A stretch of 64,000 nt of DNA. Origin: Candidatus Methanoperedenaceae archaeon. GTDB lineage: Archaea > Halobacteriota > Methanosarcinia > Methanosarcinales > Methanoperedenaceae. The notes under the pieces are model-generated. The model had not been told where the DNA came from. It made no database searches and saw only the letters and a list, made by a program, of their open reading frames with translations. The stretch spans positions 1 through 64,000 of the forward strand of contig CAVWCX010000024.1 of assembly GCA_963753595.1 (NCBI GenBank). Reading direction: 5' to 3'. Below are positions 1 to 64,000 of this stretch, one piece after another. Positions within the stretch are counted from its first letter, which is position 1, and each line of letters starts with the position of its first letter. The position numbers and the translations under genes were made by a program.

Positions 1-38
1 GGGGTCCTGCGACAGCACTGTCCGATTTTGCTTCCACT

Positions 39-1055
<1,017 letters not shown>

Positions 1056-1140
1056 TTATTTAAAAGCATATTGGTTTTGTTCTGCCTTCCGGGAATTTTG
1101 AAGCGTAATAGTTAAGTTTTGAAGATTGAATTATAATAAT

Positions 1141-1302
1141 ATGGACAAGTGGAAATGTACTCAATGTGATTATGTATACGATCCTGTTGTTGGAGATCCG
1201 GATTCGGGTATTGCGCCCGGGACAGCTTTTGAAGATATTCCTGATGACTGGGTATGCCCCTGGTGCGGCGCGGCAAAAGATAAATTTAAAAAAATCATGT
1301 GA
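1141..1302 (+). CDS. rub: Rubredoxin (53 aa; absent from the ORF track)
   Basis: Translated by hand: [53 protein letters not shown], with two CxxC motifs and the classic PDDWVCP. Confidence 0.93.
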
Positions 1303-1909
1303 TTTTTAAGAACAAAATAATAGTAACAAACATCATAATTCCCCATAACATTCGGTTGTAGCGCCAGACTTTCGCCCCATCAAGAGGTCCAAAAGGTATC
1401 ATATTAAAGCCTGCAAGGAATACGTTAATAAAAGCTGCGGTTCGAAGAACATTATACGCAATATCTGGTGCTGATACGAAATTTGAACTGATATAAAAAA
1501 TCGTTGCAAGAAACAGGTTTACTACAGCCCCGGAAACAGATATATATGCAAATTCTTTTTCAACCTGTTTTATATTTGGGTATTGTTCATAAGGACTGGA
1601 AAAAACTTTTTTTCCCCGGATCATCACAGCGCCAGGCGCTGCAAATACAAAATTCCCACCAGTGAAAACTGATAGCCCGATAGCCATTACCAATCCCATG
1701 GGGCTTGCCTCGTAATCTGCTGCATAGCCGTATCTCTGGGCTGTGAATTTGTGGGCAAGTTCATGGAGAAGAAAACCCGTACCAACACCAATGGCGGCTA
1801 TAGCTAATGCATCTAAACTTGTGCTGGGATAAGAAAACGCAATTGTAAGAACAAGCAATGAAGCCACAAGATGTACAATCTCCCGCAAACTGTTTCTGTC
1901 CATGTGCAT
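1295..1909 (-). CDS. Site-2 protease (peptidase M50) family membrane metalloprotease
   Basis: HELAH zinc motif, [10 protein letters not shown] motif, multiple TM segments. Confidence 0.88.
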
Positions 1910-1933
1910 CCAGTTAGTTTAAAATTATATAAA

Positions 1934-2254
1934 TCATACCATACCGCATGCAAAGTTTGACAATAATTCATCGCTCTGTGGAGCTTTCACTCCATAAAGG
2001 CATTGCCGCGCATCCTTATAATAAAGGCGCTCTTCCAGTATCCCTTCTTTTTTGAGTATGTTCAGGGCATATCGCACAGTGCGGGGAGGGAGATAACTTT
2101 CAGCGACAAGTTCTTTCTGGGTCATAAGTCCCTTAAATTCCAGGACTTTGAAAACAAGCTTTACTGAAGGTGATAATTGCAATATTTTCCTTGTATAGAC
2201 GTTTTGCATTGCCGCAGTTTCAGAATAAGTATAACCATCTGTTATTTTTGCCAT
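1934..2254 (-). CDS. Winged-HTH (MarR/ArsR-like) transcriptional regulator
   Basis: LSPSVKLVFKVL...MTQKEL...LPPRTVRYAL...DARQCLY archaeal wHTH pattern. Confidence 0.8.
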   Translation of the reverse strand: MAKITDGYTYSETAAMQNVYTRKILQLSPSVKLVFKVLEFKGLMTQKELVAESYLPPRTVRYALNILKKEGILEERLYYKDARQCLYGVKAPQSDELLSNFACGMV

Positions 2255-2374
2255 ATTGAATATTTAATTTATGATATTATGTGATTTAAATCTTTAGGCA
2301 AAATATGCCTATATAAAAAAATAATGTTGGCTTAAAAGAAAAAACTGATAATTCGGATCTTTTGGATATCCGAA

Positions 2375-3235
2375 TTATACTATTGCTTTCAACAGGTCTT
2401 TATCTCGTACCATACCCAGTAGTTTTTTTGTGCTGGTGACGACTGGCAACTGATCAATTCTGTGGCGCCTCATTTTACGTGCGCATTCACTTACCGTCGA
2501 ACTTAACAATGCAGTTTCAGGTTCACCGGTTAACTTTATTATTTCTTTCACTGGTGAAACCGGAAGCTGGATCTTAGATACGCTATAATACAGGCTCATA
2601 GTGTCCCGCATTGATTCCCATGTCCATGCATCATCATCAGATCCTGCAGACATATTGGACATTTCGGTCTTATCATCAATTATGCTGGCACTTATAAGAT
2701 CCTTATCAGATGCTACCCCAACCAGCGTAAGTGTCGAATCCAATATCGGAACAGCTTTAACATCGGCAAGCTCCATGATCTCACCAACTACGCAAAGTGG
2801 TGTTTCGCTCCAGACCGAAACCACGCCATTTCCAATATGATCACTTATCGGGGAAGTGATATTCAGTCTTCCTATTGCTCCCACGATATCAGCTATGGTA
2901 ATAAGGCCGGTAAGGATACTATCCTCAACAACCGGCAAACGCCGAATATTATTATCCAGGATTATCCGTGCTGCATCCACGATTGATTTATCGGGTGTGA
3001 TCGTAATGGGATTTCTCGTCATCAGGAGCGCTATCTGTTCCTCTTCGGGATGTTTCAACAGATCAGTCCTTGTTACGATCCCTGCCAGTTCACTGCCTTT
3101 TACAATCGGAACTCCAGAAATATGCTTTGACTTTAAGATTTCAAGAACTTCATCCCTTGATCCGGGTAATTCAGCGCGGGCAACGTCCCTGACCATAACG
3201 TCATCAACTTTTATGCTGTGAGGCGTATTCGGCAT
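2375..3235 (-). CDS. CBS-domain protein (two CBS pairs)
   Basis: Repeated ISGVPIV / IRRLPVV / IDQLPVV CBS motifs. Confidence 0.9.
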   Translation of the reverse strand: MPNTPHSIKVDDVMVRDVARAELPGSRDEVLEILKSKHISGVPIVKGSELAGIVTRTDLLKHPEEEQIALLMTRNPITITPDKSIVDAARIILDNNIRRLPVVEDSILTGLITIADIVGAIGRLNITSPISDHIGNGVVSVWSETPLCVVGEIMELADVKAVPILDSTLTLVGVASDKDLISASIIDDKTEMSNMSAGSDDDAWTWESMRDTMSLYYSVSKIQLPVSPVKEIIKLTGEPETALLSSTVSECARKMRRHRIDQLPVVTSTKKLLGMVRDKDLLKAIV

Positions 3236-3253
3236 TTTTTGTCTCCTTTTTAG

Positions 3254-3700
3254 TTATTTTTTAGCGTGGACAACAAGCACCGGTATTTTTGAATTGCGAA
3301 CTACTTTCTCGGCAACGCTTCCCAGAAGGAACCTGTCAAGCCCGCTCTTTCCCAGGGTTCCCATTATTATAACGGAGATCGAGTTTTTTTCAGAATATTT
3401 TATTATTTCATCAGCAGGATGCCCTTCAATTAAATTACCTTCAACTTCCAATCCTTCGGTCCCTGCTCTTTGTGCCACATATTTTATGGCCTCGTCGCCT
3501 TCCTGTTTAAGAAGCCCGTACATGCTCTCCCAGGCAGCATCCATGGGTATTGAAGCAAACGCAGCCGTATCAACCACATAAATTGTAAACAGCTTCGCTC
3601 CCGTGTTCTTTGCAAGGTCAATACCGTAATCAACCGCATTTTTTGTATATTCCGAACCATCTGTTGCAATCAATATTTTTTCATACAATTTACTAGCCAT
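3254..3700 (-). CDS. Universal stress protein
   Basis: ILIATDGS N-terminus and GxxGxxGLDRFLLGSVAEKV motif. Confidence 0.93.
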   Translation of the reverse strand: MASKLYEKILIATDGSEYTKNAVDYGIDLAKNTGAKLFTIYVVDTAAFASIPMDAAWESMYGLLKQEGDEAIKYVAQRAGTEGLEVEGNLIEGHPADEIIKYSEKNSISVIIMGTLGKSGLDRFLLGSVAEKVVRNSKIPVLVVHAKK

Positions 3701-3718
3701 AATTTTCCTCCTTCAATT

Positions 3719-4762
3719 TTAAATTATTCTAATAATATCATCAGGTCTTGCCCGCCTTACTAAACCGCTCAATGGATTTCGTATTCCCTGCATATTATAG
3801 GATTTTTTAGTCAAGATCATCAGACTTGCTTTTTTCCCCGTTTTTATGGAGCCTGTTTCTTTATCCATACCTGATAGTTTTGCTCCATTTAGCGTGCACA
3901 GCTTAAATACTTGTCTATCATCATAAAGATTTGTTTTGACAAGAAATTCCATCTCAGAAAACATATTAACGGAATTAAGCATTACATTATCAGTGCCCAC
4001 AGCGACAAGAATCCCCGCATCAAGCATTTTCGAAATTGGGGGAATCCCCGACCTTGTGATATAATTCGAGCGTGGGCAGACCACAACAGGAATATTTGCC
4101 TCTGCAATATCCTTAATATTTTTTTCTCCAGCCGTTGTAAGATGTATAAGGAAATCCGGATGAAGTTCAATTGCGCTGGAAATATCTGTTTGATCCCTTT
4201 CACCCGCATGTATTGCAAATTTCTTTTTTTTCTCCCTCGTTTGTCTCACAATATCCCGGATGTATTCATGTTCCAGGTCGTTCGTGCTGCTAAGTCCTGT
4301 CCCATCGCAGGATTCAAGATAATTCATACCTTCATCCTCCGGCCGTCCCAAAATCAAAGCTTTAATATCCGGATCGATCCTGAGGGCATCATTAAGCGCC
4401 TGTATCCCTGTAGAACCACCTTCACGAAAGTCACAAAAAGCGCAGGTTCCTGTTTTTTTCATATCCTGGATGCTTGCTTTTATTGAAGAGACAAGATCGG
4501 AATAAGAGGTTTCCCTTAAAATCCTGTGTTTTAAGCCGCCAGGAGGCTGCACGAGTTCAGGAAGAGGTAAAAAAGGGGGATCTTTTAAAACCGAATCACC
4601 TATATGAGTATGCGCATTCACAAAGCGTGGAGCTATTATTATATCAGTGGCAATATTACTTTCTTCAATGTTTTTTATTATGCCATTTTCTATAGTAATA
4701 TAACCATCAATCGGTTCAAACTCATCGCCGTATATTATTGTGCCCTTTAGGGTTTGCTCCAT
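3719..4762 (-). CDS. Amidohydrolase family metal-dependent hydrolase
   Basis: NAHTH, HAGE and GTDN metal-binding motifs. Confidence 0.88.
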   Translation of the reverse strand: MEQTLKGTIIYGDEFEPIDGYITIENGIIKNIEESNIATDIIIAPRFVNAHTHIGDSVLKDPPFLPLPELVQPPGGLKHRILRETSYSDLVSSIKASIQDMKKTGTCAFCDFREGGSTGIQALNDALRIDPDIKALILGRPEDEGMNYLESCDGTGLSSTNDLEHEYIRDIVRQTREKKKKFAIHAGERDQTDISSAIELHPDFLIHLTTAGEKNIKDIAEANIPVVVCPRSNYITRSGIPPISKMLDAGILVAVGTDNVMLNSVNMFSEMEFLVKTNLYDDRQVFKLCTLNGAKLSGMDKETGSIKTGKKASLMILTKKSYNMQGIRNPLSGLVRRARPDDIIRII

Positions 4763-4768
4763 GCTTTG

Positions 4769-6052
4769 TTATTTTTTCTTATAGTACATTCCAAAGACTG
4801 CTAATATCAGTAAGACAGAAACCGGAAATCCAAATCCCGGAGACCCTTTTGTTTGTGAAGGCTTAACAGTTGCAGCAGCCGGACTGGCCGTTGGTGCCAC
4901 TGTTGGCATAACTGTTGTTTCCTTAATAGCAGGTGTTGAGGTTGTTCCTGAAGAATACGCATACAATAGCCCGCTATGCGTTACTGCGAACAGCATATTG
5001 CCCGATATGGCAGGAGAAGTTATGTAATCCTTTTCATTATTCCCGGTTGAATTTTCCCAGAGCTTTTTTCCTGTATTGGCATCAAGTGCATATATCAAAT
5101 TATTTTTTATCCCAAAATATACAATATCATTTGAAATTGCCGGTCCGCTAAGAACAGAACCGGAATTGGGAAAATTCCAAATGACTTTTCCAGTTAATGC
5201 ATCAAGCGCAAAGAAATTTGAATCTGTTGAGCCAAAATAAACCACACCATTTTTCACGGATGGTGAAGACTCAACATTATTTTTCGTGGAAAATTTCCAT
5301 TTTAGTGTCCCTTTTTCGGTTGTAATTGCATAGACTGATCCGTCATTTGATCCCACAAATATTGTTCCGTCCGCTATGACAGGTGAAGACTTGATTTCAA
5401 GCTCTCCTGTATCATAACGCCATTTTTCTTTTCCTGTTGAAGCATCAAGCGCCACTATGTCTCCGCCATCAGTTCCAAATGCTATAATTCCTTCCCCGAC
5501 AGCCGGTGAGGATTCAGCCACTTTTCCAATAAGTGTGTGCCATATAATTTTACCATTACTGAGATCAAATGCATAAAAGGAACCATCGTTTGGCATTGCA
5601 TAAACCATGTTGTTAGCAATCGCAGCCGAAGCGGTATATCCATCCATGGCTGTATCATTTACCCATAGAAGGGTTCCATTTATTGCGTTTAAAGCATAGA
5701 ACTTGCGGTCATCTGCGCCAAAATACACAGCATCGTTTGAAACCGCCGGAACTGAATTCACAAATCCATTTGTGTGATATGCCCAGAGTTGCTGTCCAGT
5801 TCTTACATCCAGCGCATGGATACCAAAAGTTGTTCCGATATAAAGAACATCATTAACTATTACAGGGGACGAGTCGGTTTCAAATCCAAGAGCTTTTGTC
5901 CATTTTAACGTGAGCGGCGGATTAACCGCATCAGCTGTATAGCCGGAATGTGAAGGATCATTTTTAAACATGCTCCAATCGGCAGCAAATACCGGGACAA
6001 TTAGCATTGATACAAATACAAGACTTATTATTATCATCCTATCATTTTTCAT
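4769..6052 (-). CDS. Secreted PQQ-like beta-propeller cell-surface protein with PGF-CTERM sorting signal
   Basis: Signal peptide, repeated SSPAV/YALDAxTGxxxW blades, Thr/Pro linker, PGF + TM + KKK C-terminus. Confidence 0.9.
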   Translation of the reverse strand: MKNDRMIIISLVFVSMLIVPVFAADWSMFKNDPSHSGYTADAVNPPLTLKWTKALGFETDSSPVIVNDVLYIGTTFGIHALDVRTGQQLWAYHTNGFVNSVPAVSNDAVYFGADDRKFYALNAINGTLLWVNDTAMDGYTASAAIANNMVYAMPNDGSFYAFDLSNGKIIWHTLIGKVAESSPAVGEGIIAFGTDGGDIVALDASTGKEKWRYDTGELEIKSSPVIADGTIFVGSNDGSVYAITTEKGTLKWKFSTKNNVESSPSVKNGVVYFGSTDSNFFALDALTGKVIWNFPNSGSVLSGPAISNDIVYFGIKNNLIYALDANTGKKLWENSTGNNEKDYITSPAISGNMLFAVTHSGLLYAYSSGTTSTPAIKETTVMPTVAPTASPAAATVKPSQTKGSPGFGFPVSVLLILAVFGMYYKKK

Positions 6053-6124
6053 ATCATATCTCCCACATGAATATTTTACAATTATTTCTTTTTTTATAAT
6101 TATTTCATTTTGTATTTTTAAATG

Positions 6125-7138
6125 TTAGTGTTTTAATTTATGCCGAGCAAGAGTATGTGAAGGATCCAATTCCATTACTTTCCTGAAGCAATTCTGTGCA
6201 TCAGCTTCACCCACAAGTTCCTTTGTTATAAGTCCTTTCTCATACCATGCATTAGCGCTATCGGGATTTAGTTCTATTGACTTATCAAATGCCTTGAGTG
6301 CTTCATTAGCCTTTCCAAGTTTATTGAGAATAACACCTTTTTCAAACCATAACACTGGATCCTTCGGATTTAATTCAAGTGCTTTTCCATATGCGGTCAA
6401 AGCTGTTTCAAATGCTTTCATTGCATCATATTTCCGGTCTATTGAACCAAAGTCGTTGCCTTTTAATCCCCATACTTTTCCCTTACCATACCATGCATTC
6501 CAGTTAGACGGTTCGATCTTAATAGATTTTTCAAGCAAGTCAAAGCTCTCAGCGTATTGTCTTCTCGTTCCCAGGATCAATCCTTTCCGGGCAAGGGCCC
6601 CTGCATGGCCTGGAGCGATCCCCAGCACCTTCTCATATGATAATAATGCATCGGCTTCTTTTCCAAGACCTGATAGTATTAATCCTTTTTCAAACCACAT
6701 TTTATCGTTATTTGTATCTTTCTCAAGAAGTATGTCGTATATTTTTAATACTTCGGAATCTTTTTTCAATTCTTTCAATATCATTGCCTTTTCATTAAGC
6801 AATTTCATATTTCCCGGTTCGGCTCCCAGGACTTTGTCATAGGCACCAAGTGCCTCTTCCAGTCTTCCAAGGTTTACGAGTATGAATCCCAGTTCATGCC
6901 ATGCTTTAATGTTTTTCGGGTCAAGTTCCAGGATGGTCTTATAAGCATCAAGAGCAGGCAGGTATTGTTCAAGTGTAAGATGGATAGATGCTTTGTCATA
7001 CCATGCTTTAAGATTCTTTGGTTCGATATTAAGGATGTTCGCATAAGATTCGAGAGCCCGGTCGTATTTTCCGGCATTCTTATAATCCTGTGCTTCCTGC
7101 ATTAAATCTTTTTTCTTGAAAAAACCGCTTAATTTCAT
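6125..7138 (-). CDS. Tetratricopeptide repeat protein
   Basis: Tandem AWYxKG...A...YDKAL...P TPR repeats. Confidence 0.9.
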   Translation of the reverse strand: MKLSGFFKKKDLMQEAQDYKNAGKYDRALESYANILNIEPKNLKAWYDKASIHLTLEQYLPALDAYKTILELDPKNIKAWHELGFILVNLGRLEEALGAYDKVLGAEPGNMKLLNEKAMILKELKKDSEVLKIYDILLEKDTNNDKMWFEKGLILSGLGKEADALLSYEKVLGIAPGHAGALARKGLILGTRRQYAESFDLLEKSIKIEPSNWNAWYGKGKVWGLKGNDFGSIDRKYDAMKAFETALTAYGKALELNPKDPVLWFEKGVILNKLGKANEALKAFDKSIELNPDSANAWYEKGLITKELVGEADAQNCFRKVMELDPSHTLARHKLKH

Positions 7139-7355
7139 ATATTGTTTACCTCAGTCTAAATCAATATTATTTATGTTTTAGAGTATTTATACAGTATATA
7201 CCTTTCTATAGCTGCATTGTGATAATCTATTAAAATCTGATATAATTGAAATGTTGTTTTGCCTGGATTACCAATAAGAATATATAGACGTTCAAACATT
7301 ACGAAATCAGCGATATTAATAATCATTAATTGCCGAATGTTTTGGAGGATCTTAA

Positions 7356-9065
7356 ATGCTCAAAGTTAATAATCTGGTGAAAGACTATGTGATCGATTCT
7401 GACCCGATCAGAGTGCTTGATGGTGTAAGTTTCGAGGTTAAAGAGGGAGAAATACTGGGTATAATAGGAAGAAGCGGGGGCGGGAAATCCACAGTATTGA
7501 AAGTATTGCGCGGAATGGAACCATTTGTCAGCGGCAGTTTCGAGCTTGACGGGTTCACTGTAAGACCTGATGCTTCCATAGAGGATATCAAGAAACTCCA
7601 GAAAATGGCGGCGATACACCTCCAGAGAAATTTCGGGCTATGGTCAGGGGCTACTTATGAAAACGTATTGCGCCGCGTATATGCAGAAAAATTCGGATAT
7701 GAGTCGCTTCCGGACAGGGATTCCCCGTATTATCAAGAATGTTATGACACAAGTCTTGAGTACTTAAAACTGGTAAATCTTGACTCCAAGGCAGAACATT
7801 TCTCATCGGTATTGAGCGGTGGAGAAAAACAAAGGTTGTTAATAGCCAGGCAATTGGCATCAAAACCCAAACTTCTTCTCCTTGATGAACCGGCCACAAT
7901 GACCTGCCCTGCTACAAAACAGGGAGTTCTCGATACAATAAAGAACGTCAATGAAAAATTAAAAGTAAAGACAATTGTTGTATCCCATCTGCCTGAAATC
8001 CATTCATATCTTGCAGACCGCGTGTTATGGCTTGATAATGGGAAGATAATAGATGAAGGCGAACCTGAGGAAATATTGAAAAAATTCCTTAAGAATATGA
8101 AACCAGCTATCCCAATGCCAGTTCGAACCTCAGATAAGACCGTGATCAAAGTAAACAACCTTTCAAAGAGATACTGGCTTATCAGGCAGGGAGAAGTGCT
8201 TGACCTTGATAAGATCAATCTTGAATTCAAGCAGGGTGAGATAGTAGGACTTATCGGGCCAAGCGGTGCCGGAAAGACAACTTTGCTTCATGCCATGGAC
8301 GGGCTTATTTATCCTGATGATGGGGATATTGAATTCCGTGTTGATGATGACTGGGTTGAAATGTCAACATATTCTCCAAAAAGAATGGAAGTCAGGAGGA
8401 TCACAAGCATAATGTACCAGGAATTTGCTCTTACACCACATTCCACAATTAAGCAGCAGCTTGCATTCAGGCTGGGCGTAAAGGGACAAAATGTAGTTGA
8501 AGAAGCAAGAAAACGGGCAAAAGAGCTTGGTATATCAGATGTGAACCTGGATGAAATGTATAAGATGACTGATATGCCCGAGGAAAATGGAAAAGAGAAG
8601 CTTGCAAAGATGGGCTATACTCCTGCGATCCTTGGCGTACTTTTCCCCAGCTATCCGCTTACGGAAGTTTTAAACTTTGCCAAACCAGTATTTGATGCTG
8701 TGGATCTACCCATTGAAGTTCTTGACGTAAAGCCATACCAGATAAGCGGCGGTGAAAATGTAAGGGCAGCTCTTGCTCTTGCTCTTTCTACAAAGCCATC
8801 CATCCTGCTTCTTGATGAACCGTTTGGCGACCTTGATCCCATAACATTGAGGGATGTGGCAAATGCTCTTAAGAATGTCAATAAGACTTTCAATACTACT
8901 ATAATATTCATAAGTCACCATATTGATTTCATAAGGGAAGTCGCACAAAGGGCGGTATTGATAGATAAGGGACATATTGTCATGGACGGAGAACCCGGAA
9001 AAGTATGTGATGCGTTCATAAAAGCAAGCAATGCAAAATACCTTGACAGCTGTCTTGGGGATTAA
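7356..9065 (+). CDS. Duplicated ABC ATPase, methyl-CoM reductase system component A2 (AtwA)-like
   Basis: Two Walker A motifs (GRSGGGKS, GPSGAGKT), LSGGEKQR/ISGGE signatures, no TM segments; AtwA-like architecture, could be a paralog. Confidence 0.8.
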   Translation: MLKVNNLVKDYVIDSDPIRVLDGVSFEVKEGEILGIIGRSGGGKSTVLKVLRGMEPFVSGSFELDGFTVRPDASIEDIKKLQKMAAIHLQRNFGLWSGATYENVLRRVYAEKFGYESLPDRDSPYYQECYDTSLEYLKLVNLDSKAEHFSSVLSGGEKQRLLIARQLASKPKLLLLDEPATMTCPATKQGVLDTIKNVNEKLKVKTIVVSHLPEIHSYLADRVLWLDNGKIIDEGEPEEILKKFLKNMKPAIPMPVRTSDKTVIKVNNLSKRYWLIRQGEVLDLDKINLEFKQGEIVGLIGPSGAGKTTLLHAMDGLIYPDDGDIEFRVDDDWVEMSTYSPKRMEVRRITSIMYQEFALTPHSTIKQQLAFRLGVKGQNVVEEARKRAKELGISDVNLDEMYKMTDMPEENGKEKLAKMGYTPAILGVLFPSYPLTEVLNFAKPVFDAVDLPIEVLDVKPYQISGGENVRAALALALSTKPSILLLDEPFGDLDPITLRDVANALKNVNKTFNTTIIFISHHIDFIREVAQRAVLIDKGHIVMDGEPGKVCDAFIKASNAKYLDSCLGD

Positions 9066-9157
9066 TCAAAATAATCTTATTTAGAAGGTCAGGTATTCCT
9101 CATCATTTAGCTGCAAAAGGGATAACTATTTGTTGAGGGATAGCATTTTTTATTAAA

Positions 9158-10063
9158 ATGACACGATCATCAGGAAAAATCTTACAATTTATTATTGTTG
9201 TTTTTATATTATTGTTCATAATAGCTGGCAGCTTCTACCTTATCATGGGGGGCAAAGACTTCGGGATCGCAAAAAATCGTGTAGAAGTAATTTATGTCCA
9301 GGGAATAATGCTGACAGGGAGTATTCCCACTGGATTTGGGGTAGCAACATCTGAGGATATTGTAAAAAGCCTGACTGATGCGAACGATGATGAAGCCGTT
9401 AAAGCCATAGTTATGCGGATAAACAGCCCCGGAGGTTCTCCCGCATCGGCAGAAGAAATAGTGGGCGCGATGAAAAAAATCGATAAGCCAATTGTTATCT
9501 CAATGGGTGATGTAGCGGCAAGCGCTGCTTATTACATAAGCGCTCCTGCGGATAAGATAATTGCTAATCCTGATACAATGACAGGAAGCATAGGCGTTAT
9601 ATGGGAATTCCAGAACAGGTCTGGATTTTATGATAAGGAAGGAACATCATTTTATATTGCAAAATCAGGGGAATTAAAGGACATGGGCGGTGACTGGAAA
9701 GGATTATCCGATGAGGAAAAACAATACGCAGACCAGGTGATCAGCGAAGCTTACAGCCGTTTTGTCAAAGAAGTGGCCGATGACAGGAATCTCTCATTGG
9801 GCAAAGTCAAGGATCTTGCGGACGGCAGGATATATACAGGAGCAAAAGCAAAAGAACTGGGTCTTGTGGATGAGCTTGGAAGCCTTGATGATGCTATTGA
9901 AATTGCCGCAAGACTTGGAGGTATTGCGGGAAAACCCGATGTGGGATATTCAAACAGGCCATCTCTCTCACGCTTATTGTTCGGCAGCGAAAAAACCGAT
10001 GTTTCGGCATTTACCAGTTATTTTTTTGAAAGCAGGTTCGGGCAGCTTTTATCGATTTATTAA
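9158..10063 (+). CDS. sppA: Signal peptide peptidase SppA (S49)
   Basis: INSPGG, AASAAYYI and TGSIGV motifs; N-terminal TM anchor. Confidence 0.92.
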   Translation: MTRSSGKILQFIIVVFILLFIIAGSFYLIMGGKDFGIAKNRVEVIYVQGIMLTGSIPTGFGVATSEDIVKSLTDANDDEAVKAIVMRINSPGGSPASAEEIVGAMKKIDKPIVISMGDVAASAAYYISAPADKIIANPDTMTGSIGVIWEFQNRSGFYDKEGTSFYIAKSGELKDMGGDWKGLSDEEKQYADQVISEAYSRFVKEVADDRNLSLGKVKDLADGRIYTGAKAKELGLVDELGSLDDAIEIAARLGGIAGKPDVGYSNRPSLSRLLFGSEKTDVSAFTSYFFESRFGQLLSIY

Positions 10064-10203
10064 TGTCTAAATGAGGTTATTCACCTGCCTGGAAAATTAA
10101 ATCCTGATCAATAAACCAGAACCGATAACCGCAAGTGTTATTTACCTTAACATAGATACTGAAAGTTTAATATTTTTTCGAATTGAGGGAAATTTAAGAA
10201 ACA

Positions 10204-11652
10204 ATGAAAAAGAAATTCAACAATAAAATACTTATTATCGGCTATGGCTCAGTTTCGCAATGCACCCTGCCTGTTTTACTGGCTAAGATCGATGTTCCGT
10301 TAAAAAACATTACCATAATTGATTTTGAGGACAAATCAAAATCCCTGACCAAATTTACAGACCAGGGATTAACATATGTTTGTGAAAAAATTACCCCGGA
10401 AAATTTAAACCAGGTATTGTCAAAATATGTGGATACTGGGGGTTTGCTCGTTGATCTTGCGTGGAATATCGGAGCTAATGATATTATTAAGTGGTGCCAT
10501 GATCACAATGTATTGTACGTAAATACTTCTGTTGAACTATGGAATCCCGTTGAGGGAATTTATACGAAAAGTCTGTTTGAAAAATCCCTGTATTGGCGGC
10601 AAATGCAGTTGCTGGAACTTTCCCGTGATTGGAAGGATGCGCCGACCGCTGTCGTTGACCATGGCGCTAATCCAGGTCTTATTTCTCACTTCGTCAAGCA
10701 AGGCCTGCTGGATATTGCAGCACGCATCAAGGCAGATAAGAAAGTTTCTTTGCAGGACGAGGAAGAGATCTGCAAATATGCAAAAAACAGGGATTTTCCC
10801 AGGCTCGCACGAAAATTAGGAATTAAAGTGATCCATTGCAGCGAACGGGATACGCAAATTACCAACCGTCCAAAGAAAGTTAACGAATTTGTAGGTACCT
10901 GGAGCATTGAAGGGTTATGGGAAGAAGGGACGGCACCGGCTGAATTGGGTTGGGGCACGCACGAGCAGAAATTGCCCCCTCTTGCAAATATTCCACCTGA
11001 CGGGCCAAAAAACCAGATATTTTTGCCTCAAATGGGCATTAATACATGGGTCAAATCATGGATACCGGATGAAGAAATTATCGGCATGATGATCCGTCAT
11101 GGTGAAGCATTCGGCCTCTCAGACCGGTTAACCGTCTGGGAAAATGGAAAGGCTGTCTACCGGCCTACTGTAAATTATGCTTATATGCCATGTCATGATA
11201 CGCTTTCTTCACTTCATGAATTGCGCGGCCGGAATTACGAACTCCAGCCCAGGATCAGGATCTTAAAAGATGAGATCATATCTGGAGAAGACACTCTCGG
11301 AGCGCTCTTGATGGGGCATGTTTATAATTCCTGGTGGACGGGCAGCTCTCTGGACATTGAAGAAGCAAGAGTTCTTGCTCCCGGCCAAAACGCTACTACC
11401 CTTCAGGTTGCTGCCGGTATTGTTTCTGCTATACTCTGGATGCTTGAAAATCCGCGGGAAGGCATTAAATTGCCAGACGACCTGCCTCATGATTTTATTC
11501 TCGATATTGCCAAACCGTATCTTGGTAAATTTATTTCAACCCCGTCGGATTGGACGCCTCTTAAAAACCGCAAAATATTTTTTAAAGAAAATCCGGCATC
11601 TAAATATAATCCCGACCCCTGGCAGCTTGAAAATTTCCTCTTTATAGATTAA
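10204..11652 (+). CDS. hss: Homospermidine synthase
   Basis: GYGSV Rossmann fold, HGANPGLISHF, SERDTQ, WSIEG, RHGE, RPTVNYAY and QNATTLQVA motifs. Confidence 0.88.
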   Translation: MKKKFNNKILIIGYGSVSQCTLPVLLAKIDVPLKNITIIDFEDKSKSLTKFTDQGLTYVCEKITPENLNQVLSKYVDTGGLLVDLAWNIGANDIIKWCHDHNVLYVNTSVELWNPVEGIYTKSLFEKSLYWRQMQLLELSRDWKDAPTAVVDHGANPGLISHFVKQGLLDIAARIKADKKVSLQDEEEICKYAKNRDFPRLARKLGIKVIHCSERDTQITNRPKKVNEFVGTWSIEGLWEEGTAPAELGWGTHEQKLPPLANIPPDGPKNQIFLPQMGINTWVKSWIPDEEIIGMMIRHGEAFGLSDRLTVWENGKAVYRPTVNYAYMPCHDTLSSLHELRGRNYELQPRIRILKDEIISGEDTLGALLMGHVYNSWWTGSSLDIEEARVLAPGQNATTLQVAAGIVSAILWMLENPREGIKLPDDLPHDFILDIAKPYLGKFISTPSDWTPLKNRKIFFKENPASKYNPDPWQLENFLFID

Positions 11653-11709
11653 TGATCACCAATATCAAGAATTAATAATATCACATACAATTTAATATCA
11701 AATACAATT

Positions 11710-12918
11710 ATGATCCAGAAAAAAATTGAACTTTTAAAGAAAATTGCACGAGAATACGGCACTCCCGTCTTTATTATAGATCATGAAAAAATAAGGGCAA
11801 ATTATCGTGAATTCAGGGAAAAATTGCCTGATGTCCAGGCATATTTCGCCGTTAAAGCCAATTCCAATCCTGAAATTGTCAAAACGATGTATGACATGGG
11901 CGCAAGTTTTGATGTAGCTTCTTTACCTGAATTTATGCTGGTTTTTGATAATATCAAACATATGCCTGATAAAGAGCGGCAGGATTTTATCTGGAATAAG
12001 ATCATCTATGCTAATACCATTAAGCCAGCCGATGTCCTGGCTAAGTTAAATGCATATAAAATTTTAGTTACTTTTGACAATATTGAAGAATTAAAAAAGA
12101 TAAAAAAACATGCTCCTGATGTTGGCCTGGTTTTAAGGATACGCGTGCCTAATACCGGTTCCATGGTCGAGCTGTCTTCAAAATTCGGAGCCCATCCCGG
12201 AGAAGCGGTTGATCTTATAGCCGAAGCCGTGAGATTGGGGCTTGGAGTTGAAGGAATCAGTTTCCACGTCGGCAGCCAGTGTAATAATTTTGATAATTAT
12301 TCGCAGGCTTTGAATTTTGCTTCCTCAATATTCAGGGAAGCAGAATTGAGAAATTATCCGATCGGGTTTATTGACAAAGAAGGCAAAAGAAGAAAGATCC
12401 TGGATATTGGCGGAGGCTTTCCGGTAAAATATACACCTGACGTAAGATCATTCTCAGACCTGTCTGAAATTTTGAATTCGGAAATAAAGCGTATGTTCCC
12501 CAACGATGATATTCAGGTCGTCGCCGAGCCCGGACGATTTATAGTGGCGACAGCCTGTACATTGGTCACGAAGATCATTGGCAAAGCTGTCCGTGACGGG
12601 AAAACATGCTATTACCTGAATGATGGTGTATATCATACTTTTTCCGGGCAGGTTTTTGATCACCAGCCCTATCCATTGCATTCCTTCAAGGGTGGAGTAA
12701 AGAAAGTCTGCGCAACATTTGGCCCCACCTGTGACGCTTTCGACACTATTTCCCTGTCCGATGAGCTGCCAGAAGACCTGCAAATCGACGACCTGCTTTA
12801 TGCTGAAAATATCGGCGCATATTCGATAGCTTCAAGCACTTATTTCAATGGTTTCCCGCCGGCTAAAGTGGTGCATTTGAATTTAATCGCAGATTCCAGA
12901 ACGCTTAAGGGACCCTGA
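11710..12918 (+). CDS. Type III PLP-dependent ornithine (lysine/ornithine) decarboxylase
   Basis: FAVKAN (PLP lysine), SFHVGSQ, DIGGGF, EPGRF and GPTCD motifs. Confidence 0.9.
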   Translation: MIQKKIELLKKIAREYGTPVFIIDHEKIRANYREFREKLPDVQAYFAVKANSNPEIVKTMYDMGASFDVASLPEFMLVFDNIKHMPDKERQDFIWNKIIYANTIKPADVLAKLNAYKILVTFDNIEELKKIKKHAPDVGLVLRIRVPNTGSMVELSSKFGAHPGEAVDLIAEAVRLGLGVEGISFHVGSQCNNFDNYSQALNFASSIFREAELRNYPIGFIDKEGKRRKILDIGGGFPVKYTPDVRSFSDLSEILNSEIKRMFPNDDIQVVAEPGRFIVATACTLVTKIIGKAVRDGKTCYYLNDGVYHTFSGQVFDHQPYPLHSFKGGVKKVCATFGPTCDAFDTISLSDELPEDLQIDDLLYAENIGAYSIASSTYFNGFPPAKVVHLNLIADSRTLKGP

Positions 12919-12949
12919 CATCAAAAAAGCCTGCAGTTGATGTTGTCCT

Positions 12950-13079
12950 CATATTTCGCACTTGATAAATTTATAATTTATCTATGAAATATGAGACTGA
13001 CAAAATGTAAGAAAATTGCATTTATTCAGACAGGATTAACAGGATCGACAGGATTTAGTCATCCTGTTTTTCCAATCTA
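12950..13079. repeat. ~130-bp direct repeat, copy 1 (copy 2 at 15275-15408)
   Basis: CATATTTCGC...TCTATGAAATATGAG...CAAAATGTAAGAAAATTGCATTTATT...GACAGGAT...GGATTTAGTCATC...TTTTCCAATCTA aligns between the copies by eye. Confidence 0.9.
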
Positions 13080-13313
13080 TTTCATCAGGAGAAAATAGAA
13101 TGGAATTTAAAAAAACATTACAAGTGGGATATTATAATATGAAAAATCGCTTTTATTTTATAAAAGATTTTCAGGATATGTCACTAAAATCGTATCCTGT
13201 ATATCCTGCGAAAGCCTGTTGGCAATGAACTTTGATTACAAAAAAATCGTTTTTTATAACACACGGTATGCATCTTTTCTATGGTGGCTATTTCTAGTGT
13301 GATATTTTTTATT

Positions 13314-13682
13314 TTATTCTTTAATTATTATTTTACTTTTCTTGCCATCAAAAGTAATTATGAAATGCTTCATCGCATTCCTACCTATCAATATTTCATC
13401 ATCAGAAGTATAATGAATCTCAACAGGAATTGTCTTATCTGCAATATTCAAATTGCACCAGGAAAAACCAACTTCAGCCCATCCCAGCGAAGTTCCAAGT
13501 TCAATTAATCCAATATCTAAAAAACCAAGATCATCCCACAGTACCTTTGGTAATGAACACCAATCCGATCCAGAATCTACGAGAGCAAGATGTTTTGATT
13601 TACGACTATTAAACGGATTTAAGATTTCAACTGGGATGAGTGGGATATCCCCTGTATATTTCCACTCCATCATCTCGCCCAC
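13314..13682 (-). CDS. Clan AA (retropepsin-like) aspartyl protease
   Basis: ALVDSGS catalytic motif and ILIGRN motif, 122 aa. Confidence 0.78.
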   Translation of the reverse strand: MGEMMEWKYTGDIPLIPVEILNPFNSRKSKHLALVDSGSDWCSLPKVLWDDLGFLDIGLIELGTSLGWAEVGFSWCNLNIADKTIPVEIHYTSDDEILIGRNAMKHFIITFDGKKSKIIIKE

Positions 13683-13909
13683 ACCAAAGGTTTATCAGAA
13701 TTAACATTTAAAAGATATAAATGCTTATGTAAAGCATCTGTTGAAATCCTTTGCATCAAAGTTAACATCTTATCTCTAGGTACAACATATAATACTTTTT
13801 TCTGATCGAGGTCTATTAGAACAATGTCTCCCTTGCGCTTTCTAATTTCTTCAATATGAGCTTCATATACCTCATGCGCAATTCTATTAGACTCTGAAAG
13901 TGCTGGCAT
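13670..13909 (-). CDS. Small hypothetical protein overlapping the aspartyl protease gene
   Basis: 79 aa, overlaps the protease start; the small-gene + retropepsin arrangement is common in archaea. Confidence 0.6.
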   Translation of the reverse strand: MPALSESNRIAHEVYEAHIEEIRKRKGDIVLIDLDQKKVLYVVPRDKMLTLMQRISTDALHKHLYLLNVNSDKPLVWAR

Positions 13910-14048
13910 AACAATATAAATGACCTATTAATAAATAACTTTATTGTAACTATAGCTGTGACCCGATTGTTAATGAGGTTGCATGCGCCTTACACTCCTA
14001 TGAAAAGCTGTATGGCATCAAACTGCACTGATGGGAACTTCAACCCTG

Positions 14049-14261
14049 TTACAAATACTTATCCAGCAGCTTCGGGATATCCTGCGAAAGCCTGTCGGCA
14101 ATGTACTTCAGGGCAACCCACATACCTTCAAAAGTCTTACCCGCTGAATTGATACTGTTTTTCATTATTGGAAGACCCCTGTCTATCCAGATCGGGAGTG
14201 TCATGACAACTAATGCAAGGATGAATAATATGAACATTAAGAAGATTTGTTTTGAGTTCAT
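14049..14261 (-). CDS. Small membrane-anchored hypothetical protein (likely start MNSKQ)
   Basis: One hydrophobic N-terminal helix; the upstream ORF extension overlaps a terminator hairpin. Confidence 0.45.
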   Translation of the reverse strand: MNSKQIFLMFILFILALVVMTLPIWIDRGLPIMKNSINSAGKTFEGMWVALKYIADRLSQDIPKLLDKYL

Positions 14262-14271
14262 AAAACACCTA

Positions 14272-14304
14272 AAAATAAAAATGACCCCCATGAAAGGGGG
14301 CATT
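14272..14304 (-). terminator. Hairpin + T-tract terminator downstream of the pilin gene
   Basis: CCCCC-ATGAAA-GGGGG stem-loop, followed on the minus strand by TTTTTATTTTT. Confidence 0.6.
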
Positions 14305-14311
14305 CACATAT

Positions 14312-14788
14312 TTATGTTACGGTTATCTGCATCTGGGTTATAACCTGACCGGATGGGACATCCTGAAGCATTACTTTCAGAATCTTTCCCTTTTCAGGTA
14401 CGGATGTACTATTCCATGAATGGGCAATGCTTGCCCCTGCACCAAGAGTTTCGAAAGAAGTACCTCCATTTTGGAATCCAGTTGAACTATTATCATTCAA
14501 ATTTACCCCGTAGAGATCATAATGTACAGTATCAACAATGGCATCAGTTATTGTGATTTTCTCATCTTTTAATACTAATGCATCGCCTCCATTATGAGTA
14601 AGTTTTAATTCACCGCCAGACCCATTATTTGTTGCCTGAATTCTCAACTGCACCGATGGCGCTTTTGCCGGTGGTGCCATACCGAATACGAATGCAGCGA
14701 TAACTGCTGCTAATATTACAGTGATCGCGACCATCAGAATTACACCGATGACTGGCGATACTGCCTCTTCATTCTTTCTAAATCTCAT
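14312..14788 (-). CDS. Archaeal type IV pilin (DUF1628/Pilin_N, class III signal peptide)
   Basis: True start MRFRKNEEA/VSPVIGVILMVAITVILAAVIAAFVFG at 14788 with GGAGG SD upstream; HNGGD motif. Confidence 0.92.
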   Translation of the reverse strand: MRFRKNEEAVSPVIGVILMVAITVILAAVIAAFVFGMAPPAKAPSVQLRIQATNNGSGGELKLTHNGGDALVLKDEKITITDAIVDTVHYDLYGVNLNDNSSTGFQNGGTSFETLGAGASIAHSWNSTSVPEKGKILKVMLQDVPSGQVITQMQITVT

Positions 14789-14789
14789 T

Positions 14790-15005
14790 TTAATTTTCCT
14801 CCTGATATATTTCTTTAGTTCTATTTTTAACAACGTTTTCGAGTTTTGTAGTCCACATATTCTGAACCTGTGTATATTCACATTCAAGATAATGTGAGAC
14901 TGCCTTGGCGAGAGCGTCTTTGGTATTGGTCTCACCCGTTTTTTCTTTCAGGGCATCGATATCCTCTACCATGAGAACTGTTTGTACATGCATTATTTTC
15001 GCCAT
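14790..15005 (-). CDS. DUF5371-like small protein upstream of the pilin
   Basis: MAKIMHVQTVL...ALKEKTGE...KDALAKAVSHYLEC, recognised as the family that precedes pilins in Methanomicrobia. Confidence 0.7.
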   Translation of the reverse strand: MAKIMHVQTVLMVEDIDALKEKTGETNTKDALAKAVSHYLECEYTQVQNMWTTKLENVVKNRTKEIYQEEN

Positions 15006-15274
15006 TTCTAATCTCCTTCAAGAGAAAGGATACCCTTTGGAAGGATAATTTTCCCTTATAACTATTATTATGATAATGATATATTTAAAGATGATGGGAG
15101 TCAGGACATTAAAAATGAGGATGAGCATTTTTTAAGAGAATGATACTGATTCTTTTGAGAGCGTTTTATGTATATAACAATAAAAAAAATCTCTTAATTC
15201 AAAGACGAGAGTCACAAAAATATCAATGCATTTCTTAATTAACAAAGTTCAGTGGATTTGAATTGAAATAACCC

Positions 15275-15408
15275 CATATTTCGCGCTTGATAAGATAAAT
15301 TTATGATTTATCTATGAAATATGAGCCTGGCAAAATGTAAGAAAATTGCATTTATTTGGACAGGATAACAGGATCGACAGGATTTAGTCATCGTGTTTTT
15401 CCAATCTA
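15275..15408. repeat. ~130-bp direct repeat, copy 2
   Basis: Near-identical to 12950-13079. Confidence 0.9.
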
Positions 15409-15441
15409 ATTCAAAGACTTTCTATTATTTTCTGGTTTGAA

Positions 15442-15510
15442 AACCACAGAGAACGCAGAGTACACAGAAAAAAATGGCAACACTCTGCGTTCTCTGTGTA
15501 CTCTGTGGTT
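15442..15510. repeat. Inverted-repeat element with three 9-bp sub-units per arm
   Basis: AACCACAGAGAACGCAGAGTACACAGA ... CTCTGCGTTCTCTGTGTACTCTGTGGTT. Confidence 0.85.
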
Positions 15511-15520
15511 GATTACCTGT

Positions 15521-15583
15521 GCCTATGATTTTCTCAGACAAAATATTCAATCTGCGTTCATCGGTGTTTATCTGCGGTTCCAT
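15521..15583 (-). pseudogene. 5' remnant of a GxxExxY-family (PD-(D/E)XK-like) gene
   Basis: MEPQINTDERRLNILSEKIIG matches the N-terminus recalled for GxxExxY proteins; similarity stops at the adjacent IR element. Confidence 0.55.
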
Positions 15584-15743
15584 TTTTTCAGACCCCAATA
15601 CCCTCAACGCATCTTAAAACTATGTATGTTTCTTCTGCTTATTTTAAAATTCTTTTTTATGAATAGGAGACAATTATATTTGTGTTGCTTGAAAGCATTT
15701 AAATGGAGAGGCGATATATGCATAAAAAGATATATAGAAAATA

Positions 15744-16409
15744 ATGATATCCATCGGTGTAATAACGCGGGGAAAATACGGCTTGCGCCTGATCGACAAT
15801 ATCAGGAACAATTCCGGTTTCAAAGTCTCATCGATCCAGCTTCCTGGATCACTTCCCGATTTCATAGAATCCCCGGCAGAATTTGTCAAAGAGCTGGATC
15901 TGGATAAAACCTTTTTTTCAAATGACCTGATAATAGCCTACATAATGCATCCTGACCTGGCACCTGAAATAGTCCGGCTTGCGGGCGAAAACAGGGCACA
16001 CGCTGTAATTATCGCGGGGGGCAAAGCAGGAGGAAGCGATGAGCTTTTAAATATTTCAAAAAAATATGGCATTCATATCGAGATACATGAAATATGCTGT
16101 GACATAGAAGAATCAATCGACAAGACCGTTACGGAATTTGCATCATGTTTTGGAAGACCGAAAATCCAGGTCACTACAAAAGACGGTTCAATATCGAATG
16201 TTCTGGTCATACGGGGCGCCCCGTGCGGGAGTACGTGGCATATGGCAAAAAACCTTGTCGGGTCAAAAACAGACAAGGCCTCTGCAAAAGGCGGTCTTCT
16301 CGTACAGCAATACCCGTGCAGGGCCGTACGGGGCACAAAAGGCGGAATACATAAAGCTGCGAAACTTCATAAGGAAGCAGTGGAAAAAGCTTTAAAAGAG
16401 AGTGGTTAA
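15744..16409 (+). CDS. DUF166-family protein
   Basis: GKYGxR, HPDL, FGRP, RGAPCGSTW, YPCRA and IHKAA motifs. Confidence 0.8.
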   Translation: MISIGVITRGKYGLRLIDNIRNNSGFKVSSIQLPGSLPDFIESPAEFVKELDLDKTFFSNDLIIAYIMHPDLAPEIVRLAGENRAHAVIIAGGKAGGSDELLNISKKYGIHIEIHEICCDIEESIDKTVTEFASCFGRPKIQVTTKDGSISNVLVIRGAPCGSTWHMAKNLVGSKTDKASAKGGLLVQQYPCRAVRGTKGGIHKAAKLHKEAVEKALKESG

Positions 16410-17636
16410 ATGAAAGGACAAATCTATGAACGCTCACTCAGGTTCCATGAAGAGCACCAGGGAAAAATTGCACTGAAAAGCAAAATAAGTATAAAGACAA
16501 AAGATGATCTAAGCCTTGCCTATACACCCGGAGTTGCAGAGGCGTGCCTGAGGATACAGTCAAACAAAGATGATATCTACCGTTATACTTCAAAAGGAAA
16601 TTTTGTTGCCGTAGTGAGTGACGGCACATCTGTCCTGGGATTGGGAGACCTCGGCGGTTGTGCAGCGCTGCCGGTGATGGAAGGAAAAGCCGCGCTTTTT
16701 AAGGTTTTTGCAGGCGTGGATGCTTTTCCGATATGTCTTGACACCAGGGATACCGAAGAAGTGATCAATACCGTAAAGAACATAGCGCCGGTTTTCGGCG
16801 GGATAAACCTTGAGGATATCGCAGCCCCCCGGTGTTTTGAGATAGAGACAAGGTTAAAGGGATTACTTGATATTCCCGTGTTCCACGATGACCAGCATGG
16901 CGCGGCTCTTGTCATGCTTGCGGGGCTGATAAATTCCCTCAAAGTTGTGGGAAAGAAATTCTGCGATATAAAAGTTGTTATCAGCGGCGCAGGAGCAGCA
17001 GCAACAGCAGGCGCAAAACTCCTGGTGAACGAAGGCGTGAGGGATATTATCATATGCGACTCGACAGGCATAATTTATGAAGGAAGAGCCGGAATGAATC
17101 CTTACAAAGAAGAACTTGCAAAGATCACTAATAAGAACCAGATAACAGGGAACCTTGCCAATGCCATGAAAGGAGCAGACGTATTCATTGGTTTATCAGT
17201 GGGCGGGATAGTCTCTGAAGAAATGGTAAGATCCATGTCCGATGATGCAATAGTCCTGCCTCTTGCAAATCCCACCCCTGAGATCATGCCGGATAAAGCA
17301 AGGTGTGCTGGCGCACGAATTGTCGCGTCAGGCCGCTCGGATTGCCCCAACCAGATCAATAATGCACTTGGTTTTCCCGGAATATTCAGGGGAGCACTTG
17401 ATGTAAGGGCAAGGGATATCAATGAGGAGATGAAAATGGCAGCAGCAAATACACTGGCATCGCTTGTGCCTGAACCTTCCGAAGAAATGATAATTCCAAG
17501 CATTTTTGATCCCCAAGTCGCGCCGGAAGTTGCTTCTGCTGTTGCCAGGGCTGCGATGGAAAGCGGGGTCGCAAGAATAAAGGTTTCTCCTGAACAGGTT
17601 GCAAGACATACAAGAGAACTGGTCAGGGATCAATGA
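16410..17636 (+). CDS. NAD(P)-dependent malic enzyme
   Basis: LSLAYTPGVA, PVMEGKA, INLEDI, FHDDQHG, ANPTPEI and NQINNALGFPG motifs. Confidence 0.95.
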   Translation: MKGQIYERSLRFHEEHQGKIALKSKISIKTKDDLSLAYTPGVAEACLRIQSNKDDIYRYTSKGNFVAVVSDGTSVLGLGDLGGCAALPVMEGKAALFKVFAGVDAFPICLDTRDTEEVINTVKNIAPVFGGINLEDIAAPRCFEIETRLKGLLDIPVFHDDQHGAALVMLAGLINSLKVVGKKFCDIKVVISGAGAAATAGAKLLVNEGVRDIIICDSTGIIYEGRAGMNPYKEELAKITNKNQITGNLANAMKGADVFIGLSVGGIVSEEMVRSMSDDAIVLPLANPTPEIMPDKARCAGARIVASGRSDCPNQINNALGFPGIFRGALDVRARDINEEMKMAAANTLASLVPEPSEEMIIPSIFDPQVAPEVASAVARAAMESGVARIKVSPEQVARHTRELVRDQ

Positions 17637-18238
17637 AGTTCACGAATTTCCTTATATTATTGTGCGTATCTCTAAGCCTTTATTTTTGGGGCACAAAAGA
17701 GAATCTTGCATTCAGTGAATACGCCCTTTTTCACGGTGCATATTATACTTTGTTGACAGGGCTTTTCGTGCATGCAAATTTTGTCCATCTTTTCGGGAAC
17801 ATGCTTTTCCTTTATGTTTTTGGCAACAGCCTGGAAGATGAAGTCGGAGCCTCCAAAACTGCCCTTGTTTTTTTTACGGGCGGCTTTCTTTCCTTCATTA
17901 TCAGCATACCGTTTTATCCAGGGGCGAACATGGTCGGGGCATCAGCTGCCATATTTTCAGTGATGGCTGCACTTTTGCTTATCCGCCGCCCGGGATACTC
18001 ATTCCAATTTCTTTCTCCAATTGGGCCCCTTGCGCTTTTGTATTTTATATTCAATATAATGGCTGTTAAAAACGCTACGGGTGGGAATGTTGCGTATTTA
18101 TCACATATATTTGGGTTTATCATAGGAATGTTTTTCGGAGCGAAATGGAACAAGAAGTGGAAGGAGAGCCTGTTTATTACTTTTGCATTATTAATCGCTT
18201 ATTTCATAGTATATATTTATTTGAGTAAATGGATTTAA
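17633..18238 (+). CDS. Rhomboid intramembrane serine protease
   Basis: HxxxxHLxxN, GASA and H...G motifs; multiple TM segments. Confidence 0.88.
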   Translation: MKFTNFLILLCVSLSLYFWGTKENLAFSEYALFHGAYYTLLTGLFVHANFVHLFGNMLFLYVFGNSLEDEVGASKTALVFFTGGFLSFIISIPFYPGANMVGASAAIFSVMAALLLIRRPGYSFQFLSPIGPLALLYFIFNIMAVKNATGGNVAYLSHIFGFIIGMFFGAKWNKKWKESLFITFALLIAYFIVYIYLSKWI

Positions 18239-18240
18239 GT

Positions 18241-18289
18241 GAATATGAATTATTTGAATATGAATGATTTGAATATGAATGATTTGAAT
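18241..18289. repeat. Short tandem repeat, 15-bp unit x3
   Basis: GAATATGAATTATTT GAATATGAATGATTT GAATATGAATGATTT GAAT. Confidence 0.85.
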
Positions 18290-18387
18290 TTGATAAATAA
18301 AGATTTGATAAATAGGAAAAGATTAAAATAAAAATAATATGTAATAAGATTAATTTTGAAGAGCTAAATTAAGAAAAGGACAATATC

Positions 18388-19671
18388 ATGAAAATTTCAG
18401 TTATAGGAACAGGTTATGTTGGAACTGTAAGCGCAGCATGTTTTGCGCAACTTGGGCATGAAGTTATTTGTGTGGATATTGACAGGTCAAAAATTGATAA
18501 GATAAATGCAGGCATTCCTCCAATATATGAAGAAGGGCTTGCTGATCTTTTGAAAAAACATGCAGGGAAAAAATTGAGCGGGACTTCTGATTACAGGTAT
18601 GCAGTAATGAATTCCGATGTTTCATTCATATGTGTGGGGACGCCATCGGATCGTTCGGGAAATATCGAGCTTGGTATCGTTAAAGCGGCAAGTGCAAGCC
18701 TTGGGGATGCGCTAAAGGATAAAAAAGATTACCATGTTATTGTCGTAAAAAGCACAGTTGTGCCTGAAACCACTGAAAAAGTCGTATTGCCAATAATTGA
18801 AAAATATTCAAAGAAACGTTCCGGGGATTTCGGCATAGCCATGAACCCGGAATTCCTCAGGGAAGGAAAAGCAATTTATGATTTCATGCATCCTGATAAA
18901 ATAGTTGTCGGATCCCTTGATAAAAAAGCGGGGGATATTGTGGCATCCCTTTACAGCGGTCTTGATTGTGAGATAACCAGGACAAATCCAAGAACCGCTG
19001 AAATGATAAAATATGTCAATAATGCGTTCCTCGCAACAAAGATATCCTTTTCAAATGAAATAGGAAATATTTGCAAACAACTGGATATCAATACCTATGA
19101 AGTTATGAAAGCAGTTGGAAAGGATTTCAGGATCGGACCTCATTTTCTTAACTCCGGCGCCGGTTTTGGGGGCTCATGCTTTCCGAAGGATGTAAAAGCG
19201 CTTATCGGGAAGGCAAAATCGGTAGGATATGAACCTTTGATCCTTGAATCGGTTATCAAAGTGAACGAAAATCAGCCCGGACGGATGGTGTTATTGCTTA
19301 AAAAAGAACTTGGGAGTCTTAAAGGCAAAAAAATCGCCATTCTCGGATTAGCTTTCAAGAACGATACCGATGATATCAGGGAATCAAGAGCAATTCCAGT
19401 GATAAATGAACTGCTTGAAAATGGCGCAGAGGTTAGCGCTTATGATCCGATGGCAAACGAAAGCATGAGCCGGCTTTTTGAAAATGTCAAGTATCATTCG
19501 ACTGCTGCTCTTGCCCTGAAAGGAACAGATGCCTGCCTTGTAATGACCGAATGGGATGAATTTAAATCGCTTGATAAGGAATTTGACCTGATGGGAAACA
19601 AACTTATAATCGATGGCCGTCATATGCTTACTCCGCGAAAAGATATTAAATATGTAGGACTTTGCTGGTAA
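18388..19671 (+). CDS. ugd: UDP-glucose/GDP-mannose dehydrogenase
   Basis: GTGYVG, NPEFLREG, GFGGSCFPKD and AFKNDTDDIRES motifs. Confidence 0.93.
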   Translation: MKISVIGTGYVGTVSAACFAQLGHEVICVDIDRSKIDKINAGIPPIYEEGLADLLKKHAGKKLSGTSDYRYAVMNSDVSFICVGTPSDRSGNIELGIVKAASASLGDALKDKKDYHVIVVKSTVVPETTEKVVLPIIEKYSKKRSGDFGIAMNPEFLREGKAIYDFMHPDKIVVGSLDKKAGDIVASLYSGLDCEITRTNPRTAEMIKYVNNAFLATKISFSNEIGNICKQLDINTYEVMKAVGKDFRIGPHFLNSGAGFGGSCFPKDVKALIGKAKSVGYEPLILESVIKVNENQPGRMVLLLKKELGSLKGKKIAILGLAFKNDTDDIRESRAIPVINELLENGAEVSAYDPMANESMSRLFENVKYHSTAALALKGTDACLVMTEWDEFKSLDKEFDLMGNKLIIDGRHMLTPRKDIKYVGLCW

Positions 19672-19682
19672 AAGGAGATTTA

Positions 19683-20699
19683 ATGACAAATAAGATCAAA
19701 ATAGTAATTCCTGCGGCTGGAGCAGGAAAAAGGCTTTTTCCCCATACTTACACAAAACCAAAACCGATGGTGTATATCGCAGGAAAACCCATTATCGGCC
19801 ATATACTAGACAGGATGAAGGATGTAAATCCTGAGGAAATTATAATTATTGTAGGTTATAAGAAGGAACAGATAATATCTTATGTCGATGCAAATTATTC
19901 AGATGAATTCAATATACGTTATATTGACCAGGATGAGCAGTTAGGACTTGGTCATTCCATCTATACGGCAAGGGAGGCGATCGGGGATTCGGATATAATG
20001 ATAGCTCTTGGCGATATGATATTCAAGGCAGGATATATCGAATTTTATAATCATCACTTGAAAAATGGGGGCATATCAGGTTCAATTGGAGTACGGGAAG
20101 TAGAAGATCCCACAAAATATGGAATAGTCGAACTTGAAGCACATTACATAAAAAGCATGGAAGAAAAGCCAGTTCATCCGAAATCCAACCTGGGCATAGC
20201 CGGTGTATATTTCATTAAAGAAACCAGGGTCCTTATATCGATAATAGAAGAAATGATCAGGAAAGATACAAGGACGCGGGGTGAATACCAGCTCACAGAC
20301 GCATTACAGGAAATGGTAAATAGAGGTTACCGCCTGAAAACATTCCCTGTCTCAAGCTGGTATGATTGCGGCCATCCGGAGTCCCTGTTGGAAACAAACC
20401 GTGTGCTGCTTGATGAGAAACAGGATATAGATCATATCCATCAAATAAAAGATTCCGTAGTTATCCAACCGGTCGCGATCGGGGATAATGTTACGATCAT
20501 TAATTCTGTTGTGGGACCGCATGCCTCGGTCGCAAGTGATTCTTATATTGAGAACAGCATAATCTCAGACAGCGTTATAGGTTCGCGCTCTCACATATCA
20601 AAAGTCAATCTGCAAAGGTCTATAGTAGGAGATGATGCAAGCGTCCATGGTAAGCATAATTCCCTGAATATAGGAGATTCATCATCCATTGAATTCTAA
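19683..20699 (+). CDS. Sugar-phosphate nucleotidyltransferase (glucose-1-phosphate thymidylyltransferase-like)
   Basis: PAAGAGKRL..PKP, LGLGH, GEYQLTDAL motifs and C-terminal hexapeptide repeats; start MTNK assumed. Confidence 0.88.
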   Translation: MTNKIKIVIPAAGAGKRLFPHTYTKPKPMVYIAGKPIIGHILDRMKDVNPEEIIIIVGYKKEQIISYVDANYSDEFNIRYIDQDEQLGLGHSIYTAREAIGDSDIMIALGDMIFKAGYIEFYNHHLKNGGISGSIGVREVEDPTKYGIVELEAHYIKSMEEKPVHPKSNLGIAGVYFIKETRVLISIIEEMIRKDTRTRGEYQLTDALQEMVNRGYRLKTFPVSSWYDCGHPESLLETNRVLLDEKQDIDHIHQIKDSVVIQPVAIGDNVTIINSVVGPHASVASDSYIENSIISDSVIGSRSHISKVNLQRSIVGDDASVHGKHNSLNIGDSSSIEF

Positions 20700-20733
20700 A
20701 GTATAAATTAAAGTATAATATTATGAGGTAGAT

Positions 20734-21675
20734 ATGAAAGTATTAGTTACAGGCGGGGCAGGATTTATCGGCTCGCATCTATGCGATCTTTTGCTTGCAA
20801 AAGGCCATGAGGTCATTTGTGTGGATAACCTTGTCACAGGAAATAAAAATAACATTGCCCATATTGAAAATGATAATTTTTCATTCATAGAACATAATGT
20901 CACAAAACCTCTGTATCTTGAAGAAAAGATCGATTATATTTTCCATCTTGCAAGTCCTGCCAGTCCTATAGATTACCTGGAGCTGCCGATCCAGACACTC
21001 AAAGTAGGCGCTCTTGGCACCCACAACATGCTTGGCCTTGCCAGGGATAAAAATGCCCGGTTTTTACTTGCTTCAACGTCTGAGGTTTATGGTGATCCTC
21101 TTGTGAATCCACAAAGTGAAGAATATTGGGGGAACGTAAATCCCATAGGGCCGCGGGGTGTTTATGATGAAGCAAAAAGATTTGCCGAAGCCATTACCAT
21201 GGCATATCACAGGTATCACGGAACGCAAACAAGGATAGTACGCATTTTCAATACTTACGGGCCGCGCATGCGTTTAAATGATGGCCGCGTAGTGCCAAAC
21301 TTCATCGGGCAGGCTTTAAATGGAGAGGACATCACCGTATATGGGGATGGCTCCCAGACAAGGAGCTTTTGCTATGTAAGCGATGAAATTGAGGGAATAT
21401 ATCGCCTGATGATGTCGGATTATTCCGATCCGGTGAATATCGGAAACCCGGAAGAGCACACGATCCTTGAGTTTGCAAAATTCATAATTAAATTGACCGG
21501 GACTGATTCAAAGATCATTTTCAAGGAATTGCCTGAGGATGATCCGAAACAAAGAAAGCCTGATATTACAAAGGCCCGAAGAATCCTTGAGTGGGAACCT
21601 GAAGTTTCTCTTGAGGAAGGATTAAAAAATACAATAAGATATTTTAAGGGTGTTCTGGATTCGGGGAAATCGTAA
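20734..21675 (+). CDS. UDP-glucuronate decarboxylase (UDP-xylose synthase)-type SDR
   Basis: [30 protein letters not shown] and IFNTYGPRM motifs. Confidence 0.9.
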
Positions 21676-21683
21676 CTTTCCGT

Positions 21684-22118
21684 TCAAAAAATATTATCCA
21701 GTATCACATGGAGGGCATTAGCTGATATTATTCCAAGCAGAAAAAATATTACGTATACTGGTGATAAATCCAATTCTGGTGGAAGTGATTTGAATATGAG
21801 ATAATAAAATCCCAGTATTATTACGCTGATATACAATATCCTCACGATCGCCCCATAATAAATATTATGCGAAGACTTCCTGTGATCGAATAACCACTTA
21901 TAGGGGAGCATAAGGATCTTTAGCCTCCCCCATCGTTTATATGCCGCGCTATCGACATCAAGGTCAGGAGTTACAAATTCCGTGCCAATATAAAATCCCA
22001 GGCATATCGCAAGCAGCATTCCCGGACTGAAACTAAAGATATTTTCTGAATAAAGGACAAAAGCAATAGCTATAAAAATAATGTAATTAAATATCCTGTG
22101 CCTGTTATATCCCGGCAT
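21684..22118 (-). CDS. DUF2227-like metal-binding membrane protein
   Basis: MPGYxxH, PDLD, HRxxSH and LHVILD motifs. Confidence 0.75.
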   Translation of the reverse strand: MPGYNRHRIFNYIIFIAIAFVLYSENIFSFSPGMLLAICLGFYIGTEFVTPDLDVDSAAYKRWGRLKILMLPYKWLFDHRKSSHNIYYGAIVRILYISVIILGFYYLIFKSLPPELDLSPVYVIFFLLGIISANALHVILDNIF

Positions 22119-23095
22119 TACTTTGGATTCAGGTCAAGAGCTACATCTTTCGCAAAATATGTCAGAATCATATCTGCACCTGCCCGCTTTATTGATATCA
22201 GCGATTCGTATACAGCCCTTTTTTCATCAATCCAGCCGTTCCGGGCTGCGGCTTTTATCATGGAATATTCACCGCTTACATGGTATGCAGCCGTGGGCAT
22301 CTTGAATTTTTTCTTTACCCTGTAAATGATGTCAAGATAAGTCATTGCAGGCTTGACCATGATTATGTCTGCGCCTTCTTCGATATCAAGTGCAACTTCA
22401 CGAAGCGCTTCATCGGAATTTCCAGGGTCCATCTGGTATGAAGCCCTGTCGCCAAAGGAAAAGCCTGAGCTTGCAGCTTCACGGAACGGGCCATAAAAAA
22501 CCGAGCAATATTTTGCCGCATAGGACATTATTGGAGTGTCTTTAAAATCGTTATCATCAAGCGCGCTGCGGATAGCTCCAACCATGCCGTCCATCATTCC
22601 TGATGGCGCAACGATATCAGCGCCGGCCCTTGCATGGCTGACTGCGGTCTTTCCCAGGATATCAAGCGTTGGGTCGTTGAGTATTTCATGCTTCTCGCTT
22701 ATCATGCCGCAATGTCCGTGGGATGTATATTCGCAAAGACAGAGGTCAGTGATCACGATAAGGTCATCTCCCACTTTCTTTTTGATAGCTCTCACAGCTT
22801 TCTGGACAACATCATCGTCACCATATGCGTGGGTTCCTGTTTCGTCTTTTTCAGCGGGGATACCAAAAATAATTATTGCCGGGATACCGAGCTTTGCAAT
22901 ACTTGCGGCTTCATCGGCAACAGTTTTAAGGGACTGGCGAAATATACCTGGCATTGCATTAATTTCAAGGGGTTTGGATATTGTTTCATCAACAAATATG
23001 GGACATATCAGGTCCCTGACCTCAAGAGTTGTTTCACGGACCATGGGCCTGAATTTTGATGAGCGCAATCTTCTCATGCGCGTCGTGGGGAACAT
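22118..23095 (-). CDS. hemB: Porphobilinogen synthase
   Basis: RMRRLR, DLCLCEYTSHGHCG, APSGMMDG, YAAKY..FYGPFREA and MVKP motifs. Confidence 0.97.
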   Translation of the reverse strand: MFPTTRMRRLRSSKFRPMVRETTLEVRDLICPIFVDETISKPLEINAMPGIFRQSLKTVADEAASIAKLGIPAIIIFGIPAEKDETGTHAYGDDDVVQKAVRAIKKKVGDDLIVITDLCLCEYTSHGHCGMISEKHEILNDPTLDILGKTAVSHARAGADIVAPSGMMDGMVGAIRSALDDNDFKDTPIMSYAAKYCSVFYGPFREAASSGFSFGDRASYQMDPGNSDEALREVALDIEEGADIIMVKPAMTYLDIIYRVKKKFKMPTAAYHVSGEYSMIKAAARNGWIDEKRAVYESLISIKRAGADMILTYFAKDVALDLNPK

Positions 23096-23267
23096 ATATG
23101 CTTTAATTGGATGGGAAGTACTTAATTATTTCTTGGGAAAGGGTATCAAAAGAGTTTCCACATTTTATGGAGTGGTGATCATGATTGATGATTTCCTCTC
23201 AAAGAATATAATGATTCATGCAAACCTTTTTACGGAGGCAAGGAGTATGCAATAATGGGGCGGTTAA

Positions 23268-24026
23268 ATGATTATTGCAGTATCTGATGTGCATCTTGGA
23301 TATGAAAAGTCGAATACAAATGATTTCCTCCGGTTCCTGGATGAATGCGACTCAAAGAATATTGAGCATTTTGTACTTTTAGGGGATATTTGTGATTTCT
23401 GGAGAAGAAATAACGCAAAGATAGTTACCGAGAATGCTGAAATATTGGCAAAGATTGCAAGTTTAAATGCACGAAATAAATATTATGTAGTCGGCAACCA
23501 TGATTATTATTTATTGAACTTAAATAAAAGATATGAAGAAAATTATCCGTTCACTATATCAAAATCCTTGAGGCTAAAAGATGGTGAAAGCAAGTTTTAT
23601 TTCATGCATGGATACGAATTGGAAGTCCTGGCAAACCTTGAACCGTTAAAGATAGAAAGTTATGAGGAGATTAGTGAAAATATGTGTTTTGCTGAAGATA
23701 GAACGGGTTGGTTCCTCAGCAAAGTTTGGGATACATTTGAAAAAATTGTCGCGGTAAAAGACCATATTGTAATGATGCAGAAAAATCCACATGACAGGAC
23801 AGACATTGATAAAGTTTATAACTATGCTGTTTCTGAAGCTTCATATATGCTCCTTGGAAAGAAACTTGATGAGAAATTTGTTTTTGGGCATACACATAGA
23901 CCTTTTATCACAAAAAAAAGAAATGTAGCAAATACAGGTTCCTGGGTTGCAGAGTTATCCCGGGAATTCCAAAACAGTTATGTGGAGATTTTAAACGGAG
24001 AAATGGATCTTAAGTTCTTCAAATAA
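23268..24026 (+). CDS. Calcineurin-like metallophosphoesterase
   Basis: SDVH, GD, GNHD, HG and GHTH motifs. Confidence 0.88.
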   Translation: MIIAVSDVHLGYEKSNTNDFLRFLDECDSKNIEHFVLLGDICDFWRRNNAKIVTENAEILAKIASLNARNKYYVVGNHDYYLLNLNKRYEENYPFTISKSLRLKDGESKFYFMHGYELEVLANLEPLKIESYEEISENMCFAEDRTGWFLSKVWDTFEKIVAVKDHIVMMQKNPHDRTDIDKVYNYAVSEASYMLLGKKLDEKFVFGHTHRPFITKKRNVANTGSWVAELSREFQNSYVEILNGEMDLKFFK

Positions 24027-24076
24027 TACTCTTTGAACAGAAAGCACATACAAAAATTCAAACCAAAAAGCAAACC

Positions 24077-24112
24077 GATGCCTACTGGATTTAATCCGGT
24101 AGGTTCGTTCAA
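24077..24112 (+). mobile_element. Orphan hairpin resembling an IS200/IS605 right end (may act as a terminator)
   Basis: GATGCCTACTGGATTTAATCCGGTAGGTTCGTTCAA: imperfect palindrome followed by TCAA; no tnpA/tnpB nearby. Confidence 0.45.
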
Positions 24113-24123
24113 ACTTTCCCTGT

Positions 24124-26718
24124 CTAATCAACCTTCCTGAAAACGATCTCTTCCCCTTGCGCATCCACTTCTATCGTATCGCCCTGGCCGAATTCCTTAT
24201 CCAATATCTTCATTGCAAGAGGATCAAGTATCCTGTGCTGGATAGTCCTCTTTAATGGCCGCGCGCCGTATGATGGATCATAACCTGTTCTTGCAATGAG
24301 GTCTCTTGCTGATTCTGTCAGAGTTATTTCGATCTTTCTTTCAGTAAGACGCTTTTTCAGGATATTGAACTGGATATCCACTATTTTCATGATCTCCGAA
24401 AGCTTCAGCGGATGGAAAATAATGATCTCATCAAGGCGGTTCAAGAATTCAGGCTTGAACTTGCTTCGAACGACTTCCATCACTTTTTTCCTCATTTCTT
24501 CTTCATTATCCAGCAGATCAAATATCCACTGGCTTGCGATATTGGAAGTCATTATTATGACCGTATTCTTAAAATCCACAGTGCGGCCGTGACCGTCCGT
24601 GAGCCTTCCGTCATCAAGTATCTGGAGCAGGACATTAAAAACATCAGGATGCGCCTTTTCTATCTCATCTAACAAAACGACCGCATAAGGCCGCCGCCTG
24701 ATGGCTTCTGTGAGCTGTCCGCCTTCTTCATAACCCACGTATCCGGGCGGTGCGCCTATGAGCCTCGCTACAGTATGCTTTTCCATATATTCGCTCATGT
24801 CAAGCCTTATCATCGCTGCCTCATCGTCGAACATGAATTCAGCAAGAGCCCGTCCCAGTTCTGTCTTTCCGACGCCTGTCGGGCCAAGGAACATGAATGA
24901 CCCTATAGGACGCTTCGGGTCTGAAATTCCTGCGCGGCCGCGTCTTACGGCATTGGCGACCGCAATAACAGCTTCTTCCTGTCCGATAACCCGCGCTTTT
25001 ATGCGCTCTTCCATGTGCACGAGTTTTTGCATTTCACCTTCAAGCATTTTGCTGACAGGAATGTGCGTCCACTTCGCAACCACTTCTGCGATATCTTCTT
25101 CATCAACTTCTTCTTTGAGCATCTTCTGGTCTTTCTGGAGTTTGACAAGTTTCTTATTATCTGCATCCAGCTGCTTCTGAAGACCTGTTAGAACACCATA
25201 ACGCAGTTCTGAGGCCCGTTCAAGATTCCCTTCAACTTCTGCTTTCTCAGAGTCCATGCGGGTTTTTTCGATGTCTCCCTTGATCTTCCTGATCTTCTGG
25301 ATGGCATCTTTTTCGAGCTGCCAGTGGGCTTTCATTGAGCTGCCTTTTTCTTTCAGGTCTGAAAGTTCCTTATCGATTTTTTCAAGCCGTTCCTTTGAAT
25401 ATTCATCTTTTTCCTTCTTTACTGCCTGCTTTTCTATTTCAAGCTGCCTTATTTTTCGTGTTATATCATCAAGCTCGGATGGCATGCTGTCGATCTCTAT
25501 CCTGAGTTTTGATGCAGCTTCATCGATCAGGTCTATGGCCTTGTCTGGAAGGAACCTGTCTGTTATGTACCTGTGGGAAAGAATTGCAGCAGTCACAAGC
25601 GCTGCGTCCTGAATTCTTACGCCGTGATGAATTTCATATTTCTCTTTCAGGCCGCGCAATATGGAAATTGTTTCATCAACAGATGGCTCATCCACAAGCA
25701 CAGGCTGGAAACGGCGTTCAAGCGCAGCATCTTTTTCAATATGCTTCCTGTATTCATCAAGCGTTGTGGCGCCGATCACATGCAGTTCCCCGCGGGCAAG
25801 CGCTGGTTTGAGGAGATTTGAAGCATCCATTGCCCCTTCTGCCGCTCCTGCCCCTACGAGGGTATGAAGTTCGTCTATGAAAAGTATGATCTCTCCTTCT
25901 GAATCCTGCACCTCTTTTATCACAGCCTTCAGGCGCTCCTCGAATTCGCCCCTGAATTTTGCCCCTGCAACAAGCGCGCCCATGTCAAGCGCCACAACTT
26001 TCTTGTTTTTGATGGTCTCAGGGACATCCCCTGCAAATATGCGAAGTGCTAACCCCTCTGCTATTGCAGTTTTGCCGACGCCGGGCTCTCCTATGAGTAC
26101 GGGATTGTTCTTTGTTCGCCTTGAAAGCACCTGGAGCACACGGCGGATCTCATTATCCCGACCTATGACCGGGTCAAGCTTACCACGCGCGGCAAGTTCG
26201 GTCAGGTCGCGGCCGTATTTCTTTAGCGCCTCGTATTTTGCCTCAGGATTCTGGTCTGTAACGCTTGATGATCCGCGCACTTCCTTCAGGGATTTCATGA
26301 GCGCGTCCTTTGATACCCCGTTCTCTTTCAGGATGCGCGCCGAGATACCGTTTTTCTCATCAATGATCGCTAGCAGGAGGTGTTCAGTGCTCAGGTATTC
26401 ATCGCGAAGGTTCTTCATTTCGGAAAATGCAGTCTCAGCGACATTGTTCAATCGTGCGGACATGTAAACCTGGCCTGCTCCTGCTCCTTCCACGCGCGGG
26501 AGCTTGCTGATCTCGTCTTCAAGCCGTGAGATTATTCCCGCAGTATTCGCGCCGAGTTTTTGCAGGAGCTGAAGGCTCAGTCCTTCTTTCTGGTTAATGA
26601 GTGCAAGTAAAAGATGCTCGACTTCAAGCTGCTGCTGGTTTTTGTCAAGGGCTATGGCCTGTGCGTCCTGGAATGCTTCCTGGGCTTTGATTGTAAACCT
26701 GTCAAATCTGATGGACAT
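24124..26718 (-). CDS. clpB: ATP-dependent chaperone ClpB
   Basis: Two AAA+ domains ([16 protein letters not shown]), middle coiled-coil domain, N-terminal Clp repeats. Confidence 0.97.
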
Positions 26719-26955
26719 AAGTAGTTTCTCCCTGATGGTTTATTGGTGCGGAAAGGATTAAAAGGTTGCTTTTTGAGGATAAAAAGAAACTTTCTAAGTT
26801 ATAAGAAAGATATGTCATTCTTTCCGCGAGGAAGAAAAGGCTGGTGATTATATATAGCAGATTGCAAACTCAGGCCGTAAGACTCATGAGGTTGACACAA
26901 AAAACTAAACCTTTGGGCGCGCTGATATTGATTCTTTTGTTTAATCTGGCAAAGT

Positions 26956-27196
26956 AACCGCAGATTCCGAGTCGCGCCTCGGAAGGGCGCAGACACGTAT
27001 ACCCCGCTGGCATACGTGGATTCCCGCTCCCGAAGGGTAATCGGGACGCAAATAAACACAGATGCGCATCGTGATTTTCGGGCGCGCTGGATTTTTATTG
27101 TTTTGAGTTAATAATTTATGCTTATGTCCCGTTTTTAATTCGATTTTCAATAAGCGTAGCAATTAATCTGCGTTCATCTGTGTTTATCTGCGGTTT
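26956..27196. repeat. Nested inverted-repeat element with GC-rich multi-hairpin insert
   Basis: Left AACCGCAGAT..[hairpins]..ACGCAAATAAACACAGATG; right AATCTGCGTTCATCTGTGTTTATCTGCGGTT, an arm also seen at 15549-15580. Confidence 0.7.
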
Positions 27197-27334
27197 ATTA
27201 TTCAGTTATCCTATGTTCTTCTAACGCTATTTGATTTCCTGCGCCCCTCTGGCCAAATCGTTCCCTGCTCCCCCTTCGCTGACCCCGCACAGATGTGGGG
27301 CGATGATACATTTATTTTTTTCACAATATTGCTT

Positions 27335-27378
27335 CATACCGTAACGCGAAATAGATCGAAAAATTGCGTAACGGATTT
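27335..27378. repeat. Two copies of the SCGTWACGS palindrome, 27 bp apart
   Basis: CCGTAACGC at 27339 and GCGTAACGG at 27366. Confidence 0.75.
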
Positions 27379-27442
27379 TCCTTATTTCCCCTATCTGTTT
27401 TTTTTCACAATCTTTATCCATTCCCATTATAATTTAGCGCCT

Positions 27443-27949
27443 ATGCTATCACATGACGAATTGATCTCCCTCATCAATGAAAAGCCTCCCCTTGTCGAAA
27501 AAATGATCGACCCTGATATCCAGGTACAGCCCAACGGTATTGAATTAACCCTGCAGCGTGTGGAATTTCATGATGGCCCGGGTTCTGTCGCTTTTGACAA
27601 CTCCGAAAGGAAACTCCCCCAGACAAAAAACCTTGATTTCGACAAGGACGGATGGCTGCATTTACCAAAAGGAAGCTATAAGATCGTATTCAATGAGTTC
27701 GTGAACATCCCTAAAAGCCTCGCAGCTATCGCAAAACCGCGCTCAAGCTTACTTCGGTGCGGCGTGACAGTGGAAACTGCCGTATGGGATGCCGGTTACA
27801 GCGGAAGGTCCGAGAGCCTTCTTGTGGTATATAATGAAAAAGGATTCAGGGTAAAAAAAGATGCGCGTGTGCTGCAGCTTTTGTTTTTCAGGCTTGGGGA
27901 AGAAGTCAGGAAAGGATATTCCGGCATATACCAGAATGAGAATGTCTGA
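27443..27949 (+). CDS. dUTPase / dCTP deaminase family protein
   Basis: QPNGIEL, PRSSLLRCG and AVWDAGYSG motifs; start MLSHDEL. Confidence 0.88.
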   Translation: MLSHDELISLINEKPPLVEKMIDPDIQVQPNGIELTLQRVEFHDGPGSVAFDNSERKLPQTKNLDFDKDGWLHLPKGSYKIVFNEFVNIPKSLAAIAKPRSSLLRCGVTVETAVWDAGYSGRSESLLVVYNEKGFRVKKDARVLQLLFFRLGEEVRKGYSGIYQNENV

Positions 27950-28142
27950 AAATAAAATCGTTCAATTTATATTAGTGAAAGTCATAGAAGTAGCGGCGGA
28001 ATCTATGAATATACTAGATATTACTGAAGATAAGATCTTCAAAACCTTAGGAAAAGGCAAAGCTTCGGATTATAAACCAAAAGAAAAAACCAGTCAGAAA
28101 AAGGATCTTGAACCTTTCGATTACAGTCGCCTTTTAGAATAA
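27942..28142 (+). CDS. Small hypothetical protein
   Basis: Short ORF overlapping the dUTPase stop; start uncertain. Confidence 0.35.
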   Translation: MSENKIVQFILVKVIEVAAESMNILDITEDKIFKTLGKGKASDYKPKEKTSQKKDLEPFDYSRLLE

Positions 28143-28173
28143 ACATTGGATCATCATCGGGATGATCTATTAT

Positions 28174-28725
28174 CTATTTTTTTGCCAGATCAAAATAATA
28201 CTTCATTTTACAGCTCTGCTCCACGAGCGCCGTAACAAAATAAGCTTCCTCCAGCGTTTTTCCGGCAGCAAATGTCCCGTGCCCATAAACGATAACTCCT
28301 TTATGGGAGCCAAGCGCTTGTGCTGCGTTATCTGCAAGTTCCTGCGACCCGGAGGCGCCTTTTACTACAGGTATCTCATGCAGGAAATATTCACCTTCGA
28401 TGTTTATCGGAACAATTGGTTCACTTTCAACAAGCATTGACTCAATAACTGAAAAAAAAGGATGCGCATGGATTACCGAAAGCGCCGGAGTATTTTTGTA
28501 TATAGTCCTGTGAACTATGTTTTCTGATGAAGCGATTGGATCAAGGCTTGAAGGTTTACCAATATCCAATTCCACGACACTGTTCTTGTTTATCTCATCA
28601 AGAGGAACTCCGGTTTTGGTGATCAGCATCTTATCACCATCGCGGATGCTGATATTCCCGAATTGTGATCCCACAAGGGCGCTGTCCACGAGTTTTTTCC
28701 CGAATTTTGAAATATCTTTCCACAT
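28174..28725 (-). CDS. Class II aldolase/adducin family (FucA-like)
   Basis: GNIS, SSE..H, HAHP and GHG motifs. Confidence 0.88.
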   Translation of the reverse strand: MWKDISKFGKKLVDSALVGSQFGNISIRDGDKMLITKTGVPLDEINKNSVVELDIGKPSSLDPIASSENIVHRTIYKNTPALSVIHAHPFFSVIESMLVESEPIVPINIEGEYFLHEIPVVKGASGSQELADNAAQALGSHKGVIVYGHGTFAAGKTLEEAYFVTALVEQSCKMKYYFDLAKK

Positions 28726-28727
28726 AA

Positions 28728-29198
28728 TTATTTTCTCTTAAAAAAAAGCCAGGAATCCTTTCCCTTGAATTTTGTCCTTATCATGGCATATTTCCCCATC
28801 AGCTTTCGCCCCTTTAATTCAAATAGCAGCTCTTCATCCATATCTTTCTCGATCACGAATTCTCCCCTGTCCCAGATGCGGACAGTCCCTGCGCCGTACA
28901 TACCTTCAGGTATGGTTCCCTCAAAATCGGCGTATTCAAGCGGATGGTCTTCGGTCTGTATAGCAAGGCGCTTTATACCTTCTTTTACAGGCGGTTCTTT
29001 TGGGATAGCGTATGACCGAAGGACTCCTGATATCTCAAGTCTCAGGTCATAGTGCAGATGTGAAGCATCGTGCTCATGTACGACGAATATGTTTCCTGCA
29101 CTTTTTTTTGTGCCTCCCTGCGGTTCCGGGGACATTTTAAAATCCCTCATTTTCTGGTATTCTGAAGGCGTCATGATCTCAACCAAAGCTAAAGGCAC
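28728..29198 (-). CDS. Stand-alone LigD 3'-phosphoesterase domain protein
   Basis: FVVHEHDASHLHYDLRLE, RLAIQTEDHPLEY and YGAGTVRIWDRG motifs; true start probably downstream of 29198. Confidence 0.9.
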   Translation of the reverse strand: MPLALVEIMTPSEYQKMRDFKMSPEPQGGTKKSAGNIFVVHEHDASHLHYDLRLEISGVLRSYAIPKEPPVKEGIKRLAIQTEDHPLEYADFEGTIPEGMYGAGTVRIWDRGEFVIEKDMDEELLFELKGRKLMGKYAMIRTKFKGKDSWLFFKRK

Positions 29199-29808
29199 TT
29201 TTGCAAAGTTTGTTCAGTACACATTCCCCGCACAGGGGTTTCCTGGCCTTGCATACTTTTCGCCCATGGCGTATAATAAGAAGTGTAAAAATATCCCAAT
29301 CAGTCTTTGGGATGATCTTTAAAAGGTCTTTTTCAATTTTTTCTGGATTCGTGTTAGCAGTCAATCCCAGCCGCAAGGTAATCCTTTGCACATGAGTATC
29401 AACAGCGATCCCTTCAATTTTGCCAAATGCGCCGGATAATACGATATTTGCAGTCTTACGCCCCACGCCCGGGAGCGTGAGGAGAGCTTCCATTGTATCA
29501 GGGACTTTCGAATCAAGATCATTAACGAGAATTTTAGACAATTCCTTTATATTTTTTGCCTTGTTCCTGTAGAATCCCGTAGAATAAATGTCCTTTTCAA
29601 GTTCTTCCCGGGGAGTTTTAATATAATCCCGGGGTGTCCTGTATTTCTTAAATAGATTTTTTGTGACCGCATTTACCTGCTTATCCGTGCATTGTGCGGA
29701 TAAAATTGTTGCTATCAACAGTTCCAGGGGGTCTGAATAATGAAGTGCGATCTTTACTCCGGGATATTCGTTTTTCAATAATGCGATTATTTCATAAACA
29801 TCCGCCAT
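29179..29808 (-). CDS. nth: Endonuclease III
   Basis: LSAQCTD, LPGVGRKTAN HhH, AVDTHV and C-x6-C-x2-C-x5-C 4Fe-4S motifs; start MADVY assumed. Confidence 0.93.
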   Translation of the reverse strand: MADVYEIIALLKNEYPGVKIALHYSDPLELLIATILSAQCTDKQVNAVTKNLFKKYRTPRDYIKTPREELEKDIYSTGFYRNKAKNIKELSKILVNDLDSKVPDTMEALLTLPGVGRKTANIVLSGAFGKIEGIAVDTHVQRITLRLGLTANTNPEKIEKDLLKIIPKTDWDIFTLLIIRHGRKVCKARKPLCGECVLNKLCKSAFSFG

Positions 29809-29912
29809 ATCCTCTAATATTTGATGCTGGATAGTTAAGAGTTTTGACCAACCGATATTTATAAATGATAGCATTGCCTAATTTATATTTATAAGGATGG
29901 AGGTAAAATTTT

Positions 29913-30167
29913 ATGGCCAAAAAAACTGCATCAAAATCTACCACATCATCTGCATCTTCGTGGTGGAATGAAAGAGGTAAGATAATGTCAATGAAATCCG
30001 AAACTAAAGCAGTGAAACCAAAAAAGAAAGTGAAGACAAAGAAGGCCAGCAAAGCCGAAACAGGGCAAACATATTTTTGTGAAGTCTGCGGATGTGAAAT
30101 GGTCTGCGCTTCAGACAGCTCTGGTGTAGTTGTCTGCTGTGAAGAACCGATGTGTCTTGTGGTCTGA
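29913..30167 (+). CDS. Small desulforedoxin-like Cys4 metal-binding protein with Lys-rich N-terminus
   Basis: YFCEVCG...VVCCEEPM motif; GGAGG SD upstream. Confidence 0.6.
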   Translation: MAKKTASKSTTSSASSWWNERGKIMSMKSETKAVKPKKKVKTKKASKAETGQTYFCEVCGCEMVCASDSSGVVVCCEEPMCLVV

Positions 30168-30191
30168 TTTCACATCTTTTTCTTTTGATTT

Positions 30192-31313
30192 TCATACCAA
30201 AGATTGACGGGATGGGAACTTCAGGCCCGATAATTCAGCAGGATCAACTCCTTTTTTCTGTATCATTACCTTAAATGTCTCGCCCATATCCATTATTAAT
30301 GATTTTATTGGAAGCATTTTTTTATAATAATCCATTGGACTTTTTTCCTGCAAATCCTTCAGGTATTCATCGATCCCAAGCCCCATCAGGAAATGCGCCT
30401 GGTCTGTGAAACCGCATAGTTCAAGGCCGAATTTTCGTCCCCAGTGATCTAATGCCGAAAAATTCACATGAGACGTCATATCCTGTTCACCGATATGCTC
30501 AAACGGCGACTCATTCACCGAATGGTTATGATAACACATAAGAGTGCCACGGTTCCTGTATTCCTGGTAAAGTTCACCTGATGGATAACCGTAATCTATC
30601 GTTATTATAAAACCTTTTTCTAAAGCTGAACTGATCTCCTGTACCCATTTTATCGCATCAAGATTTATTTCGGTACGATACCCGGAAGTTAATGTTACAT
30701 CCAGTTCCTTTAAATAATCCTTTAGCCGGGTAGAAGCGGGTTTTAATACCTCAATGAAATTTTTTTCATACCCTGCAAAGACTTCCATAAGTTCATTTTC
30801 CATTTGTACTACATGCACGGGAAATGCGTCCGGAAGTTCATTGGAAAAAATACAACCCACTATTCCCTTAAGATCCTTTATCGAATCGAACCATTTTATA
30901 TTTTCATTACCCAATCGTTTTTTTTGTTCTTTTCGCAAGGAAAGACTTTTTTCCACGATGCAGTAATTTAATTCCTGATAAAATTCATGATTTTTTTTTA
31001 AATATGAAAGTACATCCCCTGATAGAATACCCTTACCAGCGCCCATTTCCACGACAGTGAACTCTTTTCCTTCTCCAAGTAGATGCCACATTTCCTCAAT
31101 TTGTTTTCCCAGCAGTTCACCGAATGCGGGAGTGAGATTTGAACTGGTATAATAATCCCCCGTCTTTCCTATTTTTTCTTTATCTGATGCGTAAAACCCA
31201 AGCCCCGGGTAATACAATGCCATTTCCATGAAATCATGAAAGGAAATCGGTCCTTGCTGTTTGATTTTCTGGATTATAAGGCTGGATAATGTCATTGTTG
31301 ATTTTGAGGGCAA
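30192..31313 (-). CDS. MidA/NDUFAF7-family SAM-dependent methyltransferase
   Basis: FMEMALY, GDYYTS, EMGAGKG, NELPDAFP, IDYG and QDMTSHVNF motifs. Confidence 0.9.
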   Translation of the reverse strand: MPSKSTMTLSSLIIQKIKQQGPISFHDFMEMALYYPGLGFYASDKEKIGKTGDYYTSSNLTPAFGELLGKQIEEMWHLLGEGKEFTVVEMGAGKGILSGDVLSYLKKNHEFYQELNYCIVEKSLSLRKEQKKRLGNENIKWFDSIKDLKGIVGCIFSNELPDAFPVHVVQMENELMEVFAGYEKNFIEVLKPASTRLKDYLKELDVTLTSGYRTEINLDAIKWVQEISSALEKGFIITIDYGYPSGELYQEYRNRGTLMCYHNHSVNESPFEHIGEQDMTSHVNFSALDHWGRKFGLELCGFTDQAHFLMGLGIDEYLKDLQEKSPMDYYKKMLPIKSLIMDMGETFKVMIQKKGVDPAELSGLKFPSRQSLV

Positions 31314-31328
31314 TAAAAAATAAATGGC

Positions 31329-31736
31329 TCAATATTTGTATGAATCAACCTCTTCTAATGCTTTTTTCTCTTTTTTCAGAGGTTGATCTTTGACATCCAC
31401 ATCATGAAAATCTGTTTTCTGTGTTTCTTTGACCTTGCCAATATTCCCTGCAATTTTTCGAAGGGATTCCATGGATTCTTTTGTCTGTGGCCTGGGCTTT
31501 GGTTTTGCTTTTCCTCTTTTCAATTTATAACCCAGGGGCTTTAATTCTGATTTTAAAAGTCCCAGCTCCACTTTTCGTTTATTTATCAGGTCAAGGATCG
31601 GCTTTCGTGCATTTTCAGGCAATTTCTCAAGCATCCGTTCCAGATTTTCAAGGGACTTATCTTTTTCCGGTTGGTTTTCCAACTGCTTTTCCGGTTCTTT
31701 ATTTGTAGTTTCTTTATTTGTAATATCGTTATCCAT
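31329..31736 (-). CDS. Hypothetical charged protein
   Basis: 135-aa ORF in an apparent operon with purD. Confidence 0.6.
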   Translation of the reverse strand: MDNDITNKETTNKEPEKQLENQPEKDKSLENLERMLEKLPENARKPILDLINKRKVELGLLKSELKPLGYKLKRGKAKPKPRPQTKESMESLRKIAGNIGKVKETQKTDFHDVDVKDQPLKKEKKALEEVDSYKY

Positions 31737-31753
31737 AATTATATTCTATATGT

Positions 31754-33055
31754 TCAGTTTGGCCTTAACTCTTTCATATGCTTGATCCTTTTCATGATGA
31801 GCTCATCTGTACCTATATCACGCCTGCTGTGCAATGCTCCTTTCAAACATGACAGGCCATCCTGGGCCTTTTTTTCTGCATTTTTGATAGTATCTGCAAT
31901 TCCAAGGACAGCAAGAGCCCTTGAGCCGGTAGTATATATTTTATTATCTTTTTCATAAACGCTTGAATAAAAAAGAAAAGAATCTCTCAGTTTATTAATT
32001 TCCACAACAGAATCCTTTACCGGATTATCAGGATAGCCGGCAGGAACTGCATACTTGCATACCGTTGCTTGTTTTTTGAATTTTACATTGATCTTATCAA
32101 GTGTTCCATTGACGATATTTGAACATACCTCAAGGAAATCAGTTTCAAGAAGAGGCAGAACATTCATTGCTTCCGGGTCTCCGAAGCGCGCATTGAATTC
32201 TATGACCGATATACCATAAGCCGTTGCCATGAACTGGCCATACAGGATGCCCTGGTAAGGAACACCGGTTTCTTTTTTTATCGCCCTTACGGTTTCGCTC
32301 ATTATCTTTTTAGCTTCACTGTAATCGGATACTTTCATAAAAGGTAAAATATCTTTTGAATCATTGTATGAACCCATCCCGCCTGTATTGGGTCCTTTAT
32401 CTCCATCAAATGCCCGCTTATGATCCTGTACAGATGGCGCGAATGCAAGGGTTTTACCATCCACAAATGCCTGGACAGTGAACTCTTCACCGATCAGGCG
32501 CTCTTCGATAACGACGTCGTCATTTTTCAGGACTTCCAGGGCATAGGCCTTTGCACCTTCAATATCAAAATGATCTCCCATGACCCTGACACCTTTTCCG
32601 CCTGTGAGACCGGCTGGTTTTATTACAACATCACCAAGCTCGTCGATGAATTTATCTGTTCCGCTTTCCCCTTTCCTGAACACTTTAAAACCAGGGCATC
32701 CTGTAATTCCGTGTTTCTTCATAAAATCGCGGGTCCATGCCTTATCAAATTCGATCTGCGCTGCAAGCCGGCGCGGTCCGACGACCGGGATCCCGGCATT
32801 CCATAACCGATCCGAAATACCAGCCGCAAGAGGAGCTTCAGGACCGATTATTGCAAGTTCGATATTGTTCCTTACAGCAAAATCTACAACGCCCGGGTCT
32901 GTTTCTTTTATAAGCAGGAAATCTTTACATAAACGTGCGATACCAGGATTTTTCTTGTTCATGGCTGCATAAAGCTGCGGATTCCCGGAACTTCGTGCGA
33001 TGGATTCTGCGATGGCGTGTTCCCTTCCTCCGCCTCCGATTAATAGGACTTTCAT
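31754..33055 (-). CDS. purD: Phosphoribosylamine-glycine ligase
   Basis: [27 protein letters not shown] and [10 protein letters not shown] motifs. Confidence 0.96.
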
Positions 33056-33164
33056 AGATACACCAGAATGTGTATAAAAATAAAAATGTTCTGGTTAATT
33101 TTGTTAATCCCGATTAAATGGTTCATTGATATACATAAAAAAGAGAAAAAATTGAAGATCAGGT

Positions 33165-33731
33165 CTATAAAAGGCCCAATCCGTCAAGCTCAATTACTAT
33201 CTTCTCAACTGCTGCTTCGGCATCTTCTGGTTTCTTTCCGCCCGTTACCACAAGTTTCCCTGATCCGAATAAAAGCATGACAACTTTCGGGACTGAAAGC
33301 CTGTAAACAAGACCCGGGAACTGTTCAGGTTCATATTCGATATTCTCAAGTCCAAGGCCAATGGCTATGGCATTAAGGTTCAGCACTCTTCCGAGATCGG
33401 CTGAGGCCACGATATTCTGTATCACTATTTCTGGTTTTGCCGGTATATCAACACCCATTGTCTTTAATTTATCAAACACTTTGTTAAGACCCACACCCAC
33501 ATCAGCTATACTTTTTGCTCCTGTGCAGACGATCTTTCCGCTTCCGAATATCAATGCTGCGGTTTTCGGGTTTGCAGTCCTGTAAACGACACCGGGGAAT
33601 CTCTCCTTATTATAATCCGCTCCTTCAAGGACCCTTATGACTTCATTAAGGTCAAGTTTTGCCCCAATAGCTGTCGATGCAACCACATTTTCGATTTTTA
33701 TAGTCTTTTTTGGTTCCGTAGTATTTACCAT
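33165..33731 (-). CDS. tbp: TATA-box binding protein
   Basis: Two repeats with IENVVAS / IQNIVAS, LIFGSGKIVCTGAK and YEPEQFPGL; start MVNT. Confidence 0.97.
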   Translation of the reverse strand: MVNTTEPKKTIKIENVVASTAIGAKLDLNEVIRVLEGADYNKERFPGVVYRTANPKTAALIFGSGKIVCTGAKSIADVGVGLNKVFDKLKTMGVDIPAKPEIVIQNIVASADLGRVLNLNAIAIGLGLENIEYEPEQFPGLVYRLSVPKVVMLLFGSGKLVVTGGKKPEDAEAAVEKIVIELDGLGLL

Positions 33732-33875
33732 ATTCTCACCTTTATATAGGGTATTTAAAGCTTTATATATGTTGGGGTACAATTCGCCTGATTATATTAG
33801 ATGATTATAATAGATGCTCATATAATATTAAAATCTAAGATATCTTTAACTACAATGAACTTATTAAAGGCAAAT

Positions 33876-33935
33876 AGTGGCGGGAGAAAATCCCGCAGGG
33901 ATGTGGCCTTACAAGGCTGAACCGTAAAACTAAAC
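33876..33935 (+). promoter_or_regulatory. Structured 5' leader of rpl15e (consistent with the eL15-Euryarchaeota ribosomal leader)
   Basis: GCGGGA-GAAAA-TCCCGC hairpin and GCCTT-AC-AAGGC hairpin immediately upstream of the eL15 SD. Confidence 0.6.
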
Positions 33936-33945
33936 TGGAGAAAAC

Positions 33946-34533
33946 ATGAAATCAATGTACGCGTTCATCAGGGACGCTTGGAAAAAACCCGACGAATCAG
34001 GTGTCGGTGAACTCTTATGGGAAAGAATGCAGGTATGGAGACGCGAACCGGCAGTAACAAGGCTGGACCATCCGACAAGACTTGACAGGGCAAGAGCCCT
34101 TGGTTTTAAAGCAAAACAGGGTATTGCAGTAGCACGCGTGAGAATAAGACGCGGAGGAAGGCGAAAATCAAGATGGCAGCGCGGAAGACGAACCAAACAC
34201 ATGGGCGTCAATAAGATCACACCTGGAAAGAGCATCCAGAGTATTGGTGAAGAGCGTGTAGCACGCAGATTCCCAAATATGCAGGTTTTGAACAGCTATT
34301 GGGTAGGTCAGGACGGCAAACACAAATGGTATGAGGTAATAGTCGTTGACCCGAACCATCCTTCGATAAAGGTTGATAAAAACCTTAAATGGATGTGCAG
34401 TAATAAACAGAAAGGCCGCGTATTCAGAGGAAAGACAAGCGCAGGCAGAAAGGGCAGGGGCCAGAGACGAAAGGGCATAGGAACTGAGAAAACAAGACCC
34501 AGCCTGAGATCCCACCACAATACTGGCAAATGA
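33946..34533 (+). CDS. rpl15e: 50S ribosomal protein L15e
   Basis: [28 protein letters not shown] and RGKTSAGRK motifs. Confidence 0.97.
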
Positions 34534-34949
34534 GTATACATTATATCACTTTTCGGGCAAGCGTTCACGCTACCGAAAGTGATGACAGGGTAAAAACAGC
34601 CCTGTCGCTTTTTCTTTTTGATAATAAGATAACGCAAACACAGACCGAAGGTCATTTTGGCAATCCAATTACCTTACTTCAGGGACAGGTCAGGGGTAAA
34701 GACTACAAACGTTTTATAGATCTTTTAAAATCAAGTTTGCCGGAATATGAGCTTGAAAAGCTAAGGAATGAACGATGCGAGAGGATCGATGATGAATGCT
34801 GTTTGCATATCAGGTTCGATAAGCAGGCTGCTTTTGAAGGACAGGTCAGGCTTGCAACGACTGCCGATACGATAATAGCAAAAATAAAGATTAGAGCATA
34901 TCCGGCTAATTACGAAAATGCAATTGAGGCTGCAGAAGCTCTTTTTTGA
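34530..34949 (+). CDS. DUF54/UPF0201 RNA-binding protein
   Basis: HATES..V, GHFGNPI and RFDKQAA motifs; conserved neighbour of rpl15e. Confidence 0.85.
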
Positions 34950-35186
34950 TATTGGTCTATTCAGTCATTTGGAATTTCCCAAATATCGCACAGCAGAACT
35001 TGAAAATGTGAATTGGTCATGTATCCCATATATACAAAATGATGGTGCTAATTTGGTCTAATTTTATTCACCAAAATGAATTGAACCCCCCTTAACATCC
35101 CCATATTCCTAAAATTACCATTATGGAACAAAACCTTTATCATTTATCGATACATTTACGGGGTACCCCCATCATTGAATCAATGT

Positions 35187-35259
35187 GCCTGGGTGGGGTA
35201 GCTGGTTATCCTATGGGACTGTGGATCCTACGACCCGGGTTCGAATCCCGGCCCGGGCC
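35187..35259 (+). tRNA. tRNA-His (GTG)
   Basis: Cloverleaf: acceptor GCCTGGG/CCCGGGC, D arm GGGT..ATCC, anticodon loop CT-GTG-GA, T arm CCGGG-TTCGAAT-CCCGG, discriminator C. Confidence 0.93.
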
Positions 35260-35286
35260 TATTGTTTTTATTTGGAGCTCTGCATA

Positions 35287-36254
35287 TGGCCAAATATAAT
35301 ATTTCAAGAATTATTAAGCCAAAAAAACAATATATTTTTATTTTACTGGCAGTAATAATTTTACTTTTTATTTTGGGTTCAGGCATATTTAAAACACAGG
35401 AAATACTTGAAAAACCAAAGCCCTCAGTTTCAATTGGTTGTGACAGGGTTTTATGGAAAGATACGGAAGAATTACTCGAAGCAACGGTCAAGAACATAGA
35501 TAATCCCTCATTTGAATGGAAATCAGACGGCACAAATATCGGTAATGGCCAGAAACTTTTACAAAAATTTGAGATAGGAGAGCACTCAGTATTGCTCAAT
35601 ATGACTTTCAATGACCAGACGCTTTCTGCAAAAAAATCCATTTTTGTCATTGATTCGGTAGATGGTATTACTATTCGCGAATATGCAGCTTCAAAAAACC
35701 AGTGGGGATTCCAGACCATGTTCAAAGGAAAAAATACAGGAGTTAAAGGGGTGATGATCTATATCGATTCATCTTCTCCATCAGAAGTAAATGCTTGCGG
35801 GGCACTCTCAACAAAAGCGCTTTTTTCAGGAAACCACACATGGACGGCAGAATACCGTGGTGCCCGGATAGCATACGGAACTTTCAATATCAAGGAAACA
35901 AGCGAACTGAAGATCGCCAGAATTGATATCGCGCCAAGCTATTCTGCTGGTAGTGAAGTTAAGGCAAAAATAATTCTTATGAATACAGGGTCTGTTGCGA
36001 TCACAGATTTTGAAACAAAGACTATTGCAATAAATAATGATTATGCCTGGATGGGAGATAAAGCAAAACGAGAATTTTCCGATCAATATAATGCAGATAT
36101 CCAGCCAGGTGCGTCATATGAGATCCCGATACAGATGACTATTCCAGAAAAAGTAAGTGGAATAAGACCATCTGGAAAATATAGTATTACAGTTAATTTA
36201 TTATTACATGGAAAAACAATTGATACAAAAATAGTATCAACGCAAGTCACATAA
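35287..36254 (+). CDS. Membrane-anchored secreted protein with Ig-like (PKD/CARDB-like) beta domains
   Basis: N-terminal TM, beta-rich body (FEWKSDG..., MNTGSV..., SGKYSITV); start MAKYN assumed. Confidence 0.65.
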
Positions 36255-36273
36255 GTTAAAATTAGGTTTCATT

Positions 36274-36479
36274 AATTCCTTTACAAAATTTTGTATATTG
36301 CTTCCCGTAACGGTATTTATCCACCAAAATCCCGTTACGCAATACATACAATAATTTCCCGTTACGCAATTGTGTATGTTGATTTCCGTAACGGTATTTA
36401 TGGACTGAAATTCCGTTACGGGATTTGACCAGAAAAATCCCGTTACGCAATTCGTCTAAAAAATTCCCGTTACGGGAAG
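36274..36479. repeat. Array of 17-bp palindromes with an exact 27-bp period and variable 10-nt linkers
   Basis: CCGTWACGS cores at 36305, 36332, 36359, 36386, 36413, 36440 and 36467, plus a degenerate copy at 36278. Confidence 0.92.
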
Positions 36480-36648
36480 TAAGTATAATATTTTTATTTA
36501 AACCTCTTATTTTAATTTATAGGACACGTTCTATAATCTGGCAAAGGTTAATCTATCCCTGGCAATAATTATCATTAGGATATTTTTTTGTTTTTAAAAA
36601 TATTTGCGTTTTTTGGGCAAAAAACACCCAAAAAAAGGCAAAAGCAGT

Positions 36649-36684
36649 AAAAACTGTATATAATATTTGTTATATACAGTTTTT
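36649..36684. other. dif-like tyrosine-recombinase site (11-6-11)
   Basis: ACTGTATATAA-TATTTG-TTATATACAGT; perfect arms extend to 15 bp; TATAA-N6-TTATA core as in archaeal dif sites. Confidence 0.7.
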
Positions 36685-36694
36685 TTGGCTAAAA

Positions 36695-37105
36695 ATGAAT
36701 CGAAATCTCTATTTGATGTTAGTAATATTTTATGCCGACGTGACCAATAAAAAATACATCAGAAAGAACTATATAACCTGCAGCAGATGCGGAAGAAAAA
36801 AAATCCATCATGCACATGGATTATGCAGTGGATGCTATATGTCGGTTCATCGAATAGAACAGATAAAAAAACATAACGCTGAAGCGTATCATAATATTCC
36901 CTACGATTTATACCTAAAAATAACAGAAAAATGCTACATATGCGGTTTTGATTCTATAGTTGAACTTCATCATATTGATGAAAACCATGAAAATATATCC
37001 TTGAATAACCTTGTCGGTTTATGTCCTAATCACCATGCTATGATCCATCATAGAGATTTCAATACAGAAATAAAAAAATTGATAACTTGTATTCAAATCC
37101 AATAA
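36695..37105 (+). CDS. Zn-ribbon + HNH endonuclease-like protein
   Basis: CxxC..H..GLCxxC N-terminal Zn module; CYICG...ELHHIDENH..N...NLVGLCPNHH HNH domain; exact start uncertain. Confidence 0.85.
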   Translation: MNRNLYLMLVIFYADVTNKKYIRKNYITCSRCGRKKIHHAHGLCSGCYMSVHRIEQIKKHNAEAYHNIPYDLYLKITEKCYICGFDSIVELHHIDENHENISLNNLVGLCPNHHAMIHHRDFNTEIKKLITCIQIQ

Positions 37106-37178
37106 ATCCAAAGCTCATTTATAAAATATTATAGGGATAATTATAATAATATCAAACTCCATTAATGAAAACTGATTT

Positions 37179-38009
37179 ATGATAGTAGATGAGCGTCTTA
37201 AAAAGCTTAACACTGAGGCAAAGTTGAGAGGCTTCTCACCTCAGACAACAAAAATGTATTTGTTTTATAATCAGAAATTACTTGAATATACAAGAAAGGA
37301 ACCAGCAGATATCACAGAAGATGACATAAAAGATTATCTGGGATCCAAACTTTCTGACGATTCACTTTCAAATGCTACGATAGCGCTAATAAAAGCTGCC
37401 TTTAAATTTTTTTATACAGAAATTCTTGGAAAAAATATCTCTCAAATAAAAACTCCAAAGAGGTCACAAAAACTTCCAATAGTCCTTAGCCGGACTGAGA
37501 TAAAAAACCTCATTGAAAAAACAGAAAATATCAAGCACAGGCTTATAATTGAACTCCTCTATTCCACCGGTTTGAGACTTTCAGAATGTATCAACCTGAA
37601 ATATTCTGACCTTGATCTAAATGATGGTATAGGCTGGGTTCGTTTGGGAAAAGGTTCAAAAGACAGAATTTTTATTATTTCTGAGGTATTCAAGAAAGAT
37701 CTCCTCGACTACAAAGAGAAAAATGGTTCAGATGGAAAAGGATACATATTTTTAGTAAATGGTAAAAAAATGACATATAGAGGCATTCAGCACGCCATAA
37801 AAGTATCCGCTTTGCGCGCCGGCATCGAGAAATCCGTGCATGTGCACACGCTGCGGCATTCTTTTGCAACACACCTTCTTGAGAACGGTGTCGATATAAG
37901 GAAAATACAAAAGCTGCTTGGGCATTCGAATTTACAGACTACGCAGATATACACACAGGTATCTTCTGAGGAGATAAAGAAGATCAAAAGCCCGCTGGAT
38001 ATGCTTTGA
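37179..38009 (+). CDS. XerA/XerD-like tyrosine recombinase
   Basis: Complete catalytic set: TGLRLSE (R), GKGSK (K), HTLRH, LGH and TTQIY; N-terminal SAM-like domain; no integron-specific insertion apparent. Confidence 0.93.
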   Translation: MIVDERLKKLNTEAKLRGFSPQTTKMYLFYNQKLLEYTRKEPADITEDDIKDYLGSKLSDDSLSNATIALIKAAFKFFYTEILGKNISQIKTPKRSQKLPIVLSRTEIKNLIEKTENIKHRLIIELLYSTGLRLSECINLKYSDLDLNDGIGWVRLGKGSKDRIFIISEVFKKDLLDYKEKNGSDGKGYIFLVNGKKMTYRGIQHAIKVSALRAGIEKSVHVHTLRHSFATHLLENGVDIRKIQKLLGHSNLQTTQIYTQVSSEEIKKIKSPLDML

Positions 38010-38019
38010 TGTTATAAAT

Positions 38020-38047
38020 AAAATATATAATAATATTTATATTATTA
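38020..38047. other. Degenerate dif-like site just downstream of the recombinase
   Basis: AAAATATATAA-TAATAT-TTATATTATTA; AT-rich, so it could be a chance match. Confidence 0.4.
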
Positions 38048-38329
38048 CTATTTTATCTCGCTTTGATGTTGGTCATATATCAGTCTTTCTTTTTCTTTCT
38101 TTAGTTCCATTTCCCTGCGAGCAATTGCTTTCATAGCTTCAGTAGGTTTATAGTTCAAATTGATCCTGTGTTTCTGCTCCCGGGTATATACAACATAACC
38201 ATACAACAGGAATGCAACTGTTGCGATCGGTATCAGAAATACCCATCCGACAACAAAACCCATAAAAGCTAACCCTATCAATGAGACAAACCCAAGTCTT
38301 AACTTTCTATTCTTAAAGATTTCCTTCAT
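38048..38329 (-). CDS. Small membrane protein
   Basis: 93 aa, hydrophobic N-terminal hairpin, charged C-terminus; GGGAG SD. Confidence 0.65.
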   Translation of the reverse strand: MKEIFKNRKLRLGFVSLIGLAFMGFVVGWVFLIPIATVAFLLYGYVVYTREQKHRINLNYKPTEAMKAIARREMELKKEKERLIYDQHQSEIK

Positions 38330-38425
38330 ATCGAAACTCCCTTTTCATTACATTTCATATTTCTACTCCATAGTGATAATTGTTTCGTAGGAGAACGAAC
38401 TAACTATTGAATATAATTTGTATTT

Positions 38426-38469
38426 AATTGCGTAACGGAATTTTTTTGAATGATTAGCGTAACGGAATT
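38426..38469. repeat. Two 17-bp palindromes, 27 bp apart
   Basis: AATTGCGTAACGGAATT (38426) and ATTAGCGTAACGGAATT (38453). Confidence 0.85.
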
Positions 38470-38526
38470 TATAGAATATCTTTGAAAGATTAGTCAGTAA
38501 TATTTCCCATTTTAATATGATGAGTA

Positions 38527-38618
38527 AGTGGGCAGAAAGGGGGATTATGGTGGTATAGAAAAAATTTCTCTGCCCACTACAATTCGTATATATACGAACA
38601 AAACTATATATAGTTTAC
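38527..38618 (-). ncRNA. Putative small hairpin RNA unit 1 (TATA + TTCG-N8-CGAA operator + stem-loop)
   Basis: Minus strand: AAACTATATATAG..TTCGTATATATACGAA..GTAGTGGGCAGA-loop-TCTGCCCACT; paralog at 38665-38765. Confidence 0.45.
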
Positions 38619-38664
38619 GTTTCTTGTAAAATCACATATTATCCTCTAAAACCTGGTATAGGAG

Positions 38665-38765
38665 GTAGTGGGCTTTTGGGATTTATGGTGGTGTGGTATC
38701 GAAAAAAAATATTTTTCTGCCCACTACAATTCGTATATATGCGAACCAAAGTATTTATAGTTTAC
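38665..38765 (-). ncRNA. Putative small hairpin RNA unit 2
   Basis: Minus strand: AAACTATAAATAC..TTCGCATATATACGAA..GTAGTGGGC-loop-GCCCACTAC. Confidence 0.45.
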
Positions 38766-38863
38766 TGTCATAATCATTATAAGTATTAATATGCATGAAT
38801 ATCTGACCTGGAACACCTGTTGCTTGTATCGTTGCTCGTTATAATTTCACGATTCTTATAACA

Positions 38864-38931
38864 AAATCCGTAACGGCATTTCTAACAAAAAATTGCGTAA
38901 CGGCATCTTTATATATTCCCGTAACGCAATT
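38864..38931. repeat. Three 17-bp palindromes (27- and 24-bp spacing)
   Basis: Cores at 38868, 38895 and 38919. Confidence 0.85.
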
Positions 38932-38939
38932 AGAATATC

Positions 38940-39185
38940 ATGACTGAACGTAAATATACCCGCTGGAAAAAATGCCTTATATGTGATGATTTTGTAAAAC
39001 TCATGTTCCCGGAGGACGCAAAGGATATGCTCATGATCTACGAACCCGTAGAAGGAATGAGCGATGAATCCGGGAACTGGAAAAAAAAACAAATGGGATA
39101 TATACACCGGTCATGTCTTCTAAAAGCAGCATCACTGAAGCCAAACAATGAAGAAAGAAACAGCAGTAGTTCAGAGGTCGTATAG
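38940..39185 (+). CDS. Small Zn-finger-like hypothetical protein coupled to ubiD
   Basis: CxxC...HxxC; stop overlaps the ubiD start. Confidence 0.6.
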   Translation: MTERKYTRWKKCLICDDFVKLMFPEDAKDMLMIYEPVEGMSDESGNWKKKQMGYIHRSCLLKAASLKPNNEERNSSSSEVV

Positions 39186-40627
39186 TGGCATATAAGGATT
39201 TAAGGGAATTTATTGAAGTTCTCGAAAAACGAGGACTTCTGAAGCGGATAAAAACAGAAGTAAGTGCAGAGCTTGAGATCACTGAAATTCTTGACAGGTG
39301 TATGAAAAATAACGGCCCTGCACTTCTTTTTGAAAATGTATTAGGCTATAAGATGCCTGTATTTGCAAATGCGTTCGGTACAATGGAACGAATGTGCCTT
39401 GCACTTGACGTAAATGATCTTGATGAAATCGGTGCAAGGATAAAAAAGCTCATGGAATTTGAAGCCCCATCCGGATTATGGGAGGGAATAAAAAAGCTGC
39501 CTGAGGTAGTTGAACTTACATCATTTGCCCCCAAATATGTAAGATCAGGCCCGTGCAAAGAAGTAATTCTTAAAGATAAATTTTCACTTGATGATTTCCC
39601 TGTATTGAAATGCTGGCCCGGGGACGGGGGGCGCTTTATAACGCTTCCTCTTGTATTCACAAAAAACCCAAAAACCCGGAAGCAGAACGTAGGAATGTAC
39701 AGGATGCAGGTATATGATGCAAAAACAACAGGCATGCACTGGCATATCCATAAACACGGGGCGAGGGATTACGCTGATTCAGCAGGTAACGGAAAAATCG
39801 AGGTTGCCGTCGCTATCGGGGCAGATCCTTCTGTTGTATATTCAGCAACTGCGCCGCTTCCCGATAATATCGATGAGATAATGTTTGCCGGGTTCCTCCG
39901 TAAAAAGAACGTGGAGCTTGTTAAATGTGAAACTGTTGACCTTTATGTCCCCGCACATGCCGAAATTATCCTTGAAGGATATGTGGATGAAAAAGAGCGC
40001 CGCACAGAAGGACCTTTCGGCGACCACACAGGATATTATTCACTCGCAGATGAGTTCCCGGTATTCCATATAACATGCATTACACACCGAAAGAATCCCA
40101 TTTATCATGCCACCATCGTGGGAATACCGCCAATGGAAGACGCATATCTTGGAAAAGCAACAGAAAGGATCTTCCTTCCGCTCATGAAAGCCCAGCTTCC
40201 TGAAATTGTCGATGTCAACCTGCCTGTTGAAGCTGTTTTCCATAACCTGTGCATTGTATCCATAAAAAAGCGGTATCCAGGACATGCAAAGAAAGTCATG
40301 TTCGCACTCTGGGGAATGGGACAGATGATGTTCGCTAAGACCATAATCGTGCTTGATGATGATGTGAATATCCAGGACATGAGGGAAGTTCTCTGGGCAA
40401 CAACGACGCGAATGGATCCTGCCAGGGATGTTACGATCATTGATAATGCGCCGACAGATACGCTTGATCATGCTTCGAAAATGGCCAACCTCGGTTCCAA
40501 AATGGGAATTGATGCCACACGAAAAGGACAGGATGAAGGATTCAACCGGGAATGGCCTGATGCTTTGAAAATGGATGCAAGAGTAAAAGCGCGGGTGGAT
40601 ACGATATGGAAGGAGCTCGGATTATAA
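39185..40627 (+). CDS. ubiD: UbiD-family decarboxylase (menaquinone biosynthesis type)
   Basis: WPGDGG, NVGMYRMQ, EGPFGDHTGYY and LDHAS..GSKMGIDAT motifs. Confidence 0.92.
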   Translation: MAYKDLREFIEVLEKRGLLKRIKTEVSAELEITEILDRCMKNNGPALLFENVLGYKMPVFANAFGTMERMCLALDVNDLDEIGARIKKLMEFEAPSGLWEGIKKLPEVVELTSFAPKYVRSGPCKEVILKDKFSLDDFPVLKCWPGDGGRFITLPLVFTKNPKTRKQNVGMYRMQVYDAKTTGMHWHIHKHGARDYADSAGNGKIEVAVAIGADPSVVYSATAPLPDNIDEIMFAGFLRKKNVELVKCETVDLYVPAHAEIILEGYVDEKERRTEGPFGDHTGYYSLADEFPVFHITCITHRKNPIYHATIVGIPPMEDAYLGKATERIFLPLMKAQLPEIVDVNLPVEAVFHNLCIVSIKKRYPGHAKKVMFALWGMGQMMFAKTIIVLDDDVNIQDMREVLWATTTRMDPARDVTIIDNAPTDTLDHASKMANLGSKMGIDATRKGQDEGFNREWPDALKMDARVKARVDTIWKELGL

Positions 40628-40673
40628 TCAAACGTTGAATGCAAACAGAGGCAGAGCTGCGTGGTTACAAGGA

Positions 40674-41438
40674 TCAATCTTTACCCAGGTCTTCCCCTCC
40701 ATAATATATCTGCTGCACTGTATTGTATATGTCTTCCATGCCCGAGCCATAAGTCGATGAGACCGGAATAATATTCTGGCTTGCCCCAAATGATTTGAGC
40801 GCCGAAAGGAATTCAATACTTAGCTGGCTTTGCATCGTAGGTACCTCGTTGTGGATATCATCTTCAAGATCCATGATATTCCTGCTCCAGTTGATTATCC
40901 TGTCACGTTCTTCATCTTTTAGAAGGTCGGATTTCGGAAGGATATTTAAGAAAGGAACGTTGAACCGCATCTGGACTGATGCCGCCTGGAGCATTAATGA
41001 AATAAATCCCGATGGGGTTTTTGAGATTATGGGGTCATAGAGAAAACCAATGATCGACTGGTCGGCGCCAAGAGTATCAATGAGGAATTTCCCGGACTGG
41101 CGAAGCACAAACAGTTCCATCTGCCCGGGCGTGTCAAAAATAACATAATCGGATTCAAAGCTTTCAATTATATCTTTCATTTCATCGATATTTAAAGCAA
41201 GGAGGTCAGCTGCTATGATCTGTGCCCCGTTTGGCCCGACTCCATATTCCTTCATTACATCGTCCAATTTTACCCAGTCACGGATATCCACATCAGGGAC
41301 ATAAGGAGCATTTTCGATGCCAGGGTCAAGATTTACCGTAATTGCATCATATCTCTGGTTCTCCATCCATCCAAAAAAAGCATTTGTAAGTGAAGATTTA
41401 CCACTTCCCGCCGAGCCGATAAAATAAAGATTGATCAT
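40674..41438 (-). CDS. GPN-loop GTPase
   Basis: GSAGSGKS, VNLDPG, GPNGA and DTPGQME motifs. Confidence 0.92.
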   Translation of the reverse strand: MINLYFIGSAGSGKSSLTNAFFGWMENQRYDAITVNLDPGIENAPYVPDVDIRDWVKLDDVMKEYGVGPNGAQIIAADLLALNIDEMKDIIESFESDYVIFDTPGQMELFVLRQSGKFLIDTLGADQSIIGFLYDPIISKTPSGFISLMLQAASVQMRFNVPFLNILPKSDLLKDEERDRIINWSRNIMDLEDDIHNEVPTMQSQLSIEFLSALKSFGASQNIIPVSSTYGSGMEDIYNTVQQIYYGGEDLGKD

Positions 41439-41477
41439 AGTAATTATAGCTTATATCGGTCAAGAGAGAAAAGATTA

Positions 41478-42359
41478 TTGATGTTAAAAAAATTGAAATT
41501 ATATGCTGATTTCGTGGTCCTGAAACATACGCTTTTTGCTATCCCTTTTGCCTATCTTGGCGCAATCCTGGCAAGTAAAGGCATTCCGGAACTTCGGATT
41601 TTGTTCTGGGTCGGCCTTGCGTTCCTGGGAGCGCGAAGCGCTGCGATGGCGTTGAATAACCTTATTGACAAAGATATTGATGCAAAAAATCCCAGGACAG
41701 CAAATCGCGAATTGCCTGCTGGCAAAATATCATTATCCGAAGTCTGGGGAATAATACTCATATCTTATTTTTTCCTTTTTTACTCTGCGTACAAACTGAA
41801 TCCATTATGCCTTTTCCTTGCACCCATCATTCCGATTACGTCAATAATATATCCATATCTTAAAAGGTATCTTCCCATATCGCATTTTGTCCTTGGTCTG
41901 AATCTTGGTTATGCGCCTGTGGGAGGATGGCTTGCCGTAACGGGAGACTTTAATCTTCCATTTGGAGTGCCAGAGCTTACGATGCTGCTTCTTCTTTTTG
42001 CCGTAACATTCTGGGTTGCCGGTTTTGATATAATATATTCACTTCAGGATATTGATTATGACATAAAGAATAAGTTGTATTCTGTGCCAGCCATTTTCGG
42101 TGTAAAGAAAGCCCTCTTTGCTTCTTTTTTGTCACATATTCTGATGCTTATACTTCTGGTTGGCCTGATGTCAGTGCTGAAACTTGGGATTATTTTCAAG
42201 GTGGGCCTGATCGTTATTGCTGCTCTTATATTGTATGAACATTCGCTTGTTAAGGCTGACAATTTCAAAAATGTTCCGATGGCGTTCTTTAATGTGAATG
42301 CTGCTGTGAGTTTGAGCATGCTGGGGTTTACAATGATGGATATTGTTTTAAGGTTATGA
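41478..42359 (+). CDS. ubiA: UbiA-family prenyltransferase (MqnP-like)
   Basis: HTLFA, NNLIDKDIDAKNPRT and FDIIYSLQD motifs. Confidence 0.9.
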   Translation: MMLKKLKLYADFVVLKHTLFAIPFAYLGAILASKGIPELRILFWVGLAFLGARSAAMALNNLIDKDIDAKNPRTANRELPAGKISLSEVWGIILISYFFLFYSAYKLNPLCLFLAPIIPITSIIYPYLKRYLPISHFVLGLNLGYAPVGGWLAVTGDFNLPFGVPELTMLLLLFAVTFWVAGFDIIYSLQDIDYDIKNKLYSVPAIFGVKKALFASFLSHILMLILLVGLMSVLKLGIIFKVGLIVIAALILYEHSLVKADNFKNVPMAFFNVNAAVSLSMLGFTMMDIVLRL

Positions 42360-42378
42360 AATCAATAGTAATCCCAAA

Positions 42379-42557
42379 ACCGTAAAGAGCGCAAAAGGTA
42401 TAATAATTGTTCTTTGCGCTCTGGTATGAAAAAACAACGAACTAATACCAACTGAAACGAACTCAAGCTACCAGAGTTCGTTCGTGTTCGTTTATGTTCG
42501 TTGTTTTTTTTCATTTTTATTTATGAATCGGGAGGATTCATGGCCGACTTTGCGGTG
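42379..42557. repeat. Nested inverted-repeat elements (CGAAC/GTTCG type inside a CGCAAAG/CTTTGCG type)
   Basis: AAAACAACGAACTAATACCAACTGAAACGAACTC..GAGTTCGTTCGTGTTCGTTTATGTTCGTTGTTTT at about 42430-42510; outer AGAGCGCAAAAG/CTTTGCGCTCT. Confidence 0.7.
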
Positions 42558-42657
42558 TTAAAATATCCAAATTTGGATATTACGTAAAACATGCTAAAGT
42601 TACGGATTAATTTATTTCTGCGAACATTATTTGTAATCCACCGCCAATTACCCGCCC

Positions 42658-42957
42658 ATGCGCAAAAAACAGAAAGACTGGTCAAAGGACATGGCATACC
42701 AGCGCATGATCCTGCTTTTTGAGCTTGCTCACATTGAATTTGAGAAAAATCCCGATCACAGCAACCGTTATATCCAGCTTGCTCGAAAAATAGGAATGAG
42801 ATACAGGGTCAGGATGCCCCCTGAATTCAAGAGGCAAATCTGCAAGCATTGCCATACTTATTTAGTGCAGGGTGTGACAGCGCGAACAAGGCTCCAGGGC
42901 ACTCACATATCCACTACATGCACCTCATGCGGAAAGCAGATGAGATTGCCTTACTAA
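42658..42957 (+). CDS. rnp4: Ribonuclease P protein component 4 (Rpp21)
   Basis: RYIQLARKI, KRQICKHC...TCTSCG motifs. Confidence 0.9.
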   Translation: MRKKQKDWSKDMAYQRMILLFELAHIEFEKNPDHSNRYIQLARKIGMRYRVRMPPEFKRQICKHCHTYLVQGVTARTRLQGTHISTTCTSCGKQMRLPY

Positions 42958-42976
42958 AAAATTGGAACAGGGAAAT

Positions 42977-43573
42977 ATGGAAAACATCTTTAATTCAGGA
43001 ACTTTTTCATTAATTATCCTGCCAATCCTGATTTTTTTGGCTCGTATTGTGGATGTTACATTCGGGACTATCCGGATAATATTTGTTTCAAGGGGTATGA
43101 AGTGGCTTGCCCCGATTTTTGGTTTTTTTGAAATAATGATATGGCTCTTTGCGATCGGCCAGGTTTTTAACAATTTGACAAATATTACTTATTATGTAGC
43201 ATATGCAGGTGGTTTTGCCTGCGGGAACTTCGTTGGTATCTATATAGAAGAGAAAATAGCAATAGGTACAATGGTGGTTCAAATAATCACAAGAAAAGAT
43301 GGAACACAGTTAATAGAATTTTTAAAAACTGAGGGATTTGGTGTCACGAGCATTGATGCGGAAGGAGGCACAGGAAAGGTAAAAGTGATTTATACTATCA
43401 TTAAGCGGCGAGACCTTCAACAGGTTGTGGAAATCATTAAAAGATTTAATCCAAAGGCATTTTACTCAATAGAAGAAGTCAGGTCGGCAGGCGAAGGGAT
43501 ATTTCCAGCCGGGAAACAAGGATCTATGTATAATTTTCCATATTTTCTCAGGCTTACAAGACCTGGAAAATGA
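42977..43573 (+). CDS. DUF2179/UPF0316 membrane protein
   Basis: ARIVDVTFGTIRII, GFACGNFVG and NPKAFYSIE motifs. Confidence 0.85.
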   Translation: MENIFNSGTFSLIILPILIFLARIVDVTFGTIRIIFVSRGMKWLAPIFGFFEIMIWLFAIGQVFNNLTNITYYVAYAGGFACGNFVGIYIEEKIAIGTMVVQIITRKDGTQLIEFLKTEGFGVTSIDAEGGTGKVKVIYTIIKRRDLQQVVEIIKRFNPKAFYSIEEVRSAGEGIFPAGKQGSMYNFPYFLRLTRPGK

Positions 43574-43658
43574 TTCCAGTGCCAAAACCTGAATGTTCAG
43601 TTAGCCGAAAATCAGTAGTTGGGAAGTTTATAATTATTGGGACGCTAAAATAGGTTTA

Positions 43659-45719
43659 ATGAGTAAAGAGGTTGGGAAAAGAAGAACGAACCGGCTAATC
43701 TATGAAAAAAGCCCGTACCTTCTGCAGCATGCATATAATCCCGTAAATTGGTATCCGTGGGGTGAAGAAGCTTTTGAAAAAGCAAAGAATGAAAATAAGC
43801 CTGTTTTTCTCTCGATTGGATATTCCACATGCCACTGGTGTCATGTGATGGAAAAGGAATCCTTTGAAGATAATGATGTTGCAGCATTGATGAATGACAC
43901 CTTTGTGAGTATCAAAGTTGACAGGGAAGAAAGACCCGATATTGACAGCATCTATATGGCAGTATGCCAGGCAATGACCGGAAGCGGGGGCTGGCCGCTT
44001 AATTTATTACTGACACCCGACATGAGACCATTTCACGCTTTGACCTATATCCCGAAGAAAAGCAGGTTCGGCCGCGTTGGGATGCTGGACATGATCCCGC
44101 AGGTCAAAGAACTCTGGAACTCAAGGAGAGATGAAGTTGAAAAAGCCGCACTCCAGTTTGTAAATGCTCTCAAGACCGTGTCGGGATCAGATGCGGAAGA
44201 AAGACTGACCGAAGAAATACTCCATATTGCATACGAACAGCTTCTGGGAATGTTCGATGAAGAACACGGCGGCTTTAGTCATGCGCCTAAATTCCCGGCG
44301 CATCACAACCTCATGTTCCTTCTTCGCTACTGGAAACGCACTGGAGATAAGATGGCTCTTATGATGGTCGAGAAGACACTTTATGCCATGCGAATGGGTG
44401 GGATTTATGACCAGGTAGGCTTTGGTTTTCACCGCTATTCTGTTGATCAAAAGTGGCTTGTTCCGCATTTTGAAAAAATGCTTTATGACCAGGCTTTGCT
44501 GGCAATGGCCTATATCGAAGCTTACCAGGCGACTGGAAAAGAAGATTTCGAAAAAACATGCCGCGAAATTTTTACTTACGTATTGAGGGATATGGCATCC
44601 TTGGATGGGGGTTTTTATTCAGGTGAAGACGCCGACAGCGAAGGAGAAGAAGGAAAATTTTATCTCTGGACTGAAAATGAGATGCGTCAGGTTCTTACGG
44701 ATAAAGAATATAAATTAGTTGAGAAGCTATTCAATATCAAGATAAACGGCAATTTCCCGGAAGGAAATGGACGAAATATCTTTTATTTATCAAAACCTTT
44801 TAATGAAGTTCCTGATTTTCCAAACATAGAACAGATCATTGAGTCCTCACGAAGTAAATTATTTGCAGCCCGTGAGAACCGCATACATCCAGGCAAGGAT
44901 GACAAGATACTGACAGACTGGAATGGATTGATGATAGCAGCTCTGGCTAAGGCTTCCCAGGCCTTTCATGAACCCGGATATGCAAAAACTGCTAAAAAAG
45001 CCGCAGATTTTATTCTTTCCAGAATGCGCAACGCAAAAGGTGGACTTTATCACCGTTACAGGGACGGTGAAACCGCAATTAATGGCTTTTTAGATGATTA
45101 TACGTTTTTGGTCTGGGGATTGCTTGAACTTTATGAAGCAACCTTTGAGATCCCTTACCTGAAGGCAGCACTTGAATTCAATGAATATTTGCTTATCCAT
45201 TTCCGGGATAATGAAGCCGGTGGATTTTATATTACATCTGATGATAGCGAGAATATCCTCATCAGGAAAAAAGATATTTATGACGGCGCCGTCCCGTCAG
45301 GCAACTCGGTAGCGATGCTGAATCTTATACGACTTTCCAGGATCACGGCGGATCCCGAACTTGAACGCCAAGCAGAAGCTATCGGGCAGGCATTTTCACG
45401 GATAGTTGGACAGGCGCCAGCTGGTTATACCATGCTGATGTCGGCGCTTGATTTTACTCTTGGGCCAACGAGTGAGGTTGTGATCGCAGGGAATTTGCAG
45501 GCAGATGATACGATGGATATGCTAAAGGCACTCAGGAAAGAATTTATTCCGAATAAGGTTGTAATTTTCCGGCCGGATGGAGACAGTGAGATCACGCGAA
45601 TTTCTGATTTTACAAAAAGCCTTTCAAACAAGGAAGGTAAAGCCACTGCGTATGTATGCCGGAATTTCAGCTGCCAATTGCCTGTAACTGATCCGGGGGA
45701 GATGCTGGGATTGCTGTGA
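43659..45719 (+). CDS. Thioredoxin-domain YyaL/SSP411-family protein
   Basis: [29 protein letters not shown] and [10 protein letters not shown] motifs. Confidence 0.93.
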
Positions 45720-45737
45720 ATTTATGCCTGGCTTTCT

Positions 45738-46337
45738 TTATGTTGGAAATATTCTACTAAAGCTTTTTTTGCCAAATTTTCTAAGATAAAGTTCCATCGC
45801 TTCAGAAACAGTAGTTTTTGTATCTAAATCTAATTTAAAGATAACTTTATCTTTATCAGATATTGAAGGTATATTTTCCATTATTTTTGTCTTTACTGCC
45901 TCCAAACTACTATATTTTGTCTCAGCATTGCCAATAAATTCTTTTACTGCATTAAACTCTTCAAGTTTGATTTCTGTCAATAGCCACGGTTCAAACACCT
46001 GGAGGATTGTTTCTGTGCCGATTGGAAAAGATTCAGAACCAACAGTTGCAGAAAAAAGACGTATATGTAAAAAGGCTTTGGTGGATATTCCAACAAGTAT
46101 AGCTTGTACCCAGATATTAGATGTACCGACGCCTTCTAATTTGATAATTCCAGACTCTAACAACCAAAACATGATCGCAAAAGCTATCGCACTATATATT
46201 ATTGAATAAAAATATAGTTTCCAAGATTTTTTAAATAAAAAATAGCATGTCCTGGGATATTCTGAAGTGACTAGTTCTATTAAAGTTATAAAAAATGCCA
46301 ATATACCAGCAAAAAGTGCTACAAGTAAATTTGGCAT
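45738..46337 (-). CDS. Hypothetical 3-TM membrane protein with soluble helical C-terminus
   Basis: 199 aa, AT-rich DNA, three hydrophobic segments. Confidence 0.7.
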   Translation of the reverse strand: MPNLLVALFAGILAFFITLIELVTSEYPRTCYFLFKKSWKLYFYSIIYSAIAFAIMFWLLESGIIKLEGVGTSNIWVQAILVGISTKAFLHIRLFSATVGSESFPIGTETILQVFEPWLLTEIKLEEFNAVKEFIGNAETKYSSLEAVKTKIMENIPSISDKDKVIFKLDLDTKTTVSEAMELYLRKFGKKSFSRIFPT

Positions 46338-46346
46338 AAATATAAC

Positions 46347-46544
46347 CTAAATTTCTAAAATAGAAACAAAGGCATTGTGAATCTTAACGATTTTGTGGTC
46401 TTCGAGATTTTTTAGAGAACCCTGGATTTCATGGGTTCTTCTGCCAACTTCTCTTGCAAGATAATCTACTGGTATCTCCTTATTATACCTTTTCAAAACG
46501 TCTACTATTGCCGTATTTATACCTATATCTTGAATCTCAGCCAT
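46347..46544 (-). CDS. Small winged-HTH-like protein
   Basis: IVDVLK..EIPVDYLAREVG...IQGSLKNLEDHKIV wHTH pattern; GGTGG SD. Confidence 0.6.
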   Translation of the reverse strand: MAEIQDIGINTAIVDVLKRYNKEIPVDYLAREVGRRTHEIQGSLKNLEDHKIVKIHNAFVSILEI

Positions 46545-46679
46545 TTTTCATTCCACCTTTTACATATACAATATGCACATACTACATAATGTGTGTTTAT
46601 ATTTGAATACTTTGGCTTATGAATATATATAAACCTTGCCGTGTCTTATCATGAGCTGCATAATTTCTATATTCTACAC

Positions 46680-47885
46680 TTACCTGCCTTTTTTTCCAGA
46701 TACCGACCTTGCAGGAACTTTGCAGCTGATCTTATCCAGATAAGATTCTATCCGACCCAGGGCCTCCACAAGCTGCTCGCGCGATGTTGCATATGAACAC
46801 CGCAGATGCCCCTCACCGCAATCCCCGAATACATTTCCGGGAACTACCGCAACTTTCTCTTCTTTCAGGAGCCCGCCTGCGAACTCCTCAGATGTCATGC
46901 CTGTGCTTTTGATGCTGGGGAATGCATAGAACGCGCCTTTTGGCTCGAAACAATCAAGACCGAGTTTATTCAACCCATCCACGATAAGGCGGCGCCTGCG
47001 GTCATATTCCTGGATCATCTTTTCCATTTCGCCGTTACCGTTCTTCAGGGCCTCAATAGCGCCCATTTGCGCGGTTATCGGCGCGCAAAGCATCGCATAC
47101 TGGTGGATCTTTGTCATGGCGCTGATCATTTCTTCGCAGCCTGTCGCAAACCCGAGGCGCAAACCTGTCATGGCATGGGATTTTGAAAACCCGTTCAAAA
47201 TTATCGTTCTGTCTTTCATTCCCGGGATTGATGAGAAACACGTATGTGAGCCGCCGTATGTTAATTTGCAATAAACTTCATCCGAGATCACGGCAAGGTC
47301 GTGTTCATTTACCACTTGCGCGATCTCTTCAAGGTCTTTTTTCCTCAGGACCGCACCTGTAGGATTATTCGGATAGCTCAGAACAAGCGCTTTTGTTTTC
47401 TTTGTTATGCTCTTTTCTAACTGCTCTGCTGTCACCCTGAATTCATTTTCCCTGTTCGTCGTGACAGGAATGGGTATCCCACCCGCGAGAGAAACGCTTG
47501 GTTTATATGAAACATAACTCGGTTCCGGGACGATCACTTCATCCCCCGGATCTATTATTGCCCTGAAAGCAAGGTCTGCGGCCTCGCTGACGCCTGTTGT
47601 GACCAGTACCTGGTTTTTCGGGTTATAATCAACCTTATAATCTTTTTTATAACTTTTTGAGATCAATTCCCTTAATTCAAGAAGGCCAAGATTGGAGGTA
47701 TATGTTGTAAATCCTTTCTCAAGAGAATATATGCATGCCTCCCTGATATGCCAGGGTGTGACGAAATCAGGCTCCCCGACACCCAGGGATATTACCCCTT
47801 CCATCTCAAGCACAAGGTCAAAGAATTTTCTTATACCTGATGGAGGGATATTCCTTACAGCTTCCGCAACGAATTTATCAGACAT
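46680..47885 (-). CDS. PLP-dependent aminotransferase class I/II
   Basis: SLGVGEPDF, YPNNPTG, SDEVY and GFSKSHAMTGLRLG motifs; start MSDK. Confidence 0.93.
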   Translation of the reverse strand: MSDKFVAEAVRNIPPSGIRKFFDLVLEMEGVISLGVGEPDFVTPWHIREACIYSLEKGFTTYTSNLGLLELRELISKSYKKDYKVDYNPKNQVLVTTGVSEAADLAFRAIIDPGDEVIVPEPSYVSYKPSVSLAGGIPIPVTTNRENEFRVTAEQLEKSITKKTKALVLSYPNNPTGAVLRKKDLEEIAQVVNEHDLAVISDEVYCKLTYGGSHTCFSSIPGMKDRTIILNGFSKSHAMTGLRLGFATGCEEMISAMTKIHQYAMLCAPITAQMGAIEALKNGNGEMEKMIQEYDRRRRLIVDGLNKLGLDCFEPKGAFYAFPSIKSTGMTSEEFAGGLLKEEKVAVVPGNVFGDCGEGHLRCSYATSREQLVEALGRIESYLDKISCKVPARSVSGKKGR

Positions 47886-47892
47886 AAGATCA

Positions 47893-48372
47893 CTACGGCG
47901 ACACCGGCAGTCTCTCAGAACGCTCTCTCTCGAACAGGATATCCCCATCCTGCTTGTATGTTCTCAGCACAAAATGCGTAACAGTTCCCTGCACCTGTTC
48001 AAGGGTAGCTATTTTTTCAGCAACGAAAAATGCAACTTCTTTCATGGACTTCCCGCGCACGGTGAGTGAAAGATCATGTCCTCCTGAGATAAGGCGGACC
48101 GATACAACTTCCGGGAATTTGGCTATCCGCTCTGCGATAGCATCATAGCCCGTCCTTGAACGTAAAAGAACTTTTAGCTCGATTATAGCATAAACATATT
48201 CTTCCCCTGCTTTTTCCCAGTCAATTACCGTCTTGTATTTTCGGATAATTCCCTTTTTTTCCATTTCCTTTATCTTTGAGGCAACTTGAGCTTCCGTAAG
48301 CCCTGTCATTGTTGCTATTTCTTTTGGCTGTATTTTAGGGTCGTTTTCAAGGATATCAAGTATTTCTTTCAT
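47893..48372 (-). CDS. Lrp/AsnC-family transcriptional regulator
   Basis: HTH + AsnC domain; conserved partner of the aminotransferase; start MKEIL. Confidence 0.9.
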   Translation of the reverse strand: MKEILDILENDPKIQPKEIATMTGLTEAQVASKIKEMEKKGIIRKYKTVIDWEKAGEEYVYAIIELKVLLRSRTGYDAIAERIAKFPEVVSVRLISGGHDLSLTVRGKSMKEVAFFVAEKIATLEQVQGTVTHFVLRTYKQDGDILFERERSERLPVSP

Positions 48373-48553
48373 TGTCTTGCCTCGCGGGTTTTTATTGTTC
48401 TGGGAGGTAATAGGTTTTGCCATTGGAAAAATCGACGGTTTTTTATAATTTAATTATAATAGATATAATAGGTTGTGAAAGCGTGCTGAAAGTATTTTTT
48501 TGATTAAATAAAGCAAAAGCTCTGGACGTCACCCCAAAGCCTACAACAGATTC

Positions 48554-48886
48554 TTATTTTGGTTCAGCGGTAACTGAATAATAAATGTTATCTCCAAATT
48601 CTGTATCAAAAGTAAAACTTACTTTTTTTATCATTCCTTTTTCAATGTATATCACTTGTTGTTGGTTCAAAGGTTGTTTGTCTGGAGCTTTTACTTCAAC
48701 TTTTACTAGAACATCACCAGACTCGCCTTGATTCTCTATGTCAGCGGTTACAATTGTAACACTATTTAAGCCTTGCAATTTTCCGTCAGCATTTTTTGAA
48801 AGAACAACGGGCTTTGACGACGAAACACACCCTGATAATAGAACCAGTATTATTATTAAAATACTTACCATAATTTTCTTATTCAT
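48554..48886 (-). CDS. Small lipoprotein (Ig-like)
   Basis: Lipobox LLSGC after a hydrophobic signal. Confidence 0.7.
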   Translation of the reverse strand: MNKKIMVSILIIILVLLSGCVSSSKPVVLSKNADGKLQGLNSVTIVTADIENQGESGDVLVKVEVKAPDKQPLNQQQVIYIEKGMIKKVSFTFDTEFGDNIYYSVTAEPK

Positions 48887-49146
48887 ATCTATAACCTCAT
48901 CTAATTTAAGTGTGGTAGAACTGTTTTGAGAGGCAGTTACTCACTCCGACAACTTTATTCCAAGTGTTATTTTTATTTAAAGTTAACGCCATGCATCACC
49001 TTCAAATTCTATGGCGCCAAGTTACTCTTGTAACATTATAAATATATTATGATAAGAAAATGCGTTTATAGTTTCCTATACGTTGAAAAAGTCCCATAGA
49101 TAATTTCCAAAGCTTTTTATTGGTATACCATGTCTTTTGAGGGAAT

Positions 49147-49776
49147 ATGCGAGCCGTCATTCCATTCAGGAAAAGTAATGCAAAGTCAAGATTAAGCTCA
49201 TTGCTATCTGAAAAAGAGCGCGAGGAGCTTGCGATGGCAATGTTGAATGACGTGGCGGAAAATCTGGTAAGATCAGGATGTTTTGACGTGATCGATATTT
49301 TATCAACATCAATGATCGAAGTCGAAGACGTCAATATCGTGCTGACAGAGATGGGATTAAATGAAGCCCTGAATGAATACCTGGGAAAGATGGCTTCACA
49401 TAAAATAAATGAGCCAGTCCTTATAATTATGGCGGATATCCCCCTTGTTTCAACAAAGAACATAATAGATATTGTTTCAACCAATGCAGATATTGTGATC
49501 GCGCCCGGAAGGATGGGAGGCACGAATGCAATATTTATCCGCGACCCTGCAAGTTTCCATGTGGATTATTATGGCGCAAGTTTCCTTAAACATCTTAAGA
49601 TCGCTTCAGGCCTTCATACAGAGGTCTTTGACTCTTTTAATCTCAGTACAGACATAGATGAAGTTCCTGACCTTATAGAAGTCCTGCTTCACGGGAAAGG
49701 GCAATCACAGGAATACCTGGAGAAGATCGGCGTGGATATCTCAGCGAACGGTGGGCGTGTGGGAGTTAGAAGGTAG
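49147..49776 (+). CDS. cofC: 2-phospho-L-lactate/PEP guanylyltransferase
   Basis: AKSRLS, ADIP, GGTNA, YYGASF and DIDE motifs. Confidence 0.93.
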   Translation: MRAVIPFRKSNAKSRLSSLLSEKEREELAMAMLNDVAENLVRSGCFDVIDILSTSMIEVEDVNIVLTEMGLNEALNEYLGKMASHKINEPVLIIMADIPLVSTKNIIDIVSTNADIVIAPGRMGGTNAIFIRDPASFHVDYYGASFLKHLKIASGLHTEVFDSFNLSTDIDEVPDLIEVLLHGKGQSQEYLEKIGVDISANGGRVGVRR

Positions 49777-49780
49777 AATA

Positions 49781-50239
49781 TTACAATTTTTCAAGCATCT
49801 CATTGTATTTCCTGAAATCTTCGCGTATTGCATCTATCTGGCTTTCTGCATCTTTAGTCCATCCAGAACGATCATTATTCGAGGGAGTTAAATTTATGAA
49901 CTCTTTACATAAATCTTTTATCGATTTACCTATATTGTTTTTTCGGAAATCTCTTTCATTTTTTGAGATTAAACTATAGCCTTCCCTGCAAGCGTTTATT
50001 AAATCTTTTTCTAATTCGATGGATGGAATAGACCTGCATTTAAACAATTCCCAGCTTGAACAAAAATCATCGATATGCGATCTTAAGGTCTCAATGTTTT
50101 CTTTTCTGATCTCTCTTTTGGATTTCCAATTATGGTAAGGCTCAGAGAACAGATCACGGACTGCCTCAGAAAATGCACTTGTTGCAATCCCCACAAAAAA
50201 AATGGCTGCGCCCAATACTAAGCTGACTACATCTATCAT
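49781..50239 (-). CDS. Hypothetical membrane-anchored helical protein
   Basis: 152 aa, N-terminal hydrophobic helix. Confidence 0.6.
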   Translation of the reverse strand: MIDVVSLVLGAAIFFVGIATSAFSEAVRDLFSEPYHNWKSKREIRKENIETLRSHIDDFCSSWELFKCRSIPSIELEKDLINACREGYSLISKNERDFRKNNIGKSIKDLCKEFINLTPSNNDRSGWTKDAESQIDAIREDFRKYNEMLEKL

Positions 50240-50407
50240 TTATGGGGAGATGCATTCTTTCATTAGTTCGTCATCATTGACGATCTTGAAGCCTTTGAGT
50301 TTAAGTTCGATCTGTCTGCTTATAGGTATGCCTGTCTTATCCCTGATATCTTCCATACGCTTGGCTACTTCTTCATCAACCTGAACGCATATCTGCCGCT
50401 TTGCCAT
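50240..50407 (-). CDS. Ribbon-helix-helix-like small DNA-binding protein (absent from the ORF track)
   Basis: MAKRQICVQVDEEVAKRMEDIRDKTGIPISRQIELKLKGF... 55 aa; GAGGT SD. Confidence 0.6.
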   Translation of the reverse strand: MAKRQICVQVDEEVAKRMEDIRDKTGIPISRQIELKLKGFKIVNDDELMKECISP

Positions 50408-50439
50408 AGTTATTTTACCTCTAATTAGTTACCATTGAA

Positions 50440-50556
50440 CTAATTGTATTTAATGGTTTTCAATGTAGAAATAACAAACTCAAATTTATCTATCTTTTTT
50501 TCCAGCTTCTTAAGCTGCCTGAAAGCTTTATCTGAAAAAATAATTTCATAGGTCAT
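50440..50556 (-). pseudogene. Truncated RelE/ParE-type toxin
   Basis: MTYEIIFSDKAFRQLKKLEKK then unrelated sequence; only 38 aa. Confidence 0.65.
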
Positions 50557-50564
50557 AATCCAAG

Positions 50565-50771
50565 CTATTTCTTTACCTCAGCTAAAGTATGGAATTTACC
50601 AGCTTCAATCTCAGCACGGGCATGAGCTATTTCTTTTTTTGTTTGTTTATTGAGTTCCTGGGAATCTTCTACCAGGTCCCAAATCACTTCCTCATAGGTC
50701 TCTTTTTCAAAGAACTTCCTTTTTACAAGCTCTTTGTGTATATCTTCACTTATCTGAATTGAAGTTGCCAT
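50565..50771 (-). CDS. Antitoxin (archaeal RelB-like), with a premature TAG near the end
   Basis: MATSIQIS...ETYEEVIW...GKFHTLAEVKK*LGL; directly upstream of the relE remnant. Confidence 0.7.
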   Translation of the reverse strand: MATSIQISEDIHKELVKRKFFEKETYEEVIWDLVEDSQELNKQTKKEIAHARAEIEAGKFHTLAEVKK

Positions 50772-50832
50772 TGATAATCACTATAACCTATTATAATATA
50801 TTATGGCAATAAACATTTCTCAGCATAACGGT

Positions 50833-51081
50833 TCATTCATTTTTTCTTTGATATGCTTTACCAGGGCTTTCAGCCACCGCCAGGCCTGAGGTCTGGGATG
50901 GTTTAACATAAACCGTTGATGCAAGGGGCTTTTCATCCTCGATTAATTGCTGAAGGGCAAATTCGATAGCATGAGTCCTATTTGCAAATCGCCGTTTTTC
51001 AATCTGGGTATCGACCCATTTTAATAAATCCTCATCAAGAGCAATACTCGTTTTGATTTTAGCCATACTATATTTATCCAT
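50833..51081 (-). CDS. CopG/RHH-family regulator
   Basis: KIKTSIALDEDLLKWVD...FANRTHAIEFAL. Confidence 0.8.
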   Translation of the reverse strand: MDKYSMAKIKTSIALDEDLLKWVDTQIEKRRFANRTHAIEFALQQLIEDEKPLASTVYVKPSQTSGLAVAESPGKAYQRKNE

Positions 51082-51099
51082 AATACCGCAAAGTATTTA

Positions 51100-51360
51100 G
51101 TGATTCATTACCCTGTTATACCTAATTATACCCTGTTAGGGTATGATTTGAGGGAAGTGATTGATATGGCATTACTTGAATCCAGAAATGAGAGGGTAAA
51201 ACTACTCAAAAAAGGGATCACAGGCAAGCAAATAGAGACACTGTATGTTATTCTCAATTCCCTTGATGTCGTGACTGTAGACTGGCAGGATAAAGAAATT
51301 ATTAGCAAAGACCGGAGTAAGAAGGGGCAAACTCATAGAGATGGATCGGAAACATCTTAA
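51100..51360 (+). CDS. Hypothetical protein
   Basis: 86-aa ORF, likely starting at MALLES after a GAGG SD. Confidence 0.5.
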   Translation: MIHYPVIPNYTLLGYDLREVIDMALLESRNERVKLLKKGITGKQIETLYVILNSLDVVTVDWQDKEIISKDRSKKGQTHRDGSETS

Positions 51361-51447
51361 GCTTGGGTCACACCTTGTATATCGAATAAACCTGTAATTT
51401 AAAAACGGCGCAAAGTATATCTCATAGAATTAAGAAGTTAGGACGTT

Positions 51448-52344
51448 ATGCAACTTGAAAATCTCAGACACGGCACGGAACTTTTAAAACGCGGTTTTGC
51501 AAAAATGCAAAAAGGCGGCGTTATTATGGATGTCACAACTCCCGAAGAAGCGATTATTGCAGAAAAAGCCGGGGCTGTTGCTGTTATGGCGCTGCACCAG
51601 GTTCCTGCTGACATAAGAAAATCCGGGGGAGTTGCCAGGATGGCTGACCCGCAGGTTATTTCGGCAATTATTGATGCTGTGACCATACCTGTTATGGCAA
51701 AGGCAAGAATAGGGCATTTTGTTGAGGCAGAAATTATTGAAGCGCTCGGAGTTGACATGATAGATGAGTCTGAGGTACTGACACCTGCTGATGAGTTGTA
51801 CCATATCGACAAAACAAAATTCACAATACCTTTTGTATGCGGAGCCCGTGACCTCGGTGAGGCGCTTAGAAGGATCAACGAAGGCGCAGCTATGATAAGA
51901 ACAAAAGGTGAAGCTGGAACTGGCGATGTGAAAGAAGCGGTCCGGCATATGCGTGCCATCATGGGCGCCGTGCGGGAGTTAAAAGGCAAAGGCTCAGAGG
52001 AATTGATAGCAGTTGCCCGAAAAATTGAAGCGCCGATCGAGCTTGTAATAGAGACTGCCAGGCTCCAGAGACTTCCTGTCGTAAACTTCGCTGCTGGCGG
52101 AATAGCCACACCTGCAGATGCGGCTTTAATGATGCGTCTTGGGGCAGATGGTGTTTTTGTGGGTTCAGGGATCTTTAAGGCGGAAAATCCTGAAAAAATG
52201 GCTTCTGCAATTGTCGAAGCTGTAAATAATTATGATAACGCTTCCGAGCTTGCCAGGATATCAAAAGGACTTGGCGGTGTAATGAAAGGTATTGACATAA
52301 GGGGTCTATCTGATAAGGAAGTTCTACAGACAAGAGGATGGTAA
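51448..52344 (+). CDS. pdxS: Pyridoxal 5'-phosphate synthase subunit PdxS
   Basis: [26 protein letters not shown] and [16 protein letters not shown] motifs. Confidence 0.97.
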
Positions 52345-52576
52345 AGTCTTCCAAAATGTATAGATATTAAAAGACTTTGGTATCCATCCCATCTAAGGAC
52401 ATCTGAATCCTGTCAATATTCATATTCATAATATATTTAATACTAATTATAATATTGCCATGAAAATAGGTATGATTAAAACCACAATTATTTAATAACT
52501 AAAGTAGTTATATTAATTATATATACTGGCATCGGATCAAAAATGGGGGAAATAAAGCCGAAATCCAGAGTGAAAT

Positions 52577-54982
52577 GTGATTATGTTAGAAGATACAAGG
52601 CTGGTAAGATCAATAGAAAACCTCCTGGTGCACGATCATCTCTGTTTGATCTATGAAAATCAAAAAGAGCAGTTCGATGCCGTTATCCCGTTTATAAAGA
52701 TCGGATTGGGCAGGGGTGAAAAATGCATTTATATCGCTGATGATAACACTGCCGGGCAGGTCCTTAACGCCATGCGCGCCGACGGGATCGATGTTGAATC
52801 GGCATTGAATAAAGGCGCACTTGTTATTGCCACCAAAAAGGAGACATATCTAAAACAGGGTTATTTCGATCCTGATGAAATGATCCGGTTCCTGAAAGTT
52901 GCCACGGATTCTGCAAAAAAAGATGGATTCCCTGCTTTAAGAGTTACAGGCGAGATGACATGGGTACTTGGTAAAGATCCGGGAAGCATGCGGTTAATGG
53001 AATATGAATCAAAACTCAACCTCTTTTTCCCTGTAAATGATTGCCTTGCTATATGCCAGTATAATAAAAACCGCTTCGATCCTGATATAATAAAAAGAGT
53101 AATTAATACTCATCCATTAATCATTGCGGGGGGATTTGTCTGCAGGAATTTCTATTACATCCCTCCTGAGGAATTCCTGAATAAGGAAAAGGGATCACTT
53201 GAAGTGGAGCGCCTCCTGTCCAATCTTATTGACCGCGAAAAAGCAGAAGAGAAAATCAAGGAGGCACAAAAGGTGCTTGATCGCCAATATGCAGAAAAAT
53301 CAGAAATCTTCAATGCCATAGGGAATTTGACATTGCTCCTTGATCCGAAACACAATATATTAGCAGCAAATCGTGCCGCAGTAACCGGATTAGGAAAAAC
53401 CGAAGAAGAACTCAGGGGTAAGAAATGCTATGAATTTTTACACGGAACCAGCCAGCCCCCAGAATCCTGCCCAATGGAAAAAATGCTGCGATCCAATAGT
53501 ATGGAGACATCTGAAATGGTGGTGGAAACCCTGAATGGGACATATCTTGTATCATGCACACCGCTATTTGATGAAAAAGGTAATCTGGAGAAGGTCATCC
53601 ACATAACCACAGACATCACAGAGCGCAAGCGGGCAGAAGAGGCATTAGAGGAAAGCCAGTCAAGATTCAAAAGCATCTACCAGCAGTCGCCTTTAGCAAT
53701 AGAACTGTATGATTCAAAGGGTTTACTGATCGATGCAAATCCCAAATGCCTGGAAATGTTTGGTGTGAGTGATATCCATAAAATCATTGGATTCAGGCTT
53801 TTTGATGATCCAAATATCTCAGATGAGCTTAAAATGAAAATTGGCCATGGGGAAGTAGTAACGTTTGAAAGCGAATTTGATTTTGATGCTGTAAAAAAAA
53901 TGGGGCTGTATGAGACCTCCAGATCCGGCCGGATTTATATTGATTGTACAGTATCCCCCTGGAAAATTGCAGACACTGCCCGGGGGTTTCTGGTGCATGT
54001 CGTGGATATCACACAGCGCAAGCTGATGGAAAAAGCGTTGCAGAAGAGTGAGAAAAAATACCGCACTATTGTTGAGACTACCAATGAAGGCATCTGGATG
54101 CTGGACGCATCATCGAAAACGAGCTATGTAAATTCGCGGATGGCTCAAATGCTCGGCTATGAGCCGGAGGAAATGCTCGGTAAGTATTTATTAGATTTTA
54201 TGGATGCTGATGCGCGCATTGATGCGCAAAAGTATCTGCAAAGACGTAAAGAGGGAATTAAAGAAGATCATGATTTCAGGTTTTCCAGGAAAGATGGAAC
54301 AGACCTGTGGACTATTATCTCCACAAGTCCGGTATTTGACGATAAAGGACACTATGTTGGAGCATTGGGGATGATGGTTACTGATATCTCGCAGAGAAAG
54401 CAGACAGAAGAGAAGTTGAAACAGAGTGAAGAGAAATTCAGGCAGCTTACTGAAAAGTCTATTGTCGGCATCTACATCATCCAGGATGGAAAAATGACCT
54501 ATGTCAATCCAAGCTGTGCAAAAGTATTCGGGTATTCATCTGAAGAAATCAATGGAAAGCTCAGTCCTGAAGATCTAATACACCCTGACGATATCAAGGT
54601 TGTTATGAGAAAAATGAAGGAAAGGCTGGAAGGTAAAATCGAAATAACTAATGATGTATATAAGGCCCTAAGAAAAGACGGTTCCCTGATCTATATTGAA
54701 GTCTATGGCATGGTGATCGATTATCAGGGCAGTCCTGCTGTGATGGGAACTTTGATAGATATCACCCAGCGCAAAAAGATAGACGAGGAACTAAAGAAAC
54801 ACCGCGAGCATCTCGAAGAACTGGTCAAAGAGCGCACCCTGGAGTTGAATCAGAAGAATGAAGAACTTGAAAAGTTTAACAAGCTCTTTGTGGGGCGGGA
54901 ACTTCGGATGATGGAACTTAAAAAGAGGATCGAAGAACTTGAAAAAAAGATAGGTTCACCTGAAAACACAAAGGTGACTTGA
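52577..54982 (+). CDS. MEDS + 4xPAS sensory protein with C-terminal coiled coil (no kinase domain)
   Basis: HDHLCLIY..RVTGEMTW..YE..LAICQY MEDS domain; four PAS/PAC units ending DITERK-like; ends FVGRELRMMELKK. Confidence 0.88.
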   Translation: MIMLEDTRLVRSIENLLVHDHLCLIYENQKEQFDAVIPFIKIGLGRGEKCIYIADDNTAGQVLNAMRADGIDVESALNKGALVIATKKETYLKQGYFDPDEMIRFLKVATDSAKKDGFPALRVTGEMTWVLGKDPGSMRLMEYESKLNLFFPVNDCLAICQYNKNRFDPDIIKRVINTHPLIIAGGFVCRNFYYIPPEEFLNKEKGSLEVERLLSNLIDREKAEEKIKEAQKVLDRQYAEKSEIFNAIGNLTLLLDPKHNILAANRAAVTGLGKTEEELRGKKCYEFLHGTSQPPESCPMEKMLRSNSMETSEMVVETLNGTYLVSCTPLFDEKGNLEKVIHITTDITERKRAEEALEESQSRFKSIYQQSPLAIELYDSKGLLIDANPKCLEMFGVSDIHKIIGFRLFDDPNISDELKMKIGHGEVVTFESEFDFDAVKKMGLYETSRSGRIYIDCTVSPWKIADTARGFLVHVVDITQRKLMEKALQKSEKKYRTIVETTNEGIWMLDASSKTSYVNSRMAQMLGYEPEEMLGKYLLDFMDADARIDAQKYLQRRKEGIKEDHDFRFSRKDGTDLWTIISTSPVFDDKGHYVGALGMMVTDISQRKQTEEKLKQSEEKFRQLTEKSIVGIYIIQDGKMTYVNPSCAKVFGYSSEEINGKLSPEDLIHPDDIKVVMRKMKERLEGKIEITNDVYKALRKDGSLIYIEVYGMVIDYQGSPAVMGTLIDITQRKKIDEELKKHREHLEELVKERTLELNQKNEELEKFNKLFVGRELRMMELKKRIEELEKKIGSPENTKVT

Positions 54983-55012
54983 AATAATGAAATATGGGGT
55001 TAGTGAATAGGA

Positions 55013-55489
55013 ATGAGAAATGAAATAAAACAAAACCAGCTTGTTGTTTTTTCGATAGATGAGCATCGATATGCTCTCCCCCTCTTTACCGTAGAAAGGA
55101 TCGTCCGCGCGGTTGAGGTAACTCCCCTGCCAAAAGCGCCGGAAATGGTCACTGGAATTGTCAATGTGCAGGGACAGATAATTCCGGTCTTGAGTCTTCG
55201 CCAGCGCTTTGGCTTACCCGTCCGGGAAATTGGACTGAATGACCAGTTAATTGTTACACGCACAAAAAAACGCTATATCGCATTTATAATAGACGCTGCC
55301 ATCGATGTGGTCGAATTCCCGGAAAATGAGGTTATCCAGGCTGAGGAAATTCTCCCGGACATGGAATATGTCCTTGGATTAATAAAACAGGATGACGGCT
55401 TGATCCATATCCTGGACATCGATTCAATTCTTTCCTCAGGAGAGGGCGGATCGCTGGATATCGCAATGGATACAGGAGGTAAAACCTGA
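55013..55489 (+). CDS. cheW: CheW (WspB-like)
   Basis: VTPLPKAP..GIVNVQGQIIPV motif. Confidence 0.9.
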   Translation: MRNEIKQNQLVVFSIDEHRYALPLFTVERIVRAVEVTPLPKAPEMVTGIVNVQGQIIPVLSLRQRFGLPVREIGLNDQLIVTRTKKRYIAFIIDAAIDVVEFPENEVIQAEEILPDMEYVLGLIKQDDGLIHILDIDSILSSGEGGSLDIAMDTGGKT

Positions 55490-56985
55490 TGTCCGGGATT
55501 TCAGAAAGCCTTCTCGCACAACTTGCTGGTTTTGTCGGCGCTCGCACAGGTTTACATTTTGAAAAGGAACGCATGAATGATCTCGAAAATAGAATTAAAT
55601 CTGCCGCAGCCGATTATGGCTTCAAGGACGTTGAAGAATGCATCAAATGGCTCGTTACTTCACCTTTGACAAAGCAGGAAATTGAGATACTTGCAAGCCA
55701 TCTTACAGTTGGAGAAACATATTTCTTCCGGGAAATAAGATCTTTTGAAATTCTTGAAAGAGATATATTTCCCACGCTGATCCGCTCCCGTATTGGAAAT
55801 GAAAAGCAAATGAGGATATGGAGCGCAGGTTGTGCCACAGGCGAAGAACCGTATTCTATTGCAATGTTGCTCAAAAAAATGATCCCGGATCAAAAGGATT
55901 GGAGCATTACCATTTTAGCTACAGATATTAATCCTCATTTCCTGCAAAAAGCCCGGGATGGCTTTTACAGGGAATGGTCGTTCCGTGATAGTCCTGGATG
56001 GATCAGGAAGTATTTTGAAAAAACAAAAGAGGGATACGGGATCCTTCCGGAAATAAAGGATATGGTGACATTTTCTTATCATAACCTCGCAGAAGACTCA
56101 TATCCGACACTGCTGAACAATACGAATGCTATGGACATTATCCTTTGCCGGAATGTATTGATGTATTTCTCGCATGAGCGTACAAAGCAGGTTGTCCGGG
56201 CTTTTTACCAATGCCTTGTGGACAATGGCTGGCTTGTAGTAAGCCCTGTCGAAGCTTCCGATGTCCTGTTTTCACAATATGCAACCGTAAATTTCAAAGA
56301 TGCGATCTTCTACAGGAAAGATATCAGTAAGTCCCGGGAGAAAGAAGAATTTATTCCAGATGAGATTCGCTATCCTGTGCATGAGGAAACCTGGATTGCC
56401 CCGGTTGCGCTTGTTCCTGAACAGCCCCTTGCAGCCCCTGGAAAAAAAACAGGGCCTGTCACAAAGGAGCGAAAAATAACAGGACAGGAAACAGCCTATA
56501 ATAAGGCCATATTGCTTTACGGGCAGGGAAAATATAAGCAGGTAATTGAACTGCTTGAGGGCCTGCCAGCACCCGATACAAAAACCATGGTTCTTTTAGC
56601 AAAAGCCTTTGCAAACTCCGGGAAATCAGCCAGGGCGCTTGAGTGGTGTGAAAAAGCTCTCGTAATTGACAAACTTAATTCAAGCTCCAATTATCTCCAT
56701 GCCATGATATTGCAGGAGCGCGGGCAGGTTGAAGAAGTGGTTAAATCGCTAAAACGCGCGCTTTATCTTGACCAGGATTTCATCCTTGTACATTTTGCCC
56801 TGGGGAATCTTGGCAGGCAGCTTGGAAAAACCAGGGAATCGAACAGGCATTTTGAGAATGCGCTTCTTCTTTTAAAGAGGTGGAAGTACGATGAAGTCCT
56901 GCCCGAATCAGAAGGTATCACTGCCGGCCGTCTCTCTGAGATCATAACGACAATTAAAGGAAAGGAGATTTTACATGAACGGTAG
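55489..56985 (+). CDS. cheR: CheR methyltransferase with TPR tail (WspC-like)
   Basis: GETYFFRE, WSAGCATGEEPYS and ILCRNVLMYF motifs; C-terminal TPRs. Confidence 0.92.
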   Translation: MSGISESLLAQLAGFVGARTGLHFEKERMNDLENRIKSAAADYGFKDVEECIKWLVTSPLTKQEIEILASHLTVGETYFFREIRSFEILERDIFPTLIRSRIGNEKQMRIWSAGCATGEEPYSIAMLLKKMIPDQKDWSITILATDINPHFLQKARDGFYREWSFRDSPGWIRKYFEKTKEGYGILPEIKDMVTFSYHNLAEDSYPTLLNNTNAMDIILCRNVLMYFSHERTKQVVRAFYQCLVDNGWLVVSPVEASDVLFSQYATVNFKDAIFYRKDISKSREKEEFIPDEIRYPVHEETWIAPVALVPEQPLAAPGKKTGPVTKERKITGQETAYNKAILLYGQGKYKQVIELLEGLPAPDTKTMVLLAKAFANSGKSARALEWCEKALVIDKLNSSSNYLHAMILQERGQVEEVVKSLKRALYLDQDFILVHFALGNLGRQLGKTRESNRHFENALLLLKRWKYDEVLPESEGITAGRLSEIITTIKGKEILHER

Positions 56986-57505
56986 CATATCTCCCGAAGA
57001 TAAGAAAAAAATCCTCAGGGCAAGAGCAAGATCCCTCGCGCAACAACCCGAAAAGATGCAGGAGGATGAACATATCGAAATTGTGGAATTCCTGCTTGCA
57101 AATGAAAAATACGGCATACAGTCAATCCATGTTCGTGAGATTTATCCACTGAAGGAACTCACGCCAGTACCTTGCACGCCCCGGTTTGTTGCCGGAATTA
57201 TTAATGTCCGCGGAAAAATCCTTTCAGTCATTGATATCAAGAAATTTTTCGGGCTTCCGGAAAAGGGGAATGGAGAGCCCAACAAAGTGATCATAATTCA
57301 TGGTGAGATGATGGAATTTAGCATTCTTGCAGATGCCATTCTTGGTACAAGCCAGATACCGGTCCGGGAAATCCAGCCATCTCTTCCAACATTTGCCGGC
57401 ATACGCGCACAGTACCTGCTGGGAGTGACAAAAGAGCAGCTTGTGGTTCTTGATGCGCAGAAGATACTATTTGACAAAAAGATCGTCGTTCATGAGGAGA
57501 TTTAA
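56975..57505 (+). CDS. cheW: CheW (WspD-like)
   Basis: ILRARARSLA N-terminus; TPVPCTP..GIINVRG motif. Confidence 0.9.
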   Translation: MNGSISPEDKKKILRARARSLAQQPEKMQEDEHIEIVEFLLANEKYGIQSIHVREIYPLKELTPVPCTPRFVAGIINVRGKILSVIDIKKFFGLPEKGNGEPNKVIIIHGEMMEFSILADAILGTSQIPVREIQPSLPTFAGIRAQYLLGVTKEQLVVLDAQKILFDKKIVVHEEI

Positions 57506-57556
57506 ATATCTTATATATAAATATAAATTTGATAAATATGAGTCGGGGTTAAAACT

Positions 57557-59023
57557 ATGAATATAAGTAAGAAAATAATCGGTGGATACATCGTTGTATT
57601 GGTACTGATGATAATAGCTGTTTCAACAGGATATTATTCAATCAATGTAGTTGATAAAAATTACAACAAATTACTTGATGTCGATGAAAAGCAAATTCAA
57701 AATAGTGGCAGACTCAAGTTATTTGTGGAAGAACAAAAAGCCGATTATCGGGGCTTATTAGTTTACAGGGATGATCCAAAAACATATCTGGATTCATTGT
57801 ATGAAAGCCGTGAACTGTTCGATGATGCTCTCACCGAGGCGCAAAAATCCGAATTATCAGAAAATGATCTGGAAAGTCTTGAGATACTGAAGAACATTGC
57901 TAATCTCCAGGATAAGTTTAAACAGGAACAGGAAACAATAATCTCGCTGATCAATGCAGGGAAACGTGAAGAAGCTATTAATATCAGTAATGAGATCCGG
58001 CCTGTAAGGGCTGAATTAATAGCTGAAATTGACAAATATGTTTCCTCAAATGAGAGAAAAGAGGCAGAATCCCTTGCAAGAATCATTTCCACAAATTCAC
58101 GGCTTTCGCTCCTGATGATCGTCAGTTCGATCATAGCACTTATTGCAGGATTGGCCATTGGATTCTATATTACGCGTTCTATTAACAATCAATTGCGTGA
58201 AGCTATTACGCAAATATTCACCGCATCATCAGAAATACTGGCAACTACGACACAGCTGGCATGCAACGCTTCTGAAACTGCCACATCTGTAAATGAAACG
58301 ACAGTGACTACAGAGGAAGTAAAACAAACAACTTTACTTTCCGGTGAAAAATCCAGGTATGTATCAGAGATCGCCCAGAAAGCAGCGCAGGTTGCGCAAA
58401 AGGGAAATAATGCGATAGCACAGAATGTGGAAGCAATAGGTAAGATCAAAGGACAGACTGAGCTGGTTGCGCAAAGCATTGTAAAACTAAGTGAGCAAAG
58501 CCAGTCAATAGGGGATATTAATACAACAGTTAACGATCTGGCTGAACAGTCAAATCTCCTGGCTGTCAATGCAGCAATTGAGGCGGCAAAAGCCGGTGAA
58601 CAGGGAAAGGGGTTTGCAGTTGTAGCTGGGGAGATCAAGATACTGGCCGGGCAATCAAAGCATGCGACTGCGCAGGTGCGGTCTATACTTGCCGATATTC
58701 AGAAAGCTACGAATGCGGCTGTGATGGCTATTGAGCAGGCAAGCAAAGCAGTGGAAGCCGGGGTGAACCAGGCAACAACAGCAGGTGAATCTATACAGGA
58801 TTTAACCGAGACGATCATGGAGGCATCGCAGGCTGCCACCCAGGCTGCGGCGTCAAGCCAGCAGCAGCTTGTTGGAATAGACCAGATTTCTAAAGCCATG
58901 GAAAACATAAAACAGGCAACCCAGCAAAATGCAGTTGGCACCAGGCAGGCAGAAAAAGCAGCCCAGAACCTCAACGAACTTGGAAGGACACTGAAAAATG
59001 TAGTGGAGGATAGTAAAGCTTGA
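57557..59023 (+). CDS. Methyl-accepting chemotaxis protein (WspA-like)
   Basis: Two TMs flanking a four-helix sensor; LAEQSNLLAVNAAIEAAKAGEQGKGFAVVA motif. Confidence 0.94.
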   Translation: MNISKKIIGGYIVVLVLMIIAVSTGYYSINVVDKNYNKLLDVDEKQIQNSGRLKLFVEEQKADYRGLLVYRDDPKTYLDSLYESRELFDDALTEAQKSELSENDLESLEILKNIANLQDKFKQEQETIISLINAGKREEAINISNEIRPVRAELIAEIDKYVSSNERKEAESLARIISTNSRLSLLMIVSSIIALIAGLAIGFYITRSINNQLREAITQIFTASSEILATTTQLACNASETATSVNETTVTTEEVKQTTLLSGEKSRYVSEIAQKAAQVAQKGNNAIAQNVEAIGKIKGQTELVAQSIVKLSEQSQSIGDINTTVNDLAEQSNLLAVNAAIEAAKAGEQGKGFAVVAGEIKILAGQSKHATAQVRSILADIQKATNAAVMAIEQASKAVEAGVNQATTAGESIQDLTETIMEASQAATQAAASSQQQLVGIDQISKAMENIKQATQQNAVGTRQAEKAAQNLNELGRTLKNVVEDSKA

Positions 59024-59035
59024 AGGGATCAAAGC

Positions 59036-61198
59036 ATGGATAAAAAGGAAGAAGAGTTTCTCAAGAAACTTCTCTCAACATTTAAAATCGAGGCAAAAGA
59101 GCACCTGGATGCAATAACTTCAGTCCTGATCGAGCTTGAAAAAGCTACTTCCGGAAAGGAGATGGAACTTATTGAAACGGTCTTCAGGGAAGCACACAGC
59201 CTCAAAGGTGCAGCCCGTTCCGTAAATTTAAAAGATATTGAGTCACTTTGCCAGTCAATGGAAAATATATTTGCATCGTTGAAACGCAAAGAGATTGCCC
59301 CCTCCCCACAAATATTCGACGTGCTTCATATTGCTGCTGATTATATCAGCAGACTGATAGCCAGGGAAGAAGAAATAAATATTCCAGAAAAAACTAAGAT
59401 CAAGGAAATTATCCATGACCTCGAAAGCATATTAAAAGGCGTTCCAATTCAACAACGCGAAAAGTCACTGGTTGAAGAGGAACCTGAAAAAACAGACGAA
59501 TCCCAATCCTCGCCATCGGTAGAAACTGTCAGGATCTCTACGGCAAAATTAGACTCGCTCTTATTCCAGGCAGAAGAGATGCTTTCTGTAAAACTTTCAG
59601 CAGGCCAGCAAGCAGTTATGTTGCGAGAGAGTGCAGCCTCTTTTGCAGTATGGAAAAAAGAATTTGAACATATAAAGCCCGATTTTGCGATGCATGATTT
59701 CATAAGATCACTTGAAACCAGGTTAACACTGCTTGCCAGGACCGCTGAATATGACAACAGGCACTTTGGGGGAATGGTGGACAATCTGCTTGGTGATATG
59801 AAAAGTGTGCTGATGCTGCCATTCTCATCACTTTCAGGGGGTTTCCCAAAGCTTGTCCGTGACCTTTCGCATGACAGGGGTAAAGAAGTGGAACTGATAA
59901 TTGAAGGAGAAGATATCGAAATCGACAGGCGGATCCTGGAAGAAATGAAAGACCCGCTCATTCACTTATTAAGAAATTGCATCGACCATGGCATTGAAAA
60001 GCCTGATGAACGCAGGCTTATGAAGAAAATGCCATGTGGAACCATCAGGCTTGCCTTAAATTCAAGAGATGGCAGCAAGATCGAGATCAAGATATCAGAT
60101 GATGGGGCTGGGATCGACGCTTCACTGATAAAGTCTGCTGCCATAAAGCGCGGTATCATAACCCATGAAAAAGCCGGAAAACTCAATGATGAGGAGGCTC
60201 TCTCACTTATTTTCAAGTCAGGGATTTCCACAAGCCCGATCATTACTGAAGTTTCAGGAAGGGGGCTTGGCCTTGCAATAGTTTACGAGAAAGTGGAAAA
60301 ACTGAACGGGATCGTTTCTTTCCAGACACGGGTAGGTATCGGGACAACATTCAGGATCATTGTTCCTCTTACCCTTGCTACATTCAGGGGATTATTAGTC
60401 CAGGTGAACGAACAGCTTTTTGTTCTTCCGGTGACAAATGTTGAAAGAGCGTTAAGGGTCAGGAATGACCAGATAAAAACCATGGAGAACCGCGAAACCA
60501 TTACTCTTAACGGTGAGGTCATTTCACTTGCCAGGCTTGGGAATGTCCTGGAACTTCCCGGAAAAAATAAGAGCGATCCTGATAAGAACACACAGATAGC
60601 GATCCTTGGGTCTTCCGGGAAACACATTGCGTTCACTGTGGATGAAATCCTTAACGAACAGGAAGTGCTGGTGAAAAGCCTGGGCCGGCAGCTGTCTCGT
60701 GTACGAAATATTTCCGGTGCAACTGTGCTTGGAAGCGGCAAGGTTGCGCCAATCCTGAATGTTCATGATCTACTAAAGTCAGCAGTGAAGGGATCTGATG
60801 CCGCCACACCTGTTGTGACAGAAGCAAAGACTAAAAGAAATTCTGTGCTGGTAGCGGAAGATTCGATAACATCAAGGACTTTACTTAAGAATATTCTGGA
60901 AACTGCCGGTTATGATGTCAAAACAGCGGTTGATGGTGTGGATGCTTTTACTCTATTAAAAAACCAGGAGTTTGATTTAGTGGTATCTGATGTGGATATG
61001 CCAGGGATGAACGGGTTTGAGCTCACGGCGAAGATCCGCGCCGATAAAAAGATATCAGAGCTGCCGGTTGTACTTGTTACCGCGCTTGAATCCCGTGAAC
61101 ATAAAGAGCGAGGGATAGCGGTAGGGGCAAATGCATACATCGTGAAAAGCAGTTTTGACCAGAGCAATTTGCTTGAAGTTATCCAGAGGTTGATATGA
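59036..61198 (+). CDS. cheA: Hybrid CheA-receiver histidine kinase (WspE-like)
   Basis: HPt (AHSLKGAA), HATPase (RNCIDHG, DDGAG, SGRGLGL), CheW and C-terminal REC domains. Confidence 0.94.
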   Translation: MDKKEEEFLKKLLSTFKIEAKEHLDAITSVLIELEKATSGKEMELIETVFREAHSLKGAARSVNLKDIESLCQSMENIFASLKRKEIAPSPQIFDVLHIAADYISRLIAREEEINIPEKTKIKEIIHDLESILKGVPIQQREKSLVEEEPEKTDESQSSPSVETVRISTAKLDSLLFQAEEMLSVKLSAGQQAVMLRESAASFAVWKKEFEHIKPDFAMHDFIRSLETRLTLLARTAEYDNRHFGGMVDNLLGDMKSVLMLPFSSLSGGFPKLVRDLSHDRGKEVELIIEGEDIEIDRRILEEMKDPLIHLLRNCIDHGIEKPDERRLMKKMPCGTIRLALNSRDGSKIEIKISDDGAGIDASLIKSAAIKRGIITHEKAGKLNDEEALSLIFKSGISTSPIITEVSGRGLGLAIVYEKVEKLNGIVSFQTRVGIGTTFRIIVPLTLATFRGLLVQVNEQLFVLPVTNVERALRVRNDQIKTMENRETITLNGEVISLARLGNVLELPGKNKSDPDKNTQIAILGSSGKHIAFTVDEILNEQEVLVKSLGRQLSRVRNISGATVLGSGKVAPILNVHDLLKSAVKGSDAATPVVTEAKTKRNSVLVAEDSITSRTLLKNILETAGYDVKTAVDGVDAFTLLKNQEFDLVVSDVDMPGMNGFELTAKIRADKKISELPVVLVTALESREHKERGIAVGANAYIVKSSFDQSNLLEVIQRLI

Positions 61199-62259
61199 AC
61201 GAAAAGATAAATGTCCTTGTTGTTGAAGATTCCCCGGTCGCGAGGGAATTATTAGTCCATATTCTAAGTTCTGATCCTGGAATACAGGTTATTGGTACTG
61301 CAAATAATGGGGAGGAGGCTATCAAAGCAACAAAACGCCTTTCTCCGGATGTTATCACCATGGATATTTACATGCCAAAAATGGATGGGTATGAGGCGAC
61401 CAGGAGGATAATGGAAATCCAGCCTACTCCCATAGTCATTGTGACAGCCAGCCCAAGCATAAAAGAAGTATCTATGGCAATGCGCATAATTGAAGCAGGC
61501 GCGGTTGCGGCTGAACAAAAACCAGGAGGCTCTGGTCATACAGACTATGATGCTGATGCCTCAAGATTGATCCGGACAGTTAAACTGATGTCCAGGGTAA
61601 AAGTGATAAAACGCTGGGCCAGAAGGGAAATGTTTAAACATGAAGAAGAAAGACCCGGACCATTGCCAGAACCCAGGCTCGTAGCTATAGGAGCTTCTAC
61701 GGGTGGCCCTCCTGTTCTCCGGACGATTTTATCCAGTCTCCCAAAAAATTTTCCCGTTCCGGTGTTGATAGTCCAGCACATAGCACCTAATTTTATTGAA
61801 GGTTTTGTGGAATGGCTGGGCCAGACGTCCTCCATACCTGTTCATGTAGCTACCCAGTATGCGCAAATTATTCCAGGGCATGCTTATCTTGCGCCTGATG
61901 GATTCCAGATGAAACTTGATAACTACAATAGAATATCCCTTACCGGGGATGAAACAATGAATGGTCTTCGACCTTCGGTTTCATACCTGTTTAATTCTGT
62001 TGCGAAGGTTTATGGGAGGAATGCCATAGGTATATTGCTCACAGGAATGGGAAAAGATGGGGCAAATGAGTTAAAATTATTGAAAGAAATGGGCGCGATA
62101 ACGATAGTCCAGGATATGGAAAGCTGTGTTGTTAATGGTATGCCAGGTGAAGCAATAAACCTTGATGCAGCCATATTTGTTCTTCCGCCGGAAAAAATTG
62201 CCTCTGTAGTAACAGGCCTGGTAAATAAGACGCTGGATAACCGGGGAGTTAATGTATGA
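61195..62259 (+). CDS. cheB: CheB methylesterase (WspF-like)
   Basis: REC domain + GASTGGP, VQHI and LLTGMGKDG motifs. Confidence 0.94.
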   Translation: MNEKINVLVVEDSPVARELLVHILSSDPGIQVIGTANNGEEAIKATKRLSPDVITMDIYMPKMDGYEATRRIMEIQPTPIVIVTASPSIKEVSMAMRIIEAGAVAAEQKPGGSGHTDYDADASRLIRTVKLMSRVKVIKRWARREMFKHEEERPGPLPEPRLVAIGASTGGPPVLRTILSSLPKNFPVPVLIVQHIAPNFIEGFVEWLGQTSSIPVHVATQYAQIIPGHAYLAPDGFQMKLDNYNRISLTGDETMNGLRPSVSYLFNSVAKVYGRNAIGILLTGMGKDGANELKLLKEMGAITIVQDMESCVVNGMPGEAINLDAAIFVLPPEKIASVVTGLVNKTLDNRGVNV

Positions 62260-63107
62260 ATTCAAATAACGGCGAAGAAATACTGATCGCGGAAGATAGC
62301 CCCACACAGGCGCAGATGTTAAAATTCCTGCTTGAGAAACATGATTACCGCGTTCTGGCCGCAAACAATGGAAAGGAAGCCCTGGCAATGATAAAGACAC
62401 GTAAGCCCGCTCTTGTCATAAGCGATATCGTAATGCCTGAAATGAATGGTTATGAACTTTGCCGGCATATAAAAAAGACTGATAACCTGAAAGATATTCC
62501 TGTTATCCTCCTGACAGCGCTTAGCGATCCTGATGATGTTCTCAAAGGCCTGGAATGCGGGGCAAATAACTTCGTAACAAAGCCGTATGAAGAAAAACAC
62601 CTTGTATCGAGAGTGCAATCCATTCTTTCGAACAGGATGCAACAAAAGAATGAAACCATACAACCTGGTATCAAAATATTATTTGGCGGTAAGGAGTATA
62701 ATATTACTGCACAACCCAGGCAGATCCTTACTCTTCTTCTTTCCACATATGAAGCAGCAGTCCAGAAAAACCTGGAACTTGCGAAGGCACAGGATGAATT
62801 AAGGAATTTAACCCTGGATCTTGAGAAAAAGGTGGAAGAGCGTACGATCCAGCTCAAATCAGCCAATGACCAGCTTTCGCAGGATATCATCGAGCGAAAG
62901 CGAATTGAGGAAGAGCTGCAAAAACACCGCGATCATCTGGAGGAACTGGTCAAAGAACGCACCGGGGAGCTGAATCAGAAAAATGAAGAACTTGAAAAGT
63001 TTAACAGGCTCTTCGTGGGACGGGAACTCAGGATGATCGAACTTAAAAAGAGGATCGAAGAACTTGAAAAAAACACCGCATCACCTGAAAACACAAAGGC
63101 AGGTTGA
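62256..63107 (+). CDS. Response regulator with coiled-coil tail only
   Basis: REC domain (AEDS, SDIVMPEMNG, TKP), QILTLLLSTYE linker, ends FVGRELRMIELKK. Confidence 0.88.
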   Translation: MNSNNGEEILIAEDSPTQAQMLKFLLEKHDYRVLAANNGKEALAMIKTRKPALVISDIVMPEMNGYELCRHIKKTDNLKDIPVILLTALSDPDDVLKGLECGANNFVTKPYEEKHLVSRVQSILSNRMQQKNETIQPGIKILFGGKEYNITAQPRQILTLLLSTYEAAVQKNLELAKAQDELRNLTLDLEKKVEERTIQLKSANDQLSQDIIERKRIEEELQKHRDHLEELVKERTGELNQKNEELEKFNRLFVGRELRMIELKKRIEELEKNTASPENTKAG

Positions 63108-63111
63108 AATT

Positions 63112-64000
63112 ATGAGAAATATCTTAAAACAAAACCTTTTTCAAAATCCTGTTTTGAAGGATATGGCCTGGATAGCAAGTATCGCTGTTATATATTTCAT
63201 TGTTGGAAACCTGAGCCTGGAATTATTATTTAAACCGGAAGGCATTGCTGCGGTCTGGCCGAATTCCGGTATTTTCCTTTCAGCCATCCTCTTAACACGG
63301 CGAAAACTTTTGCCCTATCTTATCGGGACGCTTTTTATAACCGATCTTATTATTGAAATGCTTGCCGGTTCACCGTTTAATGTGAGCTTTGTGTATGCAT
63401 TTGCCCTTACTTTTGACGCATCTTTAAGTGCCTGGCTTCTCACCAGGTTTACCGGAGGGCAGGTTACTTTTGACAGGGTAAAACATGTATTCGGATTTAT
63501 CGCCCTTTCAGTCATATTCAGTAATGCCCTGGCAGCAACTATTGCTTCGCTTGCCCCATATTTGCTCCTTGGCAAGTCCTTCTGGAATTCATGGATGTTG
63601 TGGTGGTCGTCGGACGCAGTCGGAAATTTATTAATTACCCCTTTTGTCCTGAGCCTGGCATCAATGGACATGGCCCGGTTATGGAAATCGGATATTAAAC
63701 GGACGGCTGAGGCGGTGATTTTTTTTGTATCTATCATAACTATAAATTTTTTTGCTTTGCAGAGGTTTGGGGGTAATATTGATTTATTCTCTGTCATTAA
63801 TTATTTGACTTTTCCATTCCTGATATGGGCAGCGATACGTTTTGGGATACGGGGAGTAACTTTTGCTTCAGTCGTCCTTACAGCTAATATCTTATATTTT
63901 ATCCTTCGAAGCCAAATCTTGCCTCTCAGCGGATCCATGTTAAACTCGGTAATTATGGTTCAATTGTACATAGCCATAATTTCAGCCTCATCCCTCATTC
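63112..64000 (+). CDS. MASE1-domain membrane sensor (5' part; runs off the window)
   Basis: Translated by hand: MRNILKQ...AVWPNSGIFLS...WWSSDAVGNLLITP...LIWAAIRFG, multi-TM MASE1 pattern. Confidence 0.8.
   Translation, partial: MRNILKQNLFQNPVLKDMAWIASIAVIYFIVGNLSLELLFKPEGIAAVWPNSGIFLSAILLTRRKLLPYLIGTLFITDLIIEMLAGSPFNVSFVYAFALTFDASLSAWLLTRFTGGQVTFDRVKHVFGFIALSVIFSNALAATIASLAPYLLLGKSFWNSWMLWWSSDAVGNLLITPFVLSLASMDMARLWKSDIKRTAEAVIFFVSIITINFFALQRFGGNIDLFSVINYLTFPFLIWAAIRFGIRGVTFASVVLTANILYFILRSQILPLSGSMLNSVIMVQLYIAIISASSLI

Follow-up and report, generated by a model that had tools for sequence, protein, structure and literature searches.

Phased arrays of a 17-bp palindrome flank dif and xerA in Methanoperedenaceae

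The window analysed here (64,000 nt of a Candidatus Methanoperedenaceae contig) contains a xerA gene preceded by a dif site, with clusters of a short palindrome on both sides and, beyond the last of these clusters, zn81 and the gene of a UbiD-family decarboxylase (Table 1). An initial annotation of the same DNA had joined these and several further features into one system, and had proposed either a chromosome-resolution centre or a mobile Xer/dif cassette.

Table 1. Features of the dif-xerA locus and of the dcd region, with positions in the window.
Feature	Position	Strand	Description
dcd-linked pair	27335..27378		Two 17-bp sites, 27 bp apart (27339/27366); 65-108 bp upstream of dcd
dcd	27443..27949	+	dCTP deaminase; Pfam DCD, E 8e-20
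Array A	36274..36479		Eight 27-bp units: seven intact palindromes and one degenerate
AT-rich block	36489..36530		About 40 nt; 13-20 nt past last array A unit
dif	36649..36684		Perfect palindrome; 15-nt arms 100% complementary, 6-nt spacer
HNH ORF	36695..37105	+	Predicted Zn-ribbon and HNH nuclease, inserted between dif and xerA
xerA	37179..38009	+	Chromosome-dimer resolvase; Pfam Phage_integrase, E 5.8e-44
Second dif-like string	38020..38047		Three arm mismatches
Membrane ORF	38048..38329	-	93 aa; variable insertion between xerA and array B
Array B	38426..38469		Two units, matches at 38430/38457
Paired conserved elements	38500..38772	+	Two copies, about 140 nt each
Array C	38864..38931		Three putative operators, matches at 38868/38895/38919
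zn81	38940..39185	+	Orphan CCHC zinc protein of 81 aa; candidate regulator that would bind the palindrome
UbiD-family decarboxylase	39185..40627	+	Start codon overlaps zn81 stop codon

The recombinase scored 261.7 bits against the NCBIfam model recomb_XerA_Arch (NF040815; cut-off 220), and its catalytic R, K, HxxR, H and Y residues aligned with those of P. abyssi XerA (4a8e), which, together with the Pfam match, bears out its earlier description as an intact tyrosine recombinase. High-identity orthologues (75-92%) were present in 16 of 18 congeners, and orthologues were also found in all five further genomes, two of them from the sister genus g14. The host genome holds six other integrase matches (frames of 351-424 aa, one being a 95-aa fragment), and those matching XerA share at most 30% identity with it over most of its length. 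By these sequence comparisons the recombinase is the core archaeal XerA, a single orthologue, and not a mobile integrase. The dif core at 36653-36680 consists of 11 + 6 + 11 positions with inner arms RTATAA/TTATAY. Nine matches to RTATAA-N6-TTATAY occur genome-wide and this site alone is free of arm mismatches, so that the perfect dif-like site originally reported was real. Its 11-6-11 geometry and TAA-N6-TTA motif fit an archaeal dif, of which TAA-N6-8-TTA is the most conserved feature (PMC11840125, cited here and below from the part of its text available to us). In a 15-sequence alignment, five arm pairs change on both sides yet remain paired. In this arrangement dif precedes xerA by 60-110 bp and abuts the xerA TATA box. 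Relatives of this XerA in Aenigmatarchaeota (54-57% identity) have CGTATAA-N6-TTATAYG upstream and no arrays, in four of four loci.

The identity of the recombinase bears on the cassette reading, in which the locus would be a mobile Xer/dif element, or an island integrated at tRNA-His and carrying the HNH gene with xerA; we regard this as extremely improbable. A tRNA-His gene does lie 1 kb upstream of the locus, and both the HNH gene and the membrane gene are insertions of variable occurrence. However, adjacency to tRNA-His is not conserved, because the neighbours differ between genomes, and, in agreement with the first reading of this DNA, we found no tRNA-His 3' duplicate in the window, and a scan of 28 neighbouring ORFs returned no cas, rep or transposase family. 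An exchange between the sites at 36653 and 38047 had been envisaged, and none of the contig joints listed connects the two. The conservation of a single XerA orthologue across the family and the lack of conservation of the second dif-like site also argue against mobility, as does the distribution of MP-like arrays, which were seen at 0 of 16 loci on examined viral contigs, while all six metagenome arrays with an identifiable neighbour adjoin Xer or ORF330.

Several other components attributed to the system proved not to belong to it. The HNH ORF had no Pfam match at E <= 0.01 (HNH_2 reached just E 1.4); its best PDB sequence match was the IscB HNH domain 9nvu (E 3e-4), with which residues 78-124 align as CxxC...HH...N...CPxHH, weakly supporting the predicted Zn-HNH nuclease; HNH endonucleases are marked by a beta-beta-alpha-metal motif with HH...N...H and by a CxxC/CxxH zinc site. 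The expected co-occurrence of the ORF with the arrays, dif and xerA failed, however, as it was present in only eight of 53 family genomes, in one copy each, and absent from a related strain, which makes it an accessory gene restricted to a subclade. The second dif-like string has no counterpart in 13 congener loci and, given this and its three arm mismatches, appears to be a chance match in AT-rich DNA. The small membrane ORF was recovered in four of 55 fetched loci (some representing the same genome twice), and contigs of related strains lack it, with joints from 38010 to 38376 and from 38011 to 38425. The two paralogous units are indeed related to each other (90% identity over 60 nt), each comprising a hairpin GTGGGCAG...CTGCCCAC, then TTCGTA-N4-TACGAA and then a TATA-like palindrome. 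They have no Rfam match and are not specific to the dif locus, since further copies lie on two other host contigs (two at 4.8-5.1 kb of C2, one at 44.9 kb of C20); to judge by these copies, the sRNA-like elements are a dispersed multi-copy family.

The palindrome itself is strongly concentrated. The window contains 16 matches to SCGTWACGS, whereas 100 dinucleotide-preserving shuffles gave 0.48 on average and at most 3, and our recount confirmed the 12 matches in three clusters claimed for 36274-38931. Genome-wide (2.89 Mb) there are 36 matches, and only four clusters, all of them on this contig at 27.3-38.9 kb, which is not the even scatter expected of a motif without a link to the locus. The full site is the 17-bp palindrome AWTNCCGTWACGGNAWT, with a spacing of mostly exactly 27 bp. 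At a PWM score of at least 16 we counted 22 matches in the genome, 14 at this locus and six of the other eight within long ORFs. Alignment of 128 sites showed conservation at positions +/-4 to +/-8 (T at -6 in 116 of 128) and outer positions near background, and among 86 adjacent spacings exactly 27 bp was found in 62, 26 bp in 11 and 24 bp in six; the palindrome and its phase are thus, on this alignment, under selection and the spacer sequence is not. A CRISPR array, which would have repeats of 24-47 bp, spacers of about the same size and cas genes, was rejected as an identity for these repeats, since in each 27-bp period the palindrome takes up 17 bp and the spacer about 10 bp, and no cas gene was seen among the neighbours scanned. 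In array A the seven intact palindromes (36305-36467) are exactly 27 bp apart, the degenerate eighth unit occupies 36274-36290, and an 81-bp duplication of three units is visible although the spacers are not conserved. Array B has 3-4 units directly 3' of the xerA stop codon in most genomes. Control of a promoter ordinarily takes far fewer sites than seven to nine operators in perfect phase.

Phased pairs of the palindrome were present in 49 of 53 Methanoperedenaceae genomes, in which the reversed motif, used as a control, gave 0-1 phased pairs per genome. In a sample of the class, they occurred in 31 of 32 family genomes as compared with one of 268 non-family genomes, and 2+2 sites spaced by 26 bp were seen in the sister genus g13. 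Of 28 xerA loci, 27 have a dif, 23 carry phased sites on the upstream flank and 26 on the downstream flank, with 21 carrying them on both. The AT-rich block, possibly promoter DNA, is nearly invariant in the 15-sequence alignment; its 12-nt core TTATTTTAATTT was found at 23 of the 28 loci, and the block has only one match in the host genome. An order of array, conserved 40-nt block, dif, xerA and array, read from these alignments, therefore recurs across the family. The chromosome-resolution centre proposed at the outset thus stands in outline, with a core XerA, a dif upstream of it and phased palindromes throughout the family, and the list of components drawn up for it was too wide.

Neighbouring genes are less constant. 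A candidate-binder search of the arrays' neighbours identified no conserved gene other than zn81. The gene dcd adjoins an array in 14 fetched loci (some being the same genome twice) and is a frequent rather than constant neighbour, since in two genomes (L022, L030) it has no adjacent sites. The dcd-linked pair of the host (PWM scores 16.3 and 20.9) is probably a piece of array A displaced by an inversion with its breakpoint inside array A, because dcd adjoins array A divergently in other genomes. In the genome G002, a 9-unit array has stayed with the block and dif, and xerA lies elsewhere without sites, which points to a role linked to dif rather than to the gene. The sole P-loop neighbour among the 28 ORFs scanned is a GPN-loop GTPase.

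Array C reveals a second setting for the palindrome. The TATA box of the zn81 promoter, TTTATATA (38908-38915), is placed exactly between the last two operators, whose spacing is 24 bp, and 9 nt separate the end of the final operator from the zn81 ATG. This site-TATA-site geometry was observed at 22 of 23 distinct promoters upstream of zn81, the zn81 promoter of G031 (g13) having no palindrome site, and it was retained in all five genomes in which zn81-ubiD is on a different contig from xerA. The bracketing of the TATA box and its retention in the relocated operons suggest that the palindrome is an operator, and it probably binds a lineage-specific regulator. The initial annotation had missed this role at a promoter and the fact that the sites travel with zn81-ubiD. 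Because their start and stop codons overlap, zn81 and ubiD are likely to form one regulated operon.

The best candidate for the binder would be Zn81 itself, which occurs only where the palindrome occurs and is encoded behind its own operators. Residues C12, C15, H56 and C59 are invariant. The protein forms 56 clusters, all at least 65% identical, the named ones all being from Methanoperedens or an unclassified archaeon, and a profile searched against 1.84 billion representatives gave no convincing relative beyond its own family. There was no match in Pfam, NCBIfam or PDB or by fold; the AF2 model (mean pLDDT 61) returned nothing by Foldseek at E <= 0.001 and has no recognisable DNA-binding fold, and the overall pI is near neutral (7.7). 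The gene is present in g1, g13 and g14, and was not found in G064 (g15, 67% complete), G023 or G021, the UbiD orthologue of G023 (68% identity) having no zn81-like gene upstream. As this is essentially one clade, the shared restriction of zn81 and the palindrome counts as one evolutionary event, and, being translationally coupled to UbiD, Zn81 could instead be an enzyme subunit.

We give about an even chance to the reading that this is a chromosomal dimer-resolution locus embedded in clusters of operators, their binder being a lineage-specific dimeric transcription regulator with Zn81 as the candidate. A presumably dimeric regulator would bind AWTNCCGTWACGGNAWT, and its occupancy of the operators at the zn81-ubiD promoter would exclude TBP/TFB and so repress the operon. 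Bound side by side on the 2-9 phased sites of each flank, it would coat the intergenic DNA around dif and control the promoters there, namely those of the conserved block, xerA, the small-RNA-like unit and sometimes dcd.

The same protein tract might alternatively serve chromosome mechanics, as a roadblock or architectural element flanking dif at which SMC, forks or transcription would stall, so that termination, boundary and XerA synapsis would be confined to the dif-xerA interval of about 1.2 kb; the operators of the zn81 promoter would then be a side use. We judge this somewhat unlikely. An archaeal dif would be expected in the region of the replication terminus; GC skew, GC3 skew and strand bias showed no turn at xerA (host C24 and contig C3 of G050), with equally none on the cdc6 origin control contig. 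The sites are palindromic and therefore without polarity, and the operators follow zn81-ubiD away from dif, so that the protein would at least also be a promoter regulator. Consistent with a roadblock, on the other hand, the arrays bracket dif-xerA in most loci, dif is their constant partner while dcd and other neighbours vary, and the G002 array, block and dif remain together without xerA. The number of sites and the strict 27-bp phase exceed normal operator needs, the host genome encodes Smc and ScpA, and the gene neighbourhoods of congeners differ on both sides of the arrays, where an inversion inside array A would explain the dcd pair. There is also an archaeal precedent, in that an Smc boundary of T. 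kodakarensis was traced to the DNA around dif, which is both necessary and sufficient for it, rather than to dif or XerA (Yamaura et al. 2025, PMC11840125); this suggests that a nucleoprotein tract may form at an archaeal dif. The binder in that case is TrmBL2, a nucleoid protein that forms filaments and recognises the shape of DNA without sequence specificity (PMC11840125), whereas the Methanoperedens sites are discrete, phased and sequence-specific palindromes that also serve as putative promoter operators.

The orphan zinc protein and the amplified operators could together also make up a dif-linked device for which no counterpart is known, which we think decidedly unlikely. By trapping forks or SMC, such a device could bring termination and XerA synapsis to dif in the absence of FtsK. 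It could also act through titration of the protein by the last-replicated cluster, so that zn81-ubiD, xerA and sometimes dcd would be expressed in step with the end of replication. The titration of DnaA by E. coli datA is an analogue of the latter.

Xer sites of bacterial plasmids offer a further model. At cer and psi, ArgR, PepA and ArcA act as accessory proteins and no repeat array is known. If the arrays were accessory sequences of this kind, the topology of the synapse would permit resolution only and would replace the missing FtsK control; we hold this to be improbable. The likeness lies in about 150-250 bp of protein-binding DNA (putative here) on one side of the Xer core, and in 15 of 18 loci a stretch of 139-244 bp separates the end of array A from dif; the three longer distances (317, 380 and 880 bp) come from loci with insertions or read in the wrong orientation. 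In contrast to cer and psi, however, Methanoperedens has further arrays about 0.9 kb off beyond xerA and at promoters unrelated to dif, and XerA of P. abyssi needs no accessory factors to recombine dif (PMC2958812, likewise cited from the part of its text available).

The phased operator-palindromes of a small, possibly autoregulated protein, next to an AT-rich conserved block, also resemble the anatomy of a centromere or origin, in which iterons would be bound by a segregation or initiator protein. In plasmid centromeres such as F sopC and R1 parC, a small dimeric protein occupies regularly phased short palindromes or iterons side by side and acts as repressor of the operon that encodes it. 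Unlike these, the Methanoperedens arrays have no partition ATPase gene nearby, are chromosomal and lie at dif, and the product of the operon downstream is a UbiD-family enzyme. The scan of 28 neighbouring ORFs detected no ParA/SegA-type, ParB-type or Orc1/Cdc6 gene. An archaeal origin would have ORB or mini-ORB repeats around an AT-rich stretch next to orc1/cdc6. Both cdc6 genes of the host lie on different contigs from this locus (C37 and C3), and cdc6-1 (C37) has upstream repeats around an AT-rich stretch, which we take to be ORB-like from the consensus and which the palindrome does not resemble. We therefore consider a centromere or origin very improbable.

The core of the locus agrees with archaeal Xer/dif as described by Cortez et al. 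2010 (PMC2958812), with a single XerA, 11-bp inverted repeats, a 6-bp spacer and TAA-N6-TTA; repeats flanking dif are also mentioned there. In Thermococcales, dif and xerA are not adjacent (PMC2958812), and the adjacency in Methanoperedens is closer to the arrangement of Sulfolobales (PMC2958812) and of Haloferax and Halobacterium, in which dif-like sites lie upstream of the xerA operon and near boundaries (PMC11840125). Methanoperedens departs from the Xer/dif descriptions in these texts by its phased arrays of the 17-bp palindrome and by the conserved block, and we found no account of such arrays with a block around dif in the parts of the literature available. In Sulfolobales, the cell-cycle regulators aCcr1-3, which are small transcription factors, bind short palindromes between -50 and 0 of promoters, and overexpression of aCcr2 lowers expression of xerA and segAB (bioRxiv 10.1101/2025.10.16.681758, available part). 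These proteins have a ribbon-helix-helix fold, hundreds of targets and another motif, whereas the predicted Methanoperedens regulon is tiny, its sites form arrays and its candidate binder, a CCHC zinc protein, has no relatives.

The locus bears on how archaea steer Xer towards resolution and organise the terminus without FtsK. To our knowledge, the sole functional lead so far is the Smc boundary built by the DNA surrounding dif in Thermococcus. Methanoperedenaceae offer a discrete, family-wide set of elements around dif, consisting of the 17-bp palindrome in its 27-bp register, the 40-nt block and, as a candidate binder, an orphan zinc protein; although the organism is uncultured, synthetic DNA and recombinant protein would allow all of them to be examined in vitro. 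The locus is also a very specific cis-regulatory marker for Methanoperedenaceae chromosomes and, if the binder is confirmed, would provide an orthogonal operator-repressor pair from a methane-oxidising archaeon.

The genome (G000; 2.89 Mb in 37 contigs, 40.5% GC) contained 36 matches to SCGTWACGS, and its four clusters of them were all located on contig C24, whose first 64 kb make up the window. Within the window 16 copies were found, where 100 shuffled sequences had 0.48 on average and three at most, and counting confirmed the 12 copies in three clusters between 36274 and 38931 described in the initial annotation. Alignment of 128 sites, taken from the window and from 13 congener loci, defined the full unit as a 17-bp palindrome (AWTNCCGTWACGGNAWT) with weak A/T-tracts as shoulders, the spacers of about 10 bp between palindromes being devoid of conservation in the same loci. 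Adjacent sites were exactly 27 bp apart in 62 of 86 cases, 26 bp apart in 11 and 24 bp apart in six. When G000 was scanned with a weight matrix at a score of at least 16, 22 matches were obtained, 14 of them in the locus, and six of the remaining eight fell within long ORFs. A CRISPR-like array and an integron were both considered and then dropped.

Coordinates of the features of the locus in the window
Feature	Position	Strand	Description
Fourth cluster	27339, 27366		pair of SCGTWACGS copies about 70-105 bp upstream of dcd
dcd	27443-27949	+	
Array A	36274-36479		seven copies (36305-36467) in steps of exactly 27 bp; degenerate eighth unit in front
Block	36489-36530		AT-rich
dif	36649-36684		perfect palindrome
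HNH ORF	36695-37105		
xerA	37179-38009	+	tyrosine recombinase
Array B	38426-38469		two SCGTWACGS copies (38430, 38457)
140-nt element			hairpin GTGGGCAG...CTGCCCAC, then TTCGTA-N4-TACGAA (38583-38598 and 38730-38745), then TATA-like palindrome
Array C	38864-38931		three SCGTWACGS copies (38868, 38895, 38919)
TATA box	38908-38915		TTTATATA
zn81	38940-39185	+	
ubiD	39185-40627	+	

The intact tyrosine recombinase claimed for the locus was upheld: the 276-aa xerA product scored 261.7 bits against the NCBI curated XerA equivalog (cut-off 220) and aligned with Pyrococcus abyssi XerA (4a8e; E 4.5e-46) with every catalytic residue present. The perfect dif-like site was likewise borne out and is the sole perfect match of its kind in G000. 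Its 28-bp core (11 + 6 + 11) contains TATAA-N6-TTATA, and in a passage of Yamaura et al. (PMC11840125) TAA-N6-8-TTA is singled out as the best-conserved feature of dif in archaea. In each dif arm the six inner bases are invariant, while the outer four or five vary between genomes yet remain complementary, with five arm pairs changed on both sides. Hybrid sites, which combine one arm of each type, occurred in three or four loci and are the product expected of crossing-over between different dif alleles within the spacer; in loci L024, L027 and L038 the left and right arms are of different types (TGTC/CTGC). A similarity of the array half-site to the outer arm of dif was considered and rejected, because the outer arms vary among genomes while the array sites stay the same. 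The 'degenerate dif-like site' at 38020 did not survive scrutiny, having three arm mismatches, being one of nine loose matches in G000 and being absent from all relatives examined. On contig C23 of G000 a half-dif (29212-29239) lies between convergent ORFs. Its left arm is degenerate, and its right arm with the T-run (TTATACGCAGTTTT) has the same sequence as the dif arm most often found in other Methanoperedens species. This half-site may be either a relic or a secondary site for XerA.

Outside the family, the closest XerA relatives were those of DPANN Aenigmatarchaeota (L070-L073; 54-57% identity), nearer than those obtained by searching other Methanosarcinales (G023, 41%), and there is a hint of lateral transfer of a xerA-dif module. 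All four Aenigmatarchaeota loci had CGTATAA-N6-TTATAYG upstream of the gene and none of the four had arrays, and thus dif-xerA is the older module and the arrays a Methanoperedenaceae addition. Two complete genomes of another family (G021 and G026, family f4) gave no match above the XerA equivalog cut-off, and XerA appears patchy in the order.

XerA orthologues of 75-88% identity were present in 16 of the 18 congeners sampled; of the other two, one had a XerA fragment at a contig end and one, which is 66% complete, had no XerA. Arrays on both sides of xerA with a dif-like palindrome upstream were found in 12 of 13 congener loci and in five further loci, two of which belong to the sister genus g14, and the single genome of the sister genus g13 had 2 + 2 sites at a spacing of 26 bp. 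A species-representative collection, which shares some genomes with the congener set above and is not independent of it, gave 28 Methanoperedenaceae loci, with dif in 27 and a median of eight sites per locus (range 2-13). Phased sites were upstream in 23 of these loci and downstream in 26, and 21 loci had them on both sides. The phased-pair pattern was present in 49 of 53 family genomes, the reversed control pattern occurring 0-1 times per genome, and in a sample of the class it was found in 31 of 32 family genomes versus one of 268 others. The association of recombinase and array, for which a check of synteny had been proposed, thus recurs across the Methanoperedenaceae. The consensus order begins with a divergent dcd and array A, followed by the AT-rich 40-nt block, which is nearly invariant, then by about 100 nt that vary and by dif; it continues with a TATA box, xerA, array B right after the xerA stop codon, the 140-nt element in one to three copies, array C and zn81-ubiD. 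No conserved RNA structure was found from the block to dif, and no RNA run containing the locus was listed.

The genes around the locus are housekeeping genes (ClpB, dcd, EndoIII, purD, TBP, L15e, UbiD, GPN GTPase, UbiA and Rpr2), and the gene neighbourhoods on either side of the arrays differ widely among congeners; ORF330 also adjoins array A in genomes G004 and G002. In many congeners dcd is divergent and adjoins array A. In the window it has the same direction as xerA, lies 9 kb to the left and retains two operators (palindrome copies read as predicted regulator sites); a putative inversion that spans roughly 27.3-36.27 kb and has one of its breakpoints within array A would fit. Two genomes have dcd with no adjacent sites. 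In G002 a 9-unit array, the block and dif remain together and xerA has been relocated without sites. There, array, block and dif (L043, contig C61, 3494-7708) are followed by an operon ending in an MCM helicase gene, not xerA, and xerA is on another contig, with its TATA box kept and dif absent.

The initial list of components stood for the arrays, dif and the recombinase and failed for two ORFs. The first encodes a zinc ribbon and a probable HNH motif, with no Pfam match and with the IscB HNH domain as its best solved relative (E 3e-4); it occurred in eight of 53 family genomes, in one copy each and always between dif and xerA, and a related-strain contig with 692 bases in place of 36664-37814 is consistent with its absence there. 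The second, a 93-aa membrane ORF, was present in four of 55 fetched loci and was skipped in contigs from two runs. The 'sRNA-like units' were retained as a conserved paired element but not as a locus-specific one, since the 140-nt element, found 3' of xerA in 15 of 28 loci, has two further copies on C2 and one on C20 of G000. A search of 35000-40000 against Rfam matched tRNA-His alone and not this element. As a single compensatory change was seen among 27 copies, which amounts to almost no covariation, its status as an RNA gene stays unproven, and it may be either an RNA gene or promoter DNA. Its TTCGTA-N4-TACGAA motif, also present at C2:4896 and C2:5046, resembles boxes that have been reported for MsvR, a regulator of methanogens.

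A mobile Xer/dif cassette had also been proposed, and the data argue against it: none of the 15 joints listed of 35 in contigs of related strains linked the two dif-like sites, the second site is unconserved and the 16 viral contigs examined had no such arrays, all 16 loci with a phased pair being unrelated repeats, none with at least three units at 27 bp. A low-depth joint of 36397 to 38940 in related-strain contigs is most likely a relative's array C aligned onto array A. A metagenome scan for triple cores returned 80 loci, 72 of which were unrelated 27-bp repeats and eight had the full palindrome context; all six of these eight with an identifiable neighbour adjoin Xer or ORF330. A tRNA island was considered and dropped, the window having no tRNA-His 3' repeat, as originally observed. 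A replication origin at the locus was rejected, as both cdc6 genes are on contigs other than C24 and inverted ORB-like repeats surround an AT-rich stretch upstream of cdc6-1. GC skew, GC3 skew and gene-strand bias gave no usable signal on C24 or on two 328-kb contigs of G050, and skew cannot place the terminus because no turn was seen even at the cdc6 origin control. Smc and ScpA are encoded in G000; the Smc gene (C4:10731-14235) is split between two adjacent reading frames (10731-12050 and 12052-14235), which may reflect a frameshift or an assembly error.

The promoter of zn81-ubiD offered a view of what the palindrome may do. Its TATA box lies exactly between two array C operators 24 bp apart, the second of which ends 9 nt before the zn81 ATG. 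Of 23 distinct regions upstream of zn81, 22 had the site-TATA-site geometry or one or more sites within 130 nt; the remaining one was that of the g13 genome. In all five genomes in which zn81-ubiD is on another contig than xerA, its promoter carries one or two sites. Sites are thus kept with relocated zn81-ubiD and absent at the moved xerA of G002 and beside dcd in two genomes, and therefore the palindrome is a predicted promoter operator. It is constant in two places, at the promoter of zn81 and in the DNA surrounding dif.

Among 14 loci compared, xerA alone was common to all, bar spurious antisense ORFs, and besides it only zn81 and its downstream genes recurred in more than half. No DNA-binding families were found among the neighbours of intergenic single sites. 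The 81-aa zn81 product has invariant C12, C15, H56 and C59. Its homologues formed 56 clusters, each at least 65% identical, among 5.8 billion proteins, and those with a name all came from Methanoperedens or from an unclassified archaeon. When 1.84 billion representatives were searched with a profile, no convincing match past its own family was obtained. The gene was present in g1, g13 and g14, and was not found in two genomes of other families or in G064, a g15 genome that is 67% complete; a UbiD of 68% identity in G023 has no zn81-like gene upstream. Searches of Pfam, NCBIfam and PDB sequences gave no match, the Atlas returned only unnamed viral clusters, and the AF2 model was poor (mean pLDDT 61), with nothing at E <= 0.001 in PDB by Foldseek. 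As an orphan zinc protein restricted to the operator's clade and encoded behind the operator, zn81 is, circumstantially, the natural candidate for its binder. It could instead be an enzyme subunit, given the overlap of its gene with the start of ubiD.

We give even chances to a model in which the palindromes are the binding sites of a dimeric regulator specific to the lineage, possibly zn81. Once bound, it would occlude the TATA box and so repress zn81-ubiD, and would coat the intergenic DNA to either side of dif-xerA, controlling the promoters there. In Sulfolobales, part of one report describes xerA expression as lowered by small palindrome-binding regulators (bioRxiv 10.1101/2025.10.16.681758). 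The many sites, their strict phase and the fidelity of the array to dif, not xerA, suggest a further role of the arrays in cis on the chromosome. A roadblock or boundary is one such role, which we regard as distinctly less probable than the regulator model; in T. kodakarensis, according to a passage of Yamaura et al. (PMC11840125), the DNA surrounding dif makes a Smc boundary independently of XerA and dif. Cortez et al. (PMC2958812) propose, in the relevant passage, that a partner might bind dif-flanking repeats, and an accessory function for Xer seems to us improbable here. A late-replicating cluster of sites could also titrate the regulator.

No description of the motif or arrangement was found in the literature searched, outside which lay the supplementary dif alignments of PMC2958812 and PMC11840125. 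The Xer/dif module is already known; what appears to be new is the phased arrays of predicted operators, together with the conserved block and the orphan zinc protein that accompany the module.

Follow-up and report, generated by a model that had tools for sequence, protein, structure and literature searches.

We describe a real, non-coding array of palindromic sites repeated at exact 27-bp steps next to the recombinase gene xerA of a methane-oxidising archaeon of the Methanoperedens type, in a window (the whole stretch of DNA analysed) of 64,000 nucleotides. With a probability of roughly 0.5, these are operator sites set in phase for a putative homodimeric protein that would coat the flank of dif and xerA and control or block the adjacent transcription. 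The features on which the argument is built are as follows.

27334-27379, no strand: two sites (centres 27343 and 27370, 27 bp apart), upstream of the dUTPase gene
36274-36300, no strand: unit 0, a decayed eighth copy that scores under 10 bits against the site matrix
36300-36480, no strand: main array, seven intact 19-bp sites of 18.5-27.7 bits each
36490-36523, plus strand: asymmetric 33-nt block, invariant in an alignment of 17 loci
36653-36680, no strand: perfect 11-6-11 inverted repeat ACTGTATATAA-TATTTG-TTATATACAGT, with the hallmarks of dif
36695-37105, plus strand: optional HNH-like nuclease ORF (family F5), between the inverted repeat and xerA
37179-38009, plus strand: xerA, archaeal chromosome-dimer tyrosine recombinase (NCBIfam NF040815, recomb_XerA_Arch)
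38425-38470, no strand: two sites (centres 38434 and 38461, 27 bp apart), 3' of xerA
38863-38932, no strand: three sites (centres 38872, 38899 and 38923), at the promoter of the small Cys ORF/ubiD operon
38940-39182: small Cys protein, candidate binder, conserved in 11 loci

The seven intact sites of the main array are centred at 36309, 36336, 36363, 36390, 36417, 36444 and 36471; in the window sequence the CCGTWACG strings start at 36305, 36332, 36359, 36386, 36413, 36440 and 36467, and the seven SCGTWACGS cores span 36305-36474. The exact period, the positions of the seven cores and the linkers given by the first-pass annotation were all confirmed. The palindrome was also found, but its length had been understated: the logo of 263 sites from 35 sources refined the motif to AAATnCCGTWACGGnATTT, where all seven positions of the CGTWACG core are invariant and the A/T flanks are symmetric. 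The central base is A in two units and T in five, and the units occur in both orientations, as had been recognised before. Tandem Repeats Finder reported the 27-bp period at 36408-36477 and an 81-bp period at 36287-36452 (2.0 copies, 76% matches), and the previously noted resemblance of units 81 bp apart was borne out by the closest relative (L106), compared to which the window carries an exact 81-bp, that is three-unit, insertion, a tandem duplication inside 36300-36480. Because L106 has an intact core at the position homologous to unit 0, the unit at 36274, rightly called degenerate in the first-pass annotation, reads as a decayed copy, and the array would formerly have had eight sites.

The excess of sites over chance is large. 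CCGTWACG gave 23 strand matches in the 64-kb window, against a mean of 0.92 and a maximum of 4 in 100 dinucleotide-preserving shuffles of the window, and a weight matrix trained only on sites from outside the window gave 15 matches scoring 12 bits or more, where 0.55 would be expected, with no match falling inside the gap between 10 and 16.6 bits. The weight-matrix scan yielded only four site clusters and one single site in the 64 kb. The array is not unique in the window, where further phased sites lie at 27343/27370, 38434/38461 and 38872/38899/38923. The G+C content of the region is 33%, compared to 38-46% elsewhere, and AT-rich DNA comes after the main array.

When 185,579 species genomes were scanned, arrays were found only in Methanoperedens-type archaea, in 31 genomes, and in all 31 the arrays of at least three units are restricted to a single contig per genome. 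The cores are invariant across these genomes and the linkers are free to vary; the DNA identity of xerA among them is only 70-86%, yet the array cores have been kept. Between relatives the number of units ranges from 3 to 9, and the arrays change by insertion or deletion of whole units. Among 194 spacings between neighbours, 151 are of 27 bp, 17 of 26 bp, nine of 24 bp and four of 28 bp; where the spacing was not imposed by the search pattern (n=70), 30 are of 27 bp and 17 of 26 bp. The first-pass annotation had proposed to compare linker content and unit number between strains and had named a palindrome not conserved in relatives as grounds for refutation; the palindrome is conserved. Invariant cores, strict spacing and change by whole units point to selection that acts on the cores and on the spacing, not on the linkers. 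In the literature on archaeal XerA/dif, Methanoperedens and Methanosarcinales no published description of the array was found, and among the matches listed for the motif strings there were only primers and unrelated sequences.

At the variable positions (4-11 from the centre) the complementarity of the half-sites was no higher than in shuffles (z -2.1 to +0.6); because the half-sites vary independently, the symmetry of the site fits a protein dimer and not a hairpin. This result also bears on the idea that the array is transcribed, either as a mini repeat-spacer locus or as 3' UTR hairpins of the upstream gene, giving RNAs of about 27 nt. A short hairpin is possible in each unit, and rows of sites do begin within a few bases past the stop codons of the gene upstream of the array and of xerA. 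However, the half-sites lack an excess of complementary changes, the units lie on both strands, rows are located upstream of genes as well, no Rfam family was matched at E up to 1, and none of the 65 scanned window ORFs matched a Cas Pfam family. It had been correctly stated before that the spacers are too short for CRISPR: the repeats of 17-19 nt and the linkers of 8-10 nt are far under the dimensions of such loci, which combine direct repeats of at least about 23 nt with unique spacers that are equally long or longer, keep a single orientation and have cas genes or a leader nearby. An RNA hairpin or mini-CRISPR was rejected on the absent covariation together with the absent Rfam match, the earlier suggestion of short RNAs processed from the array found no support, and a transcribed array of any kind is very improbable. 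As a separate observation, the stem of the E element hairpin is nearly invariant, so its covariation carries little information.

It is just as hard to believe that the array encodes a repeat protein with 9-residue units, or that it is a tandem repeat which expands selfishly and has no function. The array of the window is crossed by one open frame (ORF 36262-36450, minus strand, 62 aa), and the quick shifts in unit number would suit a selfish repeat. Nevertheless, 13 of the 32 arrays with at least four sites are closed in all six frames, the longest three of these being L052 (9 sites), L012 and L041 (6 sites each), and spacings of 26, 28, 24 and 50 bp break the reading frame; furthermore, the seven core positions are invariant, while a coding repeat would vary at third codon positions. 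A neutral repeat would not retain its cores over 31 genomes at the above divergence of xerA. The 9-aa repeat protein, which the first-pass annotation had named as the finding that would overturn its binding array, is contradicted by the closed frames and the non-triplet spacings. The CRISPR-like and coding readings are poorly supported, as are the origin and centromere readings discussed below.

The array stands in a conserved order of elements: 20 bp after it comes the 33-nt block, then, across 120-240 bp, the dif-like repeat, followed by a TATA box, the HNH gene where present, xerA and a second short row of sites. The identity of XerA is based on its score against NF040815 (261.7 bits, cut-off 220), on the Pfam matches Phage_integrase and Phage_int_SAM_4, and on its best PDB matches, the XerA proteins of P. 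abyssi (4a8e, E 4.5e-46) and T. acidophilum (5hxy). The inverted repeat at 36653-36680 is probably the dif site of XerA. It is the sole 11-6-11 inverted repeat with at most one arm mismatch in the 64 kb, and all 20 loci have one such repeat each, placed upstream of xerA (a systematic search gave 18, to which L017 and L071 are added). According to PMC8371274, dif consists of two inverted 11-nt arms and a 6-nt spacer, and PMC11840125 gives TAA-N6-8-TTA at the inner arm ends as its feature; the repeat has both the 11-6-11 arms and the TAA-N6-TTA inner ends, and the inner six bases of each arm are identical to those of T. kodakarensis dif. TATAA-N6-TTATA is present in all 18 matches, the arms occur in five variants, each self-complementary, and the spacer is always 6 bp long with variable sequence. 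A dif-like site just upstream of the xerA operon is described for haloarchaea in PMC11840125. XerA as the reader of the array was set aside: the dif-arm variants (CG/TA at arm positions 5-6) differ between genomes, while the array motif is constant.

In the window the 33-nt block starts 20 bp past the last site centre, an offset which is again 20 bp in eight of 14 loci and 17-19 bp in four. Its exact 30-mer occurs once in the window and once each in 17 loci, that is in 12 other genomes. The distance from the block to the dif-like repeat varies between loci (117-240 bp; 117.5 to 239.5), and that from the last array site to the centre of the repeat is 195.5 bp in the window and 156-257 bp in 13 of the 14 loci measured. 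The array has its fixed distance to the block, not to the dif-like repeat. With its T/A-rich box the block looks promoter-like, and it fits the local TATA consensus TTTATATA only loosely. Block, array and inverted repeat are kept together also in L052, where there is no xerA within 6 kb. The HNH-like ORF had no Pfam match at gathering score, and its best PDB sequence match was an IscB, in the HNH domain (E 3.2e-4); since it is optional (six of 20 loci), its product, suggested earlier as a partner, was discarded as such. A sigma-70/terminator scan was uninformative, the host being archaeal.

The sites at 27343 and 27370 lie 100 and 73 bp 5' of the start of the dUTPase gene (ATG 27443; NCBIfam NF002598, 202.9 bits). 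In most relatives this gene is directly beside the main array; in the window it is 9 kb from xerA, yet it keeps its sites, and the same is true for the separated dUTPase gene of L039. In L041 and L068, where dUTPase is likewise parted from xerA, sites are present upstream of a tgt-dut pair. The dUTPase sites are 65-120 bp upstream of a TATA-like box and do not overlap it. Downstream of xerA a row of 2-4 sites begins 4-30 bp past the stop codon in 12 of 20 loci. At the small Cys ORF/ubiD promoter the spacings are 27 and 24 bp, the TATA box TTTATATA (38908-38915) is placed between the second and third sites, and the third site ends 9 bp ahead of the ATG at 38940; this site-TATA-site layout, with an intact third core, was found in eight of 11 loci.

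Based on this anatomy we infer protein binding, cooperativity, and repression or insulation. Dimers of the putative binder would occupy adjacent sites side by side; 27 bp correspond to about 2.6 helical turns, so neighbouring dimers would face nearly opposite sides of the helix and could contact each other only end to end. The regular centre-to-centre spacing suggests such contacts between neighbours. A cooperative coat of about 190 bp might thus assemble on the array, act as an operator or roadblock that controls the adjoining promoter-like block, and shield dif/xerA from the transcription of the neighbouring gene. The shorter rows would repress or insulate the small-ORF/ubiD promoter, whose TATA box they bracket, and such a row also lies upstream of the dUTPase promoter. 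The binding array of the first-pass annotation is in this way upheld by invariant cores, free linkers, strict spacing and lack of half-site covariation, although its iteron, parS and segS labels were not.

Archaeal repressors include some with multi-site operators at which the TATA box and the start site are bracketed or overlapped, and cooperative rows of sites are a feature of regulators of the Lrp/AsnC type. Our sites resemble them in being palindromic and of dimer type; at the small-ORF/ubiD promoter, moreover, one site precedes the TATA box closely and another separates it from the start codon. The core promoter is overlapped or bracketed there in the above eight of 11 loci, whereas the main array is only adjacent to the promoter-like block. 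The set of sites is small and local (four clusters and a single site per 64 kb, one contig per genome), and sites stay with the relocated dUTPase gene; both suggest an operator. The locus differs from such operators in that as many as nine sites follow one another, that the 2.6-turn spacing takes neighbours out of helical phase, and that the sites are confined to a single locus per genome without an adjacent regulator gene; no constantly adjacent transcription-factor gene was found across the loci compared. Several points suggest the contrary of an operator: seven to nine sites are far above what a promoter usually needs, dUTPase, xerA and ubiD are functionally unrelated as targets, and the dUTPase sites are clear of the TATA-like box. 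Even if it were only a local operator, it would be an unusually regular one, in which as many as nine sites follow at 2.6-turn steps and whole units are gained or lost. For the small Cys protein no Pfam match was obtained at E up to 5, the protein atlas gave unnamed clusters only, and the AlphaFold2 model (mean pLDDT 67.7) had no PDB fold match below E 0.2.

A rival explanation, to be taken seriously but less probable than the phased operator, is that the coated arrays beside dif mainly control recombination or chromosome folding and that promoter effects are secondary. The arrays might impose resolution selectivity, like the accessory sequences of plasmid Xer sites, or, on either side of dif, they might form a roadblock or boundary to loop extrusion by SMC, as a sequence-specific analogue of the dif flanks that TrmBL2 binds in Thermococcus kodakarensis. 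Arrays of at least three units occur at one locus per genome, always together with the dif-like repeat, and the region is AT-rich (33% G+C). L052, which keeps array, block and repeat without xerA, accords better with a cis-acting dif module than with a regulatory region of xerA. In 18 of 20 loci xerA/dif has a row on either side, and the bias of the central base is reversed between the two sides: T:A is 67:29 upstream of xerA and 23:61 downstream (Fisher p 2e-8, with related genomes and hence samples that are not independent), which a plain repressor model does not predict. On the other hand, L041 and L068 are without a row downstream of xerA, the ubiD and dUTPase promoters have sites placed relative to genes and TATA boxes and not to dif, and the dif identity of the inverted repeat is itself something we infer. 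The recombinase accessory sites proposed in the first-pass annotation are strengthened as a rival in so far as the adjacent recombinase is XerA and a dif-like repeat is situated 195 bp away; the array lies beside a Xer core site, but not in a fixed position or phase to it, its constant distance being to the block.

Among the closest parallels are plasmid Xer sites and the dif region of T. kodakarensis. In cer of ColE1 and psi of pSC101 the regulators ArgR and PepA serve as architectural partners beside an 11-6/8-11 Xer core, as described in PMC5357621. There about 180-200 bp of protein-binding DNA lie on one side of the core, and here a 190-bp row of predicted sites is found 195 bp from the dif-like core. 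In cer and psi the accessory DNA abuts the core and is without a regular array, whereas here 117-240 bp separate the core from the block, a gap that varies, and one palindrome recurs every 27 bp; cer and psi are plasmid-borne, while the present site belongs to an archaeal chromosome with a single XerA. PMC11840125 describes AT-rich non-coding DNA on both sides of T. kodakarensis dif as protein-coated independently of dif, this flanking DNA as necessary and sufficient for an SMC boundary, and TrmBL2 as a nucleoid-associated protein whose filament on AT-rich DNA is stiff and which is a roadblock for Smc-ScpAB. In our locus AT-rich DNA and rows of sites similarly flank the dif-like repeat just 5' of xerA. 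TrmBL2 is not described there as reading a phased palindrome, in contrast to the strict motif and the strict 27-bp period seen here. The same paper reports dif-boundary colocalisation in several euryarchaea, and repeats flanking the dif sites of Thermococcales are proposed as partner sites in PMC2958812.

To our knowledge archaea are without FtsK. More tentatively still, the arrays might be the cis half of an FtsK-independent control of dimer resolution, where a dedicated protein would polymerise directionally on the oppositely oriented arrays on both sides of dif, setting the timing and direction of XerA or stalling SMC loop extrusion so that both dif copies in a dimer meet; the 33-nt block would then be a further protein site of the same machine. 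According to PMC8371274, no system driving XerA/dif toward resolution has been identified in archaea and there is no known factor giving archaeal XerA its direction, and PMC11840125 presents the DNA around archaeal dif, rather than dif itself, as what organises the chromosome. Our locus marks the probable dif site of Methanoperedens, which is of interest for methane cycling and as the host of large extrachromosomal elements. Its xerA-dif module is compact, and the motif on the flanks is strict, easy to mutate and specific to the family; the array DNA could serve as bait for the binder, and its effects on XerA recombination, transcription and chromosome folding would then be testable.

The array might be a replication origin (ORB-like or iteron) or a centromere (parS, sopC or segS-like) of the chromosome or of an integrated element, but this is improbable. 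The repeated sites beside AT-rich DNA, with opposite row polarity on the two sides, would be in keeping with it; Orc1/Cdc6 is encoded beside two sites in L049, MCM and PolB in L052, and PolX in L028, and a tRNA-His gene together with low G+C in the window hints at an old insertion. No convincing copy of the tRNA-His 3' end was found when it was sought as an integration scar. Against this reading, none of the 65 scanned window ORFs matched Pfam families of Orc1/Cdc6, Rep, ParA/ParB or SegAB, the neighbouring genes are ordinary chromosomal ones in a locus syntenic in 31 genomes, and blastn of 36290-36700 gave no match in plasmid and phage collections. An Orc1/Cdc6 gene is adjacent in only one of 24 sources (L049), at the 3' end of that gene. 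The earlier iteron, parS and segS labels were dropped accordingly: rep, orc1/cdc6, parA/parB and segAB are absent beside the array and none is constant in the relatives.

Several conserved repeats in both orientations beside AT-rich DNA are a feature shared with archaeal ORB origins, where, as described in PMC3528665, orc/cdc6 is directly adjacent and the repeats flank an unwinding element. Here the scanned ORFs of the window include no Orc1/Cdc6, the array is not directly beside such a gene, and the rows, of opposite polarity on the two sides, flank the xerA gene rather than an apparent unwinding element, with AT-rich DNA following the array. Plasmid iterons, direct repeats beside the gene of the initiator that reads them, likewise differ: there is no rep gene among the scanned ORFs, and the units are palindromic and in both orientations. 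Regarding a centromere, no operon for a ParA/SegA ATPase and a centromere-binding protein adjoins the array in the window; L071 has a MinD/ParA-type gene 4-5 kb away and the L017 island a ParB_N gene, neither of them constant. The sopC centromere of F is built of tandem units, each of which contains a palindrome for the partition protein. Our array shares with it the fixed-length tandem units, the short palindrome, the free linker and the variable unit number; unlike sopC, it has no constant adjacent gene for a partition ATPase or centromere-binding protein, it is a chromosomal locus tied to xerA/dif, and its units are much shorter (27 bp).

The seven cores of the main array, upstream of the recombinase gene xerA, follow each other with a period of exactly 27 bp. 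A direct check of the sequence over the stretch read for the array (36274-36490) bore out the phasing proposed in the first-pass annotation (cores at 36305-36467), and the ten-base linkers quoted there agreed with the sequence as well. In the window 23 strand matches of the core CCGTWACG were counted, where shuffled sequence gave a mean of 0.92 and a maximum of 4; a weight matrix made solely from the sites of other genomes, none from the window, detected 15 matches of at least 12 bits against 0.55 expected. No score fell between 10 and 16.6 bits in the window, and the 64 kb held no further matrix match beyond the following sites.

Starts 36305, 36332, 36359, 36386, 36413, 36440, 36467: seven CCGTWACG cores of the main array
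27343/27370: two sites in 27-bp phase, 5' of the dUTPase gene (NF002598)
38434/38461: two sites in 27-bp phase, 3' of xerA
38872/38899/38923: three sites directly 5' of a small ORF coupled in translation to ubiD
16130: single site of 16.6 bits, within a gene

The degenerate extra unit noticed earlier, at 36274, scores less than 10 bits; since the closest relative, L106 (L-numbers denote related loci found in other genomes by the array scan), keeps an intact core at the homologous position, it is a decayed copy. Compared with L106, the window has three units more, inserted as exactly 81 bp, which explains the resemblance between units 81 bp apart, and Tandem Repeats Finder reported both 27-bp and 81-bp periods.

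The scan covered 185,579 species genomes, one representative per species, with three exact cores in 27-bp phase as query, and it yielded 112 loci. Forty of them lie on 31 contigs of 31 genomes, which are Candidatus Methanoperedens, Methanoperedenaceae or archaeal MAGs sharing the window's genes; most of the remaining 72, all without the motif flanks, are repeats high in G+C or with a 9-bp period (flank matches out of 8: mean 1.94 and maximum 4.0, versus mean 5.42 and minimum 4.67 in the archaeal loci). Since each archaeal genome gave a single contig, arrays of at least three units are confined to one locus per genome. The closest long relative, L017, has 78-94% DNA identity to the window (matched segments, 33.9-43.9 kb), and L106 has 81-87%. 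Judged by sequence, the window comes from a member of a Candidatus Methanoperedens-type group and is chromosomal archaeal DNA, as marked by its genes for TBP, ribosomal protein L15e and the RNase P subunit Rpr2.

Among 194 neighbour spacings from 35 sources 27 bp occurs 151 times, 26 bp 17, 24 bp 9 and 28 bp 4 times, and the 70 spacings independent of the search pattern include 30 of 27 bp and 17 of 26 bp. The logo of 263 sites, AAATnCCGTWACGGnATTT, is close to symmetric: all seven positions of the core are invariant, those beyond the flanks are free, and the main array has 2-9 units depending on the genome. The palindrome is conserved in the relatives, across the 31 archaeal genomes.

A coding tandem repeat, such as the 9-residue repeat protein considered in the first-pass annotation, is contradicted by the reading frames, since 13 of the 32 arrays with at least four sites (all sources) are closed in all six; spacings of 24, 26, 28 and 50 bp, the lack of conservation of the two short ORFs overlapping the array and the invariant core make this explanation very improbable. 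Equally improbable is a transcribed RNA array or repeat-spacer locus processed into short RNAs: complementary pairs between half-sites (positions 4-11 from the centre) are no commoner than in shuffled pairs (z -2.1 to +0.6), and between 33 and 40 kb, with E up to 1, Rfam matched only tRNA-His and the eL15 leader. Since the half-sites vary independently, the dyad symmetry stems from symmetric recognition, such as that by a protein dimer, rather than from a need for base-pairing.

In an ORF clustering of the window and 23 loci the recombinase was the sole constant gene family; 20 sources have it in full, in L019 and L039 the contig end truncates it, in L003 it lies past the contig end, and L052 lacks it. 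With 261.7 bits against NF040815 (cut-off 220), and XerA of P. abyssi and T. acidophilum as its best solved relatives, the recombinase is, by homology, archaeal XerA. Its neighbours vary: dUTPase, DUF3147, ribosomal protein S8e, threonyl-tRNA synthetase, RNA polymerase subunit D, CDC48, a GTPase, tRNA-guanine transglycosylase, a MarR regulator with DUF362, and others. The order of the surrounding elements, in xerA orientation, is fixed: main array, block, unconserved DNA, inverted repeat, TATA box and xerA.

36490-36523: 33-nt asymmetric block, with its start 20 bp (8/14 loci) or 17-19 bp (4 more loci) past the last-site centre
36653-36680: perfect 11-6-11 inverted repeat, the sole one in the window with at most one arm mismatch
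36695-37105 (+): HNH-like nuclease ORF, present in 6/20 loci, where it precisely separates the repeat from the xerA TATA box
38520-38634 and 38666-38768 (+): two copies of element E, about 110 nt
38940-39185: gene of a small Cys protein (69-83 residues), conserved, with invariant CxxC ... HxxC

The block is near-invariant in the alignment of 17 loci; an exact 30-mer of it is present in the window and 12 other genomes, in a single copy in each, and the xerA genes of these 12 have 70-86% DNA identity. It may be a promoter, a terminator or a protein site. The block is better conserved than the adjacent coding DNA. The gap from block to repeat is unconserved and 117-240 bp long; in loci without insertion the consensus TATA box stands directly past the repeat, and xerA begins some 40-95 bp away from the centre of the repeat. 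The spot between repeat and TATA box seems to attract insertions: besides the HNH-like ORF, whose N-terminal part is zinc-ribbon-like, L041 carries another, different insertion there. Beyond xerA, 12/20 loci have 2-4 sites in a row that begins 4-30 bp past the stop codon; 1-3 copies of element E come next, and then the three sites at the small-ORF/ubiD promoter. There, in 8/11 loci, sites 2 and 3, spaced by 24 bp, bracket the TATA box, and site 3 is placed between TATA and ATG.

The inverted repeat was found in 20/20 xerA-bearing loci. Shuffled versions of the window gave 0.85 such repeats with at most one mismatch and, in 20 shuffles, no perfect one. Its arms occur in five variants among the genomes, each exactly complemented by the opposite arm, and its spacer is always 6 bp, free in sequence between genomes. 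PMC8371274 defines an archaeal dif by two inverted 11-nt arms around a spacer of 6 nt; PMC11840125 prints the T. kodakarensis dif as TTTTGATATAATGTACCTTATATGACAA, names TAA-N6-8-TTA as the most conserved feature of archaeal dif, and places dif-like sites just 5' of the xerA operon in two haloarchaea, and a joined xerA/dif module is described for some archaea in PMC5357621. The window repeat and the T. kodakarensis dif, as printed there, have the inner ATATAA-N6-TTATAT in common. The palindrome runs on into A and T runs and also resembles a terminator hairpin; we consider it a probable, still putative, dif site of XerA.

It was demonstrated, at the level of sequence comparison, that selection acts on the array, a row of symmetric sites in strict phase (one locus per genome for arrays of at least three units), that the array is linked with block, dif-like repeat and xerA, and that shorter rows of the same sites are precisely placed around one TATA box. 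The binder of each site is inferred to be a homodimeric protein. With 10.5 bp per turn, 27 bp amounts to about 2.6 turns, and neighbouring homodimers would sit on roughly opposite faces, which suggests end-to-end contacts along the DNA, hence a continuous coat rather than in-phase looping. An operator or roadblock coat is our primary mechanism, with a probability of roughly 0.5, based on the TATA box bracketed by sites at the small-ORF/ubiD promoter, on the fixed 20-bp offset between the last site and the promoter-like block (8/14 loci), and on the sites that stay with the dUTPase gene after its rearrangement away from xerA (in the window and L039, and 5' of tgt-dut in L041 and L068).

The recombinase accessory sites of the first-pass annotation were right as to the neighbour, XerA with a dif-like repeat; as a function, an accessory or boundary role in dif architecture is the main rival, possible and clearly less probable than the operator coat. 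The single array locus per genome and the large and variable number of sites point to it, as does L052, where nine sites, block and repeat in the usual order are followed by a pgpA-like gene, with no xerA within 6 kb. The polarity of the central base is also reversed across xerA (T:A 67:29 upstream vs 23:61 downstream; Fisher p 2e-8, where the relatedness of the genomes overstates independence). The two roles are not mutually exclusive, since ordinary regulators act as accessory proteins at plasmid Xer sites, according to PMC5357621.

An origin or a centromere is unlikely: none of the 65 window ORFs scanned matched the Pfam families of Orc1/Cdc6, Rep, ParA/ParB or SegAB, which speaks against the earlier iteron/centromere label, and L049 is the one source where Orc1/Cdc6 adjoins the array, with its 3' end, whereas archaeal origins, according to PMC3528665, are repeats flanking an unwinding element beside orc/cdc6. 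A small probability is kept on account of MCM and PolB near the L052 locus and PolX near L028. Where testable, the defining features of a CRISPR array, iterons, an ORB origin and a partition centromere were absent. The array would work in the manner of a multi-site operator; it has similarities to the accessory DNA of Xer sites and to the dif flanks that protein coats in T. kodakarensis. In the literature searched, on the motif, on Methanoperedens origin and XerA, on archaeal XerA/dif and on Methanosarcinales dif, neither these arrays nor a dif of Methanoperedens were described; what appears new is a lineage-specific phased array of putative protein sites tied to xerA-dif.

No regulator gene is constant near the arrays in the window and the relatives' loci. 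Lrp/AsnC genes are common; the one in the window (47893-48423) has no linkage to arrays in relatives. The small Cys protein could be a self-controlling binder, as the three sites at its own promoter would suit self-control. The stop codon of its gene overlaps the GTG start of ubiD. The protein has no family match, falls only into unnamed atlas clusters, and its predicted model (pLDDT 67.7, moderate) matched no known fold (best E 0.21); a partner of the UbiD-type decarboxylase and a small DNA-binding protein are both possible identities.

Element E has a hairpin, GTGGGCAGA ... TCTGCCCAC, with GGGGATTATGGTGG, TGG in varying number and a run of A in its loop, and two 16-bp TATA-rich palindromes 3' of it. 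Its 25 copies in 17 sources have an almost invariant stem, preserve no reading frame and have no Rfam match; some lie far from xerA (L007 8396, L021 10094, L024 8195).

Between tRNA-His and the array the window has a 330-residue ORF (35262-36254) with a hydrophobic N-terminal segment and no family match, common only to L052 and L106 among the fetched loci. In L017, 1234-5414 is a variable island adjoining the tRNA gene; it lies between the L15e operon and tRNA-His and has GmrSD, ParB_N-domain and rve-integrase genes; its counterpart in the window, 35083-35187, is without them. GC-rich stretches with short ATCTGCG/ATCCGCG-type repeats, seen by eye only, occupy 26900-27250, and similar repeats occur in non-coding DNA upstream of xerA in L016, L017, L045 and L071; they may represent a small dispersed element.

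Follow-up and report, generated by a model that had tools for sequence, protein, structure and literature searches.

What is encoded by a short stretch of DNA in which a promoter, a regulator-type palindrome and a potential hairpin occur twice in the same order? This arrangement is found in the genome of a Candidatus Methanoperedenaceae archaeon (GenBank assembly GCA_963753595.1, contig CAVWCX010000024.1). The window analyzed here is the stretch of 64,000 nt that comprises positions 1 to 64,000 of this contig. In the initial annotation, the two elements were taken for repressor-controlled small RNAs which block translation initiation or, alternatively, for type I antitoxin-like RNAs that act on a neighboring gene for a small membrane protein.

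Organization of the two units

The minus strand carries the two units (unit A, 38765-38655; unit B, 38618-38518) in tandem, and direct reading finds their parts in identical order. Each unit begins with GTAAAC-TATAWATA, which is followed after 6 nt by a palindrome (TTCG(C/T)ATATATACGAA) and then by a helix that closes an open loop of 28-45 nt. The open loop of both units contains a U-run plus ACCACCAUAA(A)UCCC (read as DNA: ACCACCATAA(A)TCCC). Every detail of this promoter-palindrome-hairpin pair could be re-read in the sequence as initially described, and the shared loop motif is present in both units as it was written. A repeat finder assigned the units to one repeat family (D3), with 60 nt at 90% identity and a spacing of 147 nt.

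In unit A, the core promoter (38752-38765) consists of the BRE-like GTAAAC (38765-38760) and the TATA box TATAAATA (38759-38752). Six bases further on is the operator, TTCGCATATATACGAA (38730-38745), an MsvR-type inverted repeat that separates the TATA box from the predicted start and is followed by TT. The predicted RNA of ca. 73 nt (38655-38727) would start at G38727, a position deduced from the TATA spacing only. Its 5' arm, GTAGTGGGC (38727-38719), is paired with the 3' arm, GCCCACTAC (38673-38665). The loop has an A-run, then a U-run of eight (38709-38702) and the C-rich motif ATACCACACCACCATAAATCCC (38699-38678). The tail reads CTCCTAT from 38664, with TTTT at 38649-38646; its 3' end is not defined.

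In unit B, the core promoter (38605-38618) consists of GTAAAC (38618-38613) and the TATA box TATATATA (38612-38605). The operator, TTCGTATATATACGAA (38583-38598), is a perfect palindrome that corresponds to TTCGTA-N4-TACGAA. The predicted RNA is ca. 63 nt long (38518-38580) and would start at G38580. A 5' arm of 14 nt (38580-38567) is paired with a 3' arm (38538-38524) that has one bulged U. The loop carries a U-run of six (38564-38559) and the C-rich motif ATACCACCATAATCCCCC (38556-38539). The tail is devoid of a clear T-run, and the 3' end is undefined.

Both predicted RNAs fold more stably than their dinucleotide shuffles (unit A, -16.7 kcal/mol, z -5.83; unit B, -18.7 kcal/mol, z -6.25).

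A conserved RNA helix

In each RNA, the 5' end pairs with a stretch ca. 50-60 nt downstream. The helix was assessed in a MAFFT alignment of 22 members from five families, which was not fitted to the structure. It has 11 pairs, and 90.9% of the cells are paired, compared to 35-42% when the partners are slid. Changes on both sides of a pair occur in eight of the 11 pairs (50 cells), as opposed to 2-7 pairs (2-16 cells) with slid partners, and covariation scores 0.477, versus at most 0.148 in the controls. None of 500 shuffles reached the values observed for this alignment, the number of pair types being the one exception. All 22 diverse members fold to one shape. Within the Methanoperedens subfamily, covariation is modest, because the helix sequence is nearly invariant there, yet it is above that of the controls; one of the supporting alignments was fitted to the model.

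The assignment of the strand rests on the promoter. A near-invariant BRE/TATA precedes the helix, its columns being invariant or at least 90% conserved among 45 aligned copies, and the TATA box is at an equal distance in members retrieved with an RNA-only model (R2, see below). When the TATA box is centered at -27, as mapped for msvR from Methanosarcina acetivorans, the predicted start is the G at the first position of the helix. With respect to the strand, wobble pairs are ambiguous. In the eight core pairs, 16 G-U versus 3 A-C favor the minus strand, whereas the four outer and often unpaired positions have 40 A-C versus 9 G-U.

The loop contains an internal T-run (T6-T9), with at least five T in 76 of 78 copies. 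A T-run of at least four within 45 nt past the tail is found in 44 of 78 copies. Internal U-runs of this kind resemble Sm/Lsm sites, and a gene for an LSM protein is present in the genome. The internal run may be an Lsm site, or it may instead be a partial terminator. As a terminator, it could end archaeal transcription ahead of the 3' arm. Judged from the covarying helix and the conserved promoter, the units are structured non-coding RNA genes, for which start, end and strand are predicted. Among public RNA runs, none was listed for the region 36500-42500 of the window.

Distribution and copy number of the RNA family

When the unit pair was used as a BLAST query, copies were found in all 53 Methanoperedenaceae genomes searched, and most of these have several. 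In the genome under study, other copies of the promoter-operator unit are located on contig 2 (two copies), contig 20 and contig 27 (one each), where they are sited between unrelated and mostly convergent genes. An exact pattern scan of ca. 185,000 prokaryotic genomes (one per species) returned 61 loci. According to their titles, 44 are from Methanoperedens or Methanoperedenaceae, 16 have an unspecific archaeal assignment, and one is attributed to Nanoarchaeota (a contig of 2.7 kb).

Two covariance models were used, and their genome counts must be read with the caveat that related genomes are not independent and that the model E-values are rough. Model R1 covers the promoter plus the RNA (unit A, 108.3 bits; unit B, 119.2 bits). 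It matches all 33 other genomes from the family and, weakly, some genomes from other families. The weak matches have a like RNA shape and the loop motif ACCCCCACUCCCC, with differing helix sequences (e.g. GUGAGCGGG/CCCGCUCAC) and no palindrome. From 22 such sequences, representing five families, the RNA-only model R2 was built (unit A, 49.9 bits; unit B, 57.3 bits). R2 has a match in 140 of 141 genomes from the order, the single exception being a genome that is 56% complete, and in 118 of 121 genomes from a sample of the class (Methanosarcinia). In a sample of the phylum, all 22 other in-class genomes are matched, while only three of 118 genomes outside the class are matched, and these weakly. 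The check with covariance models across genomes, which had been suggested initially, thus confirms that the stem is kept, and the family extends far beyond the local pair.

A Methanoperedenaceae genome has 3-27 copies according to R2, a genome from one of the remaining families of the order 1-6, and the genome under study 18. Twelve of the latter are additional members, located on contigs 7 (27930-28178, 85769-85836 and 134882-134960), 29 (2598-2856), 33 (4349-4775), 13 (17667-17739), 34 (59832-59894) and 2 (34485-34557). They are mostly organized as tandem or divergent pairs, and each has a TATA box at equal distance. Most have the class-type loop ACCCCCACUCCCC or a variant of it. Among these twelve, an MsvR-type box is found only for the copy on contig 13 (TTCGCGTAACAGCGAA). 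The AUG-complementary CAU is specific for the subfamily, and relatives elsewhere in the class have CCCCCACUCCCC.

Viral contigs yielded no match to the RNA family. Rfam 15 has no match in the region at gathering score; when E-values up to 10 were accepted, three chance-level matches were obtained. Based on the model matches, units A and B are members of an RNA family that is conserved throughout Methanosarcinia and strongly expanded in Methanoperedenaceae.

The MsvR-type operator

According to the available text of PMC3729527, MsvR from Methanothermobacter and Methanosarcina binds a partial inverted repeat, TTCGTAN4TACGAA, which is generalized to TTCGN7-9CGAA, and this motif precedes all msvR genes. 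The protein from M. acetivorans (MaMsvR) is described there as binding DNA only when reduced, and the motif alone as being insufficient for binding (rpoK fragment). This description agrees with the operator that had been named for the palindromes in the initial annotation.

The palindrome pattern has four matches in the window (two sites, each on both strands), compared to a mean of 0.03 in shuffles, and none of 100 shuffles reaches four. The site at 38583-38598 is a perfect MsvR motif, while that at 38730-38745 deviates at a single position (TTCGCA). Of 82 subfamily copies, 79 have TTCG-N8-CGAA, always six bases past the TATA box and ending 2-3 bases ahead of the helix. Archaeal repressors that bind between the TATA box and the start are placed where they block the recruitment of RNA polymerase.

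The strict MsvR motif occurs 10 times in the genome, five of these at RNA genes, and less than one occurrence is expected as estimated from base composition. Two further, imperfect boxes of the MsvR type are found at RNA genes on contigs 20 and 13. A full box is lacking in 11 of the 18 members from this genome and in all 11 copies that were inspected from other families, one of which has a half-site. From this distribution, the box is the mark of a single subfamily and was apparently acquired in Methanoperedenaceae.

The genome codes for MsvR (contig 12, 247 aa; NCBIfam NF053755, 253 bits with a cut-off of 220; Pfam HTH_5 plus V4R), and a relative is encoded in 52 of 53 genomes from the family. 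In all six Methanoperedens msvR loci examined, an invariant TTCGTACATAAACGAA is located 4 nt before the TATA box. Of the initial proposal of repressor-controlled sRNAs, several elements are upheld, namely a covarying helix, individual promoters, an operator that matches the MsvR motif, and an MsvR encoded in the genome; control by MsvR itself is a candidate assignment.

A similar box is seen at a protein-coding gene. The gene for a 93-residue membrane protein has TTCG-N8-CGAA (38384-38399) and then ACAATTAT, 40-55 nt before its start codon. The same holds for a paralog with 74% identity (contig 30, 15178), while two more distant paralogs are devoid of the box. The gene and its closest paralog may also be MsvR-controlled, as suggested by these upstream sites.

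Loop motifs and the search for targets

The open loop exposes the U-run and the C-rich motif (ACCACCAUAAUCCCC), including CCACC and UCCCC. Among Methanoperedens copies, the motif ACCACCAU / ACCACCAT occurs one to three times per loop, and CCCCCCACTCCCC is found twice in one Methanosarcinaceae copy. In at least 39 of 78 copies, the 3' arm is followed by CCTCC or CTCCT. The tail of unit A, ACCUCCUA, equals the last bases of the 16S rRNA from the same genome, GGAUCACCUCCUAA; the 16S rRNA ends with GGATCACCTCCTAA, and ACCTCCTA is common to this end and the tail. Units A and B thus have an unpaired C-rich motif that is complementary to Shine-Dalgarno (SD) sequences, as is looked for in a trans-acting sRNA that masks SD sequences.

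For pairing of the loops with specific start regions, no target stands above the shuffled or reversed controls. The complement of the loop, allowing up to three mismatches in 17 nt, has 11 matches in the genome, four of which are the opposite strands of the RNA genes themselves, and no target in a start region is evident among them. The complement of the class-type loop has seven matches; five are exact and correspond to the opposite strand of genes detected with R2, the sixth (two mismatches) is within an R2 match, and the seventh is on contig 37. Duplex energies for 2915 start regions did not separate these from gene interiors or from shuffled loops, and the energies look inflated by A/U runs. 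Helices of at least 11 bp are possible at 40 sites (six being opposite strands of the RNA genes), compared to 26-46 for reversed or shuffled cores. The only such helix in a start region involves the loop of unit B and GGGGGGTTATG at -8 of a gene for a 329-residue protein, which is about the chance expectation. Loop-complementary 8-mers are found 44 times at start regions versus 28 times inside genes, and the reversed control has 24 versus 13. Pairing of more than 8 nt was found neither with a 16S stretch on contig 31 (which does not carry the 23S gene) nor with 35 tRNAs. The underlying gene calls (2920 ORFs) are home-made and rough, so that ranks which depend on start sites are approximate.

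The gene for the 329-residue protein is present in four identical copies, on contigs 2 (92866-93852), 3 (19658-20644) and 24 (143522-144508 and 176651-177637). From its copy number, it probably codes for an insertion-sequence transposase.

Proposed function and alternative interpretations

As members of a conserved RNA family with a box of the redox-repressor type, units A and B are probably stress-switched regulatory RNAs. We propose that units A and B are tandem, independently promoted ncRNA genes (ca. 65-75 nt), which are repressed by MsvR, induced by oxidation, and damp translation initiation via C-rich single strands. To this proposal as a whole we assign an even chance. In this model, reduced MsvR would occupy the box, and recruitment of RNA polymerase would be blocked. 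Under oxidizing conditions, the box would be freed of MsvR and the RNAs would be made. By base pairing of their C-rich single strands with the G-rich Shine-Dalgarno or start regions on mRNAs, translation initiation would be damped, with Lsm possibly bound at the U-run during sRNA action. A block of translation initiation by the RNAs from units A and B is plausible by analogy with SD-masking sRNAs.

Since no target was found, a protein-binding or decoy role is a serious rival. The RNA would be real but would serve as a decoy or RNP scaffold, with the stem and the ACCUCCU tail mimicking the 16S 3' end, while CCACCA/CCCC and the U-run hold Lsm, KH-domain proteins, or factors for ribosome maturation or initiation. 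Variable numbers of motif repeats within one loop are typical of titrating RNAs, and the near-invariance of the motif throughout the class would suit one conserved partner. The conserved internal U-run, the LSM gene in the genome and the lack of a long-seed mRNA target point in the same direction. However, gene neighborhoods differ between the copies and indicate no partner, and sRNAs that target SD sequences have C-rich loops just as typically. Overall, we consider this role rather unlikely. It is tempting to speculate further that the entire family consists of class-wide mimics of the 16S 3' end, in which a helix precedes or encloses C-rich single strands of the anti-SD type, that Methanoperedens has amplified the genes (up to 27 per genome) and brought a subset under MsvR, and that an oxidant floods the cell with decoys, which compete for SD-led mRNAs with the 30S subunits or sequester factors that bind the 16S tail. 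This is a doubtful proposition; if true, the RNAs would be a global and reversible brake on translation initiation, and not a gene-specific control. Another question concerns the palindrome, which might be no MsvR site at all, being a symmetric TATA element in addition to the first (TATATATA) or a binding site for another regulator, in which case the RNAs would not be redox-controlled. Its center is itself a perfect TATA sequence, some TTCG-N8-CGAA sites were left unbound by MaMsvR according to the available text of PMC3729527, and the 11 aligned copies from outside the family have no full box and a single half-site. On the other hand, the half-sites TTCGTA/TACGAA extend beyond the AT core and are conserved in the 79 of 82 subfamily copies, a like half-site is invariant before msvR in all six genomes, nearly all family genomes (52 of 53) code for MsvR, and the upstream BRE/TATA is already correctly spaced for a start at the helix. 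With the evidence distributed in this way, a palindrome unrelated to MsvR is not very probable.

The remaining interpretations are improbable. The units might act mainly as DNA, or via transcripts of 25-35 nt that stop at the T-run, and would then be bidirectional terminators, insulators or protein-binding repeats. The internal T-run is indeed the most conserved one, an A-run precedes it so that a T-run exists on both strands, and several copies are located between convergent genes. Nevertheless, compensatory changes tie the 5' arm to an arm beyond the T-run, and both arms are therefore needed in one RNA. In addition, the best-conserved part of the loop is the stretch past the T-run, and many members from the class have a run of at least five T right after the tail, which leaves this interpretation with little probability. 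The initial suggestion of cis-antisense or type I antitoxin-like RNAs, which would control the 93-residue membrane protein (38048-38329, minus strand), is not supported and is very unlikely. The gene for this small hydrophobic protein is 190 nt downstream on the same strand, and it shares with its closest paralog the upstream TTCG-N8-CGAA, so that co-regulation is possible. The RNAs and the gene do not overlap, however, among 2915 genes, its start region has rank 804-1155 for pairing with loop or tail, the gene is beside the units in only four of 32 related loci, and the copies on contigs 2, 20 and 27 lack such a neighbor, having unrelated ones. That the units encode small proteins is even harder to believe. 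There are ORFs of 30-37 codons on the plus strand and GTG frames of 10-13 codons on the minus strand. However, units A and B have plus-strand ORFs that differ in frame and are unrelated to each other, loop lengths differ by non-multiples of three, and the conserved CCACCAT is distributed equally over all three frames as counted from the 5' GTG (26/25/23 across 74 copies).

Genomic neighborhood

The RNA gene pair is located downstream of a gene for a tyrosine recombinase (37179-38009, plus strand). A setting within a mobile element, with a phage integrase as neighbor, was considered and is ruled out: the recombinase is an equivalog of chromosomal XerA (NCBIfam NF040815, 261.7 bits with a cut-off of 220), and synteny recurs. 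Of 32 related loci, 11 have xerA in synteny and with 78-89% identity, and 10-11 have the order xerA, RNA gene(s), small Cys-rich ORF, ubiD. As judged from this gene order, the RNA gene pair occupies a stable chromosomal site.

The small Cys-rich ORF codes for 81 residues including Cys and His (38940-39185, plus strand), ends at the start of ubiD, and is conserved at 10 of the 32 related loci, with 70-93% identity. Another Cys/His-rich ORF of 136 residues (36695-37105, plus strand) is located before xerA. Neither of these two ORFs has a match in Pfam.

An 8-mer (CCGTTACG/CGTAACGG) forms clusters at 36274-36483, 38431-38465 and 38869-38931, partly with a 27-nt period. Seven copies are at 36306-36474, two at 38431-38465 and two at 38869-38903, and a one-mismatch variant is at 38917-38931. 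There are 14 matches in the window versus 0.43 expected by chance, and 11 of the 27 sites in the 2.9-Mb genome are found here. The array flanks the RNA gene pair on both sides and also lies upstream of an HNH-like ORF and xerA. Another genome has a comparable 27-nt array at the syntenic locus. In appearance, the cluster resembles a series of binding sites for a regulator or of iterons.

Ordinary features of the window include a ribosomal protein leader (Rfam eL15-Euryarchaeota, 45.8 bits) and a gene for tRNA-His (33881-33928 and 35187-35259, respectively).

Relation to known systems and significance

The closest parallel for the operator is the MsvR regulon of Methanothermobacter thermautotrophicus and M. 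acetivorans. As far as described in the available text of PMC3729527, it shares with the present locus TTCGTA-N4-TACGAA in the core promoter, an encoded MsvR, and a box before msvR. The known MsvR targets are protein genes (msvR, and fpaA-rlp-rub in M. thermautotrophicus), whereas here the box precedes non-coding RNA genes. It also differs in position, as it is upstream of TATA in the known system, while the predicted site is between TATA and start in the RNA genes, which occur in several copies per genome.

Among archaeal sRNAs, a review (PMC5867862, as far as its text was available) describes sRNA41 and loop 2 of sRNA154 from Methanosarcina mazei as masking ribosome binding sites, and sRNA154 as being made only under nitrogen limitation. 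Judged by this description, these sRNAs are likewise intergenic but differ from units A and B in regulator, size and fold, sRNA154 having two stem-loops. One of the 3-4 family members in Methanosarcina may already bear a number such as sRNA41 in primary papers.

A further likeness is found in Firmicutes. RsaE/RoxS, a short sRNA, uses unpaired C-rich motifs for pairing with SD regions that are rich in G, and its transcription is tied to redox-sensing regulators. It is bacterial, shows no sequence relation to units A and B, and has two hairpins plus a terminator as compared to one closing helix. In archaea, M. mazei sRNA154 is controlled by the repressor NrpR. Archaeal C/D box sRNAs likewise have ca. 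60-70 nt and paired 5' and 3' ends, but neither the C box (RUGAUGA) nor the D box (CUGA) is conserved in units A and B. As hints to C/D box RNAs, Rfam has only plus-strand matches with 17.7 and 10.6 bits, compared to gathering scores of 47 and 60.

In the searchable literature, we found no characterized small RNA from anaerobic methane-oxidizing archaea, no sRNAs or MsvR described for Methanoperedens, and no sRNAs under MsvR; primary papers or their supplements may list members from Methanosarcina. Searches with the motif strings retrieved unrelated papers only.

The family is present in nearly every Methanosarcinia genome sampled and in almost none outside, and it is absent from Rfam. Model R2 is therefore a handle for finding these RNAs in existing Methanosarcina transcriptomes, and genetics is available in Methanosarcina to test the function of the family. 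MsvR is known only for the regulation of protein genes. With an MsvR-type box in front of its genes, a family of sRNAs present in several copies would be the first candidate for a post-transcriptional arm of the oxidative-stress response in methanogens and ANME archaea.
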